From Thermoanaerobaculia bacterium (GTDB lineage Bacteria; Acidobacteriota; Thermoanaerobaculia; Multivoradales; JAGPDF01): 64,000 bases of DNA. Numbering within the stretch: position 1 is the first letter of the stretch; every line of letters starts with the position of its first letter. Made by a program: the position numbers and the translations under genes. The notes below the pieces were generated by a model. The model searched no databases and was not told where the DNA came from. It saw only the letters and a program-made list of their open reading frames with translations. Shown piece by piece: positions 1-64,000 of this stretch. Location: NCBI GenBank assembly GCA_963699245.1, contig OY969426.1, positions 133,494 through 197,493 of the forward strand, given 5' to 3'.

Positions 1-884
1 CTCGAGCAGCTGCTCAACGACCAGGACCTGCCGTTCGTCGAGCGCGGCGCGCCGTCGGCGCTCGCGCCGGTGCGCGACGTCGGGATCATGGCGGTGGGCG
101 AACCGTTCGGCGGCAAGGTCATCTACGCGCTCGGCGTCTTCAACGGTGTCCCGGACAACCAGTCGGGCGACCTCGACAACGGCGACGACAAGGACTGGGC
201 GGCGCGGCTCTTCTTCCGGCCCTTCCAGACGCCGGCCGACAAAGCGCCGCCGAAGGTCGGTCTCGGATTCGGCGTCGGCGCGAGCGTGGGACGCCAGGTC
301 GGCAGCGCGGCTTCGCCTAACCTGGCGTCCTACAGGACGCCGGGTGCGCAGACGTTCTTCTCCTATCGCAGCGACGGCGACGACGGCCGGGACCGCGATC
401 GCGGACGGCGACCGGACCCGCCTCGCCCCGCAGGCCTGGTTCTACACGGGGCCTGTGCTGCTCTTCGCGGAGTGGACCGAGAGCCGGCAGGAGGTCGCGC
501 GCGGAGAGCGCGCGCGCCGACCTCGCGCACCGCGCCTGGCAGGTCGCCGGCTCGTGGGCGCTGACCGGCGAGCCGGTCAGCGAACGCGGGTGTCGTTCCG
601 CGCCACCCCTTCGACCCGGCGAGCGGCGGGCGCGGAGCGTTCCTCATCTCGCTGCGCTACGGCATGCGTCGAGCTCGACGGGGCGGCCTTCCCGGTCTTC
701 GCCGATCCGGCGAAGTCCGCCCGGCGCGCGGTCAACGCCGGCGCCAGCTTCGGCTGGATCCTCAGCAAGAACGTCCGCACGCATCCTCGACTACCAGCAG
801 ACGAGCTTCGACGGCGGGGCCGGCGCCGGTGCCGACCGCGAGACCGAAAAGGCGCTGCTCGTGCGATTCCAGCTCGCCTTCTGA
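1..884 (+). pseudogene. phosphate-selective porin O/P family outer-membrane porin; 5' end outside window; frame-disrupted
   Basis: Frame 1 from nt 1 reads ..GKVIYALGVFNGVPDNQSGDLDNGDDKDWAARLFFRPF... It continues in other frames (..APQAWFYTGPVLLFAEWTESRQ.., ..AWQVAGSWALTGEP.., ..NAGASFGWILSKNVR..). It ends ..ILDYQQTSFDGGAGAGADRETEKALLVRFQLAF* (TGA 882-884). At least four frame switches are needed. Confidence 0.6.
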
Positions 885-903
885 CATCCGGAGCGAGAGG
901 AGA

Positions 904-1929
904 ATGAACATGAACAATCACCGGCTTCTCGGCGCCCTCGCGGCGCTCGCCCTGCTCGCCGCTCTGCCGCTGCCGGCAGCCAGGCCGCGTCGACGCTGCT
1001 CAACGTCTCCTACGACCCGACCCGCGAGCTCTACCAGGAGCTCAACGCCGCCTTCGCCGGCGCACTGGAAGCAGAAGACCGGCCAGGAGGTCGACCATCC
1101 AGCAGTCGCACGGCGGCTCGGGCAAGCAGGCGCGCTCGGTGATCGACGGCCTCGAGGCCGACGTCGTCACGCTGGCGCTCGCCTACGACATCGACGCCAT
1201 CGCCCGCGCCGGCCTGCTGCCGGCCGACTGGCAGAAGCGGCTGCCGAACAACAGCACTCCCTACACCTCGACCATCGTCTTCCTGGTGCGCAAGGGGAAC
1301 CCGAAGCAGATCCGCGACTGGGACGATCTGGCGCAGCTCCGGCGTCTCGGTGGTGACGCCCAACCCGAAGACCTCGGGAGGCGCGCGCTGGAACTACCTG
1401 GCCGCCTGGGGCTACGCGCAGCGCAAGTACGGCTCGCGAGGAGAAGGCCCGCGCCCTGGTGGCCGGGATCTTCCGCAACGTGCCGGTGCTCGACACCGGC
1501 GCGCGCGGCTCGACGGTGACCTTCGTCGAGCGCGGCATCGGCGACGTGCTGATCGCCTGGGAGAACGAGGCGCTGCTGACGCTCAAGGAGTTCGGCGCCG
1601 GCAAGTTCGAGATCGTCGCGCCCTCCGAGTCGATCCTCGCCGAGCCGCCGGTGGCGATGGTCGACGCGGTCGTTCGACAGCCAGCGGCACGCGCGAAGTC
1701 GCGCAGGCCTATCTCGAGTATCCTCTACACGCCGGCCGGCCAGGAGATCGCGGCGAAGAACTTCTACCGGCCGCGCGATCCGCAGGTCGCCGCGAAGTAC
1801 GCCGACCGCTTCCCGAAGGTCGAAGCTCTTCACCATCGACGAGGCGTTCGGCGGCTGGGCCAAGGCGCAGGCAGCGCACTTCGCCGAAGGCGGCGAGTTC
1901 GACCGGCTCTCGCGCAGCCGGCGAAATGA
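904..1929 (+). pseudogene. cysP: sulfate/thiosulfate ABC transporter substrate-binding protein, frame-disrupted
   Basis: ATG 904 follows GAGAGGAG. Signal peptide [26 protein letters not shown]. Sbp/CysP-like segments are spread over three frames: [26 protein letters not shown] / [10 protein letters not shown] / [54 protein letters not shown] / [23 protein letters not shown] / [35 protein letters not shown]. At least 6 frame switches. Confidence 0.8.
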
Positions 1930-2751
1930 GCCGGCGCGAGGAGCGCGGGGCGCTGCCGGGCTTCGGGCTGTCGCTCGGGGTCACGCTGCTGACCCTCGGC
2001 GCTCCTCGTGCTGATTCCGCTCTCGACCGTCGTCCTCAAGACCGCGACGCTCACTCCCGCGCGCATCTGGGAGCTCGCGACCTCGGCGCGCGCGCTGGCC
2101 GTCGTACCGGCTGACCTTCGGCGCGGCGGCCGCCGCGGCGGCGGTCAACCTCGTCTTCGGCGTCTCGTGGCCTGGGTGCTCGAGCGCTACCGCTTTCCGG
2201 GGCGGCGGGTCATCGACGCGCTGGTCGACCTCCCGTTCGCGCTGCCTACCGCGGTGGCCGGCATCGCGCTGGCCGCCGTCTACGCGCCGAACGGCTGGCT
2301 CGGGCGCTGGCTCGAGCCGATCGGGACTCAAGGTCGCCTACACGCCGCTCGGCGTCGCCGTGGCGCTCACCTTCATCGGCCTGCCCTTCGTCGTGCGCAC
2401 GGTGCAGCCGGTGCTGCGCGATCTCGATCCGGCGCTCGAGGAGGCGGCGGCGACGCTGGGCGCCGGACGCCTGGCGGACGCTGCGCCGCGTCGTCCTGCC
2501 CGAGCTGCCTGCCGGCGGCGGCGACCGGCTTCGTGCTGGCGCTGGCGCGCGGGCTCGGCGAGTACGGCTCGGTGATCTTCATCGCCGGCAACCTGCCGAT
2601 GAAGTCGGAGATCACCGCGCTGCTGATCATGGTGCGGCTCGAGGAGTACGACTACGCCGGCGCCACGGCGATCGCGCTGGTCTTCCTCGTCGCCTCCTTC
2701 CTGCTCCTGCTGGCCCTCAACCGCGCTGGCGCGCGGCCGGCGCGGCGGTGA
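1926..2751 (+). pseudogene. cysT: sulfate ABC transporter permease CysT (CysU), frame-disrupted
   Basis: ATG 1926 overlaps the cysP stop (ATGA). Segments [21 protein letters not shown] / [20 protein letters not shown] / [36 protein letters not shown] / [40 protein letters not shown] / [12 protein letters not shown] / [29 protein letters not shown] lie in alternating frames (about 6 switches). Confidence 0.8.
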
Positions 2752-2758
2752 CAGCGCG

Positions 2759-3600
2759 ATGAGCGCAGCGCCTTCCGCGATCCGCGCGCCGAGCCGCGCC
2801 TGGATGCGCTGGACGCTCGGCGCTGTCGCCTTCGGCTTCCTCGCCCTCTTCCTGGTGGTGCCGGTCGCGGCGGTCTTCGCACAGGCGCTCTCGAAGAGGG
2901 TGGGCGGTCTATCTCGCGGCGATCCGCGAGCCGATCGCGCTCGCCGCCGTGACGCCTGACGCTCGTCGTCGCGCTGATCGTCGTGCCGGTCAACACCGCT
3001 CTTCGGCGTCGCCGCTGCCTGGGCGGTGACCCGCTTCCAGTTCCGCGGCAAGCAACTGCTGGTGACCCTGATCGACCTGCCGTTCAGCGTCTCGCCGGTC
3101 GTCGCCGGCATGCTCTTCGTGCTGCTCTTCGGCGCGCAGGGGCTGCTCGGCCCCTTCCTTTCGCAGCACGGCATCCGGCTCCTCTTCGCCCTGCCCGGGA
3201 TCGTGCTGGCGACGCTGTTCGTCACCGCTGCCTTTCGTCGCCCGCCAGCTCATCCCCCTGATGGAGTCGCAGGGCGCGAGCGAGGAGGAGGCCGCGCTGA
3301 CGCTCGGCGCCTCGGGCTGGAAGACCTTCCTGCGGGTGACGCTGCCCAAGATCCGCTGGGCGCTGCTCTACGGCGTCATCCTGACCAACGCCCGGGCGAT
3401 GGGGGAGTTCGGCGCCGTTTCGGTCGTCTCGGGGCACATCCGCGGCAGGACCAACACCATCCCTCTGCACGTCGAGATCCTCTACAACGAATACCAGTTC
3501 GCCGCCGCCTTCGCGGTGGCGTCGCTGCTCACGCTGCGTGGCGCTCGCGACGCTGGTCGCCCAGGCCGCGCTCGGGCGGCAGCTGCGGGGCGATCGCTGA
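2759..3600 (+). pseudogene. cysW: sulfate ABC transporter permease CysW, frame-disrupted
   Basis: ORF pieces 2759-2959 (MSAAPS..WTLGAVAFGFLALFLVVPVAAVFAQAL), 3026- (..[31 protein letters not shown]..) and 3261-3605 ([70 protein letters not shown]) together make a CysW. Likely stop is TGA 3598-3600. Confidence 0.8.
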
Positions 3601-3614
3601 GGTAGCCTTTCGTC

Positions 3615-5322
3615 GTGCGACGCTGGAGCTTTCGCGGAGTGCTGACGGTCTGGGCGCTCGCCCTGGTGGCAGCCACCGTCGCCGCCACCGCGGCGCTCGC
3701 CTATCGACAGCTCACCGGCCTCGCCCGCGAGGAGGCGCTGGCGCGCGCGGCCCGCGCCGGGGATCGCGCGCTCGAGGCGATGAGCCGGGGCCTCGATCCG
3801 GCGCTCTTCGAACAGGAGACCGGCGTCGAGGTGACGCGCCGCGCCCGCGCCGAGGTCGAGTCCTCGTTCGGCGAAGCGCGGCTCGTCGTCTGGCGCGAGG
3901 CGCTCGAAAAAGGGCACGCCGAGCGCTTCCTGTCCGGCGGCGCCGGCGCGGTCGCCGCGCTGGCGCTCCCCGGCGCGCCCTCGCCGGGCGTCGTCGAGGC
4001 GCGCATTCCGGAGGAGCGGGTCCTGGCGGCGCCCCGCCGCTTCCTCGCCCGCCTGCTCGTCGCAGCAGGAGCCATCGCCGTCGCCGCTCTGGCGCTGGCC
4101 TGGATCCTGGCGCGCCGCTTCGCGGCGCCGATCGAAGAGTCTGGCACGCGCGGCGAGCCGAATGGGGAGCGGCGATCTCGGCGCGCCGGTGAACGGATCG
4201 GGGGGCGTCGAGACCGGCGCGCTGGCGAGCGCGCTCGACGGCATGCGGCGCGCGCTGCTGCTGACTCGTGGTGAGCTCGAGGGCAGGCGCGCCGAGCTCG
4301 AAGCGGTCGTGGCAGGGGTCGCCGAGGGAGTGCTGGCGGTCGATCGGGAACGGCGGGTCCGCTTCATCTCGGCCCCGGCAGCGGCGCTCCTCGGCGTCGA
4401 GCCGGTGGCCGCGCAGGGAGAGTTCTGCGGCGACCTTCTGCGGCCCGAGCTCGTCGGCGGCGTTCGCCCCTGTGACGAGTCCTGTCCGATCCTGCAGGCG
4501 CGCTTTCGTGGCCCGGCGCGCGCCGTCGAGCGCCTGCAGATCGGGGAGGAGCAACGCCAGGTGATCGTCTCGGCCCCGGCGGCCGCCGGCGCTTTGCAGG
4601 TCGTGATCCTGAGCGAAGAGTCGGCGCCGGAGGCGGCGCGGCGGGCGCGCGACGCGGCGGTGGCTGATCTCGCCCACGAGTTGCAGACGCCGCTCGCGGC
4701 GCAGAGCGCCTCGCTCGAGCTGCTGCGAGACCGCCTCTCGGAGTCCGACCGCCCTGCGCTCGAGCTGGTTCTGGCGCTGGAGGCCGGCACCTCGCGCCTG
4801 CGCCGGCTGATCGACAACCTGCTCGAGAGCGTGCGCATCGAGTCGGGGCAGCTCTCGATTCGGCGCGCCGCGGTCGATGTCGAAGAGGTGGTCGAGGAGG
4901 CCGTGGCGATGACCCGTCCGCTGCTCGAGCGACGGCGCCAGCGGCTCGACATCGAGTTGCCGCATCCGCTGCCGTCTCCGACCGGGGACGCCCGGCGGCT
5001 CGGCCAGGTAGTGGTCAACCTGATCGCCAATGCCTCGAAATTCGGTCCGGAGGGCTCGACGGTGCGGTTGGGCGCGACGCTCGCCGGCGAGGCGCTCGAG
5101 CTCTGGATCGAGGACGAAGGGCCGGGCTTCCCCGACCCGGCGCGCGCCGCCGATCCGGGGCGTTTCCGCCGTGGCCCCGCCGAACCGGCCGCCGAGGGGA
5201 GCGGCCTCGGCCTCTGGATCTGCCGCTCGATCCTCGACCGTCACGGCGGTGCCCTGGCGGTCGAGCGCCGCGAGGGACGGACGCGAGTGACCGCCCGCCT
5301 GCCGCGCGCGGAGGCGGCGTGA
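3615..5322 (+). pseudogene. sensor histidine kinase (TM-HAMP-PAS-HisKA-HATPase), one frame switch near 4140
   Basis: N-terminal TM plus periplasmic region in ORF 3615-4274, remainder in ORF 4162-5322. H-box DLAHELQTPL, N-box VVVNLIANASKF, G1 DEGPGF, G2 GSGLGLWIC. Removing one base near 4140 gives a continuous HAMP (..[18 protein letters not shown]..). Confidence 0.8.
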
Positions 5323-6008
5323 AGATCCTGGTCGTCGACGATGACGCCGACCTGCGGGCGGTCGTGGCCTTCGCGCTGCGCGACGCCGGCTATCTCGTGG
5401 TCGAAGCGGGGGACGCGGCGGGAGCGCTGGCGCGGACGGCGGGAGAGTTGCCGGACCTGGTCGTTCTCGACCTCAATCTCGGCGGCGCCGACGGGCTCGA
5501 CCTGATCGCCGGCCTGCGCGCGCGCGACGGCGCCCCGCGGCCGGTGCTGGTGCTGTCGGTGCGCTCCGCCGAGGAGGATCTGGTGCGCGCCCTCGACCTC
5601 GGCGCCGACGACTACCTGACCAAGCCCTTTTCGCCGCGTACCCTGCTGGCGCGGGTGCGCGCGGTCCTGCGCCGCGCCGGCGTCGAGCGCCCGGAGCCGC
5701 TGGTGGCCGGTTCGCTTTCGGTCGACCTCGACCGCCGGCTGGCTTCCGTCGCCGGCCGGCCGGCGATCCGCCTGACGCCGCTAGAGCTCCGCCTGCTGCA
5801 GTTCCTGGTCGCGCGGGCCGGCGAGACGGTCCCCGCCGAGCGGCTGCTCGTGCACGTCTGGGGAGGGCGCGGGGAGGGAGACCGCCAGCTCCTCAAGCAG
5901 CTCGTGCATCGCCTGCGCCAGAAGATCGAGCCCGATCCGCTCGCTCCCCGTCTCGTGATCACCGTGGCTGGCGAGGGGTATCGCTTCGATCCGACGCTTC
6001 CCGCCTGA
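5319..6008 (+). CDS. OmpR-family response regulator (receiver + winged-helix)
   Basis: MKILVVDDDADLR.., DLNLGGADGLDLI, DDYLTKPFSPRTLLARVRAVLRR, C-terminal ..GEGYRF. The start overlaps the kinase stop. Confidence 0.9.
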   Translation: MKILVVDDDADLRAVVAFALRDAGYLVVEAGDAAGALARTAGELPDLVVLDLNLGGADGLDLIAGLRARDGAPRPVLVLSVRSAEEDLVRALDLGADDYLTKPFSPRTLLARVRAVLRRAGVERPEPLVAGSLSVDLDRRLASVAGRPAIRLTPLELRLLQFLVARAGETVPAERLLVHVWGGRGEGDRQLLKQLVHRLRQKIEPDPLAPRLVITVAGEGYRFDPTLPA

Positions 6009-6035
6009 AGCGTTCCTTCCCGCTTGGCCGCTCCG

Positions 6036-6061
6036 GCGGCGCGTGAGAGACTGCGCGCCGC
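6036..6061 (+). terminator. GC-rich hairpin after the response-regulator gene (terminator-like, no U tract)
   Basis: GCGGCGCG (6036-6043), a 10-nt loop, then CGCGCCGC (6054-6061), 28 nt after the stop. Confidence 0.3.
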
Positions 6062-6095
6062 TTCGACGCCAGATCCGACGCCAGGAGGGGAGCCT

Positions 6096-7878
<1,783 letters not shown>

Positions 7879-7925
7879 CGTCGCCCGGCGGCGCGAGCGC
7901 CGCGCCGGGCCGCACGCTCTGGGGG

Positions 7926-9218
7926 ATGAGCGGCTACCAGTGGGGAGTCGTCTTCGCCGCCTGGCTCGGCTGGGGCTTCGACGTCTTCGACGGCCTGCTC
8001 TTCAACTTCGTCGCGCCCAACTGCGTGCCGACCCTGCTCGGCCTGACCATCGGCTCGCCGGAAGCCCGCGCGGCGACGCTGCGCTGGACGGGGGGACTGA
8101 CCTCGGTGCTCCTCGTCGGCTGGGCGCTCGGCGGCATCTTCTTCGGCCGCATCGCCGACCGCATCGGCCGGACGCGCACGCTGATGCTGACCATGCTGCT
8201 CTACGCGCTCGGCACGGCGCTCTGCTCGCTGGCGCCGAACCTCTGGGTGCTGGCGGCTTTCCGGCTCGTCTCGAGCTTCGGCATCGGCGGCGAGTGGGCG
8301 GCGGGCGCCGCCATGGTCGCCGAGGTCGTGCCGGAGCGGCGGCGGGTGGAAGCGGGCGCGCTGCTCTATACCTCCGCTCCGGTGGGCCTCTTCCTCGCCA
8401 GCCTGGTGAACTTCCGGATCGCCGGCGTCTGGCTGAAGGACCGGCCGGAGATCTCGTGGCGGGCGATCTTCCTCGCCGGGCTGATTCCGGCCGCGGTGGC
8501 GCTGCTGGTGCGCAAGTTCGTGCGCGAACCCGAGCGCTGGCAACGAGCGGCGGCGGGCGGCCGCGCCGGCCAACTGCGGGAGCTCTTCGACCGCGACCAC
8601 TGGCGCCTGACGCGCAGCGGCTTCCTGATGGCGCTCACGGCGCTCGTCATGTGGTGGAGCTGCAACGCCTTCATCCCGGTGGTCGCCTCGGGCCTCGCGC
8701 AGGTCGAAGCTCAGCGCCGCGGCCTCGATCGCGCCGCCATGCTGGCGCTGGTCGAGAGCTGGAAGTCGGTCGCCACCAGCCGCTTCAACTGGGGCGGGCT
8801 GCTCGGCACCCTGCTGACGGTGCCGGCCGCGAAGTGGCTCGGGCGGCGGGCGATGTTCGCGCTCTACTTCGCGCTGTCGGCCGCGGCGCTGTTCACGACC
8901 TTCGGCCTCGACCTGGCGCCCGAGACGCGTCTCGGCATGTACTTCTGGATCGGCCTCTCGGTGTTCGGCGTCTTCGGAAGCTTCACCTACTACCTGCCGG
9001 AGCTCTTCCCGACCCGGCTGCGCGGCACGGGTGCCGGCTTCTGCTACAACATCGGCCGGGTGCTGGCGGCAGCCGGCCCGCTGGTGGTCGGCGCGGTGGC
9101 CTCGCGCGGCGCGGAGAGCACGCTGCAGGCGCTCTTCGCGGTCGGCTTCGCGCCGCTCGCCGGCCTGCTCTTCCTGCCCTGGGTGGTGGAGACGAAAGGG
9201 CGCGAGCTCGCCGACTGA
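7926..9218 (+). CDS. MFS transporter
   Basis: Internal ATG 7926 of ORF 7035-9218. MSGYQWGVVFAAWLGWGFDVFDG.., GGIFFGRIADRIGRTRTLMLTML, multiple predicted TM helices, YYLPELFPTRLRGTGAGFCYNIGRV. Confidence 0.85.
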   Translation: MSGYQWGVVFAAWLGWGFDVFDGLLFNFVAPNCVPTLLGLTIGSPEARAATLRWTGGLTSVLLVGWALGGIFFGRIADRIGRTRTLMLTMLLYALGTALCSLAPNLWVLAAFRLVSSFGIGGEWAAGAAMVAEVVPERRRVEAGALLYTSAPVGLFLASLVNFRIAGVWLKDRPEISWRAIFLAGLIPAAVALLVRKFVREPERWQRAAAGGRAGQLRELFDRDHWRLTRSGFLMALTALVMWWSCNAFIPVVASGLAQVEAQRRGLDRAAMLALVESWKSVATSRFNWGGLLGTLLTVPAAKWLGRRAMFALYFALSAAALFTTFGLDLAPETRLGMYFWIGLSVFGVFGSFTYYLPELFPTRLRGTGAGFCYNIGRVLAAAGPLVVGAVASRGAESTLQALFAVGFAPLAGLLFLPWVVETKGRELAD

Positions 9219-9242
9219 AGCGGCTGTCGCGCTGTCGCGCCG

Positions 9243-10670
9243 TCAGTGCGCGTTGTGACGCAGGCCGTGGCGGATCGTCATCCAGAGAATCTGGAAGTCG
9301 AGGCCCAGCGACCAGTTTTCGACGTAGTAGAGGTCGTACTCGAGGCGCTTGCGCACCGAGGTGTTGCCGCGCCAGCCGTGCACCTGCGCCCAGCCGGTGA
9401 TGCCGGCCTTGACGCGATGCCGCAGCATGTACTGCGGCAGGTGCTGCTTGAACTCGCTGACGAAAGTGGGGCGCTCCGGACGCGGGCCGACGAGCGACAT
9501 CTCGCCCTTGAAGACGTTCCAGAGCTGCGGCAGCTCGTCCATCGACCAGCGGCGCAGGAAGCCGCCGAATCGGGTGCGGCGCGGGTCGCTCTCGACCGCC
9601 CAGACCGGACCGCTCGAGGCCTCGGCGTCGACCCGCATCGAGCGGAACTTCCAGATTTCGAACGAGCGCCCGTCGAGTCCCATGCGCTCTTGCCGGTAGA
9701 AGATCGGGCCGCGGTCTTCGAGCCAGATGATCAGCGCCACGAGCGGGTAGAGGGGGGCGAGCACGAGCAGGCCGAGCGCCGAGAGGGCGATGTCGACCAC
9801 TCGCTTCACCAGGCTGTTCCACCCCTGCAGCGGCACCTGGGTCAGGTTGATGATCGGCGCGCCGTCGAGATCCTCCAGCGTCGCCTTGATGGTGGCGTAC
9901 TGCAGGATGTCCGGCACCAGCTTGACCTCGACGCACTCGGCGCCCACCGCCTGCAGCACGCGCATCATCTTGCGGTGCGCCTCGAGCGGCAGGGCGACGT
10001 AGACCTGGTCGACGCGGGTCGCGGCGACGACTTTTTCCACCTCGCGCGTCGTGCCGAGCACCGGCAGGCCGAGGATGGTGCGCCCGGCCTTGGCCGGATC
10101 GTCGTCGACGAAGCCGACCACCTCGACGCCGTAGTCGCGATTGGCGAGCAGCTTGGCGGCGACCTCGGTGCCGAGCTTGCCGGCGCCGACGATCAGCGTG
10201 CGCTGCGGCTGGCCGACGTGCAGGCTGGCGCTGAACAGCACCCAGCGCACGAAGGCGCGCATGGGCACCACCAGCACCAGCTCGAGGCCGGCGAACATGG
10301 CGATGAAAGCGCGGCTGTAGGTGAAGTACTCGATGCTGCCGGGCTGCAGCGAGGGGCGATACCAGGAGACGACGCCCGACAGCAGGACGGTGCCGAGCAG
10401 GACGCCGAAGAGGAACGATACCGCCTCGTCGACCCGGCTGCGGGTGGTCCGCTGGCGATAGGAACCGTGAAAGTAGAAGACGACCGGGAAGAGAAGGAGG
10501 ACGACCGGCAGCAGCTCGAGATAGCGCTCGAAGTCCGGCGCCGTCTTGGTGAGCGGAACGACCTCGGCGGTGAAACGGAGGTACCAGGCGGCGAAGAAGG
10601 CACCCGTCGTCGCGACGAGGTCGCCGAACAGGAGGAGGGCCGAGGTGATCCGGTGCCGCTGTCGAGTCAA
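9243..10670 (-). CDS. polyprenyl-phosphate sugar phosphotransferase (WcaJ/EpsB-type initiating transferase)
   Basis: N-terminal TM helices. C-terminal bacterial sugar-transferase domain PIFYRQERMGLDGRSFEIWKFRSMRVDAE..DELPQLWNVFKGEMSLVGPRPERP. A TTG at 10670 overlaps the upstream stop (TTGA). The longest ORF start at 10799 would overlap the upstream gene by 130 nt. Confidence 0.85.
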   Translation of the reverse strand: MTRQRHRITSALLLFGDLVATTGAFFAAWYLRFTAEVVPLTKTAPDFERYLELLPVVLLLFPVVFYFHGSYRQRTTRSRVDEAVSFLFGVLLGTVLLSGVVSWYRPSLQPGSIEYFTYSRAFIAMFAGLELVLVVPMRAFVRWVLFSASLHVGQPQRTLIVGAGKLGTEVAAKLLANRDYGVEVVGFVDDDPAKAGRTILGLPVLGTTREVEKVVAATRVDQVYVALPLEAHRKMMRVLQAVGAECVEVKLVPDILQYATIKATLEDLDGAPIINLTQVPLQGWNSLVKRVVDIALSALGLLVLAPLYPLVALIIWLEDRGPIFYRQERMGLDGRSFEIWKFRSMRVDAEASSGPVWAVESDPRRTRFGGFLRRWSMDELPQLWNVFKGEMSLVGPRPERPTFVSEFKQHLPQYMLRHRVKAGITGWAQVHGWRGNTSVRKRLEYDLYYVENWSLGLDFQILWMTIRHGLRHNAH

Positions 10671-11803
10671 GCCAGGAAATCCTCCGCGTCCGGCCAGTCT
10701 TCGGCGACCAGCGCGCCGAGTCGGCGAGCGAACGAATCGGGGGAATAGCTCCCCGCTCGCCCCCTGAGGTTCACGGAATTGAACTGCATCCGCCGACATT
10801 TGTCAATCGCTGCAGCGATTTCCCGCGGCTCGTCCTTGTGGAAAAAGACCCCTTCCTGCCCCTCGCGGACGATGTCCAGGACCCCCCCGCGGCCGAGCGC
10901 CACGACCGGGGTTCCACAGGCCAGCGCTTCGACCGTGGCGATGCCGAAATCCTCGATTCCAGGCTGCAGGAAGCAGATCGCGCCCCGGTAGGCCTCGCGC
11001 AGCAGGGGGCCCTCGACCCGCCCCGCCAGGCGCACGTCGGGACCGGCGAGCCGGGACAGGGCCTCCCGTTCGGGTCCGTCGCCGACGACGACCAGCGGAA
11101 TACCGGCCAGCCGGCAGGCCTCGATGGCCAGATCCACTTTTTTGTACGGGGAGAGCGAGGCCACCATCAGGGCGTGCCGCCGAGGGAGCTCCTCGCCGGC
11201 GGGCGCCGGGGTGAAGAAGGCGGTGTCGACCGGCGGAGGGAGGACCTCGGCGCTGCGGCCGTAGTAGCGATGGATGCGGTCGGCGACGAAAGTGGAGTTG
11301 GCGAGGTACCGATCGGCTCGGCCGGCAGTGGCGACGTCCCACTGGCGCAGCGCTGCCAGGACGGTCCGCCGCAAGACGCGGACGATCCCCCGATCGCGCC
11401 CGAAATAGGCCTCGATCTGGTCCCAGGCATAGCGCATCGGCGTGTGGCAGTAGCAGAGGTGGAAAGCGCCGGGACCGCGCCGGGCGCTCTTGGCGACACA
11501 GTGGCTGCTCGAGATCAGGTAGCGATGGCCGGTGGTCGGCAGGCCCTCGACGGCGAGCGGGAAGAGCGGCAGGTACGAGCGGTAGTGCGGATCGATCCCG
11601 GGCGCGCGATCGAGGAAGCTGGTGACGATCGGGTGGCTCTCGATCTCCGGGTCGACGCTGCCGGGAAAGTGGAAGAGCGTGTAGACCGGCGCCCCCGGAA
11701 AGAGGCGGCAGATCTCGCGCAGGACGTTCTCGCCCCCGCGCTGGCCGGTCAGCCAGTCGTGGACGATGCCGACCGGATGATCGAAGCGCCGGCGGGCGGT
11801 CAT
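10667..11803 (-). CDS. glycosyltransferase family 4
   Basis: C-terminal part of the 724-aa ORF 10667-12841, from MTARRRFDHPVGIVHDWL.. (ATG 11803, ATGA overlap with the upstream gene). ..SLSPYKKVDLAIEA..VVVGDGPE.., EDFGIATVEALACGTPVVA (EX7E). Confidence 0.85.
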   Translation of the reverse strand: MTARRRFDHPVGIVHDWLTGQRGGENVLREICRLFPGAPVYTLFHFPGSVDPEIESHPIVTSFLDRAPGIDPHYRSYLPLFPLAVEGLPTTGHRYLISSSHCVAKSARRGPGAFHLCYCHTPMRYAWDQIEAYFGRDRGIVRVLRRTVLAALRQWDVATAGRADRYLANSTFVADRIHRYYGRSAEVLPPPVDTAFFTPAPAGEELPRRHALMVASLSPYKKVDLAIEACRLAGIPLVVVGDGPEREALSRLAGPDVRLAGRVEGPLLREAYRGAICFLQPGIEDFGIATVEALACGTPVVALGRGGVLDIVREGQEGVFFHKDEPREIAAAIDKCRRMQFNSVNLRGRAGSYSPDSFARRLGALVAEDWPDAEDFLA

Positions 11804-12950
11804 CGGCGGGCCCCGATTCCGGTCGCGCGAGCTTCGCGATAGAGCGCCAGGGTGCGTTGCGCCGTCGTTTCCCAGGAGTAGCCGCCGGCGCGGGCGCGGC
11901 CGCGCCTGGCGAGGCTCGGCGCGCAGATCGGCGCTCGTCATCAGTCGTTCGAAAGCGGCCACGAAGCCTTCGACGTCGTCGGGATCGACCAGCAGGCCGG
12001 CGTCGCCGATCACTTCGGGCAGAGCGCCGCGATCGGCGGCGACCACCGGGACCCCGGAGGCCATCGCCTCGAGCGCCGGCAGCCCGAACCCTTCCCAACG
12101 CGAGGGGACGGCGACCGCGAGAGCGCCTTGGTAGAGCGCCGGCAGCGCGTCGTCATCGACCCGGCCGAGGTAGCCGACTTTGCGCCGCGCCGGCAGCCGC
12201 GCCGTCGCCGCGACGGCGCCCAGGGCCCGCGCCTGCGCGTCGCCGTGCGGCCCGGGTCCACCGCCGACGACGACCAGGAACGGAGAGTCGTCGTGGCGGT
12301 CGACGAGCCGTGCGTGGGCTTCGAGAAGCAGCGCCAGGTTCTTGTGCGGCTTCGGGTTGCCGACGAAGAGGAGGTAGCCGGGGGCGAGCCCGAGCCGATC
12401 GAGCCGGCTCCGCAGCTCGTCCGGAGCGAGAGCGGCGCGGAAGCGCTCGTCGACGCCGTTCGGGATCGCCACGACGCGCGCCGCGCTGCGGCCGAAGGTC
12501 GCGCGCAACTCGCGCGCCGTCGCCTCGGAGACTGCGATCGTGAAGCGCGCCCGGCGCAGCGCCCGGCCGATCATCAGGCGGGCATAGAGGCGCTCGTGCA
12601 GGCGGAAGAGCTCGGGGAAGCGAAGATGGATCAGGTCGTGAACCGTGACGACGAGCGGACAGGGGAGGAAAGCCGGTGTCACGTAGTGCGGGGCATGGAA
12701 GAGGCCGGCGCCGGCGGCGCGCGCGGCCCGCGAGAGCCGCCAGAGCTCGCTCAGCGAATAGTGCGGCGCGCGCGCCTCCCGCCAGCTGAAGCTCGCCGGC
12801 AGCTCGGGCACGCCGCCCTGATCGCGGTCGCCGAGCAGCACGTAGCGGTTCTCGCGGTCGATCGAGCGCCAGGCCGGCCACCAGACCCCGGATGTAGGTG
12901 CCGATGCCGAAGTCGGCGATCTTGCGTGCGTCGAGCGCGATGGTGCTCAC
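11800..12950 (-). pseudogene. glycosyltransferase family 4, two frame switches (about 12870 and about 11912)
   Basis: GTG 12950 (VSTIALDARKIADFGIGTYIRGL..), HAPHYVTP..VTVHDLIHL, GNPKPHKNL, SRWEGFGLPALEAMASGVPVVA. The conserved tail ..LARRGRARAGGYSWETTAQRTLALYREAR..* is only reached in the +1 frame and ends at TGA 11800-11802. Confidence 0.75.
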
Positions 12951-14036
12951 CGCGCCTCCTCGGCGAGGACGTCGCGGAAGAGCGCGCTCAACCGGTCGGC
13001 GGCCTCGGGCCAACGGTAGAGCGCCGCGCGCGCGCGTGCCTTGCCGGCGAGGCTCCGCGACCAGCGCCGGCTCATGGACGAGACGCGCCATCGCAGCGGC
13101 GAGCGCGGCGGGGTCTTCCGGGTCGATCGCCAGGCCGGCGTCGCCGGCGACCTCTTCCGGGCTCGTCCCGGCGGCGACGACGACCGGCACGCCGCAGGCG
13201 AGCGACTCCGCCACCGGCAGGCCGAAGCCCTCGTAGATCGAGGGGTAGACGAGCGCGGCAGCTCCCTGGAAGAGGCGGACGAGCTCGGCCGCGTCGACCT
13301 TGCCGAGGCGCCGCACGCCGGCCGGGGCCAGCCGCTCGAGGCGGCGCTCGAGGGAGCGGCTCTTCCATCCGGTCGGGCCGACCACCAGCAGCGGCAGCGC
13401 CGCTTCGGGCTCCTCTCGGCGCAGCAGCTCCCAGGCGTCGAGCAGCAGATCGAGGTTCTTGCGCGGTTCGAGGGTGCCGGCAGCGAGGAAGTAGCCGCGC
13501 GGCGCATCGTGCCGCCGACGCTCGGCGTCGATCTCCTCGCGCGTCGCCGGCGTGAACTCCGGCGCGACGCCGTGCGGGATGACGCAGAGCTTGCCGCGCG
13601 CTGCCGGAAAGGCCTGTTCGATTTCGCCGGCCACCCGCCGGGTGCCGACCACGATCCGGCGCGCCCGTTCGACCGTCGGCTGCAGGAAGGGGAGGAGGCT
13701 CCAGCGCACCTTGGCCGGGAGGGTCTCGGGAACGTGCAGGGCCGCGAGGTCGTGCAGGGTGACGATTCCCGGCACCGGCAGCCGGCGGGGCAGGGTCAGG
13801 AGCGGCGACCAGAAGAGGTCGATGTCCCCCTGCGCCAGCCGGCCGGGGAGGACGAACTGCTGCCAGAGGACGCCGAGGGGCGCCGGCTGCCATTCGACCG
13901 CGACGCCCATCGCCCGCAGCTCGGGCGCAGCGGCGGGCTCGCGGTGGGCGACCGCGAGGAGGTCGAACTCGCCGCGGCGCGACAGCTCGCGCAGCAGCTC
14001 GATCGTGTAGACGCCGATGCCGGTCGTCGACCGCAC
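12947..14036 (-). pseudogene. glycosyltransferase family 4, frame switch about 13050; true start probably upstream of 14036
   Basis: ..TGIGVYTIELLREL.., VTLHDLAAL, GTLEPRKNL, SIYEGFGLPVAESLACGVPVV. The tail LAGKARARAALYRWPEAADRLSALFRDVLAEEAR* is in the +1 frame (ORF 12947-13507). The conserved N-terminal RLAVDLRAA lies upstream of the first canonical start codon. Confidence 0.75.
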
Positions 14037-14183
14037 GGCGGCGCGCAGGTCGACGGCGAGGCGCGGGCGTCGGCGGGAATCCGGAATCGGGGCCTCCTCA
14101 ACGGGGGAGCCACGCGGCTCTGCGCGCTCCGGGAAGCGCCAAGTCTAGAGCCGGAGAGCGCCGGCGGCGAACCGGCGCAGGTC

Positions 14184-15017
14184 TCAGACGCGATTGAGCC
14201 GGTGGGAGAGGTCGCGCAGGAAGCGCCGGCCGCGCTGCGCGCCGGCCAGCGAGGCGGGCTCCTCCCGGCCGGCGATCTCGAGAATGAAGGTGCCGTGGAA
14301 ACCGATGCGGTCGAGCTGGCGCAGCAGGGCTTCCCAGGGGAGGCGCCCGTCGCCGGGCGGCAGGTGGTCGTCGTAGGTGCCATGGGTATCGCTCGCGTGC
14401 ACCATCCAGAGGTGCCCGGAGAGCTTGTGCGCGACGTGCTGGATGTCGCCCGAGAGGTAGGCGTGCCCGGTGTCGAGGCAGATGCCGACGTCGGTCGTTT
14501 CGAGCGATCCCAGCAGCCAGAGCAGATCGCGAACGTGCCCGCAGAAGAGGTGGGGCAGCATGTTTTCGAGCACGAGAAGGGGGCCGAGCTCGCGACAGCG
14601 GCGGGCCAGGTCGTTGAGCGCCACCGCGGCGTTCGACATGCGATCCAGCCGCTCGGAGGCGGGCAGCCCGGAGTGCTCGGGCCCCGGGTGGATGACGAAG
14701 TGACGCGAACCGAGGATGGCCGCGGCTTCGGCGGCGAGGAGGATCTCGGCCACCGAGCGGCGGCGCGCCTCCGGATCGGGCGAAGTGATGTCGATCCAGT
14801 CCGCGAACGGCGCGTGGAACGAGTAGCACTCGAGGTCGAGCTCGCGAACCCGTTGCGCCGCCCGCTCGACCGCGCCGCGGTCGTGGTAGTCGAGATGCTC
14901 CGGCCACGAGCAGACTTCGATCAGGCCGAAGCCGGCATCACGCACCCGATCGAGGCACTGCAGGATGTTCGTCCGGTAGAAGCAACCCGTCGAGAGGCCG
15001 ACCGGCCAGTCGCCCAT
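14184..15017 (-). CDS. xylose-isomerase-like TIM-barrel protein (AP_endonuc_2 fold: sugar-phosphate isomerase/epimerase or Endo IV-like)
   Basis: 277-aa ORF. Metal-ligand pattern FHAPF.., VIHPG, LVLEN, ICLDTGHAYLSG, MVHASDTHG..DDHLPPGDGRLPW, FILEI. Confidence 0.8.
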   Translation of the reverse strand: MGDWPVGLSTGCFYRTNILQCLDRVRDAGFGLIEVCSWPEHLDYHDRGAVERAAQRVRELDLECYSFHAPFADWIDITSPDPEARRRSVAEILLAAEAAAILGSRHFVIHPGPEHSGLPASERLDRMSNAAVALNDLARRCRELGPLLVLENMLPHLFCGHVRDLLWLLGSLETTDVGICLDTGHAYLSGDIQHVAHKLSGHLWMVHASDTHGTYDDHLPPGDGRLPWEALLRQLDRIGFHGTFILEIAGREEPASLAGAQRGRRFLRDLSHRLNRV

Positions 15018-16458
15018 GGAGTCTCCTCGCCAGCAGCGAGTCCCGGAAGGGGGCCAGGGAGCAGGCTCCCCCGGGGCACTCGCGCTTCTCCTGCGTCGAA
15101 CGGCAGTTGTAGTCGATCAGGTCGTCGCGTCCGGCCGCAAAGAGGGAGGTGAAGATCCGGACGTAGAAGTCGGCGCGCGGTCCGGGATCGTGGAAGTGGA
15201 TGCCCGGCTTCCAGCCGAAGTCGGCCGCGTAGCGCGATCGGACGAGCTCGACGATCCGTCGCGGGTGCCATCCGAGCGCCAGCAGGCTGCGCGTCACCAT
15301 CTGCAGTTCCGCCGGCTGGAGCAGTCGATCGTTCGGCGCGTCGAGAGGCTGGCGAGCGCAGGGCGGAAGCTGAGCGAGCGCGGCGGTCTCGCGGCCCTTC
15401 GCGGAGGGCGCGGGAGAGTGCTCGGCGCCGTAGAACCATTCGTGCACCCGGGCCAGCGGAGAGGCGCAGTAGGCGTCGAGCAGGTTTGCCGAGGGCGCGG
15501 TCTGCTCGGGAATCCTCGTCGAGGACCGTTCGGCGAGAGCGCTCGCCGCGCCGAGGTCGGTCCGCGCGCGGAGGGCCTCTGCCTCGTCGCCGCCGACGAC
15601 GGGGATCACGAGAAGCGGGCGCGACTTCGCCGGTAACCACTTGCGGTAGGAGGAGAAGGGGAGACGGAGGCGCCGCGCGAGGAGCGGGTCGCCGTATTCC
15701 GAGAGATCGATCGAGACGATTTCGCGTCCCTGGCTGCCCGCGCCCACTTCGACCGCCGTGATCATCACCGGCGTCGGCGCGCGTCCTCCCATTCGCTCGA
15801 GCACCCGGTGCGCGAGGTACTCCAGCATCTGTCCGAGGCCGAGATGCGCGGCGGCGAGTCGGCGCCGGGTGTGGCCAGGCCTTGCGCGCTTCGCGCCCTG
15901 CTCGGTCGGCACCCGTGCCCCGAGCTCGGCGAGCGCTTCCACCACGTCGGAATCCGCGGCGATCCGCCAGAGGAAGTGGTGGCCGCGGCCGGTCAGCAGG
16001 TGGAGGGGCTCGATGCCCAGCGCCGTCAGCTCGCCGAGCAGGGCGTCGACGACCGGCCGTTGCATCGCGAAGCATCGCCGCGGGTCGAGGCAGCCGCGTC
16101 CCGGGGCGTCGAAGTCGAGGTACTCGAGATCGAGATCGACCAGCAGGGATTCCGCATCGGCGAGCGAACGGGAGACTTCCCTGCCGGAGCCGAGCGCCGA
16201 CCAGAGGTCGCCGGGCGGGATGCGGCGCCAGGTACTGTCAGGGAGCGGCTCGTCGAGGTAGAGGCAGCTCGGGCGAGATCCGCGTCCCCCGAGGAACTCG
16301 AGGATCCGCGCGCGGACGCTGGGCTTCGCGCAGAAGTCCTGCAGGTTCGCATTCGCCGGGCTCTCGGTCGCCGGGTCAGTCGTGGTCGCGCGCAGGAGCT
16401 GTGCTCCTCTGCGGAGAAGGGAATCGACACCTCCGCGGGCCGAGGCTAGGCCCGCCAT
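14938..16458 (-). CDS. hypothetical protein with PriS-like archaeo-eukaryotic primase (AEP) motifs
   Basis: ORF 14938-16539. Start is probably M28 (ATG 16458), because the longest start overlaps the divergent gene. Ordered motifs: LLVDLDLEYLDFDAPGRGC, LLTGRGHHFLWRI, VSIDLSEYGDPLLARRLRLPFSSYRKWLPAKSRPLLVIPV. The 3' end overlaps the next gene by 80 nt. That it is coding is fairly safe; the function is inferred. Confidence 0.55.
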   Translation of the reverse strand: MAGLASARGGVDSLLRRGAQLLRATTTDPATESPANANLQDFCAKPSVRARILEFLGGRGSRPSCLYLDEPLPDSTWRRIPPGDLWSALGSGREVSRSLADAESLLVDLDLEYLDFDAPGRGCLDPRRCFAMQRPVVDALLGELTALGIEPLHLLTGRGHHFLWRIAADSDVVEALAELGARVPTEQGAKRARPGHTRRRLAAAHLGLGQMLEYLAHRVLERMGGRAPTPVMITAVEVGAGSQGREIVSIDLSEYGDPLLARRLRLPFSSYRKWLPAKSRPLLVIPVVGGDEAEALRARTDLGAASALAERSSTRIPEQTAPSANLLDAYCASPLARVHEWFYGAEHSPAPSAKGRETAALAQLPPCARQPLDAPNDRLLQPAELQMVTRSLLALGWHPRRIVELVRSRYAADFGWKPGIHFHDPGPRADFYVRIFTSLFAAGRDDLIDYNCRSTQEKRECPGGACSLAPFRDSLLARRLHGRLAGRPLDGLLLPDEHPAVPRSGA

Positions 16459-16525
16459 TCGCGTCACGCACCGTCCCAAGGGGTAGCTCCCGGGGCGGCG
16501 TGCTCTTTCTGTAGGCTTGCCGACC

Positions 16526-16972
16526 ATGTCCGAGGCCAATTCGACCGGCGCCGACGCCGAGCGCGAGCGTGCCGCCGCCGCGCTCGCCGCGCTGCGCGCC
16601 GCGGTCCGTCAGCGCCAGGGGGAGGTGGCGACCGCCGGCGGGGGCACCGACGAGCTGTCGGGGCGCCTGGCCGATCTCCGCCAGCGCGAGTTCGTGCAGG
16701 AGCCCGTTCCGGTCTCGCCCCGGCCCGGCTTCGGACGGCTGATCGTGCTGGCCCGCAAGGCCTTCTACCACCTCTTCGTCAAGTGGCACGCGCGCGCCGT
16801 GCTGCAGCAGCAGAACGAGTTCAACCAGACCGCCTCGGCGCTGCTCGCGACTCTCGCCGAGCGCGAGCACGAGACGCGGCGCGAGCTCGACCGCCTGCGC
16901 ACCCGGCTCGACGCGATCGAGAGCGCGGCCGGGAGCTCCGCCCGCCCCTCGACGCCGGGAACGGCGCCTTGA
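16526..16972 (+). CDS. hypothetical coiled-coil protein
   Basis: ORF 16517-16972 (ATG 16526). ..FYHLFVKWHARAVLQQQNEFNQTASALLATLAEREHETRRELDRLRTRLDAIE. Its stop overlaps the next start (TTGA). Confidence 0.6.
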   Translation: MSEANSTGADAERERAAAALAALRAAVRQRQGEVATAGGGTDELSGRLADLRQREFVQEPVPVSPRPGFGRLIVLARKAFYHLFVKWHARAVLQQQNEFNQTASALLATLAEREHETRRELDRLRTRLDAIESAAGSSARPSTPGTAP

Positions 16973-18016
16973 GCCTCCGCATCGCGATCTGCGCCGCCCA
17001 GGTTCCCTTCACCCGCGGCGGCGCGGAAGTGCTCTACGAATCTCTGCGCGACGAGCTCCTCCGTCGCGGCCACCAGGCGGAGATCGTGGCCCTGCCGTTC
17101 AACTGGTCGAGCCGCCTGAACATCCTGCGCAGCGCGCTCGCCTGGCGGCTGCTCGATCTCGAGGCGGCGGCGGGGGAGCGCATCGACCTGGTGATCGCCA
17201 CGCGCTTCCCCTCCTACGCGGTGCGTCATCCGCGCAAGGTGGTCTGGCTGATCCACCAGTTCCGCCAGATCTACGATCTCGCCGGGACGCGCTTCAGCGA
17301 CTTCGGCGCCCGGCCGGGCGACGGCGAGGTCGAGGCGATGATCCGCTCGCTCGACGCCCGGGCGCTCGGCGAAGCGCGGGCCCGGTACTCGATCTCGCAG
17401 AACACCGCCGATCGCCTCAAGGCGCACAACGGCCTCGACGCCGAGGCGCTCTATCCGCCGCCGAAGCTCGATTTCGCTTATCGCGACGGCGCCGCACGGC
17501 GACACCCTCTTCACCGTCGGCCGGCTCGACCCGATGAAACGTTTCGACCTGCTGCTGCGCGCTCTCGCGCACACCCGGCGGCCACTGCGCGCGGTGATCG
17601 CCGGCGAGGGGCCGGACGGCGAGCGCTTGCGCGCCCTCGCCGCGGAGCTCGGTGTCGGCGAACGCGTCGAGTTCCCGGGGCGCATCGGCGACGAGCGGTT
17701 GATCGAGCTCTACAGCGAAGCGCTCGCCGTCTTCTATGCCCCTTTCGACGAGGACTACGGCTACGTGACGGTCGAGGCCTTCCGTTCCGCCCGGCCGGTG
17801 CTCACCACCGCCGACGCGGGCGGCGTTCTCGAGTTCGTGCGCGACGGCGTCAACGGCTTCGTCGCCCCGGCCGGCGGAGTGCGGGAGATCGCGGCGCGAG
17901 CCGACGCGCTCTACGACGACCGCGAGCTGGCGCGGCGGCTCGGCGACGCGGGCGCCCGCGCCGTCGCCGGCATCGGCTGGGATGCCGTCGTCGAGCGCCT
18001 GCTCGGCGCGCTCTGA
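16969..18016 (+). pseudogene. glycosyltransferase family 4, one frame switch about 17490
   Basis: TTG 16969. LSLRIAICAAQVPFTRGGAEVLYESL.. (frame of ORF 16783-), then HGDTLFTVGRLDPMKRFDLLLRAL..FYAPFDEDYGYVTVEAFRSARPVLT (ORF 17534-18016). Confidence 0.75.
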
Positions 18017-18023
18017 GGCGACC

Positions 18024-19413
18024 ATGCGCCTCGCCTTCGCTTCGCCGCTGCCGCCGCTGACTTCCGGCATCGCCGACTATGCGGCCGAGCTGGTGCCGGC
18101 GCTCGCCGCGGCGGGCGTCGAGATCACCCTCTTCCACGAAGGCAAGGAGCCGCCGCGCTCGGCCGCGCTGGCCGGATACCCGGCGCGGCCGATGGGCGAG
18201 CTCGCCGCGGCGAACGGCAGCTTCGACGCGGTCCTCTACCAGATGGGCAACAGCGGCCCGCATCACGCGGCGATCTACGCCACGCTGCTCGAGTCCCCCG
18301 GCTTCGTGCTGCTGCACGAGTTCATGCTCCACCATCTCGTGCGCGAGCTGACTCTGGCGCGCGGCGACGGCGCCGCCTACGTCGAGGAGATGCGCTACGC
18401 GGCGGGGGAGACCGGTCGCCGGGTCGCCCAGCGGCTGCTCGACACCCATCGCCCGGTCGATCCCTGGAGCTTCCCGCTCTTCGAGCGCGTCGTCGATCGC
18501 AGCCTCGGCGTCCTCGTGCACTCCGAGTTCGCGCGACGGCGAATCCTCGCCAGCCGTCCGCAGGCGGCGGTCGAAGTGGTCCCCTTTCCGGCCGATCTCG
18601 CCGCGCTGCCCGCCGGTGGACGAGGACCGGCGCGCCGGGGCGCGACGCGACCTCGGGCTGCCGGCGGATGCCTTCGTCTTCGCCTCGTTCGGTTTCGTGA
18701 CGCCGCACAAGCGTCTCGATGCGGCGCTGGCGGCCTTCGCCCGGCTGCGCGCGGCCCGGCCCGCGGCCCGCTTCCTGATCTGCGGCGAGGTCGCGGCGCA
18801 GTACGACCTCGGGGCGATTCTCGATGTTGCCGGCGGCGACGGCGTGACCGTGACCGGCCGCGTGCCGCTCGAGAAATTCCATCGCGCCATGCAGGCCTGC
18901 GACGTCGCGGTGAATCTCCGTCATCCGACCGGTGGCGAGACTTCGGCGTCGCTGCTGCGCCTGCTGGCGTCCGGCATTCCGACCATCGTCACCGACGTCG
19001 GCTCTTTCGCCGAGCTGCCCGACGGTGTCGTCGCCAAAGTGGCGATGGACGAACGCGAGGTCGACCATCTGGCCGCTCTCTTTTCGGCCCTCGCCGGCGA
19101 CTCCGGACTGCGGCGCGCGATGAGCGTCGCCGCCCGCCGCCACGTCGAGACCCACCACGAGCTCGGGCACGCGGCGAGCGCGCTGCTCGCGGCGCTCGAG
19201 CGGCTCCGCGCCCATCCGGCGCGGATCGACCCGGCCGTGCCGCCGCTCGCCCCCTGGTCGGCGGACGACCCTCGAATCGCGCTCGCGGCCTCGATCGGCG
19301 CCGACGTCGCCGACCTCGGGCTGGCCGGCGTGGCGGGTGAGGAGCTCCTCGCGGCGGTGGCCGGCACGCTGGCGGAGCTCGACTGGGCCCCGCGACCGGA
19401 TCGCCGCCGGTGA
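18024..19413 (+). pseudogene. glycosyltransferase family 4, one frame switch about 18610
   Basis: ATG 18024. MRLAFASPLPPLTSGIADYAAEL..VLVHSEFARR.. (ORF 17982-), then VDEDRRAGARRDLGLPADAFVFASFGFVTPHKRLD..NLRHPTGGETSASLLRLLASGIPTIV (ORF 18616-19413). Confidence 0.75.
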
Positions 19414-20627
19414 AGAAGCGGGTCGGCGCGCGCTGGGGGGTGGCGGCGGGCCTCGCGCTGGCGACGGTCGCTCACCTGCTTTACTGGTACTGGCCGCGCG
19501 AGCACGCCGGCCTGCCCGGCCCGCACGCGGCAGAGGAGCTCGATGAGCGAGGCTGGGACGCGGTGCTCTGGGTCCCCTTTCCGCACCAGAACCTGGGAGT
19601 GCTCGAGCGGCGGGTCGGGGACGTGCGCGCCTGGTTCGCCCTGCTGGCGGGGGACGACCGCGGCGCCGGGGACAGGGTGCCCGGCTTCGGCCCCTTCGTG
19701 GTTCCACCGGCGCGCGAGCTGGTGGTCGCGACGGCCGAGCAGGGCACGCGGATCCGCATCGAGCTCGCGGTCTATCCCGGCATTCGCTGGCTCGCCCGCG
19801 CCGCCGGAGCGGTCGCCCGCAACCCCTGGCTGGCCGGGGGGACGGTGCGCTGGCGGGGCGGCGCCGAAGCCCGGGTCGACTGGCAGGGGGGGCGCTGGCG
19901 GCTGAGCGCCGGAGAGCCGCCGGCAGGCGCCCGCGAGGCCGAGGCCGTTCCTGTCGGCCGGTCACTCGGCCAGCTCCGGCTGGGGCACGCACTGCGACAG
20001 TTGCCGGAAGGGCGCTATCGCCTGGAGCGCGGCTCGGTGGGGCTCGAGCTGCTGCTCGGCGATCCGCCGTCCGCGGTGACCGCCGCGATCGACGCGCCGC
20101 CGGACGAGCCCGCCGGCTGGATGCTGGAGACCGAAGGGAAGCGGGGCGTTCTCGCGCGCGCAGCCTGGACCGAAGAGGGCGCGCTCGACGACTTCCCGAC
20201 ACTGGTCGTCCTCGGCCGCGGAGCCGGCGCCCGCCGCCTGCGGGTGCCCGGCGAGGAGCTCCTTCGGCTGGCTGGCCGTTCGCCAGAGTCCCGGCGCGAA
20301 GGGGGCTTCGAGATCCGCGGTCTGTCGCGCGCCGAGGTCGAGCGCGGCGTCCCGATCGCCCGTCGACTCGATGACTTGCTGACGCGCGAGCCCGACCTGC
20401 GGGCCGCGATGGCGATCGACCCGCGCGCCATGGCGGACATCTCCCGGCGGCTCGGCGCGCGGCTGGGCGGGCTCCCTCTGCTCGCCCTCGCCGGAATCGA
20501 TCCGGCCCGAATGAACGATCTGCTCGCCCCCTGGGAAGGGTGCGGCACCTCGCGGCTCGAGGTCTGGCGCCGGCCCGTGCGGGTGCGGTGGGAGCTCTGC
20601 CCCGAAGCGGCCCCGGCGCCGAATTGA
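19410..20627 (+). CDS. hypothetical protein, N-terminal membrane anchor
   Basis: 405-aa ORF whose start overlaps the upstream stop. MKKRVGARWGVAAGLALATVAHLLYWYW.. I recognise no family. Confidence 0.6.
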   Translation: MKKRVGARWGVAAGLALATVAHLLYWYWPREHAGLPGPHAAEELDERGWDAVLWVPFPHQNLGVLERRVGDVRAWFALLAGDDRGAGDRVPGFGPFVVPPARELVVATAEQGTRIRIELAVYPGIRWLARAAGAVARNPWLAGGTVRWRGGAEARVDWQGGRWRLSAGEPPAGAREAEAVPVGRSLGQLRLGHALRQLPEGRYRLERGSVGLELLLGDPPSAVTAAIDAPPDEPAGWMLETEGKRGVLARAAWTEEGALDDFPTLVVLGRGAGARRLRVPGEELLRLAGRSPESRREGGFEIRGLSRAEVERGVPIARRLDDLLTREPDLRAAMAIDPRAMADISRRLGARLGGLPLLALAGIDPARMNDLLAPWEGCGTSRLEVWRRPVRVRWELCPEAAPAPN

Positions 20628-20682
20628 CGGGGCGGGCCCCGATCCGATACCCTTCGCCGGCTCTCCGAGGAGGGCCAGATCC

Positions 20683-21222
20683 TTGAAAATCCGGCTGGAA
20701 ACCGCTCGACACGAGCCCTTGACATGGCAGGAGTCGCTGAACCTTACCCCCGAGGACCTGGGGCTGGGCGACGACGTCGAGGTGACGCCGGTGGACGTCC
20801 GGGGATCGCTCTCGTTCGACGCGCCGAACTTCCTTCTCGACGCGAGGCTGACTTTCTTGCTCCAGGTGCCCTGCGACCGTTGCACGGCGCCGGTTCGCCA
20901 GGAAGTCGACTGCCGGCTGACGGCGCTCGTCGCGCAGGCCTCGGGCCGGCGCGAGCCGGGTGGCGGTGAGCGGGAACTGAAGGAAGACGAGCTGGGGGTG
21001 CTGGAGGTCGCGGGGGACGTGCTCGACACCCGCCCTCTGGTTGCCGAGCAGGTGTTGCTCGAGCTGCCGACGCACCCGCTCTGCCGGGAGGATTGTGCCG
21101 GGCTCTGTCCGACTTGCGGCGCCGACCGCAATCTCGGACCCTGCGGTTGCCGGGTCGAGCCGGTGGATCCGAGATGGGCCGGGCTCGCGGCGCTCCGCGA
21201 CCGGCAAGACGACCGCGCCTGA
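20683..21222 (+). CDS. yceD: YceD/DUF177 family protein (large-subunit rRNA accumulation protein)
   Basis: TTG 20683 follows GAGGAGGG. Cys motifs VPCDRCTAPV and HPLCREDCAGLCPTCGADRNLGPCGC. Canonical position upstream of rpmF. Confidence 0.85.
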   Translation: MKIRLETARHEPLTWQESLNLTPEDLGLGDDVEVTPVDVRGSLSFDAPNFLLDARLTFLLQVPCDRCTAPVRQEVDCRLTALVAQASGRREPGGGERELKEDELGVLEVAGDVLDTRPLVAEQVLLELPTHPLCREDCAGLCPTCGADRNLGPCGCRVEPVDPRWAGLAALRDRQDDRA

Positions 21223-21255
21223 GCGCGGCGGGAAGAAGGAACCGAGGAAGCGACG

Positions 21256-21441
21256 ATGCCGAATCCGAAACGACGCCACTCCAAGACCCGGCGCGACAAG
21301 CGCCGCACGCACGACGCCCTCCCCGTGCCGGGGAGCTCGCTCTGCCCGAATTGCGGCGAGCGGAAGATGCCGCACCGCGCCTGCCCGAGCTGCGGCAGCT
21401 ACCGCGGCCGCGAAGTCGTCGAGATCCCGCAGAACTCCTGA
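21256..21441 (+). CDS. rpmF: 50S ribosomal protein L32
   Basis: [47 protein letters not shown]. Confidence 0.95.
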
Positions 21442-21470
21442 TCGCCGTCCGTCCCGGGACGAACGAAGCG

Positions 21471-22478
21471 ATGCGGATCGCCGTCGACGCGATGGGCGGC
21501 GATTTCGCGCCGCGTGCCGTCGTGGCGGGCGCTGTCTCCAGCGCCACGCGGGACGATCTCTCCGTCCTGCTGGTCGGCGACCGCGCCGAGGTCGAGCGTC
21601 AGCTCGCCCGCTGGGGCGGCCCGATGGAGGGAATCGAAGTCGTCCACGCGGAGGAAGTCGTCGGCATGAACGAGGCGCCGACGGCGGTGCGCCGCAAGAA
21701 GCGTGCTTCGATCATGGTCTGCGCCGAGCTCGTGCGCGACGGGCACGCCGACGCGCTGGTGACTTTCGGCAACACCGGCGCCGCCATGGTGGCGGCCAAG
21801 CTGGTCCTCGGCGCGCTGCCCGGCGTCGACCGGCCGGCGCTCGCCGCCGTCTTCCCCAATCGCCGCGGCCGCACCGTGGTGCTCGACGTCGGCGCCAACG
21901 TCGACAGCCGGCCGGAGCACCTCGTCCAGTTCGCGGTGATGGGATGTCTCTACGCCGGCGAGGTGGTGGGCACGGCGCGGCCGCGCGTCGGCCTGCTCTC
22001 GATCGGGGAAGAGGACGTCAAGGGCAATGACGTCACCCGCGACGCTGCCAGGATGCTGGCGGGCGCGGGCCTCAATTTCGTCGGCAACGTCGAGGGGCGA
22101 AACGTCTTCGACGGCACCTGCGACGTCGTGGTCTGCGACGGCTTCGTCGGCAACGTCCTGCTCAAGGCTGCGGAGTCGATGGCGGAGCTGATCGTCGGCA
22201 TGATGCGCGAGGAGCTGGTGCGCACCTCGCGCACGCGGATCGGCGGCTGGCTCGCCAAGCCGGCCTTCGCCAACTTCATGCGCCGCACCGACTACACCGA
22301 GTACGGGGCGGTGCCGCTGCTCGGCGTCGCGGGGGGCTGCTTCATCGGGCACGGGCGCTCGAACGCCAAGGCGGTGCGCAGCGCCCTGCGCCGCGCCGCC
22401 GAATACTGCGAGGCCGATCTCGACAGCAAGATCCGCGACAGGCTGGCCGAGTTGCGGCTCGACTCGGCGCCGCACTGA
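21471..22478 (+). CDS. plsX: phosphate acyltransferase PlsX
   Basis: Internal ATG 21471 of ORF 21093-22478. MRIAVDAMGGDFAP.., GNTGAAMVAAK, SIGEEDVKGN, VVCDGFVGNVLLK. Confidence 0.95.
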   Translation: MRIAVDAMGGDFAPRAVVAGAVSSATRDDLSVLLVGDRAEVERQLARWGGPMEGIEVVHAEEVVGMNEAPTAVRRKKRASIMVCAELVRDGHADALVTFGNTGAAMVAAKLVLGALPGVDRPALAAVFPNRRGRTVVLDVGANVDSRPEHLVQFAVMGCLYAGEVVGTARPRVGLLSIGEEDVKGNDVTRDAARMLAGAGLNFVGNVEGRNVFDGTCDVVVCDGFVGNVLLKAAESMAELIVGMMREELVRTSRTRIGGWLAKPAFANFMRRTDYTEYGAVPLLGVAGGCFIGHGRSNAKAVRSALRRAAEYCEADLDSKIRDRLAELRLDSAPH

Positions 22479-22508
22479 AGCGGGCCCGACCAGCGCAGAG
22501 AGACGAGA

Positions 22509-23438
22509 ATGGATCCGCGTACCGCCTATGTCTTCCCCGGCCAGGGCTCGCAGAAAGTGGGCATGGGCCGTGCTTTCGCCGACGCCTTCCCGCAAGCGCG
22601 CGAGGTCTTCGCCGCCGCCGACGCGGCGCTCGGCTTTCCCCTCTCGGCGCTCTGCTGGGAGGGCCCCGAAGACGCCCTGCAGCTGACCGAGAACACCCAG
22701 CCCGCCATCCTCGCCGTCTCGGCCGCGATCCACGCCGTGCTCGCGGCGCGCGGCCTGGGGGATGCCGACGCGGTAGCGGGGCACAGCCTCGGCGAATACT
22801 CGGCGCACGTCGCTGCGGGGACGCTCGCGCTCGCCGACGCGGTCCGCCTGGTTCGCACCCGCGGCCGCCTAATGCAGCAAGCGGTGCCGGTCGGCGCAGG
22901 CGCGATGACCGCGGTGCTCGGCCTCGACGCCGACGCGGTCGCGGCGCTCGCCGCCGAGGCGGCGCAGGGCGAGGTCTGCTCGGTGGCGAACTTCAACTCG
23001 CCCGAGCAGACCGTGCTCGCCGGGCATCGCACCGCCATCGAGCGCGCCATGGCCCTCGCGAAGGAGCGGGGAGCGAAGCGGGCGCTGCCCCTGCCGGTCT
23101 CGGCGCCCTTCCATTGCGCGCTGATGGCGCCGGCCCGTCGCGGGCTCGAGCCGGAGCTCGCCGCGACGGCGTTCGCCGACCCCCGCGTGCCGGTGGTCAC
23201 CAACATCGACGCGCGGCCGGTCGATACGGCCGACGCGGCGCGGCAGGCCCTGGTGCGGCAGGTCGACGGCCCGGTGCGCTGGGTCGATTCGGTGCGCTTC
23301 ATGGCGAACGAGCTCGGCATCCGCCGCTTCGTCGAAGTGGGGCCGGGCAGCGTTCTCTCGGGCCTGATCCGGCGCATCGCGCCCGACGCGGAGACGCTCG
23401 CGCTCTCCGATCCGGCGGCGCTCGACAAGCTCACGTAG
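22509..23438 (+). CDS. fabD: malonyl-CoA:ACP transacylase
   Basis: YVFPGQGSQKVGMG, AGHSLGEYSA, ..PVSAPFHCALM. Confidence 0.95.
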   Translation: MDPRTAYVFPGQGSQKVGMGRAFADAFPQAREVFAAADAALGFPLSALCWEGPEDALQLTENTQPAILAVSAAIHAVLAARGLGDADAVAGHSLGEYSAHVAAGTLALADAVRLVRTRGRLMQQAVPVGAGAMTAVLGLDADAVAALAAEAAQGEVCSVANFNSPEQTVLAGHRTAIERAMALAKERGAKRALPLPVSAPFHCALMAPARRGLEPELAATAFADPRVPVVTNIDARPVDTADAARQALVRQVDGPVRWVDSVRFMANELGIRRFVEVGPGSVLSGLIRRIAPDAETLALSDPAALDKLT

Positions 23439-23448
23439 AGAGGAAGCC

Positions 23449-24192
23449 ATGTTCCGACTCGATGGCAGGACGGCGCTGGTGACGGGCGCCTCGCAGGGGA
23501 TCGGCGAGGCGATCGCTCGCCGCCTGGCGGCTCAGGGCGCCCGCGTGGTCGTCGCGGCGCGCAACGAGGAGAAGCTCTCCGCGCTGGCGGCGGAGATCGC
23601 CGCCGCCGGCGGCACCGCGCATCCGCTGCGGCTCGATCTCGCGCGCGCACCGGAGATCGGCGAACGCCTCAAGTCGCTGCCGGCGGAGTGGGCGGAGATC
23701 GAGATCCTGGTCAACAACGCCGGCATCACCGCCGACAATCTGCTGGCGCGCATGAGCCTCGACCAGTGGCAGAGCGTGCTCGACACCAATCTCACCGGGA
23801 CCTTCGCGGTGACGAAGGAGCTGGTGCGCGGCATGATCCGCAAGCGCTGGGGGCGGGTGGTCACCATCTCGTCGGTGGTGGGGCTGATGGGCAACGCCGG
23901 CCAGGCGAACTACGCTGCGGCCAAGGCGGGTCTGATCGGCTTCACCAAGTCGGTCGCGCGCGAGCTGGCGAGCCGCAACATCACCGCCAACGTGGTGGCG
24001 CCCGGCTTCGTCGAAACGGCGATGACCGCCGCGCTCCCGGAGGCTACCCGGCAGAAGATGTTCGCCGACATTCCGGCCGGCCGCTTCGGCGGCGCGGAGG
24101 AGATCGCGGCAGCGGCGCTCTACTTGGCGAGCGAGGAAGCCGGCTACGTCACCGGGCAGGTCCTCAACGTCTCCGGGGGCCTTTATATCTAG
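23449..24192 (+). CDS. fabG: 3-oxoacyl-ACP reductase
   Basis: ALVTGASQGIGEAIA, NNAGIT, SSVVGLMGNAGQANYAAAKAG (S..YxxxK), NVVAPGFVET. Confidence 0.95.
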   Translation: MFRLDGRTALVTGASQGIGEAIARRLAAQGARVVVAARNEEKLSALAAEIAAAGGTAHPLRLDLARAPEIGERLKSLPAEWAEIEILVNNAGITADNLLARMSLDQWQSVLDTNLTGTFAVTKELVRGMIRKRWGRVVTISSVVGLMGNAGQANYAAAKAGLIGFTKSVARELASRNITANVVAPGFVETAMTAALPEATRQKMFADIPAGRFGGAEEIAAAALYLASEEAGYVTGQVLNVSGGLYI

Positions 24193-24297
24193 TCGCAGCC
24201 GCAGCGCGGCGCGGCCGGGTTCGGTTGGACTCGGCTTTGCCAAGTGTGTTAGAAATCTGCAGCCCGAACGGGCAACCCATTGGGAGGATCACGCCGC

Positions 24298-24543
24298 ATG
24301 TCGACCGTCGCGGAGAAGGTCAAGAGCATCATCGTGGAGCAGCTCGGCGTCGAAGCCGACGAGGTGACGCCGGAAGCGAGCTTCACCGAAGATCTCGGCG
24401 CCGACTCGCTCGACATCGTCGAGCTGGTCATGGCATTCGAAGAAGAGTTCGGCATCGAGATTCCGGACGAAGACGCCGAGAAGATCGGTCGCGTCTCGGA
24501 GGCCGTGAGCTACATCGAGCAGCACGCCGCCGCCAAGAACTGA
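24298..24543 (+). CDS. acpP: acyl carrier protein
   Basis: ATG 24298 follows GGGAGG (24282-24287). [49 protein letters not shown]. Confidence 0.95.
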
Positions 24544-24586
24544 GGGTCGCCCCTCCCCGAAGCCGGGTAACAGCCCAACCGACATC

Positions 24587-25837
24587 ATGGCCATCAGCGA
24601 CCGACGACGGGTCGTCGTCACGGGTGTAGGAATCGTGTCGCCGCTGGGCGTAGGCACGCGCGAGACGTGGAACGCGCTCCTCGCCGGCGAGATCGGCATC
24701 GGCCCGACCACCAAGTTCGACGTCTCCGCCTACGAAACGAAGATCGCGGCCGAGGTGCGCGGCTTCGAGGCGGAGCGCTGGATGGACAAGAAGGAAGTCA
24801 AGAAGTCCGACACCTTCATCCACTTCGCGCTGGCGGCTTCGCAGATGGCGATGGACGATTCGGGACTGGTGATCGACGAGTCGAACGCCGATCGCGTCGG
24901 CGTCGACATCGGTTCGGGCATCGGCGGCCTGCCGCTCATCGAGCGCATGCACACCACGCTCGTCGAGCGCGGGCCGGACCGCGTGTCGCCCTTCTTCATT
25001 CCCGGCCTGATCGTCAATCTCGCGGCGGGCCAGGTGTCGATTCGCTTCGGCGCCCGCGGCCCGAACACGGCGCCCTGCACCGCCTGCACCACCGGGTTGC
25101 ACGCGGTCGGCGACGCCTTCCGGCTCGTCCAGCACGGTTATGCCGACGCGATGATCGCCGGCGGTGCCGAAGCGGTGATCACGCCTCTGGCGGTCGCCGG
25201 CTTCAGCGTCATGCGCGCGCTGTCGGTGCGCAACGACGATCCGAAGCGGGCGTCGCGGCCGTGGGACAAGGACCGTGACGGCTTCGTGATGGGGGAGGGC
25301 GCCGGCATCCTGGTGCTCGAGGAGTACGAGCACGCGAAGCGGCGCGGCGCGCCGATCTACTGCGAGATCGCCGGATACGGCATGAGCTCCGACGCGTACC
25401 ACATCGCGGCGCCGCATCCGGAAGGGCGGGGTGCGGCGGCGGTGATGCGCAACGTGCTCGCCGATGCCGGGCTGCCGGCGGACTCGGTCGACTACATCAA
25501 TGCCCACGGCACTTCGACGCCGCTGGGCGACCTCGCGGAAGTCAGCGCGGTCAAGAGCGTCTTCGGCGAGCACTCCAGGCGCCTCGCCATGTCGTCGACC
25601 AAGTCGTCGACGGGGCACCTGCTCGGCGCCGCCGGCGGCCTCGAGTGCGGCCTGCTGGCGCTCGCCATCAGGCACCAGGTCTATCCGGCGACGATGAACC
25701 TCGACGAGCCGGGCGAGGGATGCGATCTCGATTTCGTGCCCAACACGCCGCGCGAGGCGCGGCTCGAGGTCGGCCTCACCAACTCCTTCGGCTTCGGCGG
25801 CACCAACGGCGCGCTGATCATGCGCCGCCTCGGCTGA
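24587..25837 (+). CDS. fabF: 3-oxoacyl-ACP synthase II
   Basis: RRVVVTGVGIVSPLG, active-site ..PNTAPCTACTTGLHA.., ..INAHGTSTPLGD.., NSFGFGGTNGALI. Confidence 0.95.
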   Translation: MAISDRRRVVVTGVGIVSPLGVGTRETWNALLAGEIGIGPTTKFDVSAYETKIAAEVRGFEAERWMDKKEVKKSDTFIHFALAASQMAMDDSGLVIDESNADRVGVDIGSGIGGLPLIERMHTTLVERGPDRVSPFFIPGLIVNLAAGQVSIRFGARGPNTAPCTACTTGLHAVGDAFRLVQHGYADAMIAGGAEAVITPLAVAGFSVMRALSVRNDDPKRASRPWDKDRDGFVMGEGAGILVLEEYEHAKRRGAPIYCEIAGYGMSSDAYHIAAPHPEGRGAAAVMRNVLADAGLPADSVDYINAHGTSTPLGDLAEVSAVKSVFGEHSRRLAMSSTKSSTGHLLGAAGGLECGLLALAIRHQVYPATMNLDEPGEGCDLDFVPNTPREARLEVGLTNSFGFGGTNGALIMRRLG

Positions 25838-25858
25838 CGCCGCGTCGTTTCGCTCTCT

Positions 25859-27097
25859 TCAGTCGGTTTCCCGGCCCGGCCGCAGGCCGGGCAGCTCCGC
25901 GATCCTTCCGCCGTCGAGCGAGACGAGGACAGCGGTTCCGCGCTCGACGCGCACCCAGCGTGTCTGCGTCGGCGCGAAAATGGCCGCCGCGAGGGCCCGA
26001 TCCGGCGCCAGCAGGCGGGACGTCGGAGCGCCGCCGAAGCGGATCGCCATCGTCGCGACACGCGCCGGAGTCGCGACGGCGTCGGCGGTGACGACGACCC
26101 AGCTCTCCTCGCCGTCGATCGCGAGCAGGTCGCGCACTCGCCACCCTGCCGGCAGCAGCGTGCCGGTTTCGCGGCCGACCGTGTCGTAGCGGCCGAGCCC
26201 CTCGCCCGTGTTCTCGCCCCAGAGAAAACCGTCGGTCAGAAAACGGAAACTGGCGCGTGGCGCCGCCGGCACCGGCCGCGCCGCGAGCGGGCGGCAGTAG
26301 AGCTTCTCGGGATGGCAGAGCAGGAGCTCGAGTCGCGTGCCGTCGGGCGAGAGGCGCTCGATGCCGACCCCGCGGCCGTCGGGGCGCCAGGCATAGGAGA
26401 GCAGCCGCTCGCTGGATGTGTCGCCGGTCTCCAGCCGCAGCGTCGACTGGCCCGGGAGGTCGACGACACCGACGCCGGTGCCCGCTGCCGTGAAGGGAAA
26501 GGAGATCGTGCGGCTCTCGGGGGCCCAGAGGAAGCGGGGAAGCCGCCCGCCCGAGCGGTCGACGTCGCCGAGCTCGCCGCCCGAAGTGAGCCGCAACTCC
26601 TCTCCGGTGCGCAGATCGAGGGAGAAGAGGTCGCCGTCGCGCACGAAGGCGACCTGGTCGCCGTTCGGCGCCGGCTCGGCGTCGCGCTCCGGCGCCGCGG
26701 TCGCCGTCAGGCGGCGCGTCCGGCGGCCCTCGGCGCTCCAGAGCCAGAGGTCGCCGTCCAGCGTCAGGATCGCGCCGCGCCCTTCGGGGAGGAGGCTTAG
26801 GCGCTCGATCGCGGCGTCCGGCTTCAGGCCGGCGAAACGGGTTGCGTCGATCCGGAAGCGCCAGAGCTCGCGGCCGGTCGTGCCGTCATACGCGAAAACG
26901 GTCCGGCGGGCGCCCAGGCCGCCGACGGCGGCGCTGTCGGCGCTCCAGACGACGCCGCCCGGCGCGCCGACAACGGTTCCTGGTCCGGTGCCGGTGGGGG
27001 GAGCCGAAGCGCAGCCGGCGAGAGCGAGAAGGGCGACACCCGCGAGGGCCGGCCTGAGCCCGCTCGCCGGCGAGGGAGCGCGTCCGGTCCGCTTCAC
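25859..27097 (-). CDS. lipoprotein with beta-propeller-like repeats (DPP-IV N-terminal / TolB-like); no peptidase domain seen
   Basis: Lower part of ORF 25859-28396. GTG 27097 overlaps the ETF-QO stop. Lipobox LLALAGC. Repeats such as GDQVAFVRDGDLFSLDLRTGEELRLTSGG. Confidence 0.6.
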   Translation of the reverse strand: MKRTGRAPSPASGLRPALAGVALLALAGCASAPPTGTGPGTVVGAPGGVVWSADSAAVGGLGARRTVFAYDGTTGRELWRFRIDATRFAGLKPDAAIERLSLLPEGRGAILTLDGDLWLWSAEGRRTRRLTATAAPERDAEPAPNGDQVAFVRDGDLFSLDLRTGEELRLTSGGELGDVDRSGGRLPRFLWAPESRTISFPFTAAGTGVGVVDLPGQSTLRLETGDTSSERLLSYAWRPDGRGVGIERLSPDGTRLELLLCHPEKLYCRPLAARPVPAAPRASFRFLTDGFLWGENTGEGLGRYDTVGRETGTLLPAGWRVRDLLAIDGEESWVVVTADAVATPARVATMAIRFGGAPTSRLLAPDRALAAAIFAPTQTRWVRVERGTAVLVSLDGGRIAELPGLRPGRETD

Positions 27098-28773
27098 ATC
27101 TTTCCGTAGTTGGGTCCGCCGCCCCCTTCGGGCGGCACCCAGGTGATGATCTGATAGGGATCGGCGATGTCGCACGTCTTGCAGTGCACGCAGTTCGAGG
27201 CGTTGATCTGCAGGCGCCGGCCGGCCGGGGCTGCCGCGTCCTCGACCATCTCGTAGACCGCGGCGGGGCAGAAGCGTGTACAGGGGTTGGCGAACTCGCG
27301 CACGCAGCGATCGACGCAGATCGAGGTGTCGGCCACCTGGAGGTGGACCGGCTGATCTTCTTCGTGCGCGGCGCCCGAGTTGTAGACGTCGCCCAGCCGG
27401 TCGAAGGTGAGCTGCCCGTCGAGCGCGACCGGCTTCGGGCGCTTGTAGTCGGAGCGATCGCCGTCGAGCCGGCGCATCCGCTCGTGGCCGGCGACATTGT
27501 GGAGGCGGTCGGCGAATCCGAAGCCGCGCCCGCCGGTCGCCACCACGAGGCCGGCGTTCACCAGGCCGTCGAAGCCGCCGCGCTCGAAGCCCTGGTGGAA
27601 GTTGCGCGTCTTCCACATCTCCTCCCGGATCCAGCTCGCCTCGACCCGCCGCGGAAAATCGAGCCCGGCTGCGGAGAGTGGCCGGCCGGCTTTCGCCGCG
27701 TCGAAGATCGCCTCGGCGGCGAGCATGCCGGACTTCATCGCGAGGTGGACGCCCTTGAGCCGAGCGCCGTTCAGGAAGCCGCCGGTGTCGCCGATCAGCG
27801 CGAAGCCGTCGCCACCGACCTTTGGCATCGCCCACCAGCCCCCCTCGGGAATCGCCTTGGCGCCGTAATAGGCCATGCGCCCCCCTTCGAGCAGCTTGCG
27901 AATCTCGGGATGCGTCTTGAAGCGCTGGAACTCGAGGTGCGGATCGGTAAGCGGGTTCTCGTAGTCGAGGCCGATCACCAGTCCGACGATCAGCAGGTTG
28001 TCCTGCATGCCGTAGACGAAACCGCCGCCGAAGAGCTCGAAGCCGAGCGGCCAGCCCATGGTGTGGATCACGTCCCCCGCGGCGACGCGCCCGGCGGGGA
28101 TCTCCCAGACCTCCTTGATGCCGATCGCGTAGACCTGCGGGTTCGCGTCGCGCGACAGTTGGAGACGCTGATCGAGCTGCTTGGCGAGCGTCCCGCGCGG
28201 GCCCTCGCCGAGCAGCGTGACGCCGGCGCGGATCTCGACGCCGGGCTCGAAGTTGGCCTTCGGCTTGCCGTCCCTGCCGACGCCGCGGTCGCCGGTGATC
28301 ACGCCGCCGACTCGCTCGCCGTCGAGCAGGATCTCGCGCGCCGGGAACTCGCAGAAGAGGTCGATGCCGAGCGATTCGACCTCCTTGCCCATCCACTTGA
28401 CGAGCTTGCCGAGCGAGGCGACCGAGCAGCCGTGGTTGACGAGGGGCGGCGGGGTGAAAGGGAGGGCGACGCTGCTCTTGGCGGTCAGGTAGAGGATGCG
28501 CTCGCGCCCGACCGGCGCCTCGAAAGGAGCTTCCTGCCAGCGGTCGGGGAGGAGCTCCTGCAGCGCTCGCGGATCGACGACGGCGCCTGAGAGAGCGTGG
28601 GCCCCGAGCTCGCCGCCCTTCTCGAGCACCGCGATCGCCAGCTCGAGTTTCGGCGCGCCGGAGGCGTTGTGCCGCGCGAGGAGATTGCCGAGGTGAATGG
28701 CGCCGGCGAGGCTGGCCGGCCCGGCGCCGACGAAAAGCACATCGAGGTCGAGCGTTTCACGCGTAGCGGTCAT
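27094..28773 (-). CDS. electron-transfer flavoprotein:ubiquinone oxidoreductase (ETF-QO)
   Basis: ATG 28773 (MTATRETLDLDVLFVGAGPASLAGA, FAD motif). C-terminal 4Fe-4S region FANPCTRFCPAAVYE..NCVHCKTCDIADPYQIITWVPPEGGGGPNYGKM. Confidence 0.9.
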   Translation of the reverse strand: MTATRETLDLDVLFVGAGPASLAGAIHLGNLLARHNASGAPKLELAIAVLEKGGELGAHALSGAVVDPRALQELLPDRWQEAPFEAPVGRERILYLTAKSSVALPFTPPPLVNHGCSVASLGKLVKWMGKEVESLGIDLFCEFPAREILLDGERVGGVITGDRGVGRDGKPKANFEPGVEIRAGVTLLGEGPRGTLAKQLDQRLQLSRDANPQVYAIGIKEVWEIPAGRVAAGDVIHTMGWPLGFELFGGGFVYGMQDNLLIVGLVIGLDYENPLTDPHLEFQRFKTHPEIRKLLEGGRMAYYGAKAIPEGGWWAMPKVGGDGFALIGDTGGFLNGARLKGVHLAMKSGMLAAEAIFDAAKAGRPLSAAGLDFPRRVEASWIREEMWKTRNFHQGFERGGFDGLVNAGLVVATGGRGFGFADRLHNVAGHERMRRLDGDRSDYKRPKPVALDGQLTFDRLGDVYNSGAAHEEDQPVHLQVADTSICVDRCVREFANPCTRFCPAAVYEMVEDAAAPAGRRLQINASNCVHCKTCDIADPYQIITWVPPEGGGGPNYGKM

Positions 28774-28923
28774 GACGTCCCGGATTGCTGCCAGAAAGAC
28801 CTGCGGCGGGATCGTAGCATCGGCTCGCTCCCGCCTCGGGGTGGAGCCGACGACGCATCCCGCCGCCGGTGTGCTGCCGCCGGACGGCATTGGAGCTGCC
28901 GTCCGGCGTTGGGAATCAGAAGC

Positions 28924-30231
28924 TCAGGGAATGTACTGCACGACCATGTTGGAGAAGGTCCAACCGGGCGTCCGCGATTCTGGGCAGGTTGAGCAGGAAG
29001 TCTGACCGCCCATCCCGACCATGGGACTTGTGAGAGTCACGGTCTTGGCGCCGGCGGTAGTGCCAGCTTTCGTATAGACCAGGCCGTTCTGGAGGATGTT
29101 GTAGAAGTTGCGGTTGTTGATGCCATCCCACTCGTAGTGAAGGTGGTAGTTGGTCTTCTGTTTGAGCCCGGGACGGAAGGATGCGCGAAGGTAGGTATTG
29201 TAGTTTGTCCCGAAACGCATGTCGTTGCGGCTGCCTCGCGAGTTGATGTAGCCCATCATGCCGTATTTCCAATCGTTGACCTTGCGTTGCAGCCACATGA
29301 CCTCGTGGGTGCCTCCGGACTTCTTGGGGTCCCAGATGTTGACGAAGAAGTCGTAGTCGACGACGACTTTGCGGAAAGTCAGCGTCGAAGGAAGCCGCAT
29401 GATGTAGATCCAGTTCAGATTCTTGTCGCTGCTGACCAGGAAGGTTCCGGACTTGGTGAACGAGTAGGTGACCGCGGCCGACGGCGTGACGCCGCTCGTC
29501 GCGGTGGTCGCCATCAGCTCGAGGGCCGGAGTCACCAGCTCGGTTTCACCGGTGGCGGTCTCTTCGACGAGTCCATAGGCCCAGAAGCGCCGATCGCAGC
29601 TGACACGAGCGCCGGCGTTGGCGATCGCGTTCGAGGTCAGGCCCGAGAAGGCGTTCTCTTCGCGACGGGACGACTTGCCGGGGAGCTGGACCTCGGTCGC
29701 GGCTCCGAGCGCCTTCCCGGCTTCGTCGACGAGCTGGACGCTGCAGGTGGCGGAACGGGCGTCGAAGTTCTGGATGCTGAAACCGCTCTGCCTGCCGCCA
29801 TCGCGCGTGAGACCCTGAAGCACGATCGAGTCGCCGCCTGCGGCGGCACTCGAGGCGACGAAGGCCGGGATCGAGATCGAGCCGCGCGACTTGCCGGGCC
29901 GCTCGACCAGCAGGCGGGCGTCCACCTCGACGCCGTTCGGGATGTCGAGCTCGATCAGGCCGCTGGCGCCCATCGGAATGCCCGGGGCGATCGAACGGCT
30001 CTGCCCGGGTCCGAGCTGGACGGTCTTGAAGGTGGCCGCCTTGCCGTCGACGAGGACCCGATAAGTGACGCTCTGTCCGAACTTGGCCTGGGAGTTGGTG
30101 AGGTGGAGCTCGGTGCTGCGCTGGGGAGCTCCGGCCTGCAACCGGTCCGCGAAAGGCACATAAACCGTGGTGGCGAGGGCTGGCTGGGCCAGGGCGGCGG
30201 CGAGAGCAACGGTGGTTGCGGTCTTCGTCAT
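28924..30231 (-). CDS. secreted hypothetical protein; N/K/Y-rich low-GC C-terminal domain
   Basis: ATG 30231, 6 nt after GAGGAG. Signal peptide MTKTATTVALAAALAQPALA. C-terminal ..NLNWIYIMRLPSTLTFRKVVVDYDFFVNIWDPKKSGGTHEVMWLQRKVNDWKYGMMGYINSRG... I recognise no family. Confidence 0.65.
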   Translation of the reverse strand: MTKTATTVALAAALAQPALATTVYVPFADRLQAGAPQRSTELHLTNSQAKFGQSVTYRVLVDGKAATFKTVQLGPGQSRSIAPGIPMGASGLIELDIPNGVEVDARLLVERPGKSRGSISIPAFVASSAAAGGDSIVLQGLTRDGGRQSGFSIQNFDARSATCSVQLVDEAGKALGAATEVQLPGKSSRREENAFSGLTSNAIANAGARVSCDRRFWAYGLVEETATGETELVTPALELMATTATSGVTPSAAVTYSFTKSGTFLVSSDKNLNWIYIMRLPSTLTFRKVVVDYDFFVNIWDPKKSGGTHEVMWLQRKVNDWKYGMMGYINSRGSRNDMRFGTNYNTYLRASFRPGLKQKTNYHLHYEWDGINNRNFYNILQNGLVYTKAGTTAGAKTVTLTSPMVGMGGQTSCSTCPESRTPGWTFSNMVVQYIP

Positions 30232-30339
30232 TCCCATCTCCTCTGGTTGTGGCCTGGCTACAAGCGCCGGTGCACAGTCCGAGGACTGCACTAAAAGATG
30301 TGCAACCCTAGCATGAGGTACTGGCCGGGGCAAGCATTT

Positions 30340-30359
30340 TTTCCGCAGAAATTTCCGCA
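30340..30359 (-). promoter_or_regulatory. 8-bp direct repeat TTTCCGCA-N4-TTTCCGCA upstream of gene 28924-30231
   Basis: Perfect copies at 30340-30347 and 30352-30359 (12-bp period), in the unusually AT-rich 196-nt intergenic region about 110-130 nt upstream of ATG 30231. Candidate activator/response-regulator site. Confidence 0.3.
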
Positions 30360-30427
30360 CAATCCGCTGGGCACTTCCCGACCCGGCGACGCGCTCGCGC
30401 GCGAGACGGAGTCTTCTTCCGGCCGGG

Positions 30428-31933
30428 CTATTGAATGTAACCGAGGCTGCGCAGCTGTTCGATGGTCTCGGCATCGAGCGGCAGATCGCTCTCGGGCGCG
30501 GTGGCGCCGAGCTTCGGCAGCGCGGCGCGCAGCCCCTCTCCGAGGCGGACGAGGCGGCGCAGATCGCCGCCGTGCGAGGCCGTCAGGTCGCTCTGCTCGC
30601 GCCGATCGATGTTGAAGTCGAAAATCGACGCGCGCTGCCGGTTCTGCTTCTGCTTCTCGAACACGACGGCCTTGTAGGGAAAATCGACCAGCGACCACAT
30701 CCCGGGCGCCTCGGAGTAGGCGACTTCGCGCCTGGCGCCGGGGTCGAACAGATCGTGCCCGGCGATGCCCGCGGCCGGCTCGATGCCGACCGCCTTCAGG
30801 AGCCCCGGGTTGAGGTCGATCGACTGCGTGACCCGCTCGACCGTCGCGGGCAGACCCGAGGGCCTGGCCCCGCGCGGGAACTTCACCACCAGCGGGACGT
30901 GGAGGACCTCGTTCCAGACCGTGCGGCCGTGCTCGATGTTGCCGTGGTCGTAGAGCTCGTCCCCGTGGTCCGAGGTCACGACGAGCAGCGTCCGGTCGTA
31001 GAGCCCGGCCTGTCGCAGGTCGTCGACGACGCGGGTGATGTTGTCGCGATCGACCTTGCGCACCACCGACTCGTACACGGTTTCGAGATAGGAAACGCCT
31101 TCCGCATCGAGCTTCAGCTTCCGGTTGCGGATCGCGAACTTGTATTTCGGCGTCCCCGGATCGCGTCTGGCCTTGATGAGCGCGGCGACGTCGAACCGGG
31201 CGCCGTAGCGCGAGAAATACTCGACGTCGCGCCGGTCGACTGGCAGGGGGCTGTGGCACCCGGTGGTGTGCACATAGGCGAACGCCGGCGAGACCGCCGC
31301 GGCCAGGAAGCCCACGCCGCGGTCCACCAGCGCGCTGTCGCTCTCGGGCGTTCCGTTCCTGGCCGGCCCCCGGTACTCGCCGAAGCCCTGGGCGAAGCCG
31401 TCGCGCGCCGGAATGATCGGGTTCGCGAGGTAGCCCGCGGTGCGGTAGCCGCCGGCGGCAAAGCGCTCTGCGAGCGTCTCGTACTGGTCGAGGATCCGAC
31501 GCCCGCGAACGCTTCCCTGGCGCCGCAGCTCGGCGGTCAGGTCGTCGAGCGTCGAGACCCCGTGCTGAAACGGATAGACGCCGGTGAAGAGGCTGGCGGT
31601 CGAGGCCCGCGTGTGGGGAGCCTGGCTGATCTGCCAGCGGAAGAGGACGCTGTCGGGCTCGGCCGCCAGCGCGTCGAAAGCCGGGCTGGTCGGGCGCTCG
31701 AAGCCATAGGCCCCGAACTTGTCGGCGCGGCAGGCGTCGAGCAGCAGGATCAGGACGTGCGGGCCTTGGGCGGAGGCCACCTGGGCGGTCCGGGCCGCCG
31801 GCTTCCGGTCGCCGCCGCAAGCGACGCTGACCGCCAGCAGCACGAGGAAAGCCAGCCTCCGGAACGACTTGCGACGCGCCTGCCGGATCTCCCGCCGGGA
31901 GTGCTGCGGAACCTCTCGGCGGATCTCGGTCAT
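30428..31933 (-). CDS. sulfatase-like hydrolase/transferase (alkaline-phosphatase superfamily), lipoprotein
   Basis: ATG 31933. Lipobox LLAVSVAC. HVLILLLDACRADKFGAYG.., ..SQAPHTRASTASLFTG.. (no canonical C/S-x-P-x-R), ..LLVVTSDHGDEL. Confidence 0.8.
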   Translation of the reverse strand: MTEIRREVPQHSRREIRQARRKSFRRLAFLVLLAVSVACGGDRKPAARTAQVASAQGPHVLILLLDACRADKFGAYGFERPTSPAFDALAAEPDSVLFRWQISQAPHTRASTASLFTGVYPFQHGVSTLDDLTAELRRQGSVRGRRILDQYETLAERFAAGGYRTAGYLANPIIPARDGFAQGFGEYRGPARNGTPESDSALVDRGVGFLAAAVSPAFAYVHTTGCHSPLPVDRRDVEYFSRYGARFDVAALIKARRDPGTPKYKFAIRNRKLKLDAEGVSYLETVYESVVRKVDRDNITRVVDDLRQAGLYDRTLLVVTSDHGDELYDHGNIEHGRTVWNEVLHVPLVVKFPRGARPSGLPATVERVTQSIDLNPGLLKAVGIEPAAGIAGHDLFDPGARREVAYSEAPGMWSLVDFPYKAVVFEKQKQNRQRASIFDFNIDRREQSDLTASHGGDLRRLVRLGEGLRAALPKLGATAPESDLPLDAETIEQLRSLGYIQ

Positions 31934-32127
31934 CGGCGTCACTCCGGCGCGAAAACTATCAGATGGAGGCGACTGATTCCGGGCGCTCGGCCCGTCTCTG
32001 AGGCGAGCGCGGCGTTGCCGCCAGGCGTACGATGCGCTCGAGGGCACGGTGCCTCGGAATCCACGGAGGCGAGCCGTTTCCCTCGGACCGAGAGCCGAGT
32101 GCGCACCCGCAGCGGGAGACGCAAGCC

Positions 32128-33450
32128 ATGACCGACGCTAGCCTCGCGCCAGCGCCGGGCGGCTTGCCGCTCGTCGGCCATGCCATCGCCTTCCTGCGCG
32201 ACAAACCGGGATTCCTCGACGCCTGTCTTCGGCAGCGCGGCGACTGCGTCCGCCTGGACCTCGGCGGGCCGACCTGGCTCCTGAACGACCCCGCCGACGT
32301 CAAGCACGTCCTGGTCGACGCCGCGGCGAAGTACCAGAAGACGCCGAAGCTCACCAGCAGCCGCGGCCGGGAGCTCTCGGGCGAAGGGCTTCACACCTCC
32401 AACGGCGCCGAGCATCTCCAGCTCCGGAGGCTGCTGCAACCGCTCTTCCAGCGGCGCGCAATCGAAGCGCACGCCGGGCTGGTGAGCGACGTCGCGGCCC
32501 GTCATCTCGATCGCTGGCGGCCGGGCGAGGCGCGGGAGCTCTGGAGCGAGATGCTCGAGCTCACGCAGCAGGTACTGCTGCGCGTTCTCTTCGGTCCCTC
32601 GTTCGTCGACAGTGGGGGAGAGCTCGCCGCCGCCGTCACGGCGCGGCGTGCCTACATCGAGCACTTCTTCCTCAGCAATCTCCCGTCGCCGGAGCGCTGG
32701 CCGCTGCCGGTCGTCCTCCGCTACCGGAAGGCGCGTGGTCACATCCACCGCGTCATCGACGCCGAGGTCGCGCGCCGGAGGCGCGAGGGCGCGGCCGGCG
32801 ACGACTGGATCTCGCGCCTGGTCGCGAGCTCGTGGAGCGACGGCCGGCCGCTCTCCGACCGCCAGATCCGGGACGAAATGATCACGCTCACCAGCACCGG
32901 GTACGAGACGGTCGCCTCGGCGCTCACCTGGATGGGACACCTCCTGTCCCACCACCCGGAGGTGCAGGAGGAGCTGCGCGCTGAAGCGCCGCCCCCGGGC
33001 GGCAGCCCCGGTCCGTTCATGGCGCAGGTGCTGAACGAAGCCCTCCGCCTCTATCCGCCGACCTGGCTCTTCGTCCGCGTCGCCGTCGGCGAGGACGTCC
33101 TGCCGGGAGGCGCCGCGATCCGTGTCGGCGACAAGTGCTACCTCTCGCCCTACACGATGCACCGGCACCCGCGCTGGTACGCGCTGCCGGATCAGTTCGA
33201 CCCTGGGCACTTCGCCGAGGAGGCGGTGCGCCAGCGGCCGCGCCTGGCTTTCTTTCCTTTCGGCGGCGGCGCCCGGCAGTGCATCGGCGAGCCGTTCGCC
33301 CGTCTCGAGGCCAACCTGGTGATGTGCGAGCTGCTGCGCCGCGTGCGTCTCGAACCGGTGCGCCCCTTGCGCGTACCGTTGCGCGCCGCGATCGTGCTCG
33401 AGCCGCGCGGCGGCCTGCCGATCCGCCTGGCCCGGCCCGGCGGGAGCTGA
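32128..33450 (+). CDS. cytochrome P450
   Basis: ATG 32128. I-helix TSTGYETVA, EXXR NEALRLYPP, haem-binding loop FPFGGGARQCIGEPFA. Confidence 0.9.
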   Translation: MTDASLAPAPGGLPLVGHAIAFLRDKPGFLDACLRQRGDCVRLDLGGPTWLLNDPADVKHVLVDAAAKYQKTPKLTSSRGRELSGEGLHTSNGAEHLQLRRLLQPLFQRRAIEAHAGLVSDVAARHLDRWRPGEARELWSEMLELTQQVLLRVLFGPSFVDSGGELAAAVTARRAYIEHFFLSNLPSPERWPLPVVLRYRKARGHIHRVIDAEVARRRREGAAGDDWISRLVASSWSDGRPLSDRQIRDEMITLTSTGYETVASALTWMGHLLSHHPEVQEELRAEAPPPGGSPGPFMAQVLNEALRLYPPTWLFVRVAVGEDVLPGGAAIRVGDKCYLSPYTMHRHPRWYALPDQFDPGHFAEEAVRQRPRLAFFPFGGGARQCIGEPFARLEANLVMCELLRRVRLEPVRPLRVPLRAAIVLEPRGGLPIRLARPGGS

Positions 33451-33520
33451 GCCTTTCTCCCCGCCGGCGCTGCAGCTCGCCGAGGATGCTTCGTTCCCGT
33501 CGCCGCATTAGAGTCGCGCC

Positions 33521-34285
33521 ATGGAGCTCGCCACCGCCGGTCCACCGGACGAGGAGAATCTTCGCACTGGGCAGGGCGCCGGGGCGGCAAGCGCCTGGGA
33601 TCTCTTCTGGAGCGCCGCCCGGCCAGATGGAGCGGTGCTCGACGCCGAGGCGCAGGAGTTCGTACGGCGGCTCGCGCTCCACGTCCCGTTCGGACCCGCC
33701 GATCGAGTGCTCGAATTCGAATGTGGGTTCGGATTCGTGGCCGCGGCGCTGTCACCCGGAGTCGACGAGCTCTGCCTCTGGGACAAGCACGAGCACCTTC
33801 GCCGACAGGCGCGCGCCCAGGTGGCCGCCTGCTCCAACGTGCAGGTGCTCGACTCGCTGGCGCCGGAGGCCGGGGAGTCCGTCGGGCGCTTCGATCTCAT
33901 CCTGGTGAACAGCGTCGTGCAATACATGACGGCGAACGAGCTCGCTGCCGCCTTCGCCCTCTGGAGCGGTCTGCTGGCGCCGGCGGGCCGGCTGGTGCTC
34001 TCGGACCTGATTCCTCCCGGCCACCCCGGCTGGCGGGACCTCTTCTCTCTGCTGGCCTTCGAACCCCTCGGCCAGCTCCGGCGGACCGGGCGGGAGCTGC
34101 GCGCCTATCTCGCGGCCCGCCTCCGCAGCGGACTGCAAGCCGTCGATCCGGCGGAGCTCGAAACCCTCGCTGCCGCTTTCGGTCTCCGGATGCAGCGCTT
34201 GGCGGAGAACCTGACCCACTTCAGCGGGCGATTCGCCGTCGTGCTCGTTGCGGCCGAAGCGCCCGGCAGCCGCCCGAAGCGGTGA
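33521..34285 (+). CDS. class I SAM-dependent methyltransferase
   Basis: Motif I VLEFECGFGFVAAAL, ..FDLILVNSVVQYM.., LVLSDLIPPG. Confidence 0.75.
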   Translation: MELATAGPPDEENLRTGQGAGAASAWDLFWSAARPDGAVLDAEAQEFVRRLALHVPFGPADRVLEFECGFGFVAAALSPGVDELCLWDKHEHLRRQARAQVAACSNVQVLDSLAPEAGESVGRFDLILVNSVVQYMTANELAAAFALWSGLLAPAGRLVLSDLIPPGHPGWRDLFSLLAFEPLGQLRRTGRELRAYLAARLRSGLQAVDPAELETLAAAFGLRMQRLAENLTHFSGRFAVVLVAAEAPGSRPKR

Positions 34286-34325
34286 AAGCGCGCGCTCGCC
34301 CGGAGCGCCTGCCGTCGCTCCCGCG

Positions 34326-35314
34326 TCAGCTCGCGGCCGCCTCGCGCAGCGTTCGCTCGACGTAGACCGGCGTCACCTGCCCGCGCCAGCGCGGGTCGAG
34401 GTCGGTGTTGTCCATCGGCGTCACTGCGGTGCGGGCCTTCGAGGCAGCGCCCCGGATCGTCTCGCCCGTCAGTCGCTGCCCGACGAGCGCCAGGGCGACC
34501 TCGTCGGCGGGGGAGGGGAAGGAGGCGATCGAGCCGAGCACGACGCGCGCGTCGCGCACGACGTCGGCCGTCCATCCAGAGCGCGACCGCCACCGACAGG
34601 ACGCCGAAGTCGATCGAGCCGCGGCGGCGCAGCTTGAAGAACGCGCTCCGGCAGTGCGCCGCGTCGCTCTCCGCCGGCAGCACGATCGCCGTGACGATCT
34701 CGTCGCGCCGCTTCGTCAGGTACTCCATGCCGTCGTCACGGTAGAGCCCGGCGACGGGGATCTCGCGCTCACCCGCTGCCGAGACGAGCGTCACCCGCGC
34801 CCCGAGCGCCACCAGCATCGGCGCCGAGTCGGAGGAGCTCGACCGCCCAGCAGCGCGGCGAGCTCGGCGCCACCCAGCAGACCTTTCCTTCGGCCTTCAT
34901 GCAGCAGGAGATCGCCTGCCGCCACTCCTCGTTCTGGTTGTAGTAAGTGCACCGGGTGTCGAGGCAGACGTTGCCGCCGATCGTTCCCATGTTGCGCAGC
35001 AGCGGCGACGAGATCCAGCCGATGGCGCGGGCGAGCGCCGGGTAGCGCTCGACGAGCGCGGGATGGCGCTCGAGGTCGGTCAACGTCTCCATGGCGCCTA
35101 GGCGCATCTCCCCGTTGGCGTGCACACCGCGCAACCCGGCGATGCGGTTCAGCGCGACGACGTGGTTGGCCTTCTGGTGCCGCCGCTTGAGGTTTGGCCA
35201 GAGATCGGTGCCGCCGGCGACGACGCGCGCCGCGTCGGCCTCGCCGGCGAGGATCGCCGCCGCCTCGGCGAGCGACGGCGGTTGATGCAGCCGGAATGCC
35301 GGTAGTCGCAGCAC
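34326..35314 (-). pseudogene. molybdenum-hydroxylase FAD-binding (medium) subunit, HcrB-like with Cys-rich insertion; two frame switches
   Basis: GTG 35314. ..VVAGGTDLWPNLKRR.., NMGTIGGNVCLDTRCTYYNQNEEWRQAISCCMKAEGKVCWVAPSSPRCWA (ORF 34769-35314). Then SSSDSAPMLVALGARVTLVSAAGEREIPV..FFKLRRRGSIDFG (ORF 34105-34818 frame). Then ..VVLGSIASFP..TPMDNTDLDPRWRGQV (ORF 34326-34559). Confidence 0.8.
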
Positions 35315-35316
35315 CG

Positions 35317-37899
35317 TCAGTCCCCCTTCTTTCCCGCCAGCTTCGTCGTCAGCGCTTCGACGCTGCCGGCCTTGAGCGCCTCTTCACGTTCGGCCATCGT
35401 CCCTTCCTTCGACTTGCGCCCGGTGGCGAGCTTGAACTCGGCTTCGTTGGTCGCCTTGCCGTCGCCCCCTTCCCACGGCGTCGGCACCTCGAGGGTGAAG
35501 CCGAAGTCGTCGGTCCGGAAACCCGGTCGGACCGACGCGGCCTTCCTTCCCCTTGCGCTTCGCTTCGAGCGCCTTGAGGACCAGGTGGGGGTGGATCGGC
35601 ACCTGGTCGACGCGCACGCCGACCGCGTCGTAGATCGCGTTGGCGCAGGCCGGCGGCATCGGCAGGAGGGGGCCCTGGCCGACTTCCTTGGCGCCGAAAG
35701 GTCCGGCCGGGTCGGGGTCCTCGATCAGGTAGGTGTTCACCTTCGGCATCTCCTCGAAGGTGAGGCTCTTGTACTCGAGCAGCGACGGGAACTTGTGGAC
35801 CAGCGCCTGCGAGCGCGCCTTGGGCAGCCGGCGGAAGGCGCTCTCCTCCATCATCGCTTCACCGAGCCCCATGTAGACCGAGCCTTCGACCTGGCCCATC
35901 ACCAGCACCGGGTTGATCGAGCTGCCGATGTCGTGCGCCATCCAGACCTCGAGCGGTTTCCAGATGCCGGTCGTCGGAGTCGACCTCGACCTCGACCACC
36001 GCGGCGGAATAGGAGTAGGTGGGGGAGGGTCCGACGCCGGCGCCGCGGTACTTGCCCGGGGAGCGCGGCGGCGTGTAGGAGCCGGCGGTGGCGAGCGTGC
36101 CGAAGCGTGCCTCGGTGGCGATCACCGCCTCTTCCCATGACAGGCCCTTGCCGGGATCGGCAGCGTCGAAGACGCGCCGTCCGGCGAAGACCAGCCGCCG
36201 CTCGTCGATGCCGAGCTGCTGCGCGACCGCCTGGGCGATCTGCTGCGCGAACCCGCTCGGCGGCGTCGCGCGCCGCGTGGCCCATCATCAGGGTGACGCG
36301 CGACGAGTAGCTGCCGAGATCGACCGGCGTGAAGGCGGTGTCGGCGACGTGCAGTCGGAGGTCGGCGAGCTCGAGGCCGAGCACCTCGGCGACGATCGCC
36401 GCCAGCACCGAGTCCGACCCCTGGCCGATTTCGGTCTCGCCGCAGAAGACGGCGACGCCGCCGCCGCGGTCGACGTGGATCGCCACCCCCGACTGCGGCA
36501 TGTGGTTCCAGTAGATCGGCAGGCCGGCGCCGCAGAGATAACTGCCGCAGGCGAGGCCGAGGCCGCGTCCCTCCGGCAGGTTGCCCCAGCGCTCGCGGTA
36601 GCCGGAGGCCTCGACCACCGCTTCGATGCAGCGCGCGAGGGCGATGGTGCCGAGCTTGAGCCAGTTGGCGGTGACGGTGTTCGGCTGCTCGACGATGCCG
36701 AGCCGCAGGTCGGCGGGGTTGCGGCCGAGCGCGACGGCGATCTTGTCGAGCTGGACTTCGAAGCCAAAGCGGGGTTGAGGCGTGCCATGCCCTCGCTTGG
36801 GCCCGCACGCCGGCTTGTTGGTGAAGGCGCGGATCCCCTCGAACTTGTAGCGCGGCAGCCGGTAGGTCACCGTCTGCAGCGCGCCGGTGTAGTAGATCGA
36901 GGCGACGCCGTAGCTGCCGTAGGCTCCGCCGTCGAGCGCGGTCTGCAGCGTCTGGGCCGTCAGCGTGCCGTCGTTCTTCACGCCCGTCTGCAGCTTCATC
37001 AGCACGGGGTGACGCCCGCGATGGCAGTAGAAGACCTCCTCGCGCGTGAGGGCGATCCGGCAGGGCCGGCCGAGCTTCAGCGCCATCGCGGCGGTCACGA
37101 TCTCGTGGCCGAAGGGGTCGCTCTTGCCGCCGAAGCCGCCGCCGTTCGGCGTCGCCACGACGCGGATGCGCGACGAAGGCAGGCCGAGCACCTTGGTGAG
37201 CGCGCGGTGGAGGTAGTGCGGTGTCTGGGTCGACGACCAGACGGTGACCCGGCCGTCGTCCTCCGGCAGCGCCACCGTCGCGTGCTGTTCCATCGGCAGG
37301 TGGGTGTTGCCGTCGTAGAAGAAGTGATCCTCGAAGATGCGGTCGGCCTCGGCGAAGCCCGCTTCGACGTCGCCGAATTCCATCGACAGCAGTTTGTGCA
37401 GGTTCCCCTCGTCGGCGTACGCGTGGATCTGCGGCTCGGGGGTCGCGATCGCCTCCTCGATCGACGAGATCGTCGGCAGGAGCTCGTAGTCCACCTTGAC
37501 CAGCAGCGCCGCTTCGTGCGCGGCGTCCTCGGAGGTGGCCGCCACGGCCACGACCGGGTCGCCGACGTGGCGCACGGTGTCGAGCGCCAGCGGATGCTCG
37601 TCCTGCGAGACGGGGAGGATGCCGAAGGTGGTCGGCAGATCCTTGCCGGTCAGGAAGCCGAGGACGCCGGGGACCTTCTCCGCCGCCGAGAGGTCGATGC
37701 CGCGAATGCGCCCGTGCGGCACGCTCGACCGCACGAGCTTCAGGAAGGCCTGGCGGGGGAAGGAGAGATCGTCGGCGAACCGGGTCGCTCCGGTGACCTT
37801 CGCGCGCCCGTCGACGCGGCGGAAAGGCTTGCCGACCACCGAGAGCTCGCGCTCGGAGACAGTCTCGGGTGGAGTCTGGGGACGAACGGGTTCGGCCAT
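35317..37899 (-). pseudogene. molybdopterin-binding large subunit of xanthine-dehydrogenase/4-hydroxybenzoyl-CoA-reductase family; at least 3 frame switches (about 36250, about 35978, about 35525)
   Basis: ATG 37899 follows GAGGAG. ..VGKPFRRVDGRAKVTGATRFADD.., ..GGGFGGKSD.., ..EIGQGSDSVLA.. (ORF 35899-39555, lower part). ..GSYTPPRS..YSYSAAVVEVEVD (ORF 35859-36125). ..WMAHDIGSSINP..GAKEVGQGPLLPMPPA (ORF 35384-35941). An extra tail runs to TGA 35317-35319. Confidence 0.85.
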
Positions 37900-37924
37900 G
37901 GCTCTCCTCGTGGCCGCAAGGCTG

Positions 37925-37942
37925 TTTGAACGGCCGTTCAAA
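37925..37942. promoter_or_regulatory. 18-bp perfect palindrome TTTGAACGGCCGTTCAAA, candidate TetR operator upstream of the Mo large-subunit gene
   Basis: Lies 26-43 nt upstream of ATG 37899. The 23-mer GTTTGAAC-NNNN-GTTCAAATTCT recurs at 44055-44077, identical except for the 4-nt spacer. Confidence 0.5.
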
Positions 37943-37956
37943 TTCTCGCCGGTCGT

Positions 37957-37982
37957 GCGCCGCCGGTCAAGTCCGGCGGCGC
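37957..37982 (-). terminator. 10-bp GC stem hairpin after the phosphatase gene (terminator-like)
   Basis: GCGCCGCCGG (37957-37966), loop TCAAGT, CCGGCGGCGC (37973-37982), immediately after the stop at 37989 and before the operator. No U tract. Confidence 0.4.
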
Positions 37983-37988
37983 TCGGCC

Positions 37989-40022
37989 CTACTGGTAGGT
38001 CACGACGAGCTGGGGACGATTCGCGGCCGTGGAGGTGTCGCCGGAGTAGTAGCCCATGGAGTCGGCCTTGCGGTCGTCGTCGTCGTCGAGAGCGAAGGAG
38101 ATCCGGATCTGCGTCGTCGAGGTCTTGTTGATCGCCGCCAGGCCTGCCGCAGTGAACGTGCAAGTCGACCAGGCGCCGTTGCTGGTGGCGTTCGAGAGCG
38201 TGCAGACCGCTGCTGCCGTGGCCGCCGCCTGGAAATCGCTCGCCGCCAGCGAGACGTTGCCGCCGAAAGCGCTCCCGACATCCGCTCGCAGCGCGCCGTG
38301 AGTCGAGAAGGGGTTGGTTCCCCTCAGCTTGCCGCGCTTGAGGCGCAGCGTCGCCTCGGTCACTGCGGCGCCGTCCGGAATCGACGCGGTGTCGAACGAG
38401 AGGAATCCCTTGCGCTGGCGATCGGCGACGTCGTCGCCGACACGAATCCCCTCGGCGGAGGAGTCGGCACTGGTGGCGGTACCTCCGAGGTTCGAGGTTT
38501 CGGACGACTCCTGCACCCAGCCGTCCTGGGCAGCGAGCGAGTTGAAGGTCGTGGTCACCGGCGCGACGAGGGTGCAAGCCGAGGTGTCGAACGCGGTGCA
38601 GGTGGCGTTGCAGGAGAGCGCGCCGCCGGTGAAGCCACGACTGAGGCAGGTCTGGCCTCCGAGAGCGTTGCCGTCGCAGACCTCGGGCGACTCGATCAGG
38701 TTGTCGCCGCAGACCGGTCCGACCGGCCCCTTGTGAATCTGGAACGAATCGGTGACCTGGCCAGCGCTGTTCAGGAAGCGCGCGTCGAGGCTCTGGCCGT
38801 CGATGTCGAGCACCATCGAGCCGAGCTGCAGCAGCGAGATCACCATGGCCGGATGGTTGAGCGGAGCGGACGAGATCTGGCCGCTCGAGCCGGCGACGGC
38901 ATATACCGCGCCTTCGTGCGGCGCTGGACCGAGGGTCGGCTTTTCGTAAGCGCCGTCGCCGGCCGGCCGCCCGTTTCCGGAATCGAGGATCATCCAGGAC
39001 TGGAGCGTGGTCGAGAGGCCGTAGTGCTGGTCGAGCAGGAAGCTGCGCTCGTAGGAATGACTGTGGCCGGTCAGCACCAGGTCGACGCCGTAAGCCTCGA
39101 GCAGCGGCAGGACGTTGGCGCGCATCTGGCTCATCGCCGTGTCGGTATCGGAGTCGTGCGAGCCCTTGCTGTAGGGCGGATGGTGCCAGAAGGCGATCAC
39201 CCAGTCGGCGTTGGTGGTCAGCAGGTCGGCCTCGAGCCAGGTCAGCATGGCTCCGCCGGGCGCGCGGCTCGTCTCGTACGAGTCGAGGCAGATGAAGTGG
39301 ATCGTTCCGAAGTCGAACGAGTAGTAGGCCTCGGTTCCCGACGCGACGCCCCCCGCCTCGCCCTGTCGCGGCAAAGTGAAGCTCGCGTAGTAGGGCCCCG
39401 TCTCGGTCGCCGAGTCGGCCGATGCCCCGTCGTGATTGCCGAGCGTGGGCCACAGGACGCTGTTGCGCAGCGTCTGCGGATACATGTCGAAGACCGCGCT
39501 CTGGAACTCGGCGTCGGTGCCGCTGTTGTAGGCGTTGTCGCCGAGCATCAGCCACAGTTCCTGGCCGCGGCTTCCGGTGTAGGCGAGATAGGCGTCGCGC
39601 ACCGCGGCGGCGTTGGCGTTGGCGGTGCCCGAGTCGCCCAGCACCCAGATGCGCGTCGGCTTGGCGGTGCCGGCCGGCGGCGAAGTGACGAAGAAATAGC
39701 TCGCGCTGCCGCCCGCGAGCACCTGGGCGGCGGTGCCGACGCTGTAGAAGTACTTGGCGTTCGGGGCGAGGGACGAGAGCCGCACTTCATGCTCGGTGAC
39801 GGTGCCACCGGCGCCGGCCGAGAGGTCGAGATTGGCGCTGCTGGTGCCGTAACGCACCAGGCTGTCGGTTGCCACGTCGGTGCGCCAGCGCACCGTGATG
39901 GCGTCGGGAGTGCCCAACTGCAAGTAGGGGCCGCGCGTGACGACAGCGGCCTGGACGGCGGCGCCGAGCGCGCAAGGAGCGACGAGGGCGAAGAGGAGCG
40001 TGCGGGTTTCGCGTCGGTTCAT
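37989..40022 (-). CDS. secreted purple-acid-phosphatase-like metallophosphoesterase with Cys-rich module and DNRLRE-like C-terminal domain
   Basis: Signal peptide. All five metallophosphatase motifs: VLGDSG, LGDNAY, LGNHD, AFWHHPPY, LTGHSHSYER. Then CGDNLIESPEVCDGNALGGQTCLSRGFTGGALSCNATCTAFDTSAC, then ..FLSFDTASIPDGAAVTEATLRL..ANRPQLVVTYQ. Confidence 0.8.
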   Translation of the reverse strand: MNRRETRTLLFALVAPCALGAAVQAAVVTRGPYLQLGTPDAITVRWRTDVATDSLVRYGTSSANLDLSAGAGGTVTEHEVRLSSLAPNAKYFYSVGTAAQVLAGGSASYFFVTSPPAGTAKPTRIWVLGDSGTANANAAAVRDAYLAYTGSRGQELWLMLGDNAYNSGTDAEFQSAVFDMYPQTLRNSVLWPTLGNHDGASADSATETGPYYASFTLPRQGEAGGVASGTEAYYSFDFGTIHFICLDSYETSRAPGGAMLTWLEADLLTTNADWVIAFWHHPPYSKGSHDSDTDTAMSQMRANVLPLLEAYGVDLVLTGHSHSYERSFLLDQHYGLSTTLQSWMILDSGNGRPAGDGAYEKPTLGPAPHEGAVYAVAGSSGQISSAPLNHPAMVISLLQLGSMVLDIDGQSLDARFLNSAGQVTDSFQIHKGPVGPVCGDNLIESPEVCDGNALGGQTCLSRGFTGGALSCNATCTAFDTSACTLVAPVTTTFNSLAAQDGWVQESSETSNLGGTATSADSSAEGIRVGDDVADRQRKGFLSFDTASIPDGAAVTEATLRLKRGKLRGTNPFSTHGALRADVGSAFGGNVSLAASDFQAAATAAAVCTLSNATSNGAWSTCTFTAAGLAAINKTSTTQIRISFALDDDDDRKADSMGYYSGDTSTAANRPQLVVTYQ

Positions 40023-40046
40023 GGTGTCCTCCCGTTCGCGTCCGGA

Positions 40047-40907
40047 TCAGGGCGCGGCGAGTTTCTGCGTGAGTTGGTCGAGGCGCTCCGCGACCGTGCG
40101 CAGCGCCGCCGTGTCCCGTCGTGCGGGCGGACGCGTCGCCAGCGCGGACCGCGCCGCCACGAGTGCGACGCGGGCTTCCGCCGGCCGACCGAGCTGGTCG
40201 AGCCATTCGGCCCGTTCGAGCAGCCAGCGCTCGTCCTCCGGCGAGGCGGCGATCAGACGGTCGACGATTGCCAGGGCACCCGCCGGATCGGAGCGCTCGC
40301 GCTCGAGCTCGAGCGCGCGGACGAGCAGCGACACGAGAGGTCCGAGTCGCGCCAGACCCTCGTCGAGTCCGGCGAGGGCGCCATCGAGGTCTCCGGCCGC
40401 CCGCTGCAGCTCGGCACGCGCGAGGTAATCCTCGGGGCGCGGCTGCTGCGCGAGCGCGAAGTATCGGGCGAAGGCTGCGATCGCGCCGGCACGATCTTTC
40501 CGCTCGCCCTCGACGGCCGCCAATTGGAACCATCCGCGGGCCGATCCGGGGTCCAGTTCGACGAATCGCCGAGCTTCGGCGCGCGCCTCCTCCGGGCGGT
40601 CGAGAGCGAGGAGGGCACGCGAGCGCTGGAGGTGAACGACGTCGAGGCGCGGTTCGATGGCGAGCGCGCGGTCGAAGTCGGGCAGGGCGTCGTCGGCGTG
40701 CCCCTCGTCGAGCAGCAGACTGCCGCGTGCGACGAGAAGATGGGCGTTGGCCGGCTCGGCGGCGAGGTCGCGATCGAGCAGGGCGAGCCGTTCGTCGAGG
40801 AAGGGATGGGCGCGCACGCGCCCGGCACCGCACAGGAATGCCAGCGCGATGACGGCGCCCAGGCCGAAGGCCCGGCCGCGACGAGTCGACGAGGACCGCT
40901 GTCTCAA
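40047..40907 (-). CDS. TPR-repeat protein, secreted/periplasmic
   Basis: Signal-like N-terminus AFGLGAVIALAFLCGAG. Repeated ..A..DFDRALAIEP.. / ..EEARAEARRFVELDPGSARGWF.. helical repeats. Confidence 0.75.
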   Translation of the reverse strand: MRQRSSSTRRGRAFGLGAVIALAFLCGAGRVRAHPFLDERLALLDRDLAAEPANAHLLVARGSLLLDEGHADDALPDFDRALAIEPRLDVVHLQRSRALLALDRPEEARAEARRFVELDPGSARGWFQLAAVEGERKDRAGAIAAFARYFALAQQPRPEDYLARAELQRAAGDLDGALAGLDEGLARLGPLVSLLVRALELERERSDPAGALAIVDRLIAASPEDERWLLERAEWLDQLGRPAEARVALVAARSALATRPPARRDTAALRTVAERLDQLTQKLAAP

Positions 40908-40962
40908 ACTATGCCGGATCGTAACGCCGCCGGGGGGCGCACAAGGTGAGCTACTTCGCAGC

Positions 40963-42725
40963 TCAGGGCGGAGCGGGTGCGTCCGAACTGCGGAAGACCT
41001 CGCGTCCTGCGAACAGCGTGAGCAGCACCCTGGCGTTCGAGATCTCGTGCGGCGGGATCTCGAAGAGGTTGCGGTCGAGGACGATCAGGTCGGCGGACTT
41101 GCCGACCTCGAGCGAGCCGGTCTCGCGCTCGTTGAAGGCGGCGTAGGCCGAGCCGATGGTGTAGGCGGCGAGCATCGTCGCGAGGCTCGACGCGCTCCTC
41201 GGGAATCCAGGCCGGGCCGGGGCCCTCGGTCGGGCCGCGGCGGGTGACCGCGACCTCGATCCCCTCGAGCGGCACCATCGAGCTGACCGACCAGTCGCTG
41301 CCGCCGGCGATCACCGCGCCGGTCGCGGCGACGCTGGCGATCGGGTAGAGCCAGCGCGAGCGCTCGGGCCCGAGCTGCGGCTCGGTGAGGTCGCGGATGT
41401 ACGGGTCGGCCCAGGCCCAGAGCGGCTGGAACGAGGCGACGGCGCCGAGCGCGCGGAAGCGCGGCACGTCGGCGGGGTCGAACAGCTCGATGTGCGCCAG
41501 GGTCGGCCGCCGGTCGCGCGGGCCGTTGGCGCGGCGCACCGCCTCGACGGCGTCGAGCGTCACGCGGATGGCGCGGTCGCCGATCGCGTGGACGTGGATC
41601 TGGAAGCCCGCGCGGTCGAGGGCGACGGCCATCGCCGCAGCGCGCCTCGTCCCATTCGAGCGTCGCCGCGCGAGCCGCCGCGGCCGAGGTAGGGGGCGAG
41701 CAGCGCCGCGGTGCCGACTCGATGACGCCGTCGGCGAAGAGCTTCGCCGCGCTGACGTGCACGTGCGGCCCCCAGTCCTGCGTCGCGCAGCGCGACGAGC
41801 TCGGCGAGCTGCGGCGCGAGCGGCTTCTCGGGGTCGACGTACATCGCGATGCCGACGTGCAGGCCGAGCTTGCCGGCGCGGTCGAGGTCGCGGTAGGCCT
41901 CGAGCTCGATCGCGTCGACGCTGGCGTCGAACAGGCCGACGAGCCCGGCGCGGTGGGCGAGCTCGACGGCGCGTGCGAGCCCGGCCGTGCGCTCCGCCTG
42001 CGGTGGTCTCGGGCAGGAGGCCGCGACACCAGGTCGGCTTCGCGCTCTCGCGCAGGGTGCCCGACGGCTCGCCGGTCGCCGCGTCGCGCTCGATGCGGCC
42101 CGTCGGCGGGTCGGGGGTCGTGGCGGTGATGCCGGCGAGCGCGAGCGCCCGCGAGTTGACCCAGGCGGAGTGGCCGTCGGCCGCCGTGAGGTAGACGGGG
42201 CGGTCCCCGGCCGCGGCGTCGAGCAGCGCCTTGCCGGGGTTGGCGGCGGGGAACAGCGGCAGCTCCCAGCCGCCGGCCGGCGATCCACGGCGTCGGTCGG
42301 GGTGCGCCGCGGCGTAGGCGCGGACGCGCTCGAGCGCCTCCGCGGCGGTCGTCGCGCCGTTGAGGCTCGCAGGCCTCAGCGTGCGCATGCCGCCGGTGAT
42401 CGGGTGGAGGTGGCTGTCGTGGAACCCGGGCAGGACGAAGCGGCCGCCGAGCGCGACGACTCGCGTCGCCGGGCCGATCCAGCGCCTGCGCGCCGTCGTC
42501 GCTGCCGACCTAGACGATGCGGCCGTCGCGGATCGCCACCGCCTCGGCCCAGCTCCGCGCCGCGTCGACGGTGTAGACCGCGCCGCCGGTGAGGACGAGG
42601 TCGGCCGGAGCCTCGGCGGCGAGAGCCGAACCGAGCGCGGCGACCGCCAGCGTCGCGGCGGTACGCAACCCTCTGGCGAGCGGCGCGTAAGATCTCCCGG
42701 GGGCTCGATCGATGCTGACCTTCAT
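40963..42725 (-). pseudogene. Amidohydro_3-type amidohydrolase (YtcJ-like), secreted, at least 5 frame switches
   Basis: Pieces: ORF 42510-42725 (signal + ADLVLTGGAVYTVD..AVAIRDGRIV), ORF 40904-42388 frame (..VYLTAADGHSAWVNSRALALAGI.. and ..FQIHVHAIGDRAIRVTLDAVE..GGSDWSVSS..), ORF 41560-42288 frame (..LVGLFDASVDAIELEAY..), ORF 40963-41175 (..GSLEVGKSADLIVLDRNLF..). Confidence 0.7.
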
Positions 42726-42909
42726 CCTCTGGCTGCTCCTCTTCTTGCTCTCCTGGCCGCTGGCTCTCGCGGCACTCGTGCTCTATCCGCTGTTCTGGCT
42801 GCTGCTGCTTCCTTTCCGACTGGTCGGCATCGCGGTCGGCGGGGTCTTCGCCTTCCTGCGCGCCCTGTTCTTCCTGCCGGCGCGGCTGCTCGGCGGCGCG
42901 CGCTCCTAG
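42712..42909 (+). CDS. small hydrophobic membrane protein (65 aa), hypothetical
   Basis: MLTFILWLLLFLLSWPLALAALVLYPLFWLLLLPFRLVGIAVGGVFAFLRALFFLPARLL: two predicted TM helices. It fills the only gap between the 2Fe-2S gene and the amidohydrolase on the opposite strand. The overlapping minus-strand frames look non-coding (Q/E/R runs). Confidence 0.4.
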   Translation: MLTFILWLLLFLLSWPLALAALVLYPLFWLLLLPFRLVGIAVGGVFAFLRALFFLPARLLGGARS

Positions 42910-43448
42910 TCCCCCGCCCCGGCGCCCGGCTCCGGCGAGCCGTAGAGGCTCTCGCGCGCCGGCTCCCAGGCCTCGCCGCGCAGCCTGGCGGCGGCGCCCT
43001 CGACTGCTTCGAGGATCTTCACGTAGCCGGTGCAGCGGCAGAGATTGCCGCCCAGCGCCGCGCGCACTTCGGCGCGCGTCGGACGGGCGTTTTCCGCCAG
43101 CAGCGCCTTCGCCGCCATCAGGATGCCGGGCGTGCAGTAGCCGCACTGCGCGGCGCCGAGGTCGGCGAAAGTCTCCTGCAGCGGGTGAAGACGGTTGCCG
43201 TCCTGCAGCCCTTCGACGGTCTCGATCCGCTTGCCCTCGGCCTCCGCGGCGAGCAGCAGGCAGGAGAGCACCGGCCGGCCGTCGACGAGCACCGTGCAGG
43301 TACCGCACTCGCCGAGCTCGCAGCCATGCTTGGTGCCGGTCAGGCCGAGCTCCTCGCGCAGCACCTCGAGCAGCGTGTGGTGGACGGGAAAGGCGACCGT
43401 GCGTGGCTCGCCGTTGACCGTCAGGGTGAGAGTGAGGGTGTCGCTCAT
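42906..43448 (-). CDS. (2Fe-2S)-binding small subunit of molybdenum hydroxylase (CoxS/HcrC-like)
   Basis: ATG 43448 (ATGA overlap with the tetR stop). GCELGECGTCTVLVDG..SC and AQCGYCTPGILM..NLCRCTGY. Confidence 0.9.
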   Translation of the reverse strand: MSDTLTLTLTVNGEPRTVAFPVHHTLLEVLREELGLTGTKHGCELGECGTCTVLVDGRPVLSCLLLAAEAEGKRIETVEGLQDGNRLHPLQETFADLGAAQCGYCTPGILMAAKALLAENARPTRAEVRAALGGNLCRCTGYVKILEAVEGAAARLRGEAWEPARESLYGSPEPGAGAGD

Positions 43449-44065
43449 CGCGTCGCCTTTCGCAGTCCGTCGAGAAAGAGGTCGGCGAACGCCGCGCCGA
43501 CCTCGGCCGCGCTCTTCGCGCCGCGCGGCGAATACCATTTGACCGTCCAGTTGAGCGCGCCGAGCAGCGCCAGCACCGCCAGCCGGGGCTCGCGCGGCGC
43601 CAGCTCGCCGGCGGCGACCCCCTGCTCGATCATCGAACTCAGCATCCGCTCGTAGCGCTTGCGCTTGCGCGACAGCGGCGCCCGCCGCTCGCCCGCCAGT
43701 GTCTCGATTTCGAGGTGGGCGAGCGAGCCCGGATAGGTCTCGTTCAGCGTCACCACGTGGGAGACGATCAGGCGGCGGAGCTTTTCGGCCGCCGGCAGCC
43801 CGAGCGCCGCGATGCGCTCGGCCTCGGCGAGGAGCCCGTCGAGCGTCGTCTCCTGGCAGAAGGCGAGCAGCTCCTCCTTGCCCCGGAAGTAGTAGTAGAG
43901 ATTGCCCGCCGTCATGCCGAGCTCGGCGGCGATCTCGCGCATGCCGGTGGCGGCGAGTCCCTGGCGGCGGAAGAGCGTCGAGGCGGCGGCGAGGATCTCC
44001 CGCCGCCGCGCGTCGGCGGCGGCTCCGCTGGCCTCCGGGCGCGCCATCGGGATCGTTTGAACCAT
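43445..44065 (-). CDS. TetR/AcrR family transcriptional regulator
   Basis: HTH RREILAAASTLFRRQGLAATGMREIAAELGMTAGNLYYYFRGKEELL. Confidence 0.9.
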   Translation of the reverse strand: MVQTIPMARPEASGAAADARRREILAAASTLFRRQGLAATGMREIAAELGMTAGNLYYYFRGKEELLAFCQETTLDGLLAEAERIAALGLPAAEKLRRLIVSHVVTLNETYPGSLAHLEIETLAGERRAPLSRKRKRYERMLSSMIEQGVAAGELAPREPRLAVLALLGALNWTVKWYSPRGAKSAAEVGAAFADLFLDGLRKATR

Positions 44066-44073
44066 CGTTCAAA
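44056..44073. promoter_or_regulatory. inverted repeat TTTGAAC-CATC-GTTCAAA, candidate TetR autoregulatory operator
   Basis: 7-bp perfect arms centred on the tetR start codon (CAT 44063-44065), 63 nt upstream of the divergent VOC gene. Same flanks as the site at 37924-37946. Confidence 0.5.
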
Positions 44074-44135
44074 TTCTGGCGTGGCGGCCCCGGCGCGTCA
44101 AGCGGGGAGTAGACTTTCGGTCGAAGGGAGCAGCG

Positions 44136-44900
44136 ATGACCGATCCGACCGTGCGCGGACGATTTCTCTGGACGGAGCTGCTCACCCGCCACCCCGAGAC
44201 GGCGCTCCGGTTCTATCCCGCCGTGCTCGGCTGGGGCACCGAGCGCTACCCGATGCCGGGGGGCGAGACCTACACGATGTGGACCGCGCAGGGCGTACCG
44301 ATCGGCGGCCTCCAGCCGTTGCCGGCCGACGCGAAGGCGCCTTCGAGCTGGCTGCCCTACTTCGGCGTGCCCGACGTCGACGCCGCGGTGATGCGGGCCG
44401 AAGAGGAGGGCGCCGTGGTTGCGGCGCCGCCGGCGGACATTCCGGAGACCGGACGATTCGCGGTGCTGGAGGATCCCTTCGGCGCCAACTTCGCGGTCTA
44501 CCGCCCGCTCCGCGAGCCCGGCCCGGAACGGCTGCCGCCCGCGATCGGGGACTTCGCCTGGTTCGAGCTCGCGACCCCCAACCTCCGGCACGCGCTCGAG
44601 TTCTACGGGGAGCTCTTCGGCTGGACGCGGGGCGAGCTGCACGCGGGCGACGGGATCGGCGACTACCAGGTGATCGAGCGCGCGGGACGGCCGATCGGGG
44701 GGATCTACGCCGCTGCCGACGCCATGCAGCCGGCCTGGCTGGGCTACGTCCGGGTGGCGGACCTCACCGCGGCGGTGGAAGGGGTCGAAGTCGGCGGCGG
44801 TCGGATCGTCGTGCCGGCGCGCGAAGTTCCCGGCGGAGCGCGCATCGCCGTCGCAGCCGACCCCGACGGCGCTCCGTTCGCCCTGATCCGGATGCCCTAG
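44136..44900 (+). CDS. VOC (glyoxalase/bleomycin-resistance) family protein, two tandem domains
   Basis: RFLWTELLTRHPETALRFYPAVLGW.. and FAWFELATPNLRHALEFYGELFGW... Each half ends ..DPFGANFAV / ..DPDGAPFAL. Confidence 0.85.
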   Translation: MTDPTVRGRFLWTELLTRHPETALRFYPAVLGWGTERYPMPGGETYTMWTAQGVPIGGLQPLPADAKAPSSWLPYFGVPDVDAAVMRAEEEGAVVAAPPADIPETGRFAVLEDPFGANFAVYRPLREPGPERLPPAIGDFAWFELATPNLRHALEFYGELFGWTRGELHAGDGIGDYQVIERAGRPIGGIYAAADAMQPAWLGYVRVADLTAAVEGVEVGGGRIVVPAREVPGGARIAVAADPDGAPFALIRMP

Positions 44901-44968
44901 GCGGGGGGGCCTCCTTCCCGCCGCGGCAGGAGTAGACTCCGCCCCCTACCCCCAACAGGAGGACCGAG

Positions 44969-45511
44969 ATGCGGATGCGTACCGTCGCCCTGTCGTTGTT
45001 CGCCATCGCCCTGCCGGCAGCTCTTGCCGCCCAGACCGCGGCGCCGCCCGCCGACGCCGCGAAGGCGGAGTACCTCGCCGTCTACGACGAGACGGCGACT
45101 AAGCTCAAGCAGCTCGCCGAAGCGATTCCGGAGGCGAAGTACGGCTGGTCGCCGGCCAAGGGAGTGCGGACGGTCGGCCAGGTCGTCGGCCACGTCGCGG
45201 GCGCCCAGTACCTGTTCATGCGCACCGCGGGGATGGCCATGCCCGCCGGCGCGCCGATGGCAGAGAACGACCTCGAGAACCTGAAGACGAAGGCGGAGTA
45301 CGTCGCGGCGCTCGACAAGGCGCTCGCCTTCGCCCGCAAGTGCGCCGCCGAGGCGACGCCGGAGCAGCTCGCGAAGAAGGCCAACTTCTTCGGCAGCGAA
45401 GCGAGCGGACGCGCGCTCTTCCTGATGTTGCACGGCCACATGAGCGAGCACCTCGGGCAACTCATCGCCTACGCCCGCTCGGTCGGCGTCACGCCCCCCT
45501 GGTCCAAGTAA
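44969..45511 (+). CDS. DinB-family protein with signal peptide
   Basis: MRMRTVALSLFAIALPAALAAQ. His triad context VGHVAGAQY and LHGHMSEHLGQLIAY. Confidence 0.8.
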   Translation: MRMRTVALSLFAIALPAALAAQTAAPPADAAKAEYLAVYDETATKLKQLAEAIPEAKYGWSPAKGVRTVGQVVGHVAGAQYLFMRTAGMAMPAGAPMAENDLENLKTKAEYVAALDKALAFARKCAAEATPEQLAKKANFFGSEASGRALFLMLHGHMSEHLGQLIAYARSVGVTPPWSK

Positions 45512-45523
45512 GTCCTCTGCCGC

Positions 45524-45582
45524 GGTCCCGCTCCACCGGGCGGCGCCGGCTCGTCGCCGGGGCGCTAGGGTGGAGCGGGGCC
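45524..45582 (+). promoter_or_regulatory. 14-bp stem-loop between the dinB-like gene and archease, covering the archease start region
   Basis: GGTCCCGCTCCACC (45524-45537) pairs with GGTGGAGCGGGGCC (45569-45582): 13 Watson-Crick pairs plus 1 G.U. The 31-nt loop has an inner 5-bp hairpin. The right arm contains GTG 45570 and the GGAG preceding GTG 45588. Confidence 0.35.
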
Positions 45583-45986
45583 CCGTCGTGACTCGCCGCT
45601 TCCTCGCCCACACCGCCGACCTGCGCGCCGAGCTCGCGGCGCCCGATCTTCCCGCGCTCTACAGCGAGGGAGCGGCGCTGGTGCGCGAGATTCTGGTCGA
45701 TGGAAGCGAGGTCGCTCCGCGCGAGAGCCGCCGCGTCGCGCTCGAGGGGGACGAGGAAGGCGAGCGCTACTTCCGCTTCCTGCGCGAGCTGGTCTACCTC
45801 GCCGACGCGGAGTCCTTCCTCCCCGCGGCGGTGCGCTACGAGGATCCCTTCGCGGTCGTCGCCGGCGAGCGCTTCGATCCGGCCCGCCATGTCAGCGAGC
45901 GCGCGATCAAGGCGGTGACGCGACATCGCTTCGGCTTCGAACGGGACGCGGCGGGCTACCGCTGCGAGGTGGTTTTCGACCTGTGA
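45570..45986 (+). CDS. archease (RtcB activator)
   Basis: ..RRFLAHTADLRAEL.. and C-terminal ..IKAVTRHRFGFERDAAGYRCEVVFDL. The stop overlaps the rtcB start. Alternative start GTG 45588. Confidence 0.8.
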   Translation: MERGPVVTRRFLAHTADLRAELAAPDLPALYSEGAALVREILVDGSEVAPRESRRVALEGDEEGERYFRFLRELVYLADAESFLPAAVRYEDPFAVVAGERFDPARHVSERAIKAVTRHRFGFERDAAGYRCEVVFDL

Positions 45987-47434
45987 CCCGCGACCATCCC
46001 CTTCCGAAGCTCGAGCGGCTCGACGAGTTCCGCTGGCGCATCCCGAAGTCGGGCCCGATGCTGACCGAAGGGCTGGTCTTCGCGTCGGCGGCGCAGGTAC
46101 GCGAGCTCGAGAACGACGAGGCGTTGCGCCAGGTCGCCAACGTCGCTTGCCTGCCCGGCATCGTCGGCCCCTCGATCGCGATGCCGGACATCCACTGGGG
46201 GTACGGTTTCCCGATCGGCGGCGTCGCTGCCTTCGATCCTGCGGACGGCGTCGTCTCGCCCGGCGGCGTCGGCTACGACATCAATTGCGGCGTCCGCCTG
46301 CTCGAGGTGCCGCTCGCGGTGGGGGACGTCCGCCCGCGCCTGCGCGAACTGGTCGACGAGCTCTTCCGCGCCGTTCCTTCGGGCGTCGGCTCGACACGCT
46401 CGGACGTCAAGCTCAACGACGCGCAACTCGACAGGATCTTCGCGGGAGGCGCGGCGCGCGCGGTCGAAATGGGCTTCGGGCGCGCCGAAGACCTCGCGGC
46501 GATCGAGGGGGGCGGCCAGCTGCCCGAGGCCGATGCGAAGCAAGTCTCGCCGCGCGCGCGCGAGCGCGGCCGCGACCAGCTCGGCACCCTGGGCTCGGGC
46601 AACCACTTCGTCGAGGTGCAGTGGATCGACGAAACCTATGGCAGCGCGGCGCGCGACCTCGGTCTCGAGGAGGGGACGGTGACGGTGCTCATCCACACCG
46701 GCTCGCGCGGCCTCGGTCACCAGGTCTGCGACGACCACCTCGACGTCATGCTGGCCGCGGCGCGGAAGTACGGCATCGCGCTGCCCGATCCCCAGCTCTG
46801 CTGCGCACCCCTCGGCAGCCCCGAGGCGCGCGCCTACTGGGGGGCGATGAACGCCGCCGCCAATTTCGCCTTCGCCAACCGGCAGCTCATCACCCACTTC
46901 GTGCGCCGCGCCTTCGCGCGCCTCTTCGGCGAGAGCGTCGCTGACGGCATCGGCCTCGTCTACGACGTGGCGCACAACATCGCGAAGCTCGAGGAGCACG
47001 TCGTCGAGGGAAGGAAGCGCCGGCTCTGCGTCCACCGCAAGGGGGCGACGCGCGCCTTCGCGGCCGGCCATCCGGAGCTCGCGCCGCGCTTCCGCGAGCA
47101 CGGCCAGCCGGTGCTGGTGCCGGGCGACATGGGGCGGTGCAGCTACGTGCTGGTCGGGCTCGACCGCGCCGCCTCCGAGTCCTTCTCCTCCTGCTGCCAC
47201 GGCGCCGGTCGGCGCCTGTCGCGCCATGCCGCCAGGAAGGAAGCCCGTCCGCGCAACCTGGTGCGCGAGCTCGAAGCGCGCGGCATCCTGGTGCGCGCGG
47301 CCAGCCGCGCCACGGTCGACGAGGAGATGCCCGAGGCCTACAAGGACGTCTCCGCCGTCGTCGACGTGGTCGACGGCGCCGGCCTGGCGAGAAAAGCCGC
47401 GCGGCTGCGCCCCCTCGCCGTGGTCAAGGGCTGA
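45983..47434 (+). CDS. rtcB: RNA-splicing ligase RtcB
   Basis: ..PDIHWGYGFPIGGVAA.., GGVGYDINCGVRLL, LGSGNHFVEVQ, IHTGSRGLGHQV, ..VPGDMG.., ..SCCHGAGR.. Confidence 0.95.
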   Translation: MTRDHPLPKLERLDEFRWRIPKSGPMLTEGLVFASAAQVRELENDEALRQVANVACLPGIVGPSIAMPDIHWGYGFPIGGVAAFDPADGVVSPGGVGYDINCGVRLLEVPLAVGDVRPRLRELVDELFRAVPSGVGSTRSDVKLNDAQLDRIFAGGAARAVEMGFGRAEDLAAIEGGGQLPEADAKQVSPRARERGRDQLGTLGSGNHFVEVQWIDETYGSAARDLGLEEGTVTVLIHTGSRGLGHQVCDDHLDVMLAAARKYGIALPDPQLCCAPLGSPEARAYWGAMNAAANFAFANRQLITHFVRRAFARLFGESVADGIGLVYDVAHNIAKLEEHVVEGRKRRLCVHRKGATRAFAAGHPELAPRFREHGQPVLVPGDMGRCSYVLVGLDRAASESFSSCCHGAGRRLSRHAARKEARPRNLVRELEARGILVRAASRATVDEEMPEAYKDVSAVVDVVDGAGLARKAARLRPLAVVKG

Positions 47435-47444
47435 GCGCGACGGC

Positions 47445-48611
47445 TCAGGCCGCGGCGGCGAAACGGCGGATCGCGATCGCCACCCGCCCTTCGGGCATGG
47501 CGCCGAGCGGCAGGGTGTAGACCTCGCCGCCGGTGGTCAGCGTGCGCTCCGCCGCCAGCTCGAGCAGCTCGACGTCCCCCTTCTCCCGCGCCACGCGCAC
47601 GGTGACGCGGCAGAGGTCGGGCTCGTAGGAGCCCCAGCGCTCCGCCTCGCGGGCGAGGAAGAGGGTCTCGAGCGCCCCCTGGTCGGCGGCCTGCACGATC
47701 TGGTCGAAGTCGTCGACACCGCGCCGGGTGGCTCGCAACTCGACCCAGCGCACGAGCTCGGCGTCGAGATGATGCAGCGCCTCCTGGCGGACGACCTGGC
47801 GCGCGAGCTGGTCGAGCTCCAGGTTCGAGATGAAATCGGGATTGCCCGTGATGCCCTCGGCGGTGATGCGCAGCCGGCGATTGGCCCGGGCGAAGAGCGG
47901 GTGGTAGGACTCCACCGCGGCGAGGACGAGCGGCGCGCCGATCTCCGGCAGTCCGCGCTCGAGGACGTCGACGATGCGGCGGAAGAAGTGGAGCACGTCG
48001 TCCTTCTGGTTCTCCTCGTCGCCGTCGCCATGGCCGTGGAAGAGGGCCGAGCGGCGTCCGAGCGCCGACGGGCTGCCGGTGTGGGTGTAGACGTTGGTGT
48101 CGTACTCCTCGTATCCCATCGCGGCGTCGAAGCTCGCCGGGAGGCCGGGCAGCGCCAGCTCGCGGAAGTCCTCGCGGTTTCCCTCCAGCAGGCGCACCTG
48201 TTTCAGGCTCACCGCCAGGGCGTAGAAGTGCTCCGGCCGGGTGAGCAGCGGCAGCAGCGGCCGGATCGAGAAGCGCTCGCCGAGCACGATGCGCTCGGGC
48301 AGCTCGAAGTCGACGTGCACCCGGCGCAGGAAGCCGGGGGCCGAGAAGAAGGCGAGCCCGCCGGCCGGGATCGACCAGAAGCCCTCCGCCGCGGCCATCG
48401 CCTCGATCGGCTCGATGACCTGCCGGGCGACCTCGTCGTCCAGATCGAGCTCCGCCATCTCGCCGACCGCGGCGCGAATCAGATTGGCGAATCGCACCGG
48501 ATCCTGCTTGCCGGCGCTGCCGCCGCCAGTGACGGGCATGAAGATGGAGAGACAGGGAGAACCTTCCAGCCGCGCCAGCGCGGCGAGTTGCTTGCGATCG
48601 AGGCGATCCAT
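47445..48611 (-). CDS. baeRF3-like (bacterial eRF1/release-factor-fold) protein
   Basis: 388-aa ORF. N-terminal ..LARLEGSPCLSIFMPVT..GKQDPVRFANLIRAA.., ..HFYALAVSLKQVRLLEG.., ..ALFHGHGDGDEENQKDDVLHFFRRI.., C-terminal ..LLELAAERTLTTGGEVYTLPLGAMPEGRVAIAIRRF. This matches my recollection of the baeRF3 family consensus; not verified by HMM. Confidence 0.55.
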   Translation of the reverse strand: MDRLDRKQLAALARLEGSPCLSIFMPVTGGGSAGKQDPVRFANLIRAAVGEMAELDLDDEVARQVIEPIEAMAAAEGFWSIPAGGLAFFSAPGFLRRVHVDFELPERIVLGERFSIRPLLPLLTRPEHFYALAVSLKQVRLLEGNREDFRELALPGLPASFDAAMGYEEYDTNVYTHTGSPSALGRRSALFHGHGDGDEENQKDDVLHFFRRIVDVLERGLPEIGAPLVLAAVESYHPLFARANRRLRITAEGITGNPDFISNLELDQLARQVVRQEALHHLDAELVRWVELRATRRGVDDFDQIVQAADQGALETLFLAREAERWGSYEPDLCRVTVRVAREKGDVELLELAAERTLTTGGEVYTLPLGAMPEGRVAIAIRRFAAAA

Positions 48612-48764
48612 GGTGACCTCCCGAAGAGGGGCTGATGCCCCGTTTGCAGGTTAGGGGGAGCCCTCCGCCGGGGCGCCGCGCCGCGGCCCGGGAGTCGATA
48701 CCACCCGGCGGGGTGAAGCGGCGTAGGATTTTCGCCGTCGGCGCAATCACAAAGGGGGAACGCC

Positions 48765-49058
48765 ATGTACATCGTCCGCAACATCTTTCACACCAAGCCG
48801 GGCAAGGCGAAGGAGCTGGTCGCGAAGTTCAAGGCGGCGGCGCCGCACTTCCGCGAGCTCGGGATCCACAACACGCGCATCCTCACCGACGCGGTGGCCG
48901 GCTTCTGGACCGTGGTCGTCGAATCCGAGGTCGAGGACATGAACCACTACTTCGAGGGCCTCGAGCGGCGGGGACCGAACGACGCCGTGCGCAAGGCGCT
49001 CGACGGTTACATGGAGCTCGTTCAGGGCGGCAGCCGCGAGGTCTTCCACCTCGAGTAG
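48765..49058 (+). CDS. small alpha/beta protein (NIPSNAP/ABM-like dimeric alpha-beta barrel), hypothetical
   Basis: 97-aa ORF following AAGGGGGAA. MYIVRNIFHTKPGKAKELVAKFKAAAPHF..GFWTVVVESEVEDMNHYFEGL. Confidence 0.55.
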   Translation: MYIVRNIFHTKPGKAKELVAKFKAAAPHFRELGIHNTRILTDAVAGFWTVVVESEVEDMNHYFEGLERRGPNDAVRKALDGYMELVQGGSREVFHLE

Positions 49059-49232
49059 AGCCGGGCAGCGACCGGGCCCGCTCCAGCCGTCGCCGCGCCG
49101 GCGGCGCGATCACTCCCGCCCGGCCGGGCGGCGCGGCAGGGCGGGTCTCTCTCGCATGCTGCGCCGAGTTCCTGCTGACAGGCCTGGCTGGCGGAGCGCA
49201 CAGCGCTTCGGCGGCGGCCGAGGAGAGCGCCG

Positions 49233-49727
49233 ATGGATGCCGACACTCGCCGGGAAGCACCCTCGGAGCCGGAGCGGTCCGCGCCTTCCCGGCGCACGGT
49301 TCTCGACCTGCTGCTCGGGAGCGCGCTGCTCGCCTGGGTCGGAACGGTCGTCTATCCGGTAGTGCGCTACCTGTCGCCGCTGCGGGAGACCGGCGGCGCC
49401 GACGAAGTCGTTCTCGGCGACAAGAACAAGCACGACCTGCTCGACCAGGGTTTCGCCATCGTCGCGCTGGGAACCGCGCGCGTCCTGGTCTTCCGCGATC
49501 CGACCGGCAAGCTGAGGGCGACCTCGGCCAAGTGCACGCACGAGGGGTGCACCGTCCGCTACAAGGGGGACGAGGGGATCATCTGGTGCGCCTGCCACAA
49601 CGGCCGCTTCGACGTCGACGGACGCGTGCTCTCGGGACCCCCGCCGCGACCGTTGCAGGCCTTCAAGGCCAGCGGCAGTCTCGAGACGAAAGTCGTCATC
49701 ACGGCCGGTGAAGGGACCCCGACATGA
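49233..49727 (+). CDS. Rieske [2Fe-2S] subunit of a cytochrome bc-type complex
   Basis: Twin-arginine SRRTVLDLLLG plus a TM helix. Cluster boxes CTHEGC and CACHNGRF. Confidence 0.9.
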   Translation: MDADTRREAPSEPERSAPSRRTVLDLLLGSALLAWVGTVVYPVVRYLSPLRETGGADEVVLGDKNKHDLLDQGFAIVALGTARVLVFRDPTGKLRATSAKCTHEGCTVRYKGDEGIIWCACHNGRFDVDGRVLSGPPPRPLQAFKASGSLETKVVITAGEGTPT

Positions 49728-52700
49728 GCGGCCCCGGCGATCCGGTTCCCGCGGTCGCCCCGGCGTCGCCTGCCGAGCGCCCGTCCGGCTCCCTCGGAGC
49801 GGCGTGGCGCTGGCTCGACGAGCGGCTGAATCTCTCGGCGCTGGTCGCCTTCGCCGGCCACAAGGAAGTTCCGGTCGGCGCCCACTCGATGCTCTGGTAC
49901 TACCTCGGCGGCGTCACGATGTTCTTCTTCATGGTCCAGATCGGGACCGGCATCCTGTTGCTGATGTACTACCAGGCGGGCGAATCGACCTCGTACGAGA
50001 GCATGCGCTACATCGTCACCCAGGTGCCGTTCGGGTGGCTGGTGCGCTCGGTGCACTGCTGGTCGGCGCACCTGATGGTGGCGTCGCTGCTGGTGCACAT
50101 GTGGAGCGTCTTCTTCCTGCGCGCTTACCGCAAGCCGCGCGAGCTCACCTGGCTGACCGGCATCGCGCTGTTCGGCGTCACGCTGGGCTTCGGCTTCTCG
50201 GGCTACCTGCTGCCCTGGAACGAGCTCTCGTTCTTCGCCACCGCGGTCGGCACCGACTCGGTCAAGTCGATCCCGGTGGTGGGGGAGTGGCTGCTGCGGG
50301 TGATGCGCGGCGGCGACGAGGTCTCGATCCGCACCCTCTATCGCTTCTTCGCGCTCCACGTCTGCCTGCTGCCGATCACCACCTTCGCCATCGTCGGCGT
50401 CCACCTCGCGCTGATCCAGAAGCAGGGGATGGCGCCGCCGCTGCACGACCCCGCCAAGCCGGCTCCGGCGCGGCGGGGCATGCCCTTCTTTCCCAACTTC
50501 GTGCTGCGCGACCTCCTGCTCTGGATGCTGGCGCTCAACGTGCTGGCTCTCCTCGCGGCGCTGCTGCCGCACGGGCCCGGCATCCCCGGCTTCGAATGGG
50601 AGCTCGGCACCAAGGCCGATCCGCTCAAGCCCGCCTACCCGGGGATCAAGCCCGAGTGGTACTTCCTCTGGGTGTACCAACTGCTCAAGGAGTTTCCCGC
50701 TCACTTCCTCGGGCTCGAGGGACCGCAGGCCTGCCTGCTGGTCGTCAACGTCCTGCTCGTTCTCTGGGCGCTCGTCCCCTTCCTCGACCGCGCCGCGGCG
50801 CGCGGCCGCTCGAGCGCGCTCTTCACCGACTACGGCGTCGGCATCCTCCTCTTCCTGGCCTTCCTCATGCTCAAGGCCTGGGACGTGGGCGTCAGCGCGG
50901 CGCCGGGGGTCGATCCGGGCGCCGATCCGCTGTCGGCGGCGACGATCGCGCGCACGGCGGCGAGCTGGACGATCGGGCTCGGCCTCGTGGTGACCGCGCT
51001 GCGCGCCTGGCTGCGCGGGCACCGGGATTTCCGGATCACCGGCATCGTCCTGCTCCAGGCAGGCCTGCATGGCTACGCCGGCGTTTCGTACCTGATGGCC
51101 GGGGGAGTCGCGCTGGCGCTGGTGGCCGTCGTCCTCGTCGGCGTCTGGCGGCGGGGGGGTGCGGTGGCCGCGGTCGTCCTCGCCGCGCTGCTGGCCTGGC
51201 CCGGCGGCGCGCGCGCGCAGTCCGCGCCGCCGGCGCCGGCCGAGGCCGCGGCGCCTTCGCCGGGGGCGGCGGGCGGCAGCCTGCCCGAGAAGGACTGGCC
51301 GGCGGCCTTCAGGCAGCTGCTCGCGGCGCAGAAGGACGGCAAGCCGATCGTCTCGGAGCGCGGACTGCAGCGCTTCCGGGACCTCCCTTCCTATGCCCAG
51401 GAGGCCTTCTTCTCGGCCCAGACCCGCGAGCTCCTCGACACGCCCGAGCAGCTCGCCGACCTCCTCTCGCTCGACATCGCCGACGAGCACGTCGAGCTCC
51501 TGCTGGCCGACAACTGCGTTCTCTGCCACACCAATCGCAACTGGCAGAGCGACGACGCGCTCTTCCGCCTCCGCGACGATCCGGCCGATCCCAACCGGCA
51601 CCTCGACCTGCGCGAGGTGGTCTCCGACGTCCACCTGCGGCGCGGCCTCTCCTGCTCGGGATGCCACGGCGGCAATCCCACCGATCCCGAAATGTCGCAG
51701 GAGGTCTACGACCACTGGCCGGAGCGCGCGAAGCGCAAGGCGGACCGGAGCTGGATCCCCGGCTTCTGCGCCGAGAAATGCCACAGCTCGGCGGCCTTCA
51801 TGCGGCGGTTCAATCCGGCGCTGCCGATCGACCAGCTGCTCAAGTACCGCGAGAGCCGGCACGGCGTCGCGCTGCTCGTGCGCCACGACTCGGACGCCGC
51901 GCAGTGCGTGAGCTGCCATGGCGTGCACGGCATCCGGCGGCCGAACAGCCCGCAGTCGACGGTCTTCCCCAAGAACATTCCGAACACCTGCGGCAAGTGC
52001 CACGCCGATCCGAAGCACATGCAAGGGCACCTGCTCGACGACGGCAAGACCCAGATCCCGACCAACCAGCTCGAGCAGTACAGCAAGAGCGTGCACGGCA
52101 AGGCTCTCCTCGAGAAGAACGACCTCGGCGCGCCGGTCTGCAACGACTGTCACGGCAACCACGCGGCGATGCCGCCGGCAGTGGCGTCGGTGTCGCAGAT
52201 CTGCCGCAACTGCCACGTCGAGAACGGCAAGCTCTTCGACGGCAGCCCCCACAAGAAGGCCTTCGAGAGCCACGGCTGGCCGGAGTGCGAGGTCTGTCAC
52301 GGCAAGCACGAGATCGAGCGCCCCAGCGATGCCATGCTCGGCACCGGTCCCGGCAACGTCTGCGCGAGCTGCCACGAGAAGTTCGGCAAGCCGATCTGCA
52401 ACGAGACGGCGCAGCACTTCCACGACGACATCGCGCGGCTGCAGGGCGAGCGGGACCTCGCGCTGAGCGAAGTCGAGCGCGCCGAGGGCGCCGGGCTCGA
52501 TCTCGCCGAGGTCCGCTTCGGGCTGCAGGCGGTCGACGACACGCTGGTCGACGTGCGCGCCAAGATCCACGCCTTCAACCGCTCGGAGTTCGACAAGGCG
52601 GCGAAGAAGGGCTTCGACCAGGTCGCCGAAGCTCGCGCGACGATCAGCGCCTCGCAGAAAGAGCACCACGAGCGCCGGATCGGCCTCGGGATCTCGACCC

Positions 52701-52789
52701 TGATCGTCTCGCTCGTCGCCGGCCTGCTCTACCTCAAGATCCGGGACCTCGACCGCCGCGCCGGCATCGCCGGACCGAAGGAGCCCTGA
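49724..52789 (+). CDS. cytochrome b (b6 + subunit-IV-like) fused to a periplasmic multihaem (8 CXXCH + 1 CX3CH) cytochrome c
   Basis: ATGA overlap with the Rieske gene. Haem-b ligand helices RSVHCWSAHLMVASLLVHMW and FFALHVCLLPITTFAIVGVHLALI. PEWYFLW motif. Extra TM helices. Then CVLCH, CSGCH, CAEKCH, CVSCH, CGKCH, CNDCH, CRNCH, CEVCH, CASCH. C-terminal coiled coil plus a TM anchor. Confidence 0.85.
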   Translation: MSGPGDPVPAVAPASPAERPSGSLGAAWRWLDERLNLSALVAFAGHKEVPVGAHSMLWYYLGGVTMFFFMVQIGTGILLLMYYQAGESTSYESMRYIVTQVPFGWLVRSVHCWSAHLMVASLLVHMWSVFFLRAYRKPRELTWLTGIALFGVTLGFGFSGYLLPWNELSFFATAVGTDSVKSIPVVGEWLLRVMRGGDEVSIRTLYRFFALHVCLLPITTFAIVGVHLALIQKQGMAPPLHDPAKPAPARRGMPFFPNFVLRDLLLWMLALNVLALLAALLPHGPGIPGFEWELGTKADPLKPAYPGIKPEWYFLWVYQLLKEFPAHFLGLEGPQACLLVVNVLLVLWALVPFLDRAAARGRSSALFTDYGVGILLFLAFLMLKAWDVGVSAAPGVDPGADPLSAATIARTAASWTIGLGLVVTALRAWLRGHRDFRITGIVLLQAGLHGYAGVSYLMAGGVALALVAVVLVGVWRRGGAVAAVVLAALLAWPGGARAQSAPPAPAEAAAPSPGAAGGSLPEKDWPAAFRQLLAAQKDGKPIVSERGLQRFRDLPSYAQEAFFSAQTRELLDTPEQLADLLSLDIADEHVELLLADNCVLCHTNRNWQSDDALFRLRDDPADPNRHLDLREVVSDVHLRRGLSCSGCHGGNPTDPEMSQEVYDHWPERAKRKADRSWIPGFCAEKCHSSAAFMRRFNPALPIDQLLKYRESRHGVALLVRHDSDAAQCVSCHGVHGIRRPNSPQSTVFPKNIPNTCGKCHADPKHMQGHLLDDGKTQIPTNQLEQYSKSVHGKALLEKNDLGAPVCNDCHGNHAAMPPAVASVSQICRNCHVENGKLFDGSPHKKAFESHGWPECEVCHGKHEIERPSDAMLGTGPGNVCASCHEKFGKPICNETAQHFHDDIARLQGERDLALSEVERAEGAGLDLAEVRFGLQAVDDTLVDVRAKIHAFNRSEFDKAAKKGFDQVAEARATISASQKEHHERRIGLGISTLIVSLVAGLLYLKIRDLDRRAGIAGPKEP

Positions 52790-52822
52790 AGGTATCGCGA
52801 GCGAGGGTGCGGCGCGGCGGCG

Positions 52823-54583
52823 TCAGGGCGCCGCCGCGGGCGCCGCGTCGCGCCGCAGCCGGCGCGCCAGCGCGGGCACCACGATCAGCGCCGCGCCGTA
52901 GAGCGCCAGGCTGAAGACGAGGTGCGCGGCGCCGGCCACGCGAAGGTCCTCGAGCGCCAGCTTGATGCCGCCCAGCGCGAGGACGAACCAGGCCAGTCGA
53001 ACGAGCTCGTGGCGTCGCAGCGCCACCGCGGTCCCGGTGAGCGCGATCGCCGCGGCGGCGAGCACCGCGCTGCGCAGGGCGGCGAGGATGCCGGCGCTGG
53101 CGCCCGGACCCGGCGCGTTGGCGAGCGCGCTTCCCGCCAGACGCACGACGAGGCCGCCGACGCCGAGCAGGGCGACGGAGAGAGCGGCGACTCGGGAGGC
53201 GCGCGCCGCGACTTCCGCCGCGCCGCCCTGGGGAATCCGCCGATAGAGCAGCGCGGCGGTCGCGGCGGCGAGGGCGAGAACGGCGAGCGGCGCCGCGCCG
53301 AGCTCCGGCCAGGGACCGGCGGCGCTGCGCGCCAGCGCGGCGACCGACGCCGCCAGGAGGCCGGAGACGATGGCGCCGGCGAGGGCGAGCAGGGCGGCGT
53401 GGACCTGCAGGATCGGTCGCTCGCCGCCCAGCGCGAGCACGCCGAGCGTCACCGCCGCGGCGAGCCAGATCGAGGCGGCGATGCCCGCCGGCAGCAGCAC
53501 CCGCACACCCTCGGCGGCGAAGAAGGTCGCGACGGTCGAGAAGTAGCCCACCGCGAGGCCGTGGCCGAAGCGCTGCTCGCTGCGGCGGGCGAGCAGGCCG
53601 TGCAGCACCGCGCCGGTCAGCAGCGCGGCGATCGCCAGCGCCGTGCGCGTGGCCGGCGCGCCGACCAGGAGCGCGCCTTCGAAGCCGATGACGAGCGCGG
53701 CGGCGGTCTGCACGATCGCGAACGGCGTCACGTCGCGCGACTGCACGAGCAGCCGCAGCACGAAGGCGCCGAGATAGATCGCGACCAGCCCGATCTGCAG
53801 CACCAGAACCGACCGCAGGTCGATCCACGCCGTCGTCTCGCGCCCGGTCAGCTTCAGCACGCCGATCATGAGGACGACGACGTCGACGCCGATCGCCACC
53901 AGCCAGCGCTGCCCGCGCCAGCCGCGGCGGTAGGCGAGGACGAGCGACGCGACGGCGAGCCCGAGGAGCACCGCCCCGAAGGGAACGGGGCTGCGAGTGC
54001 GGAAGAGCAGCAGTGTCGCCGTCGCCAGAGCCGCGATCTGCTGGATCCAGGCGACGGTCCGGAAGTCGCGCCGCCAGGCCACCGCGAGGCCGGCCGCGCT
54101 GGCGACGGCGAGCAGGACCGCCGCGGGAGCCGGTGCCAGGAGCCCGAGCCGGGTCGGCGCTTCGAGCAGGAGGGGGTAGACGATGAGCGCCGATGCGAGG
54201 GCGTGGAACGTGCCGCCGAGGGCCTGGCCGCGCGCCGCGGCGCGGTCGGCCAGGACGAGCCAGACCAGCGCATAGGCGACGCCGAGCGCCACGCCGAGGC
54301 CGGCCGAGAGAGTCCCCGACTCCGCCAGCGATCGCACCAGGAAGGCGCCGCCCATCACCACGAACGTGCGCCCGGCGAGAGCGGGAACGCCCTGCAGGCG
54401 CTCGAGGCTGGGCAGGTGAACCTGTTCGACCGGCGCGGGAGCGGCGGCCGCGGCCAGCGGCTTCCCGGCCGGCATGACGGCTCCGGCCGCCCGCCCTTCG
54501 ATCGCGTCGAGCCGCGCGGCGAGTGCGGTGACCGTCTGCTCCAGCTCGGCGAGCCGGGTGACGACGTTCGACGGATCGGTCAT
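52823..54583 (-). CDS. polytopic membrane protein, DUF2339-like (N-terminal coiled coil + many TM helices)
   Basis: 586-aa ORF. MTDPSNVVTRLAELEQTVTALAARLDAIEG.., followed by many hydrophobic segments. The family call is from general architecture only. Confidence 0.6.
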   Translation of the reverse strand: MTDPSNVVTRLAELEQTVTALAARLDAIEGRAAGAVMPAGKPLAAAAAPAPVEQVHLPSLERLQGVPALAGRTFVVMGGAFLVRSLAESGTLSAGLGVALGVAYALVWLVLADRAAARGQALGGTFHALASALIVYPLLLEAPTRLGLLAPAPAAVLLAVASAAGLAVAWRRDFRTVAWIQQIAALATATLLLFRTRSPVPFGAVLLGLAVASLVLAYRRGWRGQRWLVAIGVDVVVLMIGVLKLTGRETTAWIDLRSVLVLQIGLVAIYLGAFVLRLLVQSRDVTPFAIVQTAAALVIGFEGALLVGAPATRTALAIAALLTGAVLHGLLARRSEQRFGHGLAVGYFSTVATFFAAEGVRVLLPAGIAASIWLAAAVTLGVLALGGERPILQVHAALLALAGAIVSGLLAASVAALARSAAGPWPELGAAPLAVLALAAATAALLYRRIPQGGAAEVAARASRVAALSVALLGVGGLVVRLAGSALANAPGPGASAGILAALRSAVLAAAAIALTGTAVALRRHELVRLAWFVLALGGIKLALEDLRVAGAAHLVFSLALYGAALIVVPALARRLRRDAAPAAAP

Positions 54584-54620
54584 CGCTGCGCCCCCTCTCC
54601 CGCCGGCTGGAGTCGTTCGC

Positions 54621-55817
54621 CTACGGCGTCGGCTCGACGGTCGTGCTCTCCTCGGCCGGTTCGTCCATCGGCGGCAGGATCTTGACCAGCACCCAGAGGA
54701 TGAGGAACGGCAGGACCATGACGACGAGCGCGGGCAGCAGCCCTTCGCGGGTCGCGAACCCCATCTTGTAGGTCGTGTAGCCGAGGAAGCTCTTCGAGAA
54801 GAGCTGGCCGCCGATCACCACGTTCCAGCGCATGGCGAAGATGCCGATCAGCGTCAGCGTCGCCGCCACGGTGTAGATCGCCCGGCGCGCCATGTCGGTG
54901 AGCCGCACGAGCTGCGTCAGCCCGAGCAGCAGGAGCGGCGCCAGGGTGCCCACGATGATCTGCAGGATGATCTGCGAGAAGAAGAGCCGCGTCTCGACCA
55001 TGAAGTTCAGCGTCTTCAGGGACTCGTCGGCCTCGTAGTTGCGGTGGATCAGGTCGAGCATCTCGAGACCGAAGTCGACCAGGAAGGCGTAGAAGAGGAA
55101 CTTGCCCATCGCGTCGAGGCAGGGCATGTTCAGCGGGATGCCGCGCGCCAGGCAGTAGACGATGTAGATGAGGAGCACCGCGGCGATGCCGGAGACGATG
55201 GCGGAGAAGAGGAAGACGATCGGCATCAGCGGCGTCGACCACCAGGGATTGGCCTTGATCGAGCCGAAGATGAAGCCGACGTAGCCGTGCAGCAGGAAGG
55301 CGGAGGGAATGCCGATCACGGTGATGAAGCGCCCCACCTTGTCGTCGATCTCGAGCGCCCGCGGGCTGACGTTGTACGAACCGAGGGTGAGCGCGCGGTA
55401 GAGGGTGCGCCGCAGGCCGGTCGTGCGTTGCGCCTGGTCGACGATGTAGGGGCGGAACTCGAGCCAGACCTCGATCACCAGCACCGCCATCAGGTACCAG
55501 AGGTAGACGAAGCCGAACATCGCCATGGCCGAGGTGCTGTGCGGCGTCAGGAACATCTCGATCGAGCGCTCGGGGTGCCCGAGGTGGAGCTGCAGCGGCA
55601 GCGGCGCCACCAGCAGGAAGGCGAGCGCGGTCAGCAGCGCCAGCCGGTAGGTCGGGCGGATCGCCTCGATGTTGAAGACGCGCTCGAGCGAGGCGAGGAT
55701 GAAGGCGCCGGCGACCAGGCCGGTGAGGAACGGATAGAGAACGATGAGCACGCTCCAGGCGAGCTCCATCTCGTTCGGGTACATGAAGCCTTCGATGCCG
55801 GGCGGCAGGGGATGCAC
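54621..55817 (-). CDS. NrfD/PsrC-family quinone-interacting membrane subunit
   Basis: 398 aa. ..MELAWSVLIVLYPFLTGLVAGAFILASL.., about 10 predicted TM helices, typical NrfD start. Confidence 0.85.
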   Translation of the reverse strand: MHPLPPGIEGFMYPNEMELAWSVLIVLYPFLTGLVAGAFILASLERVFNIEAIRPTYRLALLTALAFLLVAPLPLQLHLGHPERSIEMFLTPHSTSAMAMFGFVYLWYLMAVLVIEVWLEFRPYIVDQAQRTTGLRRTLYRALTLGSYNVSPRALEIDDKVGRFITVIGIPSAFLLHGYVGFIFGSIKANPWWSTPLMPIVFLFSAIVSGIAAVLLIYIVYCLARGIPLNMPCLDAMGKFLFYAFLVDFGLEMLDLIHRNYEADESLKTLNFMVETRLFFSQIILQIIVGTLAPLLLLGLTQLVRLTDMARRAIYTVAATLTLIGIFAMRWNVVIGGQLFSKSFLGYTTYKMGFATREGLLPALVVMVLPFLILWVLVKILPPMDEPAEESTTVEPTP

Positions 55818-55830
55818 GGTCGTCTCTCCT

Positions 55831-56613
55831 TCAGCGCACGGCGCCGTCGAGGCCGTTGTAGTAGACCTTGGCGCCGGTGGCCATGTACGGCTTCAAGACC
55901 TGCACGGTATGGGTCCGCAGCAGCCCGTGGATCGGGTCCTTGGGGTTCTTGAGATCGCCCAGCAGGCGCGCTCCGGTCGGGCAGACCTCGCAGCAGGCCG
56001 TCGTCAGGCCCTTGGTGATGCGGTGGTAGCAGAGGTTGCACTTGTCGACGGTGTTGGTGCGCGGGTCGATGAAGCGGCAGCCGTAGGGGCAGGCCTGGAC
56101 GCAGTAGCGGCAGCCGATGCAGTACTTCTTGTCCACCATCACGACGCCGTCCGGCCCCTCGAAGGTGGCGCCCACCGGGCAGACCTGCGTGCAGGGCGAA
56201 TGCGAGCAGTGGTTGCAGAGCTTGGGAACGAAGAAGCTCTTGCCACCGGCTTCCTTGGAGTAGATCTCCGGGAAGCCGAAACGCCCGCCTTCGGGCGAGT
56301 CGACGACCGGCAGCAGCTCCTTCTTCGGGTCGAGCGGATCCGGCGGCGGGATGTAGTAGCGCTCCACCCAGGTGCGCGAGAAGTGCGCCTCGGGCGGCAC
56401 GTCGTTCTCCACCTTGCAGGCGTCGACGCAGCGGCCGCAGCCGATGCACTTCTCGATGTCGATGAACATCGCCCACCAGTGGCGGGTGATGTCGTAGCCC
56501 GGCGCTTCCTCGGGGCGCCCCTCTTCGATGAAGGCCCACGCCTTGGCGGCGGCGCCGGTCAGCAGGATGTACTTGCCGGTCGCGGAGAGGAACTGGCGGC
56601 GATCAAGGGTCAT
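55831..56613 (-). CDS. Tat-exported 4Fe-4S ferredoxin subunit (NrfC/PsrB/DmsB-like)
   Basis: ATG 56613 follows GAGGA. MTLDRRQFLSATG. Cys clusters CIGCGRCVDAC, CNHCSHSPCTQVC, CIGCRYCVQACP, CNLC..CCEVCP. Confidence 0.9.
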   Translation of the reverse strand: MTLDRRQFLSATGKYILLTGAAAKAWAFIEEGRPEEAPGYDITRHWWAMFIDIEKCIGCGRCVDACKVENDVPPEAHFSRTWVERYYIPPPDPLDPKKELLPVVDSPEGGRFGFPEIYSKEAGGKSFFVPKLCNHCSHSPCTQVCPVGATFEGPDGVVMVDKKYCIGCRYCVQACPYGCRFIDPRTNTVDKCNLCYHRITKGLTTACCEVCPTGARLLGDLKNPKDPIHGLLRTHTVQVLKPYMATGAKVYYNGLDGAVR

Positions 56614-56623
56614 GGTCTCGTCC

Positions 56624-57082
56624 TCATTGCGCCGGGGAGTGGGCGTCGTGGCACTCGGTGCAGGCGTTGCCCTCCGAGTGCGCCTCGACATCGACCTGCG
56701 GCTGTTTCTTCGGGCGCGCCTGGTTCTCGGCGTGGCAGCGTGAGCAGAGCGCCACGGCGTCGAGCTTGGCCGGCTTGACGTTGTCGGAATCGGCTGCGTG
56801 CGCGGCGAGCGCGCCATGGCACGACTCGCAGCCGACCCTGGCGTGGCTTCCCTTGGACAGCAAGGTGGCTTCCTCGCCGTGGCACTCGGTGCAGGCGGCG
56901 CGCCCGGCGTAGTTGAGGGGTCGCTTCTGGTTGTCCACGATCGCGCCGGTACGGAAATGGCCGTATTCGCCGAAGCCGGGCGGCACGAGCAGGGCCCGCA
57001 CGATCAGAAAAGCGATCGTGCCGGCGGCGAAGAGAATCGCCAGCCGCACCAGGTGTTCCGCATCCTTCAGGAGCCTCCGCAT
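56624..57082 (-). CDS. membrane-anchored tetrahaem cytochrome c (c3/NrfH-like size)
   Basis: N-terminal TM LVRLAILFAAGTIAFLIV. Four CXXCH motifs: CTECH, CESCH, CSRCH, CTECH. Confidence 0.85.
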   Translation of the reverse strand: MRRLLKDAEHLVRLAILFAAGTIAFLIVRALLVPPGFGEYGHFRTGAIVDNQKRPLNYAGRAACTECHGEEATLLSKGSHARVGCESCHGALAAHAADSDNVKPAKLDAVALCSRCHAENQARPKKQPQVDVEAHSEGNACTECHDAHSPAQ

Positions 57083-57237
57083 AGCGGCCCTCCGCGCAGG
57101 TTTTCGTGTGCGGCAAACCTAGGCGGCGCCTGTCGAACGATCAACGGCCCGGAGGGTGGGAGGTCCTCGCCCCCCGGATGGGTGGTGCGGGACCTCGTGC
57201 TAGCGTCGAGAGCAATCTGACATCTCTGGAGGTGGCC

Positions 57238-60153
57238 ATGAGGGTCTCCGCCCCCATCGCGTCTCTCGTCGTCGCTCTGCTCGCGGCTTCCGCCTCGGCG
57301 GTGACTCCCGTCACGACGGAGGCGCCTCTCGTCGACACGGCGAAGGCCTCGACGACGCAGGTCCTCACCTCCGAGGCCTTCGAGCGGCTGCCCACGGCGC
57401 GCAATGTGCGCGAGGTCCTGCTTCTCGCGCCGGGCGTCGTCGAATCGCGGCCGGTAGACGCCGTCAAGGTCGACTTCGCGGAGGGAATCATCGGCGGCGC
57501 GACGCCGACCTACCTGCAGCCGGGGTGGACCTGGAAGGTTTCGGGGCGCAGCCTGCAGCTCAACGGGCCGCCGTCGCCGGGCGGCGTCAAGGCCGCTTTC
57601 GGCCTGCCGAAGGCCGATCGCCCGATCGGCTACATCGACCTCGCGCTCTACGAGAAGAAGCAGAAGCTGAGCGAGCAGCGGATTCCGACGCTGCAACTCA
57701 ATCCTCCCGTCCGGCTCACCGATCCGAAAGGGGCGATCCGCCTGCCGCAGCGCCTCTCGCCGGGAGACCGCATCCAGTTCCGTCCGCTCGATCCCAAGTT
57801 CACGCCGGGCGGCGGCGACTGGAAGATCGGCGCGTGGACTCCGAAGTGGAACGGCTCCTACGAGAAGCCGCTCTACCAGTTCGACCTGCCGCGCGATCTT
57901 GGAAAGGGACTGACCCTGCCGCTCAGGATCAGCTACGTCTCGCCCTGGAACGAGACGCTGGTCGACGGGCTCGCCGAAGATGTCTCCGTCGGCCGCGCGC
58001 CGTCGCCGGCGATTGACGGACCGGCGGTCACCGGCTGTTCGCCGGCAGTGCTCGACAACGGCTCGCTCTGTCTCTGCGGCAATTTCCCGTCCGAGGCCCT
58101 GGCGGAGCTGCGCATCAACGGGCAGCCGATCGACCAGTACCTGGTGTCGAGCTCGCCGAGTATCGTCAACCTGACCCTTCCCGGCAGCTTCGCGGCCGGT
58201 CCCTACGGTTTCTCCGCCGGCGCGAGCTCCGGCTTCGACATCGCCGACGGCGCGCGCGGCGTGCTGATCCACGTCGGCGGCGAGATCGACCGCGACAAGC
58301 TCCGGCGAGGCGAGTCGACGACGCTCAAGCTCTGGCTCGACGGCACGCCGCGGCCGGTCGCGCTGAAGCTCTGGAACTCGACGCCGGGGATCGTCTCCCT
58401 CGCCGGCGGCAACGACCAGACCGTGTTCACCTCCGGCGGCAGACCGAACCAGGTGACCCGCACCGTGAGCGCCGTCGCGCCGGGCGACTTCGCCCTGCAC
58501 TACCAGCTCACGGTCGGTTCCTGCCCCTGCGCCGAGCGGCTGGCGGAGAGTGACGCACCGGCGTATACGCCGGCAGAGAGCTACTACGACGACTTCGGGC
58601 CGTCGGGTCCGGACCACGACGAGCCGGTGCGGAAGGCGATTCCCTACGGCATGACCGGCGACTGGGAGGAGCGGATCCACGGCTGGGCCGGACGCACGGC
58701 CGACGCGCAGTGTCGCGACGAGCGGGTCGAGGCGGCGATCGCCGAGATCGTCGCGGCCCAGGCGGAGCTCGAGAAGTTCCTCGACGGGGTCGAGAGCCGG
58801 ATGGAGCCGCTGGCGCTCGAGGTCGACCTGCTCCCCGCCGACGAAGCCCGTGCGCAGCGCGCCGAGCTCCGCGCCTGGCGCACGCTGCGGCAGATGACTC
58901 TCCAGATGGAGAACATGATCATCGACCTCGCCCTGCTTCCGCGCTGCGAGGACGTCAGCCACGAGGAGCGCGAAGCGAACCCGCCCGCGGGGCCGGCGAT
59001 CACTCCGCCGCAGATCGACCTGATCGCCGACCTGGGGCTGGATGCGCCGCCGGACTGCGCCGGACGCAAGCGCGCGTGCGACGCGCAGGGCCTGCGCGCC
59101 GCGGCCGCGGCGCGCCAGGCCGATCACCTGCGGGACATCGCCGCGCAGGCCCGCCGGGGCGGCGCTTCCGGCGCCGCGAGTGCCGCCGCCCTCGACGCCG
59201 CGGCCGCGGCCGCGGAGCGCGTCGCCGCCGAGGCGCGCGCGGCCGAAGTCGACTGCCGTGCGCGGCTCGCCGCCGAGTGCCCCGGCACCAATCCGGGCAC
59301 GGTCGAGCGCCGGCCCGAACCGCAGCCGCGGCCCGGCACGAGCAGCGGTAGGGAGCCGCCGGGACCGCCGGCTGGGGACTCGACGGGAGGGAGCGTCGTC
59401 GACCAGCGAAAGCCGCGCGAACCCGGCCATTGCGGCCCGGACGTCACGGCGGCCTTCGAGCGGACGCTCCGCCGCACCGCCGATCGCGCCCGCGTGCTCC
59501 CGGCCGGCACGCGCGGCTGGCAGTCGACGGGGAGCTTTCTCGACGACAACTGGCCGACCTACTCGTGGCAGGAACGAAAGGAGGACGGCTCGCCCGACCC
59601 GGACGGTCGCTGGGACTGGGACTCCCTGCTCGGCTGGAGCAACGGTGCCGGGGGGGGCGCCTGCGCGCGCGGGCTCTTCTGCCAGGCGACCAACTGGCTG
59701 TGGGGAAAGTGCGTCCCCTCCTGGCTGGTCGAGGACATCTACGAGGATTTCGTGCACGACCTCTTCGGGAGCGTGACGATCGCGATCGCGCCGGACGTGA
59801 TCGGGGAGGGGATCCGGCCCGCGGCGACACCCCCTTGCGAGAAGGTCGCGCGCGCTCTCGCCGAAACGCTCGCTCCGCGCGTGGCCCGCGGCGAGACGCC
59901 GCCGCTGCCGAGCGACGAAGCCGTCCGCCGCACCGGCGAACGGGCGTTCGAGCTGTTTCTCGCCGATTCAGCGTCGCAGGACCGTTACCTGCCGCTGGCG
60001 ATGACCTGCCAGCGCTGCGATGCCGTGCTCGATGCCTTCGACAACGACTGGAGCACGATCGACTGGTGGCTGCCGGGCGGCAGAGTCCAGCATCCCGACG
60101 GAACGATCGGCAAGCCGAGCCTCGAGCCGAGAGCGCTGGTGCCCGGCGGGTGA
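57238..60153 (+). CDS. large secreted hypothetical protein (971 aa): TonB-receptor-plug-like N-terminus, Ig/IPT-like repeats, Ala-rich coiled coil, Pro-rich linker, Cys/Trp-rich orphan C-terminal domain
   Basis: ATG 57238 follows GGAGGTGG. Signal MRVSAPIASLVVALLAASASA. ..QVLTSEAFERLPTARNVREVLLLAPGV... C-terminal ..PGHCGPDVTAAFERTL..WDWDSLLGWSNG..LFCQATNWLWGKCVPSW.. Confidence 0.7.
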   Translation: MRVSAPIASLVVALLAASASAVTPVTTEAPLVDTAKASTTQVLTSEAFERLPTARNVREVLLLAPGVVESRPVDAVKVDFAEGIIGGATPTYLQPGWTWKVSGRSLQLNGPPSPGGVKAAFGLPKADRPIGYIDLALYEKKQKLSEQRIPTLQLNPPVRLTDPKGAIRLPQRLSPGDRIQFRPLDPKFTPGGGDWKIGAWTPKWNGSYEKPLYQFDLPRDLGKGLTLPLRISYVSPWNETLVDGLAEDVSVGRAPSPAIDGPAVTGCSPAVLDNGSLCLCGNFPSEALAELRINGQPIDQYLVSSSPSIVNLTLPGSFAAGPYGFSAGASSGFDIADGARGVLIHVGGEIDRDKLRRGESTTLKLWLDGTPRPVALKLWNSTPGIVSLAGGNDQTVFTSGGRPNQVTRTVSAVAPGDFALHYQLTVGSCPCAERLAESDAPAYTPAESYYDDFGPSGPDHDEPVRKAIPYGMTGDWEERIHGWAGRTADAQCRDERVEAAIAEIVAAQAELEKFLDGVESRMEPLALEVDLLPADEARAQRAELRAWRTLRQMTLQMENMIIDLALLPRCEDVSHEEREANPPAGPAITPPQIDLIADLGLDAPPDCAGRKRACDAQGLRAAAAARQADHLRDIAAQARRGGASGAASAAALDAAAAAAERVAAEARAAEVDCRARLAAECPGTNPGTVERRPEPQPRPGTSSGREPPGPPAGDSTGGSVVDQRKPREPGHCGPDVTAAFERTLRRTADRARVLPAGTRGWQSTGSFLDDNWPTYSWQERKEDGSPDPDGRWDWDSLLGWSNGAGGGACARGLFCQATNWLWGKCVPSWLVEDIYEDFVHDLFGSVTIAIAPDVIGEGIRPAATPPCEKVARALAETLAPRVARGETPPLPSDEAVRRTGERAFELFLADSASQDRYLPLAMTCQRCDAVLDAFDNDWSTIDWWLPGGRVQHPDGTIGKPSLEPRALVPGG

Positions 60154-60180
60154 CGGCCGGGCTCCGGCGCCGCCCGGTCC

Positions 60181-60208
60181 CTGCCACGCCGCGATGCCGG
60201 CGTACAAT
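60181..60208 (+). promoter_or_regulatory. candidate sigma70-type promoter for kbp (-35 CTGCCA, 16-nt spacer, -10 TACAAT)
   Basis: TACAAT at 60203-60208 is a rare AT-rich hexamer in this DNA, 39 nt upstream of ATG 60247. A 7-bp hairpin CCGGGCG/CGCCCGG (60214-60237) abuts the GGGAGGA ribosome-binding site. Confidence 0.3.
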
Positions 60209-60246
60209 CGATTCCGGGCGAGAGTTTCCACGCCCGGGAGGACAGC

Positions 60247-60735
60247 ATGGGACTTTTCGACTTCATCACCGGCGCCGGCAAGAAGCTTCCCGATCCCGCC
60301 GCGGCACAGCCGCCGGCGCCCGGCGCATCCGAAGATGCGCGCGCGAAGTTCAACGCGGCGCGCGCCAGCGGCCTCGCGAAGCTGGTCAAGGAGCACGGCT
60401 TCGACATCCCGAGCCTGAAGATCGAGATCGACGGCGACCGCGCCACCCTCACCGGCGACGTCCCTTCGCAGGAAGTGCGCGAGAAAGTCGTGCTGCTGGT
60501 CGGCAACACCTGGGGCACCGGCAAGGTCGACGACCGGTTGCGCGTCACGGCGCCGCCGGCGCCGGAGGCGAAGCTCTACACCGTGGTCAAGGGCGACACG
60601 CTGGGCAAGATCGCCCAGGCGCAGTACGGCAAGGCCAGCCTCTACCCGAAGATCTTCGAGGCCAACAAGCCGATGCTCTCCGATCCCGACAAGATCTACC
60701 CCGGGCAGGTGCTGCGCATTCCGCCGCTGGGCTAG
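60247..60735 (+). CDS. kbp: BON + LysM domain protein (potassium-binding protein Kbp/YgaU-like)
   Basis: MGLFDFITGAGKK.., BON ..LKIEIDGDRATLTGDVPSQEVREKVVLLVGN.., LysM YTVVKGDTLGKIAQAQYGKASLYPKIFEANKPMLSDPDKIYPGQVLRIP. Confidence 0.85.
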   Translation: MGLFDFITGAGKKLPDPAAAQPPAPGASEDARAKFNAARASGLAKLVKEHGFDIPSLKIEIDGDRATLTGDVPSQEVREKVVLLVGNTWGTGKVDDRLRVTAPPAPEAKLYTVVKGDTLGKIAQAQYGKASLYPKIFEANKPMLSDPDKIYPGQVLRIPPLG

Positions 60736-60814
60736 GCCTCAGCGCCGGAAGCGTCATCGCGCGGCATAGAATCCCCGCGCAGCTTCGAGGGGTCGTTCGC
60801 TGCGAGGAGGATTC

Positions 60815-61312
60815 GTGCCGCGCCGTCTTGCCCTGCCGCGCCTGCGGGCGCTCGTTGCCGTCGCGCTGCCGCTGGCGTTCGCATCCGGCGCTTCCGCCGC
60901 GCCCGTTCCTCCGGACGCCGTCGGGATGCAGACCTCCGGCGCGCCGCGGGTCAATCGCGGCAGCCAGAGCGAGGTCACTTTCGTCCTCCAGGTGGCTCCC
61001 GGCTACGCCATCCTCTCGAGCCAGCTCGAAGAGCCCGGCCTGCAGGCGGCGTCGATCACCTTCCGCGCCGTCAACAACATCGCGATCGGCGCGGCGCGCT
61101 TTCCGAAGGCGCGGCAGTTCAAGGTGGGGGAGAAGCGCCATCCGGCCTACATCGGCGATCTCGTGGTGCGCATCCCGCTGACGGTGTCGCCCAACACGTT
61201 GCCGGGCCTGCGCGAGATCCAGGGCAAGCTCGTCTACCAGGTCTGCAGCGCCACCGAGTGCTTCGACCCGGTGCGCAAGGACCTCGCCTTCCAGCTCGAC
61301 ATCGCTCCCTGA
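60815..61312 (+). CDS. secreted protein with DsbD/DsbC-N-terminal-like (thiol:disulfide interchange) domain
   Basis: Signal peptide. ..[19 protein letters not shown].. is typical of this beta-sandwich domain. The call is tentative. Confidence 0.5.
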
Positions 61313-61328
61313 CCGGCGGGAGGCCGCC

Positions 61329-62895
61329 ATGCGCTGGTTCGTCCGCGGCGACGTCGACGGTTTCTTCGGCCTGGCGATCGACAATCTCGTCCAGCTCCTG
61401 CTGATCGACGCGCTCTGCCGCGGCATCCTCGGCTTCCCGTCGGACCTCGTCTACGGTCGCATCCTCCCCGGCGCCGCGATCTCGCTCGTCGTCGGCAACC
61501 TCTTCTACGCCTGGCAGGCGATGCGGATCGGCCGCGCCGCCGGGCGCGCCGACGTCTGCGCGCTGCCCTACGGCATCAACACCGTCTCGCTCTTCGCCTA
61601 CGTCTTCCTGGTCATGTTGCCGGCGAAGCTGGTGGCCGAGGCGGCCGGCGCCGCCGACCCGGCGCGCGTCGCCTGGCAGGCCGGCCTCGCCGCCTGCGTC
61701 GGCTCGGGGCTGATCGAGCTCACGGGGGCGCTCTTCGCCGAGCGGCTGCGCAAGGCGACGCCGCGCGCCGCTCTCCTCGGCACCCTCGCCGGCATCGCGC
61801 TGACCTTCATCTCGATCGGCTTCCTCTTCCGCGCCTACGCGCGACCCGGTCGTCGGGCTCTCGACGCTCGCCATCGTGCTGCTCGTCTACTTCGGCCGGC
61901 GGCGCTTCCGCGGCGGGCTGCCCGGGGGGTTCGTCGCGGTGGCGCTCGGCACGCTGCTCGCCTGGATGCAGGGGATCGCGCCGGTCGGCGCGAAGCCGGC
62001 GCTCGGCCTCGCGTTTCATCCGCCGGTGCCGGTCGTCGGCGACCTCGTCGCTGCGCTGTCGGCCAACTGGCTCGTCTACGCCTCGGTCATCCTGCCGATG
62101 GGCCTGTTCAACCTGATCGGCTCGCTGCAGAACATCGAGTCGGCCGAAGCGGCGGGGGACAGCTTCCCGACCCGGCCGTCGCTCGCCGCCAACGGCATCG
62201 GCACGCTCGCCGCCGCGCTCTTCGGCTCCTGCTTTCCGACCACGATCTACATCGGCCACCCGGGGTGGAAGGCGATGGGCGCCCGCGCCGGCTACTCGGT
62301 GCTGAACGCGGCGTTCTTCACCGTCGTCTGCCTGACCGGCACGCTGGCGTGGATCGCCTGGGCGGTGCCGATCGACGCCGGCATGGCGATCGTGCTCTGG
62401 ATCGGCATCGTGATCACCGCGCAGGCCTTCCAGGCGACGCCGCGCCAGCACGCGCCGGCGGTGGTCGTCGGCCTCCTGCCCGGTGTCGCGGCCTGGGGCG
62501 CGCTGCTGCTCAAGAACGGCCTGCGCGCCGCCGGCATGGGACTGCCGGGGGGCGAGGCCTTCGGGCCGGCGCTGGTCGACCGGCTGCTCGCTTCGGATAC
62601 CTGGGGGCAGGGGATCTTCGCCCTCGAGCAGGGCTTCATCCTCACCTCGATGCTCCTCGCCGCCGCCACCGCCGAGGTGATCGACCAGCGCTTCGGCCGC
62701 GCCGCGCTCTGGGCCTTCGCCGGCGCCGCGCTCTCCGCCGTCGGCCTCATCCACGCGTGGCGTTTCACGCCGGCCGATACCGCGGTGGCGCTGGCGCCGG
62801 CGTGGCCGCACGCGGCGGGCTACCTCGCCATGGGCGCCGTCTTCCTCGCCGCGCGCTGGGTGACGACGACCGCCGGGGAGAGCGGCGGGCACTGA
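61329..62895 (+). pseudogene. NCS2/AzgA-like nucleobase (xanthine/uracil/vitamin C) permease family, one frame switch about 61850
   Basis: [39 protein letters not shown].. (ORF 61329-), then ..[58 protein letters not shown].. (ORF 61876-62895). Confidence 0.65.
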
Positions 62896-62920
62896 TCGCG
62901 GTTCCGACGCTCTCCCGCGC

Positions 62921-64000
62921 TCAATTCGGCCTCGCCTCGGCGCACGGACCGGCCTTCGGCAGGTCGGCGAGCGCGTCGAGCCGCGCGGCAACGGCGCTCC
63001 ACCCCGACGCCCGCAGCTCGCTTGCCGCATTCGTCAGCAGGTGGGCGTCGAAGACGAAGCCGCCGCGCGCCGCCGCCTCGGCGCTCGCCGTGACCGCGGC
63101 AGCCGCCGTCTCGTCGTAGCGCTCGGCGGCGTCGGGCTCGGCCTGGATCGTCGCGAGCCGGTCGAGAGCGCCGTCGAGACGCGCGCGATCGAGCCAGGCG
63201 CCGTGCGCCACCACGCCGCGGTTGCGCTGGAAGGCGCGCGTGCCCGCCGACGGGTCGCTGTCGAGCAGCACCAGGTCGGCGCGCTGGCCGCGTCGGATGT
63301 GGCCGGCCTCGTCCTCTTCGCGCAGCGCGCGCGCCGCTTCGCTGGTCGCGGCCTGCAGCGCTTCGAGCGGGCTCAGTCCGGCCTCCTCGAGGAGGCCGAG
63401 CTCGGTGACAAGGGCGAAGCCCGGGACCTCGTAGGCGTAGCCGTCGGAGTCGGTGCCGGCGAGGAAGCGCGCGTGCACCCCGTGCAGCTTGCCGACGATC
63501 TCCTGCATCGTCGTACGGGCCGCCCACCCCTTCTTCTGGTTGTCGTCGACCGGCTCGTCGAGCGCGCGCCGCCAGCTCTCGAGCTTGCGCAGCGGCACGT
63601 AGCGCATCTCGGGCGCGGTGAGCAGGCGGCGCGCGTCGTCCCCCCAGGCGTTGCCGCGCGCGGCGTAGAGCGTCGGCGTGTTCCAGACCTCGGGGCCGTC
63701 GACGGCGGCGGCGTAGTCGGTCTCGCCGAGCTCGAGCGTCCCGTCGTCGAGATATCCCTTCAGATGCTCCATCGTGCGCATGCCCACCGCGACCGCGTGG
63801 CGCACCGGGATGTGGTGCGGCACGTGGCCGACGAGATCCATGCCGAGCGTGCGCGCCTGCTGCGCGATGGCGTCGAAGACGGGCAGCGGCACGACGTTGT
63901 GCACCTTGATGAAGTCGTAGCCGCAGGCGGCCTGCTGGCGCACCAGGCGGCGCGCCTCGAGCGAGCTCGCCGGCACGATGGCGTAGTCCTCCATCGGGAA
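62921..64000 (-). CDS. amidohydrolase-family protein, N-terminus outside window
   Basis: The reading frame is open to the window edge. ..[25 protein letters not shown].., ..[11 protein letters not shown].., ..[18 protein letters not shown].. Confidence 0.7.

What the first reader, a model, noticed from the sequence alone, without database searches (positions are those of the whole stretch)
14184..16539. PriS-like primase-polymerase (AEP) fold protein overlapping an Endo IV/xylose-isomerase-like TIM barrel at the head of a glycosyltransferase operon
The roughly 500-aa ORF 14938-16458/16539 has no polysaccharide-enzyme signature. It does carry the three AEP catalytic motifs in the right order:
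- Motif I: ESLLVDLDLEYLDFDAPGRGC. Compare human PRIM1 ELVFDIDMTDYDDVRRCC, quoted from memory.
- Motif II: LHLLTGRGHHFLWRI. Compare YSGRRGVHCWV.
- Motif III: VSIDLSEYGDPLLARRLRLPFSSYRKWLPAKSRPLLVIPV. Compare [30 protein letters not shown].

Its 3' end overlaps by 80 nt the start of a TIM barrel of the AP_endonuc_2 fold (14184-15017), the fold shared by endonuclease IV and sugar isomerases. Both genes sit on the same strand directly upstream of three GT4 genes and a polyprenyl-phosphate sugar transferase.

Bacterial AEPs are normally found on phages or plasmids, or in Ku/LigD repair loci. No ligase, Ku, helicase, integrase or phage gene is nearby.

Two readings are possible: a compact AEP plus Endo IV-like nucleic-acid repair or priming pair embedded here, or an AEP fold recruited as a nucleotidyltransferase in glycan synthesis. 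I know of no description of either.
Basis: partly seen in the sequence, partly recalled or inferred. Interest (0 to 1): 0.72.

Follow-up and report, generated by a model that had tools for sequence, protein, structure and literature searches.

The report
Primase-polymerase paired with EndoIV-like nuclease
Two overlapping genes of unknown function encode a DNA primase-polymerase-type enzyme and an endonuclease IV-like metal enzyme; the pair is conserved across many bacterial phyla and probably forms a small, undescribed DNA-repair unit, and its position beside sugar-transferase genes here is incidental.

Summary
The ORF at 14938-16458 (-) is a real gene with no Pfam or NCBIfam match. It overlaps by 80 nt a PF01261 TIM-barrel gene at 14184-15017 (-).

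A confident AlphaFold model (pLDDT 86.7) finds only archaeo-eukaryotic primase (AEP) structures as its top 19 PDB matches: Prim-PolC, LigD PolDom, CAPP and PriS. The three catalytic motifs are invariant in 81 homologues: D110-x-E112, GRGH160H and D251.

The C-terminal 200 residues form an all-helical domain with four conserved cysteines and no structural match.

The TIM barrel keeps all nine metal ligands of E. coli endonuclease IV.

About 340 species-level genomes from at least seven phyla carry the AEP-like gene. In 113 of the 115 fetched loci where the gene was looked for, the TIM-barrel gene follows directly, most often with an exact 59-nt overlap. Fused single-chain versions also exist.

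The glycosyltransferase context is found only in close relatives. In the two exceptional genomes the TIM barrel is replaced by a SMUG-like uracil-DNA glycosylase, next to two Ku genes, a NUDIX gene and PolX.

Best reading: a two-protein excision or end-processing DNA-repair module. It is a new AEP family and architecture. No function was tested.

The parts
14938..16458 (-). Gene for the 506-aa AEP-like protein (ATG 16458, TGA 14938-14940). The TTG at 16539 is a less likely start, because it would run past the start (16517) of the divergent + strand gene at 16517..16972, and the N-terminal 30 residues are not conserved.
15604..16359 (-). AEP (primase-polymerase) catalytic domain, residues about 34-285.
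   Evidence: AF2 model pLDDT 86.7. Foldseek top 19 PDB hits are all AEPs.
16123..16131 (-). Motif I, D110-L-E112, on strand 104-115. These are the predicted metal-binding carboxylates.
   Evidence: D110 in 81/81; position 112 is E in 78 and D in 3. Strand position.
15967..16008 (-). Motif II, PLHLLTGRGHHFLW (G157, R158, G159, H160, H161, W164).
   Evidence: G157, R158, G159 and W164 in 81/81; H160 in 80/81; H161 in 79/81.
15640..15726 (-). Motif III and its tail, REIVSIDLSEYGDPLLARRLRLPFSSYRK (D251, D257, R262, R265, Y271, K273).
   Evidence: D251, D257, R262, Y271 and K273 in 81/81. Lines up with VFVDWSQN...PYS of Mt-PolDom (weak).
15016..15603 (-). C-terminal all-helical domain with four conserved cysteines: C367 (15358-15360), C452 (15103-15105), C461 (15076-15078), C466 (15061-15063). 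A metal or Fe-S site is presumed. No structural match was found.
   Evidence: Domain model pLDDT 84.6. Foldseek PDB gives nothing below E = 4. Cys counts 81, 77, 80 and 65 of 81.
14938..15017 (-). 80-nt out-of-frame overlap of the two genes. The disordered C-terminal tail of the AEP-like protein is read from the same bases as the conserved N-terminus of the TIM barrel (MGDWPVGLSTGCFY).
15023..15027 (-). Shine-Dalgarno sequence AGGAG, 5 nt before the TIM-barrel ATG. It lies inside the AEP-like gene, where it is read as part of Arg-Arg (AGG AGA).
14184..15017 (-). Gene for the 277-aa Endo IV-like TIM barrel. Ligand codons: H68 14814-14816, H110 14688-14690, E151 14565-14567, D182/H185 14463-14474, H207 14397-14399, D216/H218 14364-14372, E247 14277-14279.
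   Evidence: PF01261 E 2e-40. Invariant residues. hhalign to 1QTW at probability 96.7%. Coordinates.

Best explanation
The two genes encode a self-contained, chromosomally inherited DNA-repair pair.

Protein 1 is a new family of archaeo-eukaryotic primase-polymerase. It has an AEP catalytic domain and a C-terminal helical four-cysteine domain that probably binds a metal or an iron-sulfur cluster.

Protein 2 is an endonuclease IV-type TIM barrel with a trinuclear metal site.

Proposed mechanism, all steps inferred:
1. The Endo IV-like enzyme cuts the phosphodiester at an abasic or oxidised site, or removes a 3'-blocking group. Either way it leaves a 3'-OH.
2. The AEP extends that 3'-OH across the short gap, possibly with ribonucleotides as Prim-PolC does. 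The helical domain holds the DNA.
3. A host ligase seals the nick.

The two proteins are made from one transcript with overlapping reading frames and most likely act as a complex. In some lineages a CBS nucleotide-sensor protein is added.

What is shown: the fold, the conserved catalytic residues, the obligate pairing and fusions, and the repair-gene context of the variant loci. What is not shown: any activity, the substrate, complex formation, or metal content.
For: AEP identity:
- The AF2 model has pLDDT 86.7 and pTM 0.88.
- The 19 best Foldseek PDB hits are all AEPs. Best are Prim-PolC 6sa0/5op0 (E 4e-4, probability 1.0), LigD PolDom 2r9l and CAPP 7p9j, with target-normalised TM up to 0.58.
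- Catalytic residues: D110 81/81, position 112 E/D 81/81, H160 80/81, D251 81/81. They sit on the strands expected for AEP motifs I-III.

TIM barrel:
- H68, H110, E151, D182, H185, H207, D216, H218 and E247 are invariant in 78 sequences.
- H110 to E247 align with Endo IV H109, E145, D179, H182, H216, D229, H231 and E261. This comes from hhalign against the verified 1QTW sequence, probability 96.7%, E 3e-10. H68 corresponds to H69 only by the offset of the TIGR00587 match (protein 68-191 to profile 69-188).
- D-tagatose 3-epimerase shares the E, D/H, H and E positions but not H110, D216 or H218.

Obligate partnership:
- The TIM barrel lies immediately downstream in 79/80 loci from seven phyla and in 34 of 35 further loci scanned.
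- The overlap is exactly 59 nt in 65 of 79 loci.
- The stop codon is kept by a T at the wobble position of six different codons.
- Single-chain AEP plus TIM fusions exist: P0131 and P0155.
- In Verrucomicrobium spinosum and Roseiconus the pair is a two-gene unit between unrelated genes.

DNA-repair context:
- In L071 and L155 the TIM barrel is replaced by a SMUG-like UDG. Two Ku genes lie divergently upstream. A NUDIX gene lies nearby in both loci, and L155 also carries PolX.
- PolX lies 0.7 kb downstream of the pair in Desulfurivibrio L177.

Precedent: mycobacterial Prim-PolC fills BER gaps with ribonucleotides after Endo IV processing, in stationary phase (PMC5663958).

Neighbours rich in universal stress protein, Hsp20 and CBS genes fit a stress or quiescence role.

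The family is absent from plasmid and phage collections and from PADLOC and PHROGs.
Against: - No sequence model recognises the AEP domain: Pfam, NCBIfam and PDB HMM searches give nothing.
- The profile comparison with LigD/Prim-PolC is weak, P = 0.0076 and probability 5%.
- TM-scores are moderate, 0.3 when normalised by the query.
- By overall sequence the TIM barrel is nearer to ketose epimerases (E 1e-7) than to Endo IV (E 2e-4). Its best NCBIfam hit is the cobamide phosphodiesterase CbiR, and it is far below the nfo cut-off.
- No ligase was seen among the recurring neighbours in the loci surveyed, though none was searched for specifically. Ku was found in only two loci.
- The stress-gene neighbourhood comes mostly from Verrucomicrobiota and has no background control.
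- No DNA-binding feature of either protein was tested.
Confidence: 0.6

Rival explanations
1. A true primase. The AEP domain plus the helical four-cysteine domain would be a fused PriS/PriL-like enzyme that starts chains de novo, for example to restart or re-prime synthesis at damaged sites. The TIM barrel would prepare or trim the site.
For: - An AEP catalytic domain followed by an all-helical Cys-rich domain recalls PriS-PriL fusions (PMC3973330 and PMC10250227, listed).
- Two of 54 members give weak Pfam DNA_primase_lrg hits, E 0.15.
- The LPPCAR motif at C367 lines up with FPPCMR at the first Fe-S ligand (C287) of human PriL-CTD, and C461 with C384 (using the sequence verified).
Against: - Foldseek of the confident domain model finds no PriL-CTD among many PDB entries; the best E is 4.
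- hhalign gives P = 0.012, probability 4%. The cysteine spacing (C-X84-C-X8-C-X4-C) differs from PriL.
- The closest catalytic-domain structures are gap-filling repair polymerases.
- No helicase or replication gene was seen among the neighbours examined.
Confidence: 0.15
2. Signalling or defence pair. The AEP-like palm enzyme would make a nucleotide or oligonucleotide signal and the TIM barrel would be its phosphodiesterase, under control of CBS, USP or cNMP-binding sensors. Alternatively the pair would be an anti-phage system.
For: - CBS genes lie adjacent or are fused in some lineages.
- USP and cNMP-binding neighbours occur.
- The TIM barrel's best NCBIfam match is a small-molecule phosphodiesterase, CbiR.
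Against: - No AEP with such a role is known (own knowledge).
- There are no PADLOC or PHROG hits beyond one at E 0.01.
- The pair shows stable synteny within lineages rather than a defence-island pattern; copy number per genome was not checked.
- The partner swap is to a DNA glycosylase beside Ku and PolX.
Confidence: 0.08
3. Glycan-pathway enzymes. An AEP-fold nucleotidyltransferase and a sugar-phosphate isomerase or phosphodiesterase would work with the adjacent GT4 and sugar-transferase genes.
For: - In the window and its close relatives the pair sits directly upstream of three GT4 genes and a Bac_transf gene, with GT genes on the other side too.
- No terminator was predicted between the TIM barrel and the first GT4 gene.
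- The TIM barrel belongs to the xylose-isomerase-like family.
Against: - In 80 loci from seven phyla there is no Bac_transf homologue and only one marginal GT4 hit within 10 kb.
- The pair stands alone in Verrucomicrobium and Roseiconus.
- The TIM barrel carries the full nine-ligand Endo IV site, not the four-ligand epimerase site.
Confidence: 0.04
4. RNA repair pair. The TIM barrel would heal damaged RNA 3' ends and the AEP would add nucleotides, under stress.
For: Only the generic fit of a phosphoesterase plus a nucleotidyltransferase and the stress-gene neighbourhood.
Against: - No RNA ligase, kinase or methyltransferase was seen among the recurring neighbours.
- The variant loci carry DNA-specific partners: UDG, Ku and PolX.
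Confidence: 0.04

Closest known systems
Mycobacterial Prim-PolC / LigC excision-repair complex working with endonuclease IV (PMC5663958)
   Same: - Prim-PolC is the best structural match of the catalytic domain.
- The known pathway uses Endo IV to clean the 3' end, then the AEP to fill a short gap, in stationary phase.
- The same two enzyme types are hard-wired together here.
   Different: - There is no detectable sequence similarity by HMM, and only P = 0.0076 by hhalign.
- No ligase gene is linked to the pair.
- In mycobacteria Endo IV is a separate housekeeping gene. Here the nuclease is a dedicated, overlapping or fused partner of a different TIM-barrel subfamily.
- This protein has an extra four-cysteine helical domain.
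LigD (POL-PE-LIG) with Ku, bacterial non-homologous end joining
   Same: - It combines an AEP polymerase with a 3'-end-cleaning phosphoesterase.
- LigD PolDom is among the top structural hits.
- Two Ku genes flank the family member in L071 and L155.
   Different: - The end-cleaning enzyme here is an Endo IV-type TIM barrel, not the LigD PE fold.
- There is no ligase domain.
- Ku is absent from the other loci surveyed.
Endonuclease IV (Nfo; 1QTW), and the uncharacterised Endo IV-like proteins TTHB071 (3AYT) and MJ1311 (3WQO)
   Same: - TIM barrel of PF01261.
- All nine metal ligands are present.
- The HAPF motif occupies the place of HDSY in E. coli Endo IV.
- TTHB071 and MJ1311 are the nearest solved structures, E 1.5e-14. 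Both have been listed as predicted AP endonucleases (PMC3084264, PMC2770678).
   Different: - It scores 26 bits against the nfo model, whose cut-off is 129.65.
- Overall sequence is nearer to epimerases.
- DNA-binding loops and activity were not tested.
Fused PriS-PriL primases (PolpTN2, Nanoarchaeum equitans) and the AEP families of mobile elements (PMC5862659)
   Same: An AEP catalytic domain followed by a helical domain in one chain, with a weak PPCxR motif resemblance to PriL-CTD.
   Different: - This family is chromosomal and was not found in plasmid or phage collections.
- No helicase is linked to it.
- The C-terminal domain has no structural match to PriL-CTD.
- The paper mentions no TIM-barrel partner.
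CbiR cobamide-remodelling phosphodiesterase (NF041277)
   Same: It is the best NCBIfam match of the TIM barrel, E 4e-16 over the full length. Both belong to the AP_endonuc_2 superfamily.
   Different: It scores 59 bits against a cut-off of 105. No cobamide genes were seen in the neighbourhoods.

Membership tests
AEP (archaeo-eukaryotic primase / Prim-Pol) superfamily | Catalytic-core fold shared by PriS, PrimPol and LigD PolDom | tested here: met
   The top 19 Foldseek PDB hits are all AEPs, eight at probability 1.00, with TM 0.43-0.58 normalised by target for the bacterial Prim-Pols. The named hits in the viral library are mostly primase or replication proteins.
AEP (archaeo-eukaryotic primase / Prim-Pol) superfamily | Motif I: acidic pair DxD/DxE at the end of a hydrophobic strand | tested here: met
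   D110 in 81/81; position 112 is E in 78 and D in 3. Both lie on strand 104-115.
AEP (archaeo-eukaryotic primase / Prim-Pol) superfamily | Motif II: sGxGxH | tested here: met
   TGRGHH with G157, R158 and G159 in 81/81, H160 in 80/81 and H161 in 79/81.
AEP (archaeo-eukaryotic primase / Prim-Pol) superfamily | Motif III: hhhD, the third metal ligand | tested here: met
   VSID251 in 81/81, at the end of strand 246-251.
AEP (archaeo-eukaryotic primase / Prim-Pol) superfamily | Recognition by curated sequence models (Pfam DNA_primase_S, Prim-Pol and LigD-type models) | tested here: not met
   No such hit for any of 54 members, even at E up to 10. Membership therefore rests on fold and motifs only.
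AEP (archaeo-eukaryotic primase / Prim-Pol) superfamily | Template-dependent primer synthesis or extension | not testable with these tools
   Needs enzyme assays.
NHEJ/BER-type bacterial Prim-Pols (LigD PolDom, Prim-PolC) | Detectable sequence relationship to the clade | tested here: inconclusive
   hhalign against a profile of Mt-PolDom, 5DMU and Prim-PolC gives P = 0.0076 and probability 5%. Motifs II and III align in register; motif I aligns on the same strand, about two residues out of register.
NHEJ/BER-type bacterial Prim-Pols (LigD PolDom, Prim-PolC) | Genetic linkage to an ATP-dependent ligase and/or Ku | tested here: not met
   Ku was found in only 2 loci, L071 and L155. No ligase appeared among the recurring neighbours.
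Endonuclease IV (Nfo) | AP_endonuc_2 TIM barrel | tested here: met
   PF01261 at E 2e-40 over profile positions 1-248 of 249.
Endonuclease IV (Nfo) | Nine ligands of the trinuclear metal site (H69, H109, E145, D179, H182, H216, D229, H231, E261) | tested here: met
   H68, H110, E151, D182, H185, H207, D216, H218 and E247 are invariant. Eight of them (H110 to E247) are aligned to 1QTW by hhalign at probability 96.7%. H68 is matched to H69 by the offset of the TIGR00587 hit.
Endonuclease IV (Nfo) | Score above the curated nfo model cut-off | tested here: not met
   TIGR00587 scores 26.2 bits against a cut-off of 129.65. It is a separate subfamily together with TTHB071 and MJ1311.
Endonuclease IV (Nfo) | AP-site incision or 3'-repair diesterase activity, and DNA-binding loops | not tested
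Activity needs assays.
Ketose 3-epimerase / sugar isomerase branch of PF01261 | Four-ligand E-D-H-E site and a score above the family cut-offs | tested here: not met
   The four positions are present, but together with five further Endo IV ligands that are absent from D-tagatose 3-epimerase. All epimerase and isomerase NCBIfam scores are far below their cut-offs.
PriL C-terminal Fe-S domain | Fold similarity to PriL-CTD | tested here: not met
   Foldseek of the domain model (pLDDT 84.6) against the PDB gave no hit below E = 4.
PriL C-terminal Fe-S domain | Four cysteine ligands in the PriL arrangement | tested here: inconclusive
   Four conserved cysteines exist. Two of them align with C287 and C384 of human PriL, but the spacing differs and P = 0.012.

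The most novel reading that the evidence does not exclude
The protein is a genuine chromosomal bacterial primase of the PriS/PriL type: an AEP plus a remodelled Fe-S helper domain. Together with its dedicated Endo IV-like nuclease it starts repair synthesis de novo at damaged sites in non-growing cells. This would be a damage-tolerance pathway not described in bacteria, present in Planctomycetota, Verrucomicrobiota, Acidobacteriota, Fibrobacterota and others.
Probability: 0.13. Interest if true: 0.85.

Novelty: new variant of a known kind. Interest (0 to 1): 0.66.

Why it matters
Bacterial AEP enzymes are known mainly from LigD/Ku end joining, Prim-PolC and mobile elements. This work defines a large further family that no Pfam or NCBIfam model detects and that every database name seen here calls a hypothetical protein. 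It comprises 707 clusters at 50% identity and about 340 species-level genomes in at least seven phyla.

The family is vertically kept on chromosomes. It always comes with one specific nuclease-type partner.

If the pair is a repair unit, it would supply a polymerase and end-cleaning activity to poorly studied soil, sediment and gut phyla, and it would give biochemists a minimal two-protein system to study.

It also offers:
- a new cysteine-rich helical domain attached to an AEP;
- an unusually deep conservation of a long (59-nt) gene overlap;
- a functional lead for the orphan Endo IV-like structures TTHB071 and MJ1311.

Tried and rejected
Searches for the AEP-like protein that found nothing useful:
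- Pfam, NCBIfam, PHROGs and PADLOC.
- phmmer and profile searches of PDB sequences, which gave only chance hits to an oxidoreductase and to COX-2.
- tblastn against plasmid and phage collections.

C-terminal domain: Foldseek against the PDB found no match. The PriL-CTD idea therefore remains only a weak hint.

hhalign of the family against LigD/Prim-PolC sequences was not significant.

Promoter and terminator scans between the genes found nothing either way.

Four literature searches found no description of this pairing.

Ideas considered and rejected:
- Spurious ORF in a high-GC genome. Codon-position GC and more than 200 homologues contradict it.
- Role in glycan synthesis. The GT context is lineage-specific.
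- Mobile-element or defence origin.
- Conservation of the C-terminal tail as a sign of a functional peptide. It is largely explained by the overlapping Shine-Dalgarno sequence and the conserved TIM N-terminus, although the stop position itself looks selected.
- MNIO/DUF692-type TIM barrel. This arose, but the protein matches PF01261, not DUF692.

Full report
1. WHAT IS IN THE WINDOW

The window is about 71% GC. On the minus strand, ORF 14938..16539 is 533 aa from a TTG start or 506 aa from the ATG at 16458. ORF 14184..15017 is 277 aa.

The long ORF has the codon-position GC signature of real genes here (0.74/0.54/0.84). The shadow ORFs over it do not.

The stop of the first gene (TGA 14938-14940) lies 80 nt after the ATG of the second gene (15017), in another frame. 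A perfect AGGAG sits 5 nt before that ATG.

The 277-aa protein matches PF01261 AP_endonuc_2 at E 2e-40. The 506-aa protein matches nothing in Pfam, NCBIfam, PHROGs or PADLOC, and nothing among PDB sequences.

Downstream lie GT4 domains and a Bac_transf sugar transferase.

PlsX, encoded in the window, is 64% identical to PlsX of Thermoanaerobaculia/Acidobacteriota genomes. The window therefore probably comes from an acidobacterium.

2. THE LARGE PROTEIN IS AN AEP WITH AN EXTRA DOMAIN

A database search found more than 200 homologues of about 480 aa. Every one that carries a name is a 'hypothetical protein'. Named sources include Verrucomicrobium spinosum, Roseiconus and Thermoguttaceae.

An exhaustive profile search found 707 clusters at 50% identity with E <= 0.001, of which 319 have E <= 1e-30.

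An AlphaFold2 model built on 54 sequences is confident, with pLDDT 86.7 and pTM 0.88. Its 19 best Foldseek matches in the PDB are all archaeo-eukaryotic primase superfamily enzymes:
- Prim-PolC of M. smegmatis (E 4e-4, probability 1.00);
- the LigD polymerase domain of M. tuberculosis;
- the CRISPR-associated Prim-Pol;
- human and yeast PriS;
- ASFV PrimPol.

Target-normalised TM-scores for the bacterial Prim-Pols are 0.43-0.58. The matches in the viral library that carry a name are mostly primase or replication proteins.

In an 81-sequence alignment the conservation is as follows:

| Residue | Count |
|---|---|
| D110 | 81/81 |
| Position 112 | E in 78, D in 3 |
| G157, R158, G159 | 81/81 |
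| H160 | 80/81 |
| H161 | 79/81 |
| D251 | 81/81 |
| R262, Y271, K273 | 81/81 |

In the model these residues lie on strand 104-115, at the turn before strand 159-167, and at the end of strand 246-251. That is the arrangement of AEP motifs I, II and III.

I also made a direct profile comparison with the LigD PolDom, 5DMU and Prim-PolC sequences. The PolDom sequence was recalled from memory and then verified as identical to 2IRU. The comparison is statistically weak, P = 0.0076 and probability 5%. It places motifs II and III in register and motif I on the same strand, about two residues out of register.

I conclude that the AEP fold and active site are well supported. The protein belongs to no existing curated family.

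Residues 286-481 form a separate all-helical domain. Modelled alone it reaches pLDDT 84.6. It carries four conserved cysteines: C367 in 81/81, C452 in 77/81, C461 in 80/81 and C466 in 65/81. Most of the sequences that lack C466 still have three or more cysteines in residues 445-480.

Foldseek finds no PDB relative of this domain; the best E is 4.

There are weak hints of a link to the Fe-S domain of the primase large subunit:
- Two of 54 members hit Pfam DNA_primase_lrg at E 0.15.
- LPPCAR aligns with FPPCMR of human PriL, whose sequence was verified.

However, P is only 0.012 and the cysteine spacing differs. I leave the domain as new, with a presumed metal or Fe-S site.

3. THE TIM BARREL IS OF THE ENDONUCLEASE IV TYPE

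In 78 family members H68, H110, E151, D182, H185, H207, D216, H218 and E247 are invariant.

I aligned the family to E. coli Endo IV. Its sequence was recalled and then verified as identical to 1QTW. The alignment has probability 96.7% and E 3e-10. It pairs H110, E151, D182, H185, H207, D216, H218 and E247 with Endo IV H109, E145, D179, H182, H216, D229, H231 and E261.

The TIGR00587 nfo model matches residues 68-191 to profile positions 69-188, which pairs H68 with H69 by offset.

D-tagatose 3-epimerase shares only the E, D/H, H and E positions.

The nearest solved structures are the uncharacterised TTHB071 and MJ1311, at E 1.5e-14. Both have been listed in the literature as predicted AP endonucleases.

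Limits to this reading:
- The protein is far below the nfo cut-off.
- Its best NCBIfam hit is CbiR, a cobamide phosphodiesterase, also below its cut-off.

A metal-dependent phosphodiesterase is therefore well supported. DNA as its substrate is inferred.

4. THE TWO GENES ARE AN OBLIGATE PAIR

A scan of one genome per species found 343 genomes with a relative of the large protein. By their record titles, the 80 best loci are distributed as follows:

| Phylum | Loci |
|---|---|
| Verrucomicrobiota | 44 |
| Planctomycetota | 16 |
| Fibrobacterota | 8 |
| Acidobacteriota | 6 |
| Desulfobacterota | 3 |
| Nitrospirota | 1 |
| Methylomirabilota | 1 |
| Unclassified | 1 |

In 79 of the 80, the TIM-barrel gene follows immediately on the same strand. 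It does so too in 34 of 35 further loci scanned from a second fetch, several of which lie on contigs already seen in the first set.

The TIM barrel is the better conserved of the two, at 47-69% identity against 39-47%.

In 73 of 79 loci the genes overlap. In 65 the overlap is exactly 59 nt, in the +1 frame, with a GGAG-type Shine-Dalgarno sequence before the ATG. The window and its close relatives have 80 nt instead.

The conserved tail of the large protein (RR.HERLA.RPF..LFLP.EH) is the same DNA as the Shine-Dalgarno sequence and the conserved MxxWPxGLSTGCFY of the TIM barrel. The TGA stop is formed by a wobble T in TIM codon 19, seen in six different codons, plus GA of an Asp or Glu codon. 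This suggests the stop position is itself maintained.

Natural fusions exist:
- P0131 (747 aa) and P0155 (724 aa) join the two proteins in one chain.
- P0213 (612 aa) joins a CBS pair to the AEP.

In V. spinosum and Roseiconus the pair stands alone between unrelated genes.

The family is absent from 72,556 plasmid and 50,697 phage records.

5. THE GLYCOSYLTRANSFERASE CONTEXT IS INCIDENTAL

Close relatives at 67% and 52% identity share the whole arrangement: fab genes, plsX, rpmF, yceD, a hypothetical gene, two GT genes, a small gene, then divergently CBS, the AEP, the TIM barrel, three GT4 genes and the sugar transferase.

Among the 80 diverse loci, no Bac_transf homologue and only one marginal GT4 hit lie within 10 kb.

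The recurring neighbours elsewhere are:
- universal stress proteins (32 loci);
- P-type ATPases (20);
- CBS proteins (18);
- Hsp20 (16);
- a phosphoribosyltransferase (13), PEP synthase (12) and cNMP-binding proteins (11).

This is a stress or quiescence flavour. It comes mostly from Verrucomicrobiota, and I had no background control.

6. THE EXCEPTIONS POINT TO DNA REPAIR

Two loci lack the TIM barrel: L071 (Desulfobacteraceae) and L155 (Desulfobulbaceae). Their AEP-like proteins are 94% identical to each other.

In both, the gene that overlaps the 3' end of the AEP gene encodes a UDG-superfamily protein with the SMUG-type motif GMNPGPWGMTQTGVPF. Two Ku genes lie divergently upstream, and a NUDIX hydrolase gene is nearby.

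L155, the longer locus, also carries a tandem USP gene and a PolX (DNA polymerase beta-like plus PHP) gene.

PolX also lies 0.7 kb downstream of the pair in Desulfurivibrio (L177) and 6 kb downstream in an acidobacterium (L007).

7. MECHANISM AND COMPARISON

The closest precedent is the mycobacterial LigC/Prim-PolC pathway. There Endo IV removes the 3' block left after base excision. Prim-PolC then fills the short gap with ribonucleotides, and LigC seals it. The proteins peak in stationary phase (PMC5663958).

The pair described here hard-wires the same two activities. I therefore propose incision or 3'-end cleaning by the TIM barrel, gap filling by the AEP, and sealing by a ligase encoded elsewhere.

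- Shown: folds, active-site residues, pairing, fusions and context.
- Inferred: substrates, order of action, complex formation, metal content and physiological timing.

The main rival is a PriS/PriL-like primase function. Signalling, glycan and RNA-repair roles are less likely (see the rival explanations).

No paper in the searchable library describes the pairing.

8. VERDICT

- The AEP and Endo IV-like interpretation is supported.
- The repair reading is favoured at about 0.6.
- The glycan reading is rejected.

This is a new AEP family with a new domain and a new fixed partner, so it is a new variant of a known kind of system.

Noticed in passing
window 10667-14141 (-), and + strand 16783-19413: Compared with the intact genes of a close relative (L081), the glycosyltransferase genes of the window are broken across reading frames. 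GT4 no. 1 changes frame at about 13051-13056. GT4 no. 2 changes frame at about 12862-12867. No canonical start codon precedes the conserved N-terminus of GT4 no. 1. The + strand GT genes also appear split between ORFs. This means either assembly indels in a long-read contig or pseudogenes. The AEP-like and TIM-barrel genes are intact.
   Followed up: partly
window 16459-16516; relatives L081 9504-9974 and L083 9538-10008: Close relatives carry a 156-aa CBS-domain gene directly upstream of the AEP-like gene, touching or overlapping its start. The window has only about 58 nt there, and no CBS homologue was found anywhere in its 64 kb. A CBS-AEP fusion protein (P0213) exists elsewhere.
   Followed up: partly
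L003-L080 (65 of 79 loci); window 14938-15017: An exactly 59-nt out-of-frame overlap between the two genes is conserved across seven phyla. The upstream gene's TGA is built from a wobble T in six different codons of the downstream gene. The window's lineage has lost that stop and reads on to 80 nt.
   Followed up: yes
L155 3105-11826; L071 2993-8544: This is a small DNA-repair island in Desulfobulbales. In L155 it runs: tandem-USP gene, two Ku genes, the AEP-like gene, a SMUG-like UDG, a thioredoxin-reductase-like flavoprotein, NUDIX and PolX-PHP. No ligase gene was seen in the stretch held.
   Followed up: partly
window 16517-16972 (+) and 19410-20627 (+): Two conserved genes have no Pfam match. 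One is a 151-aa protein transcribed divergently from the AEP-like gene, 80% identical to its counterpart in L081. The other is a 405-aa protein lying between the GT genes and the yceD-rpmF-plsX-fab cluster; a gene of similar size occupies the same position in the relatives.
   Followed up: no
PDB 3AYT/3AYV (TTHB071) and 3WQO (MJ1311): These two solved but functionally uncharacterised TIM barrels are the nearest structural relatives of the partner protein. In the printed alignments they show the same motifs at the Endo IV ligand positions. They may belong to the same phosphodiesterase branch.
   Followed up: partly
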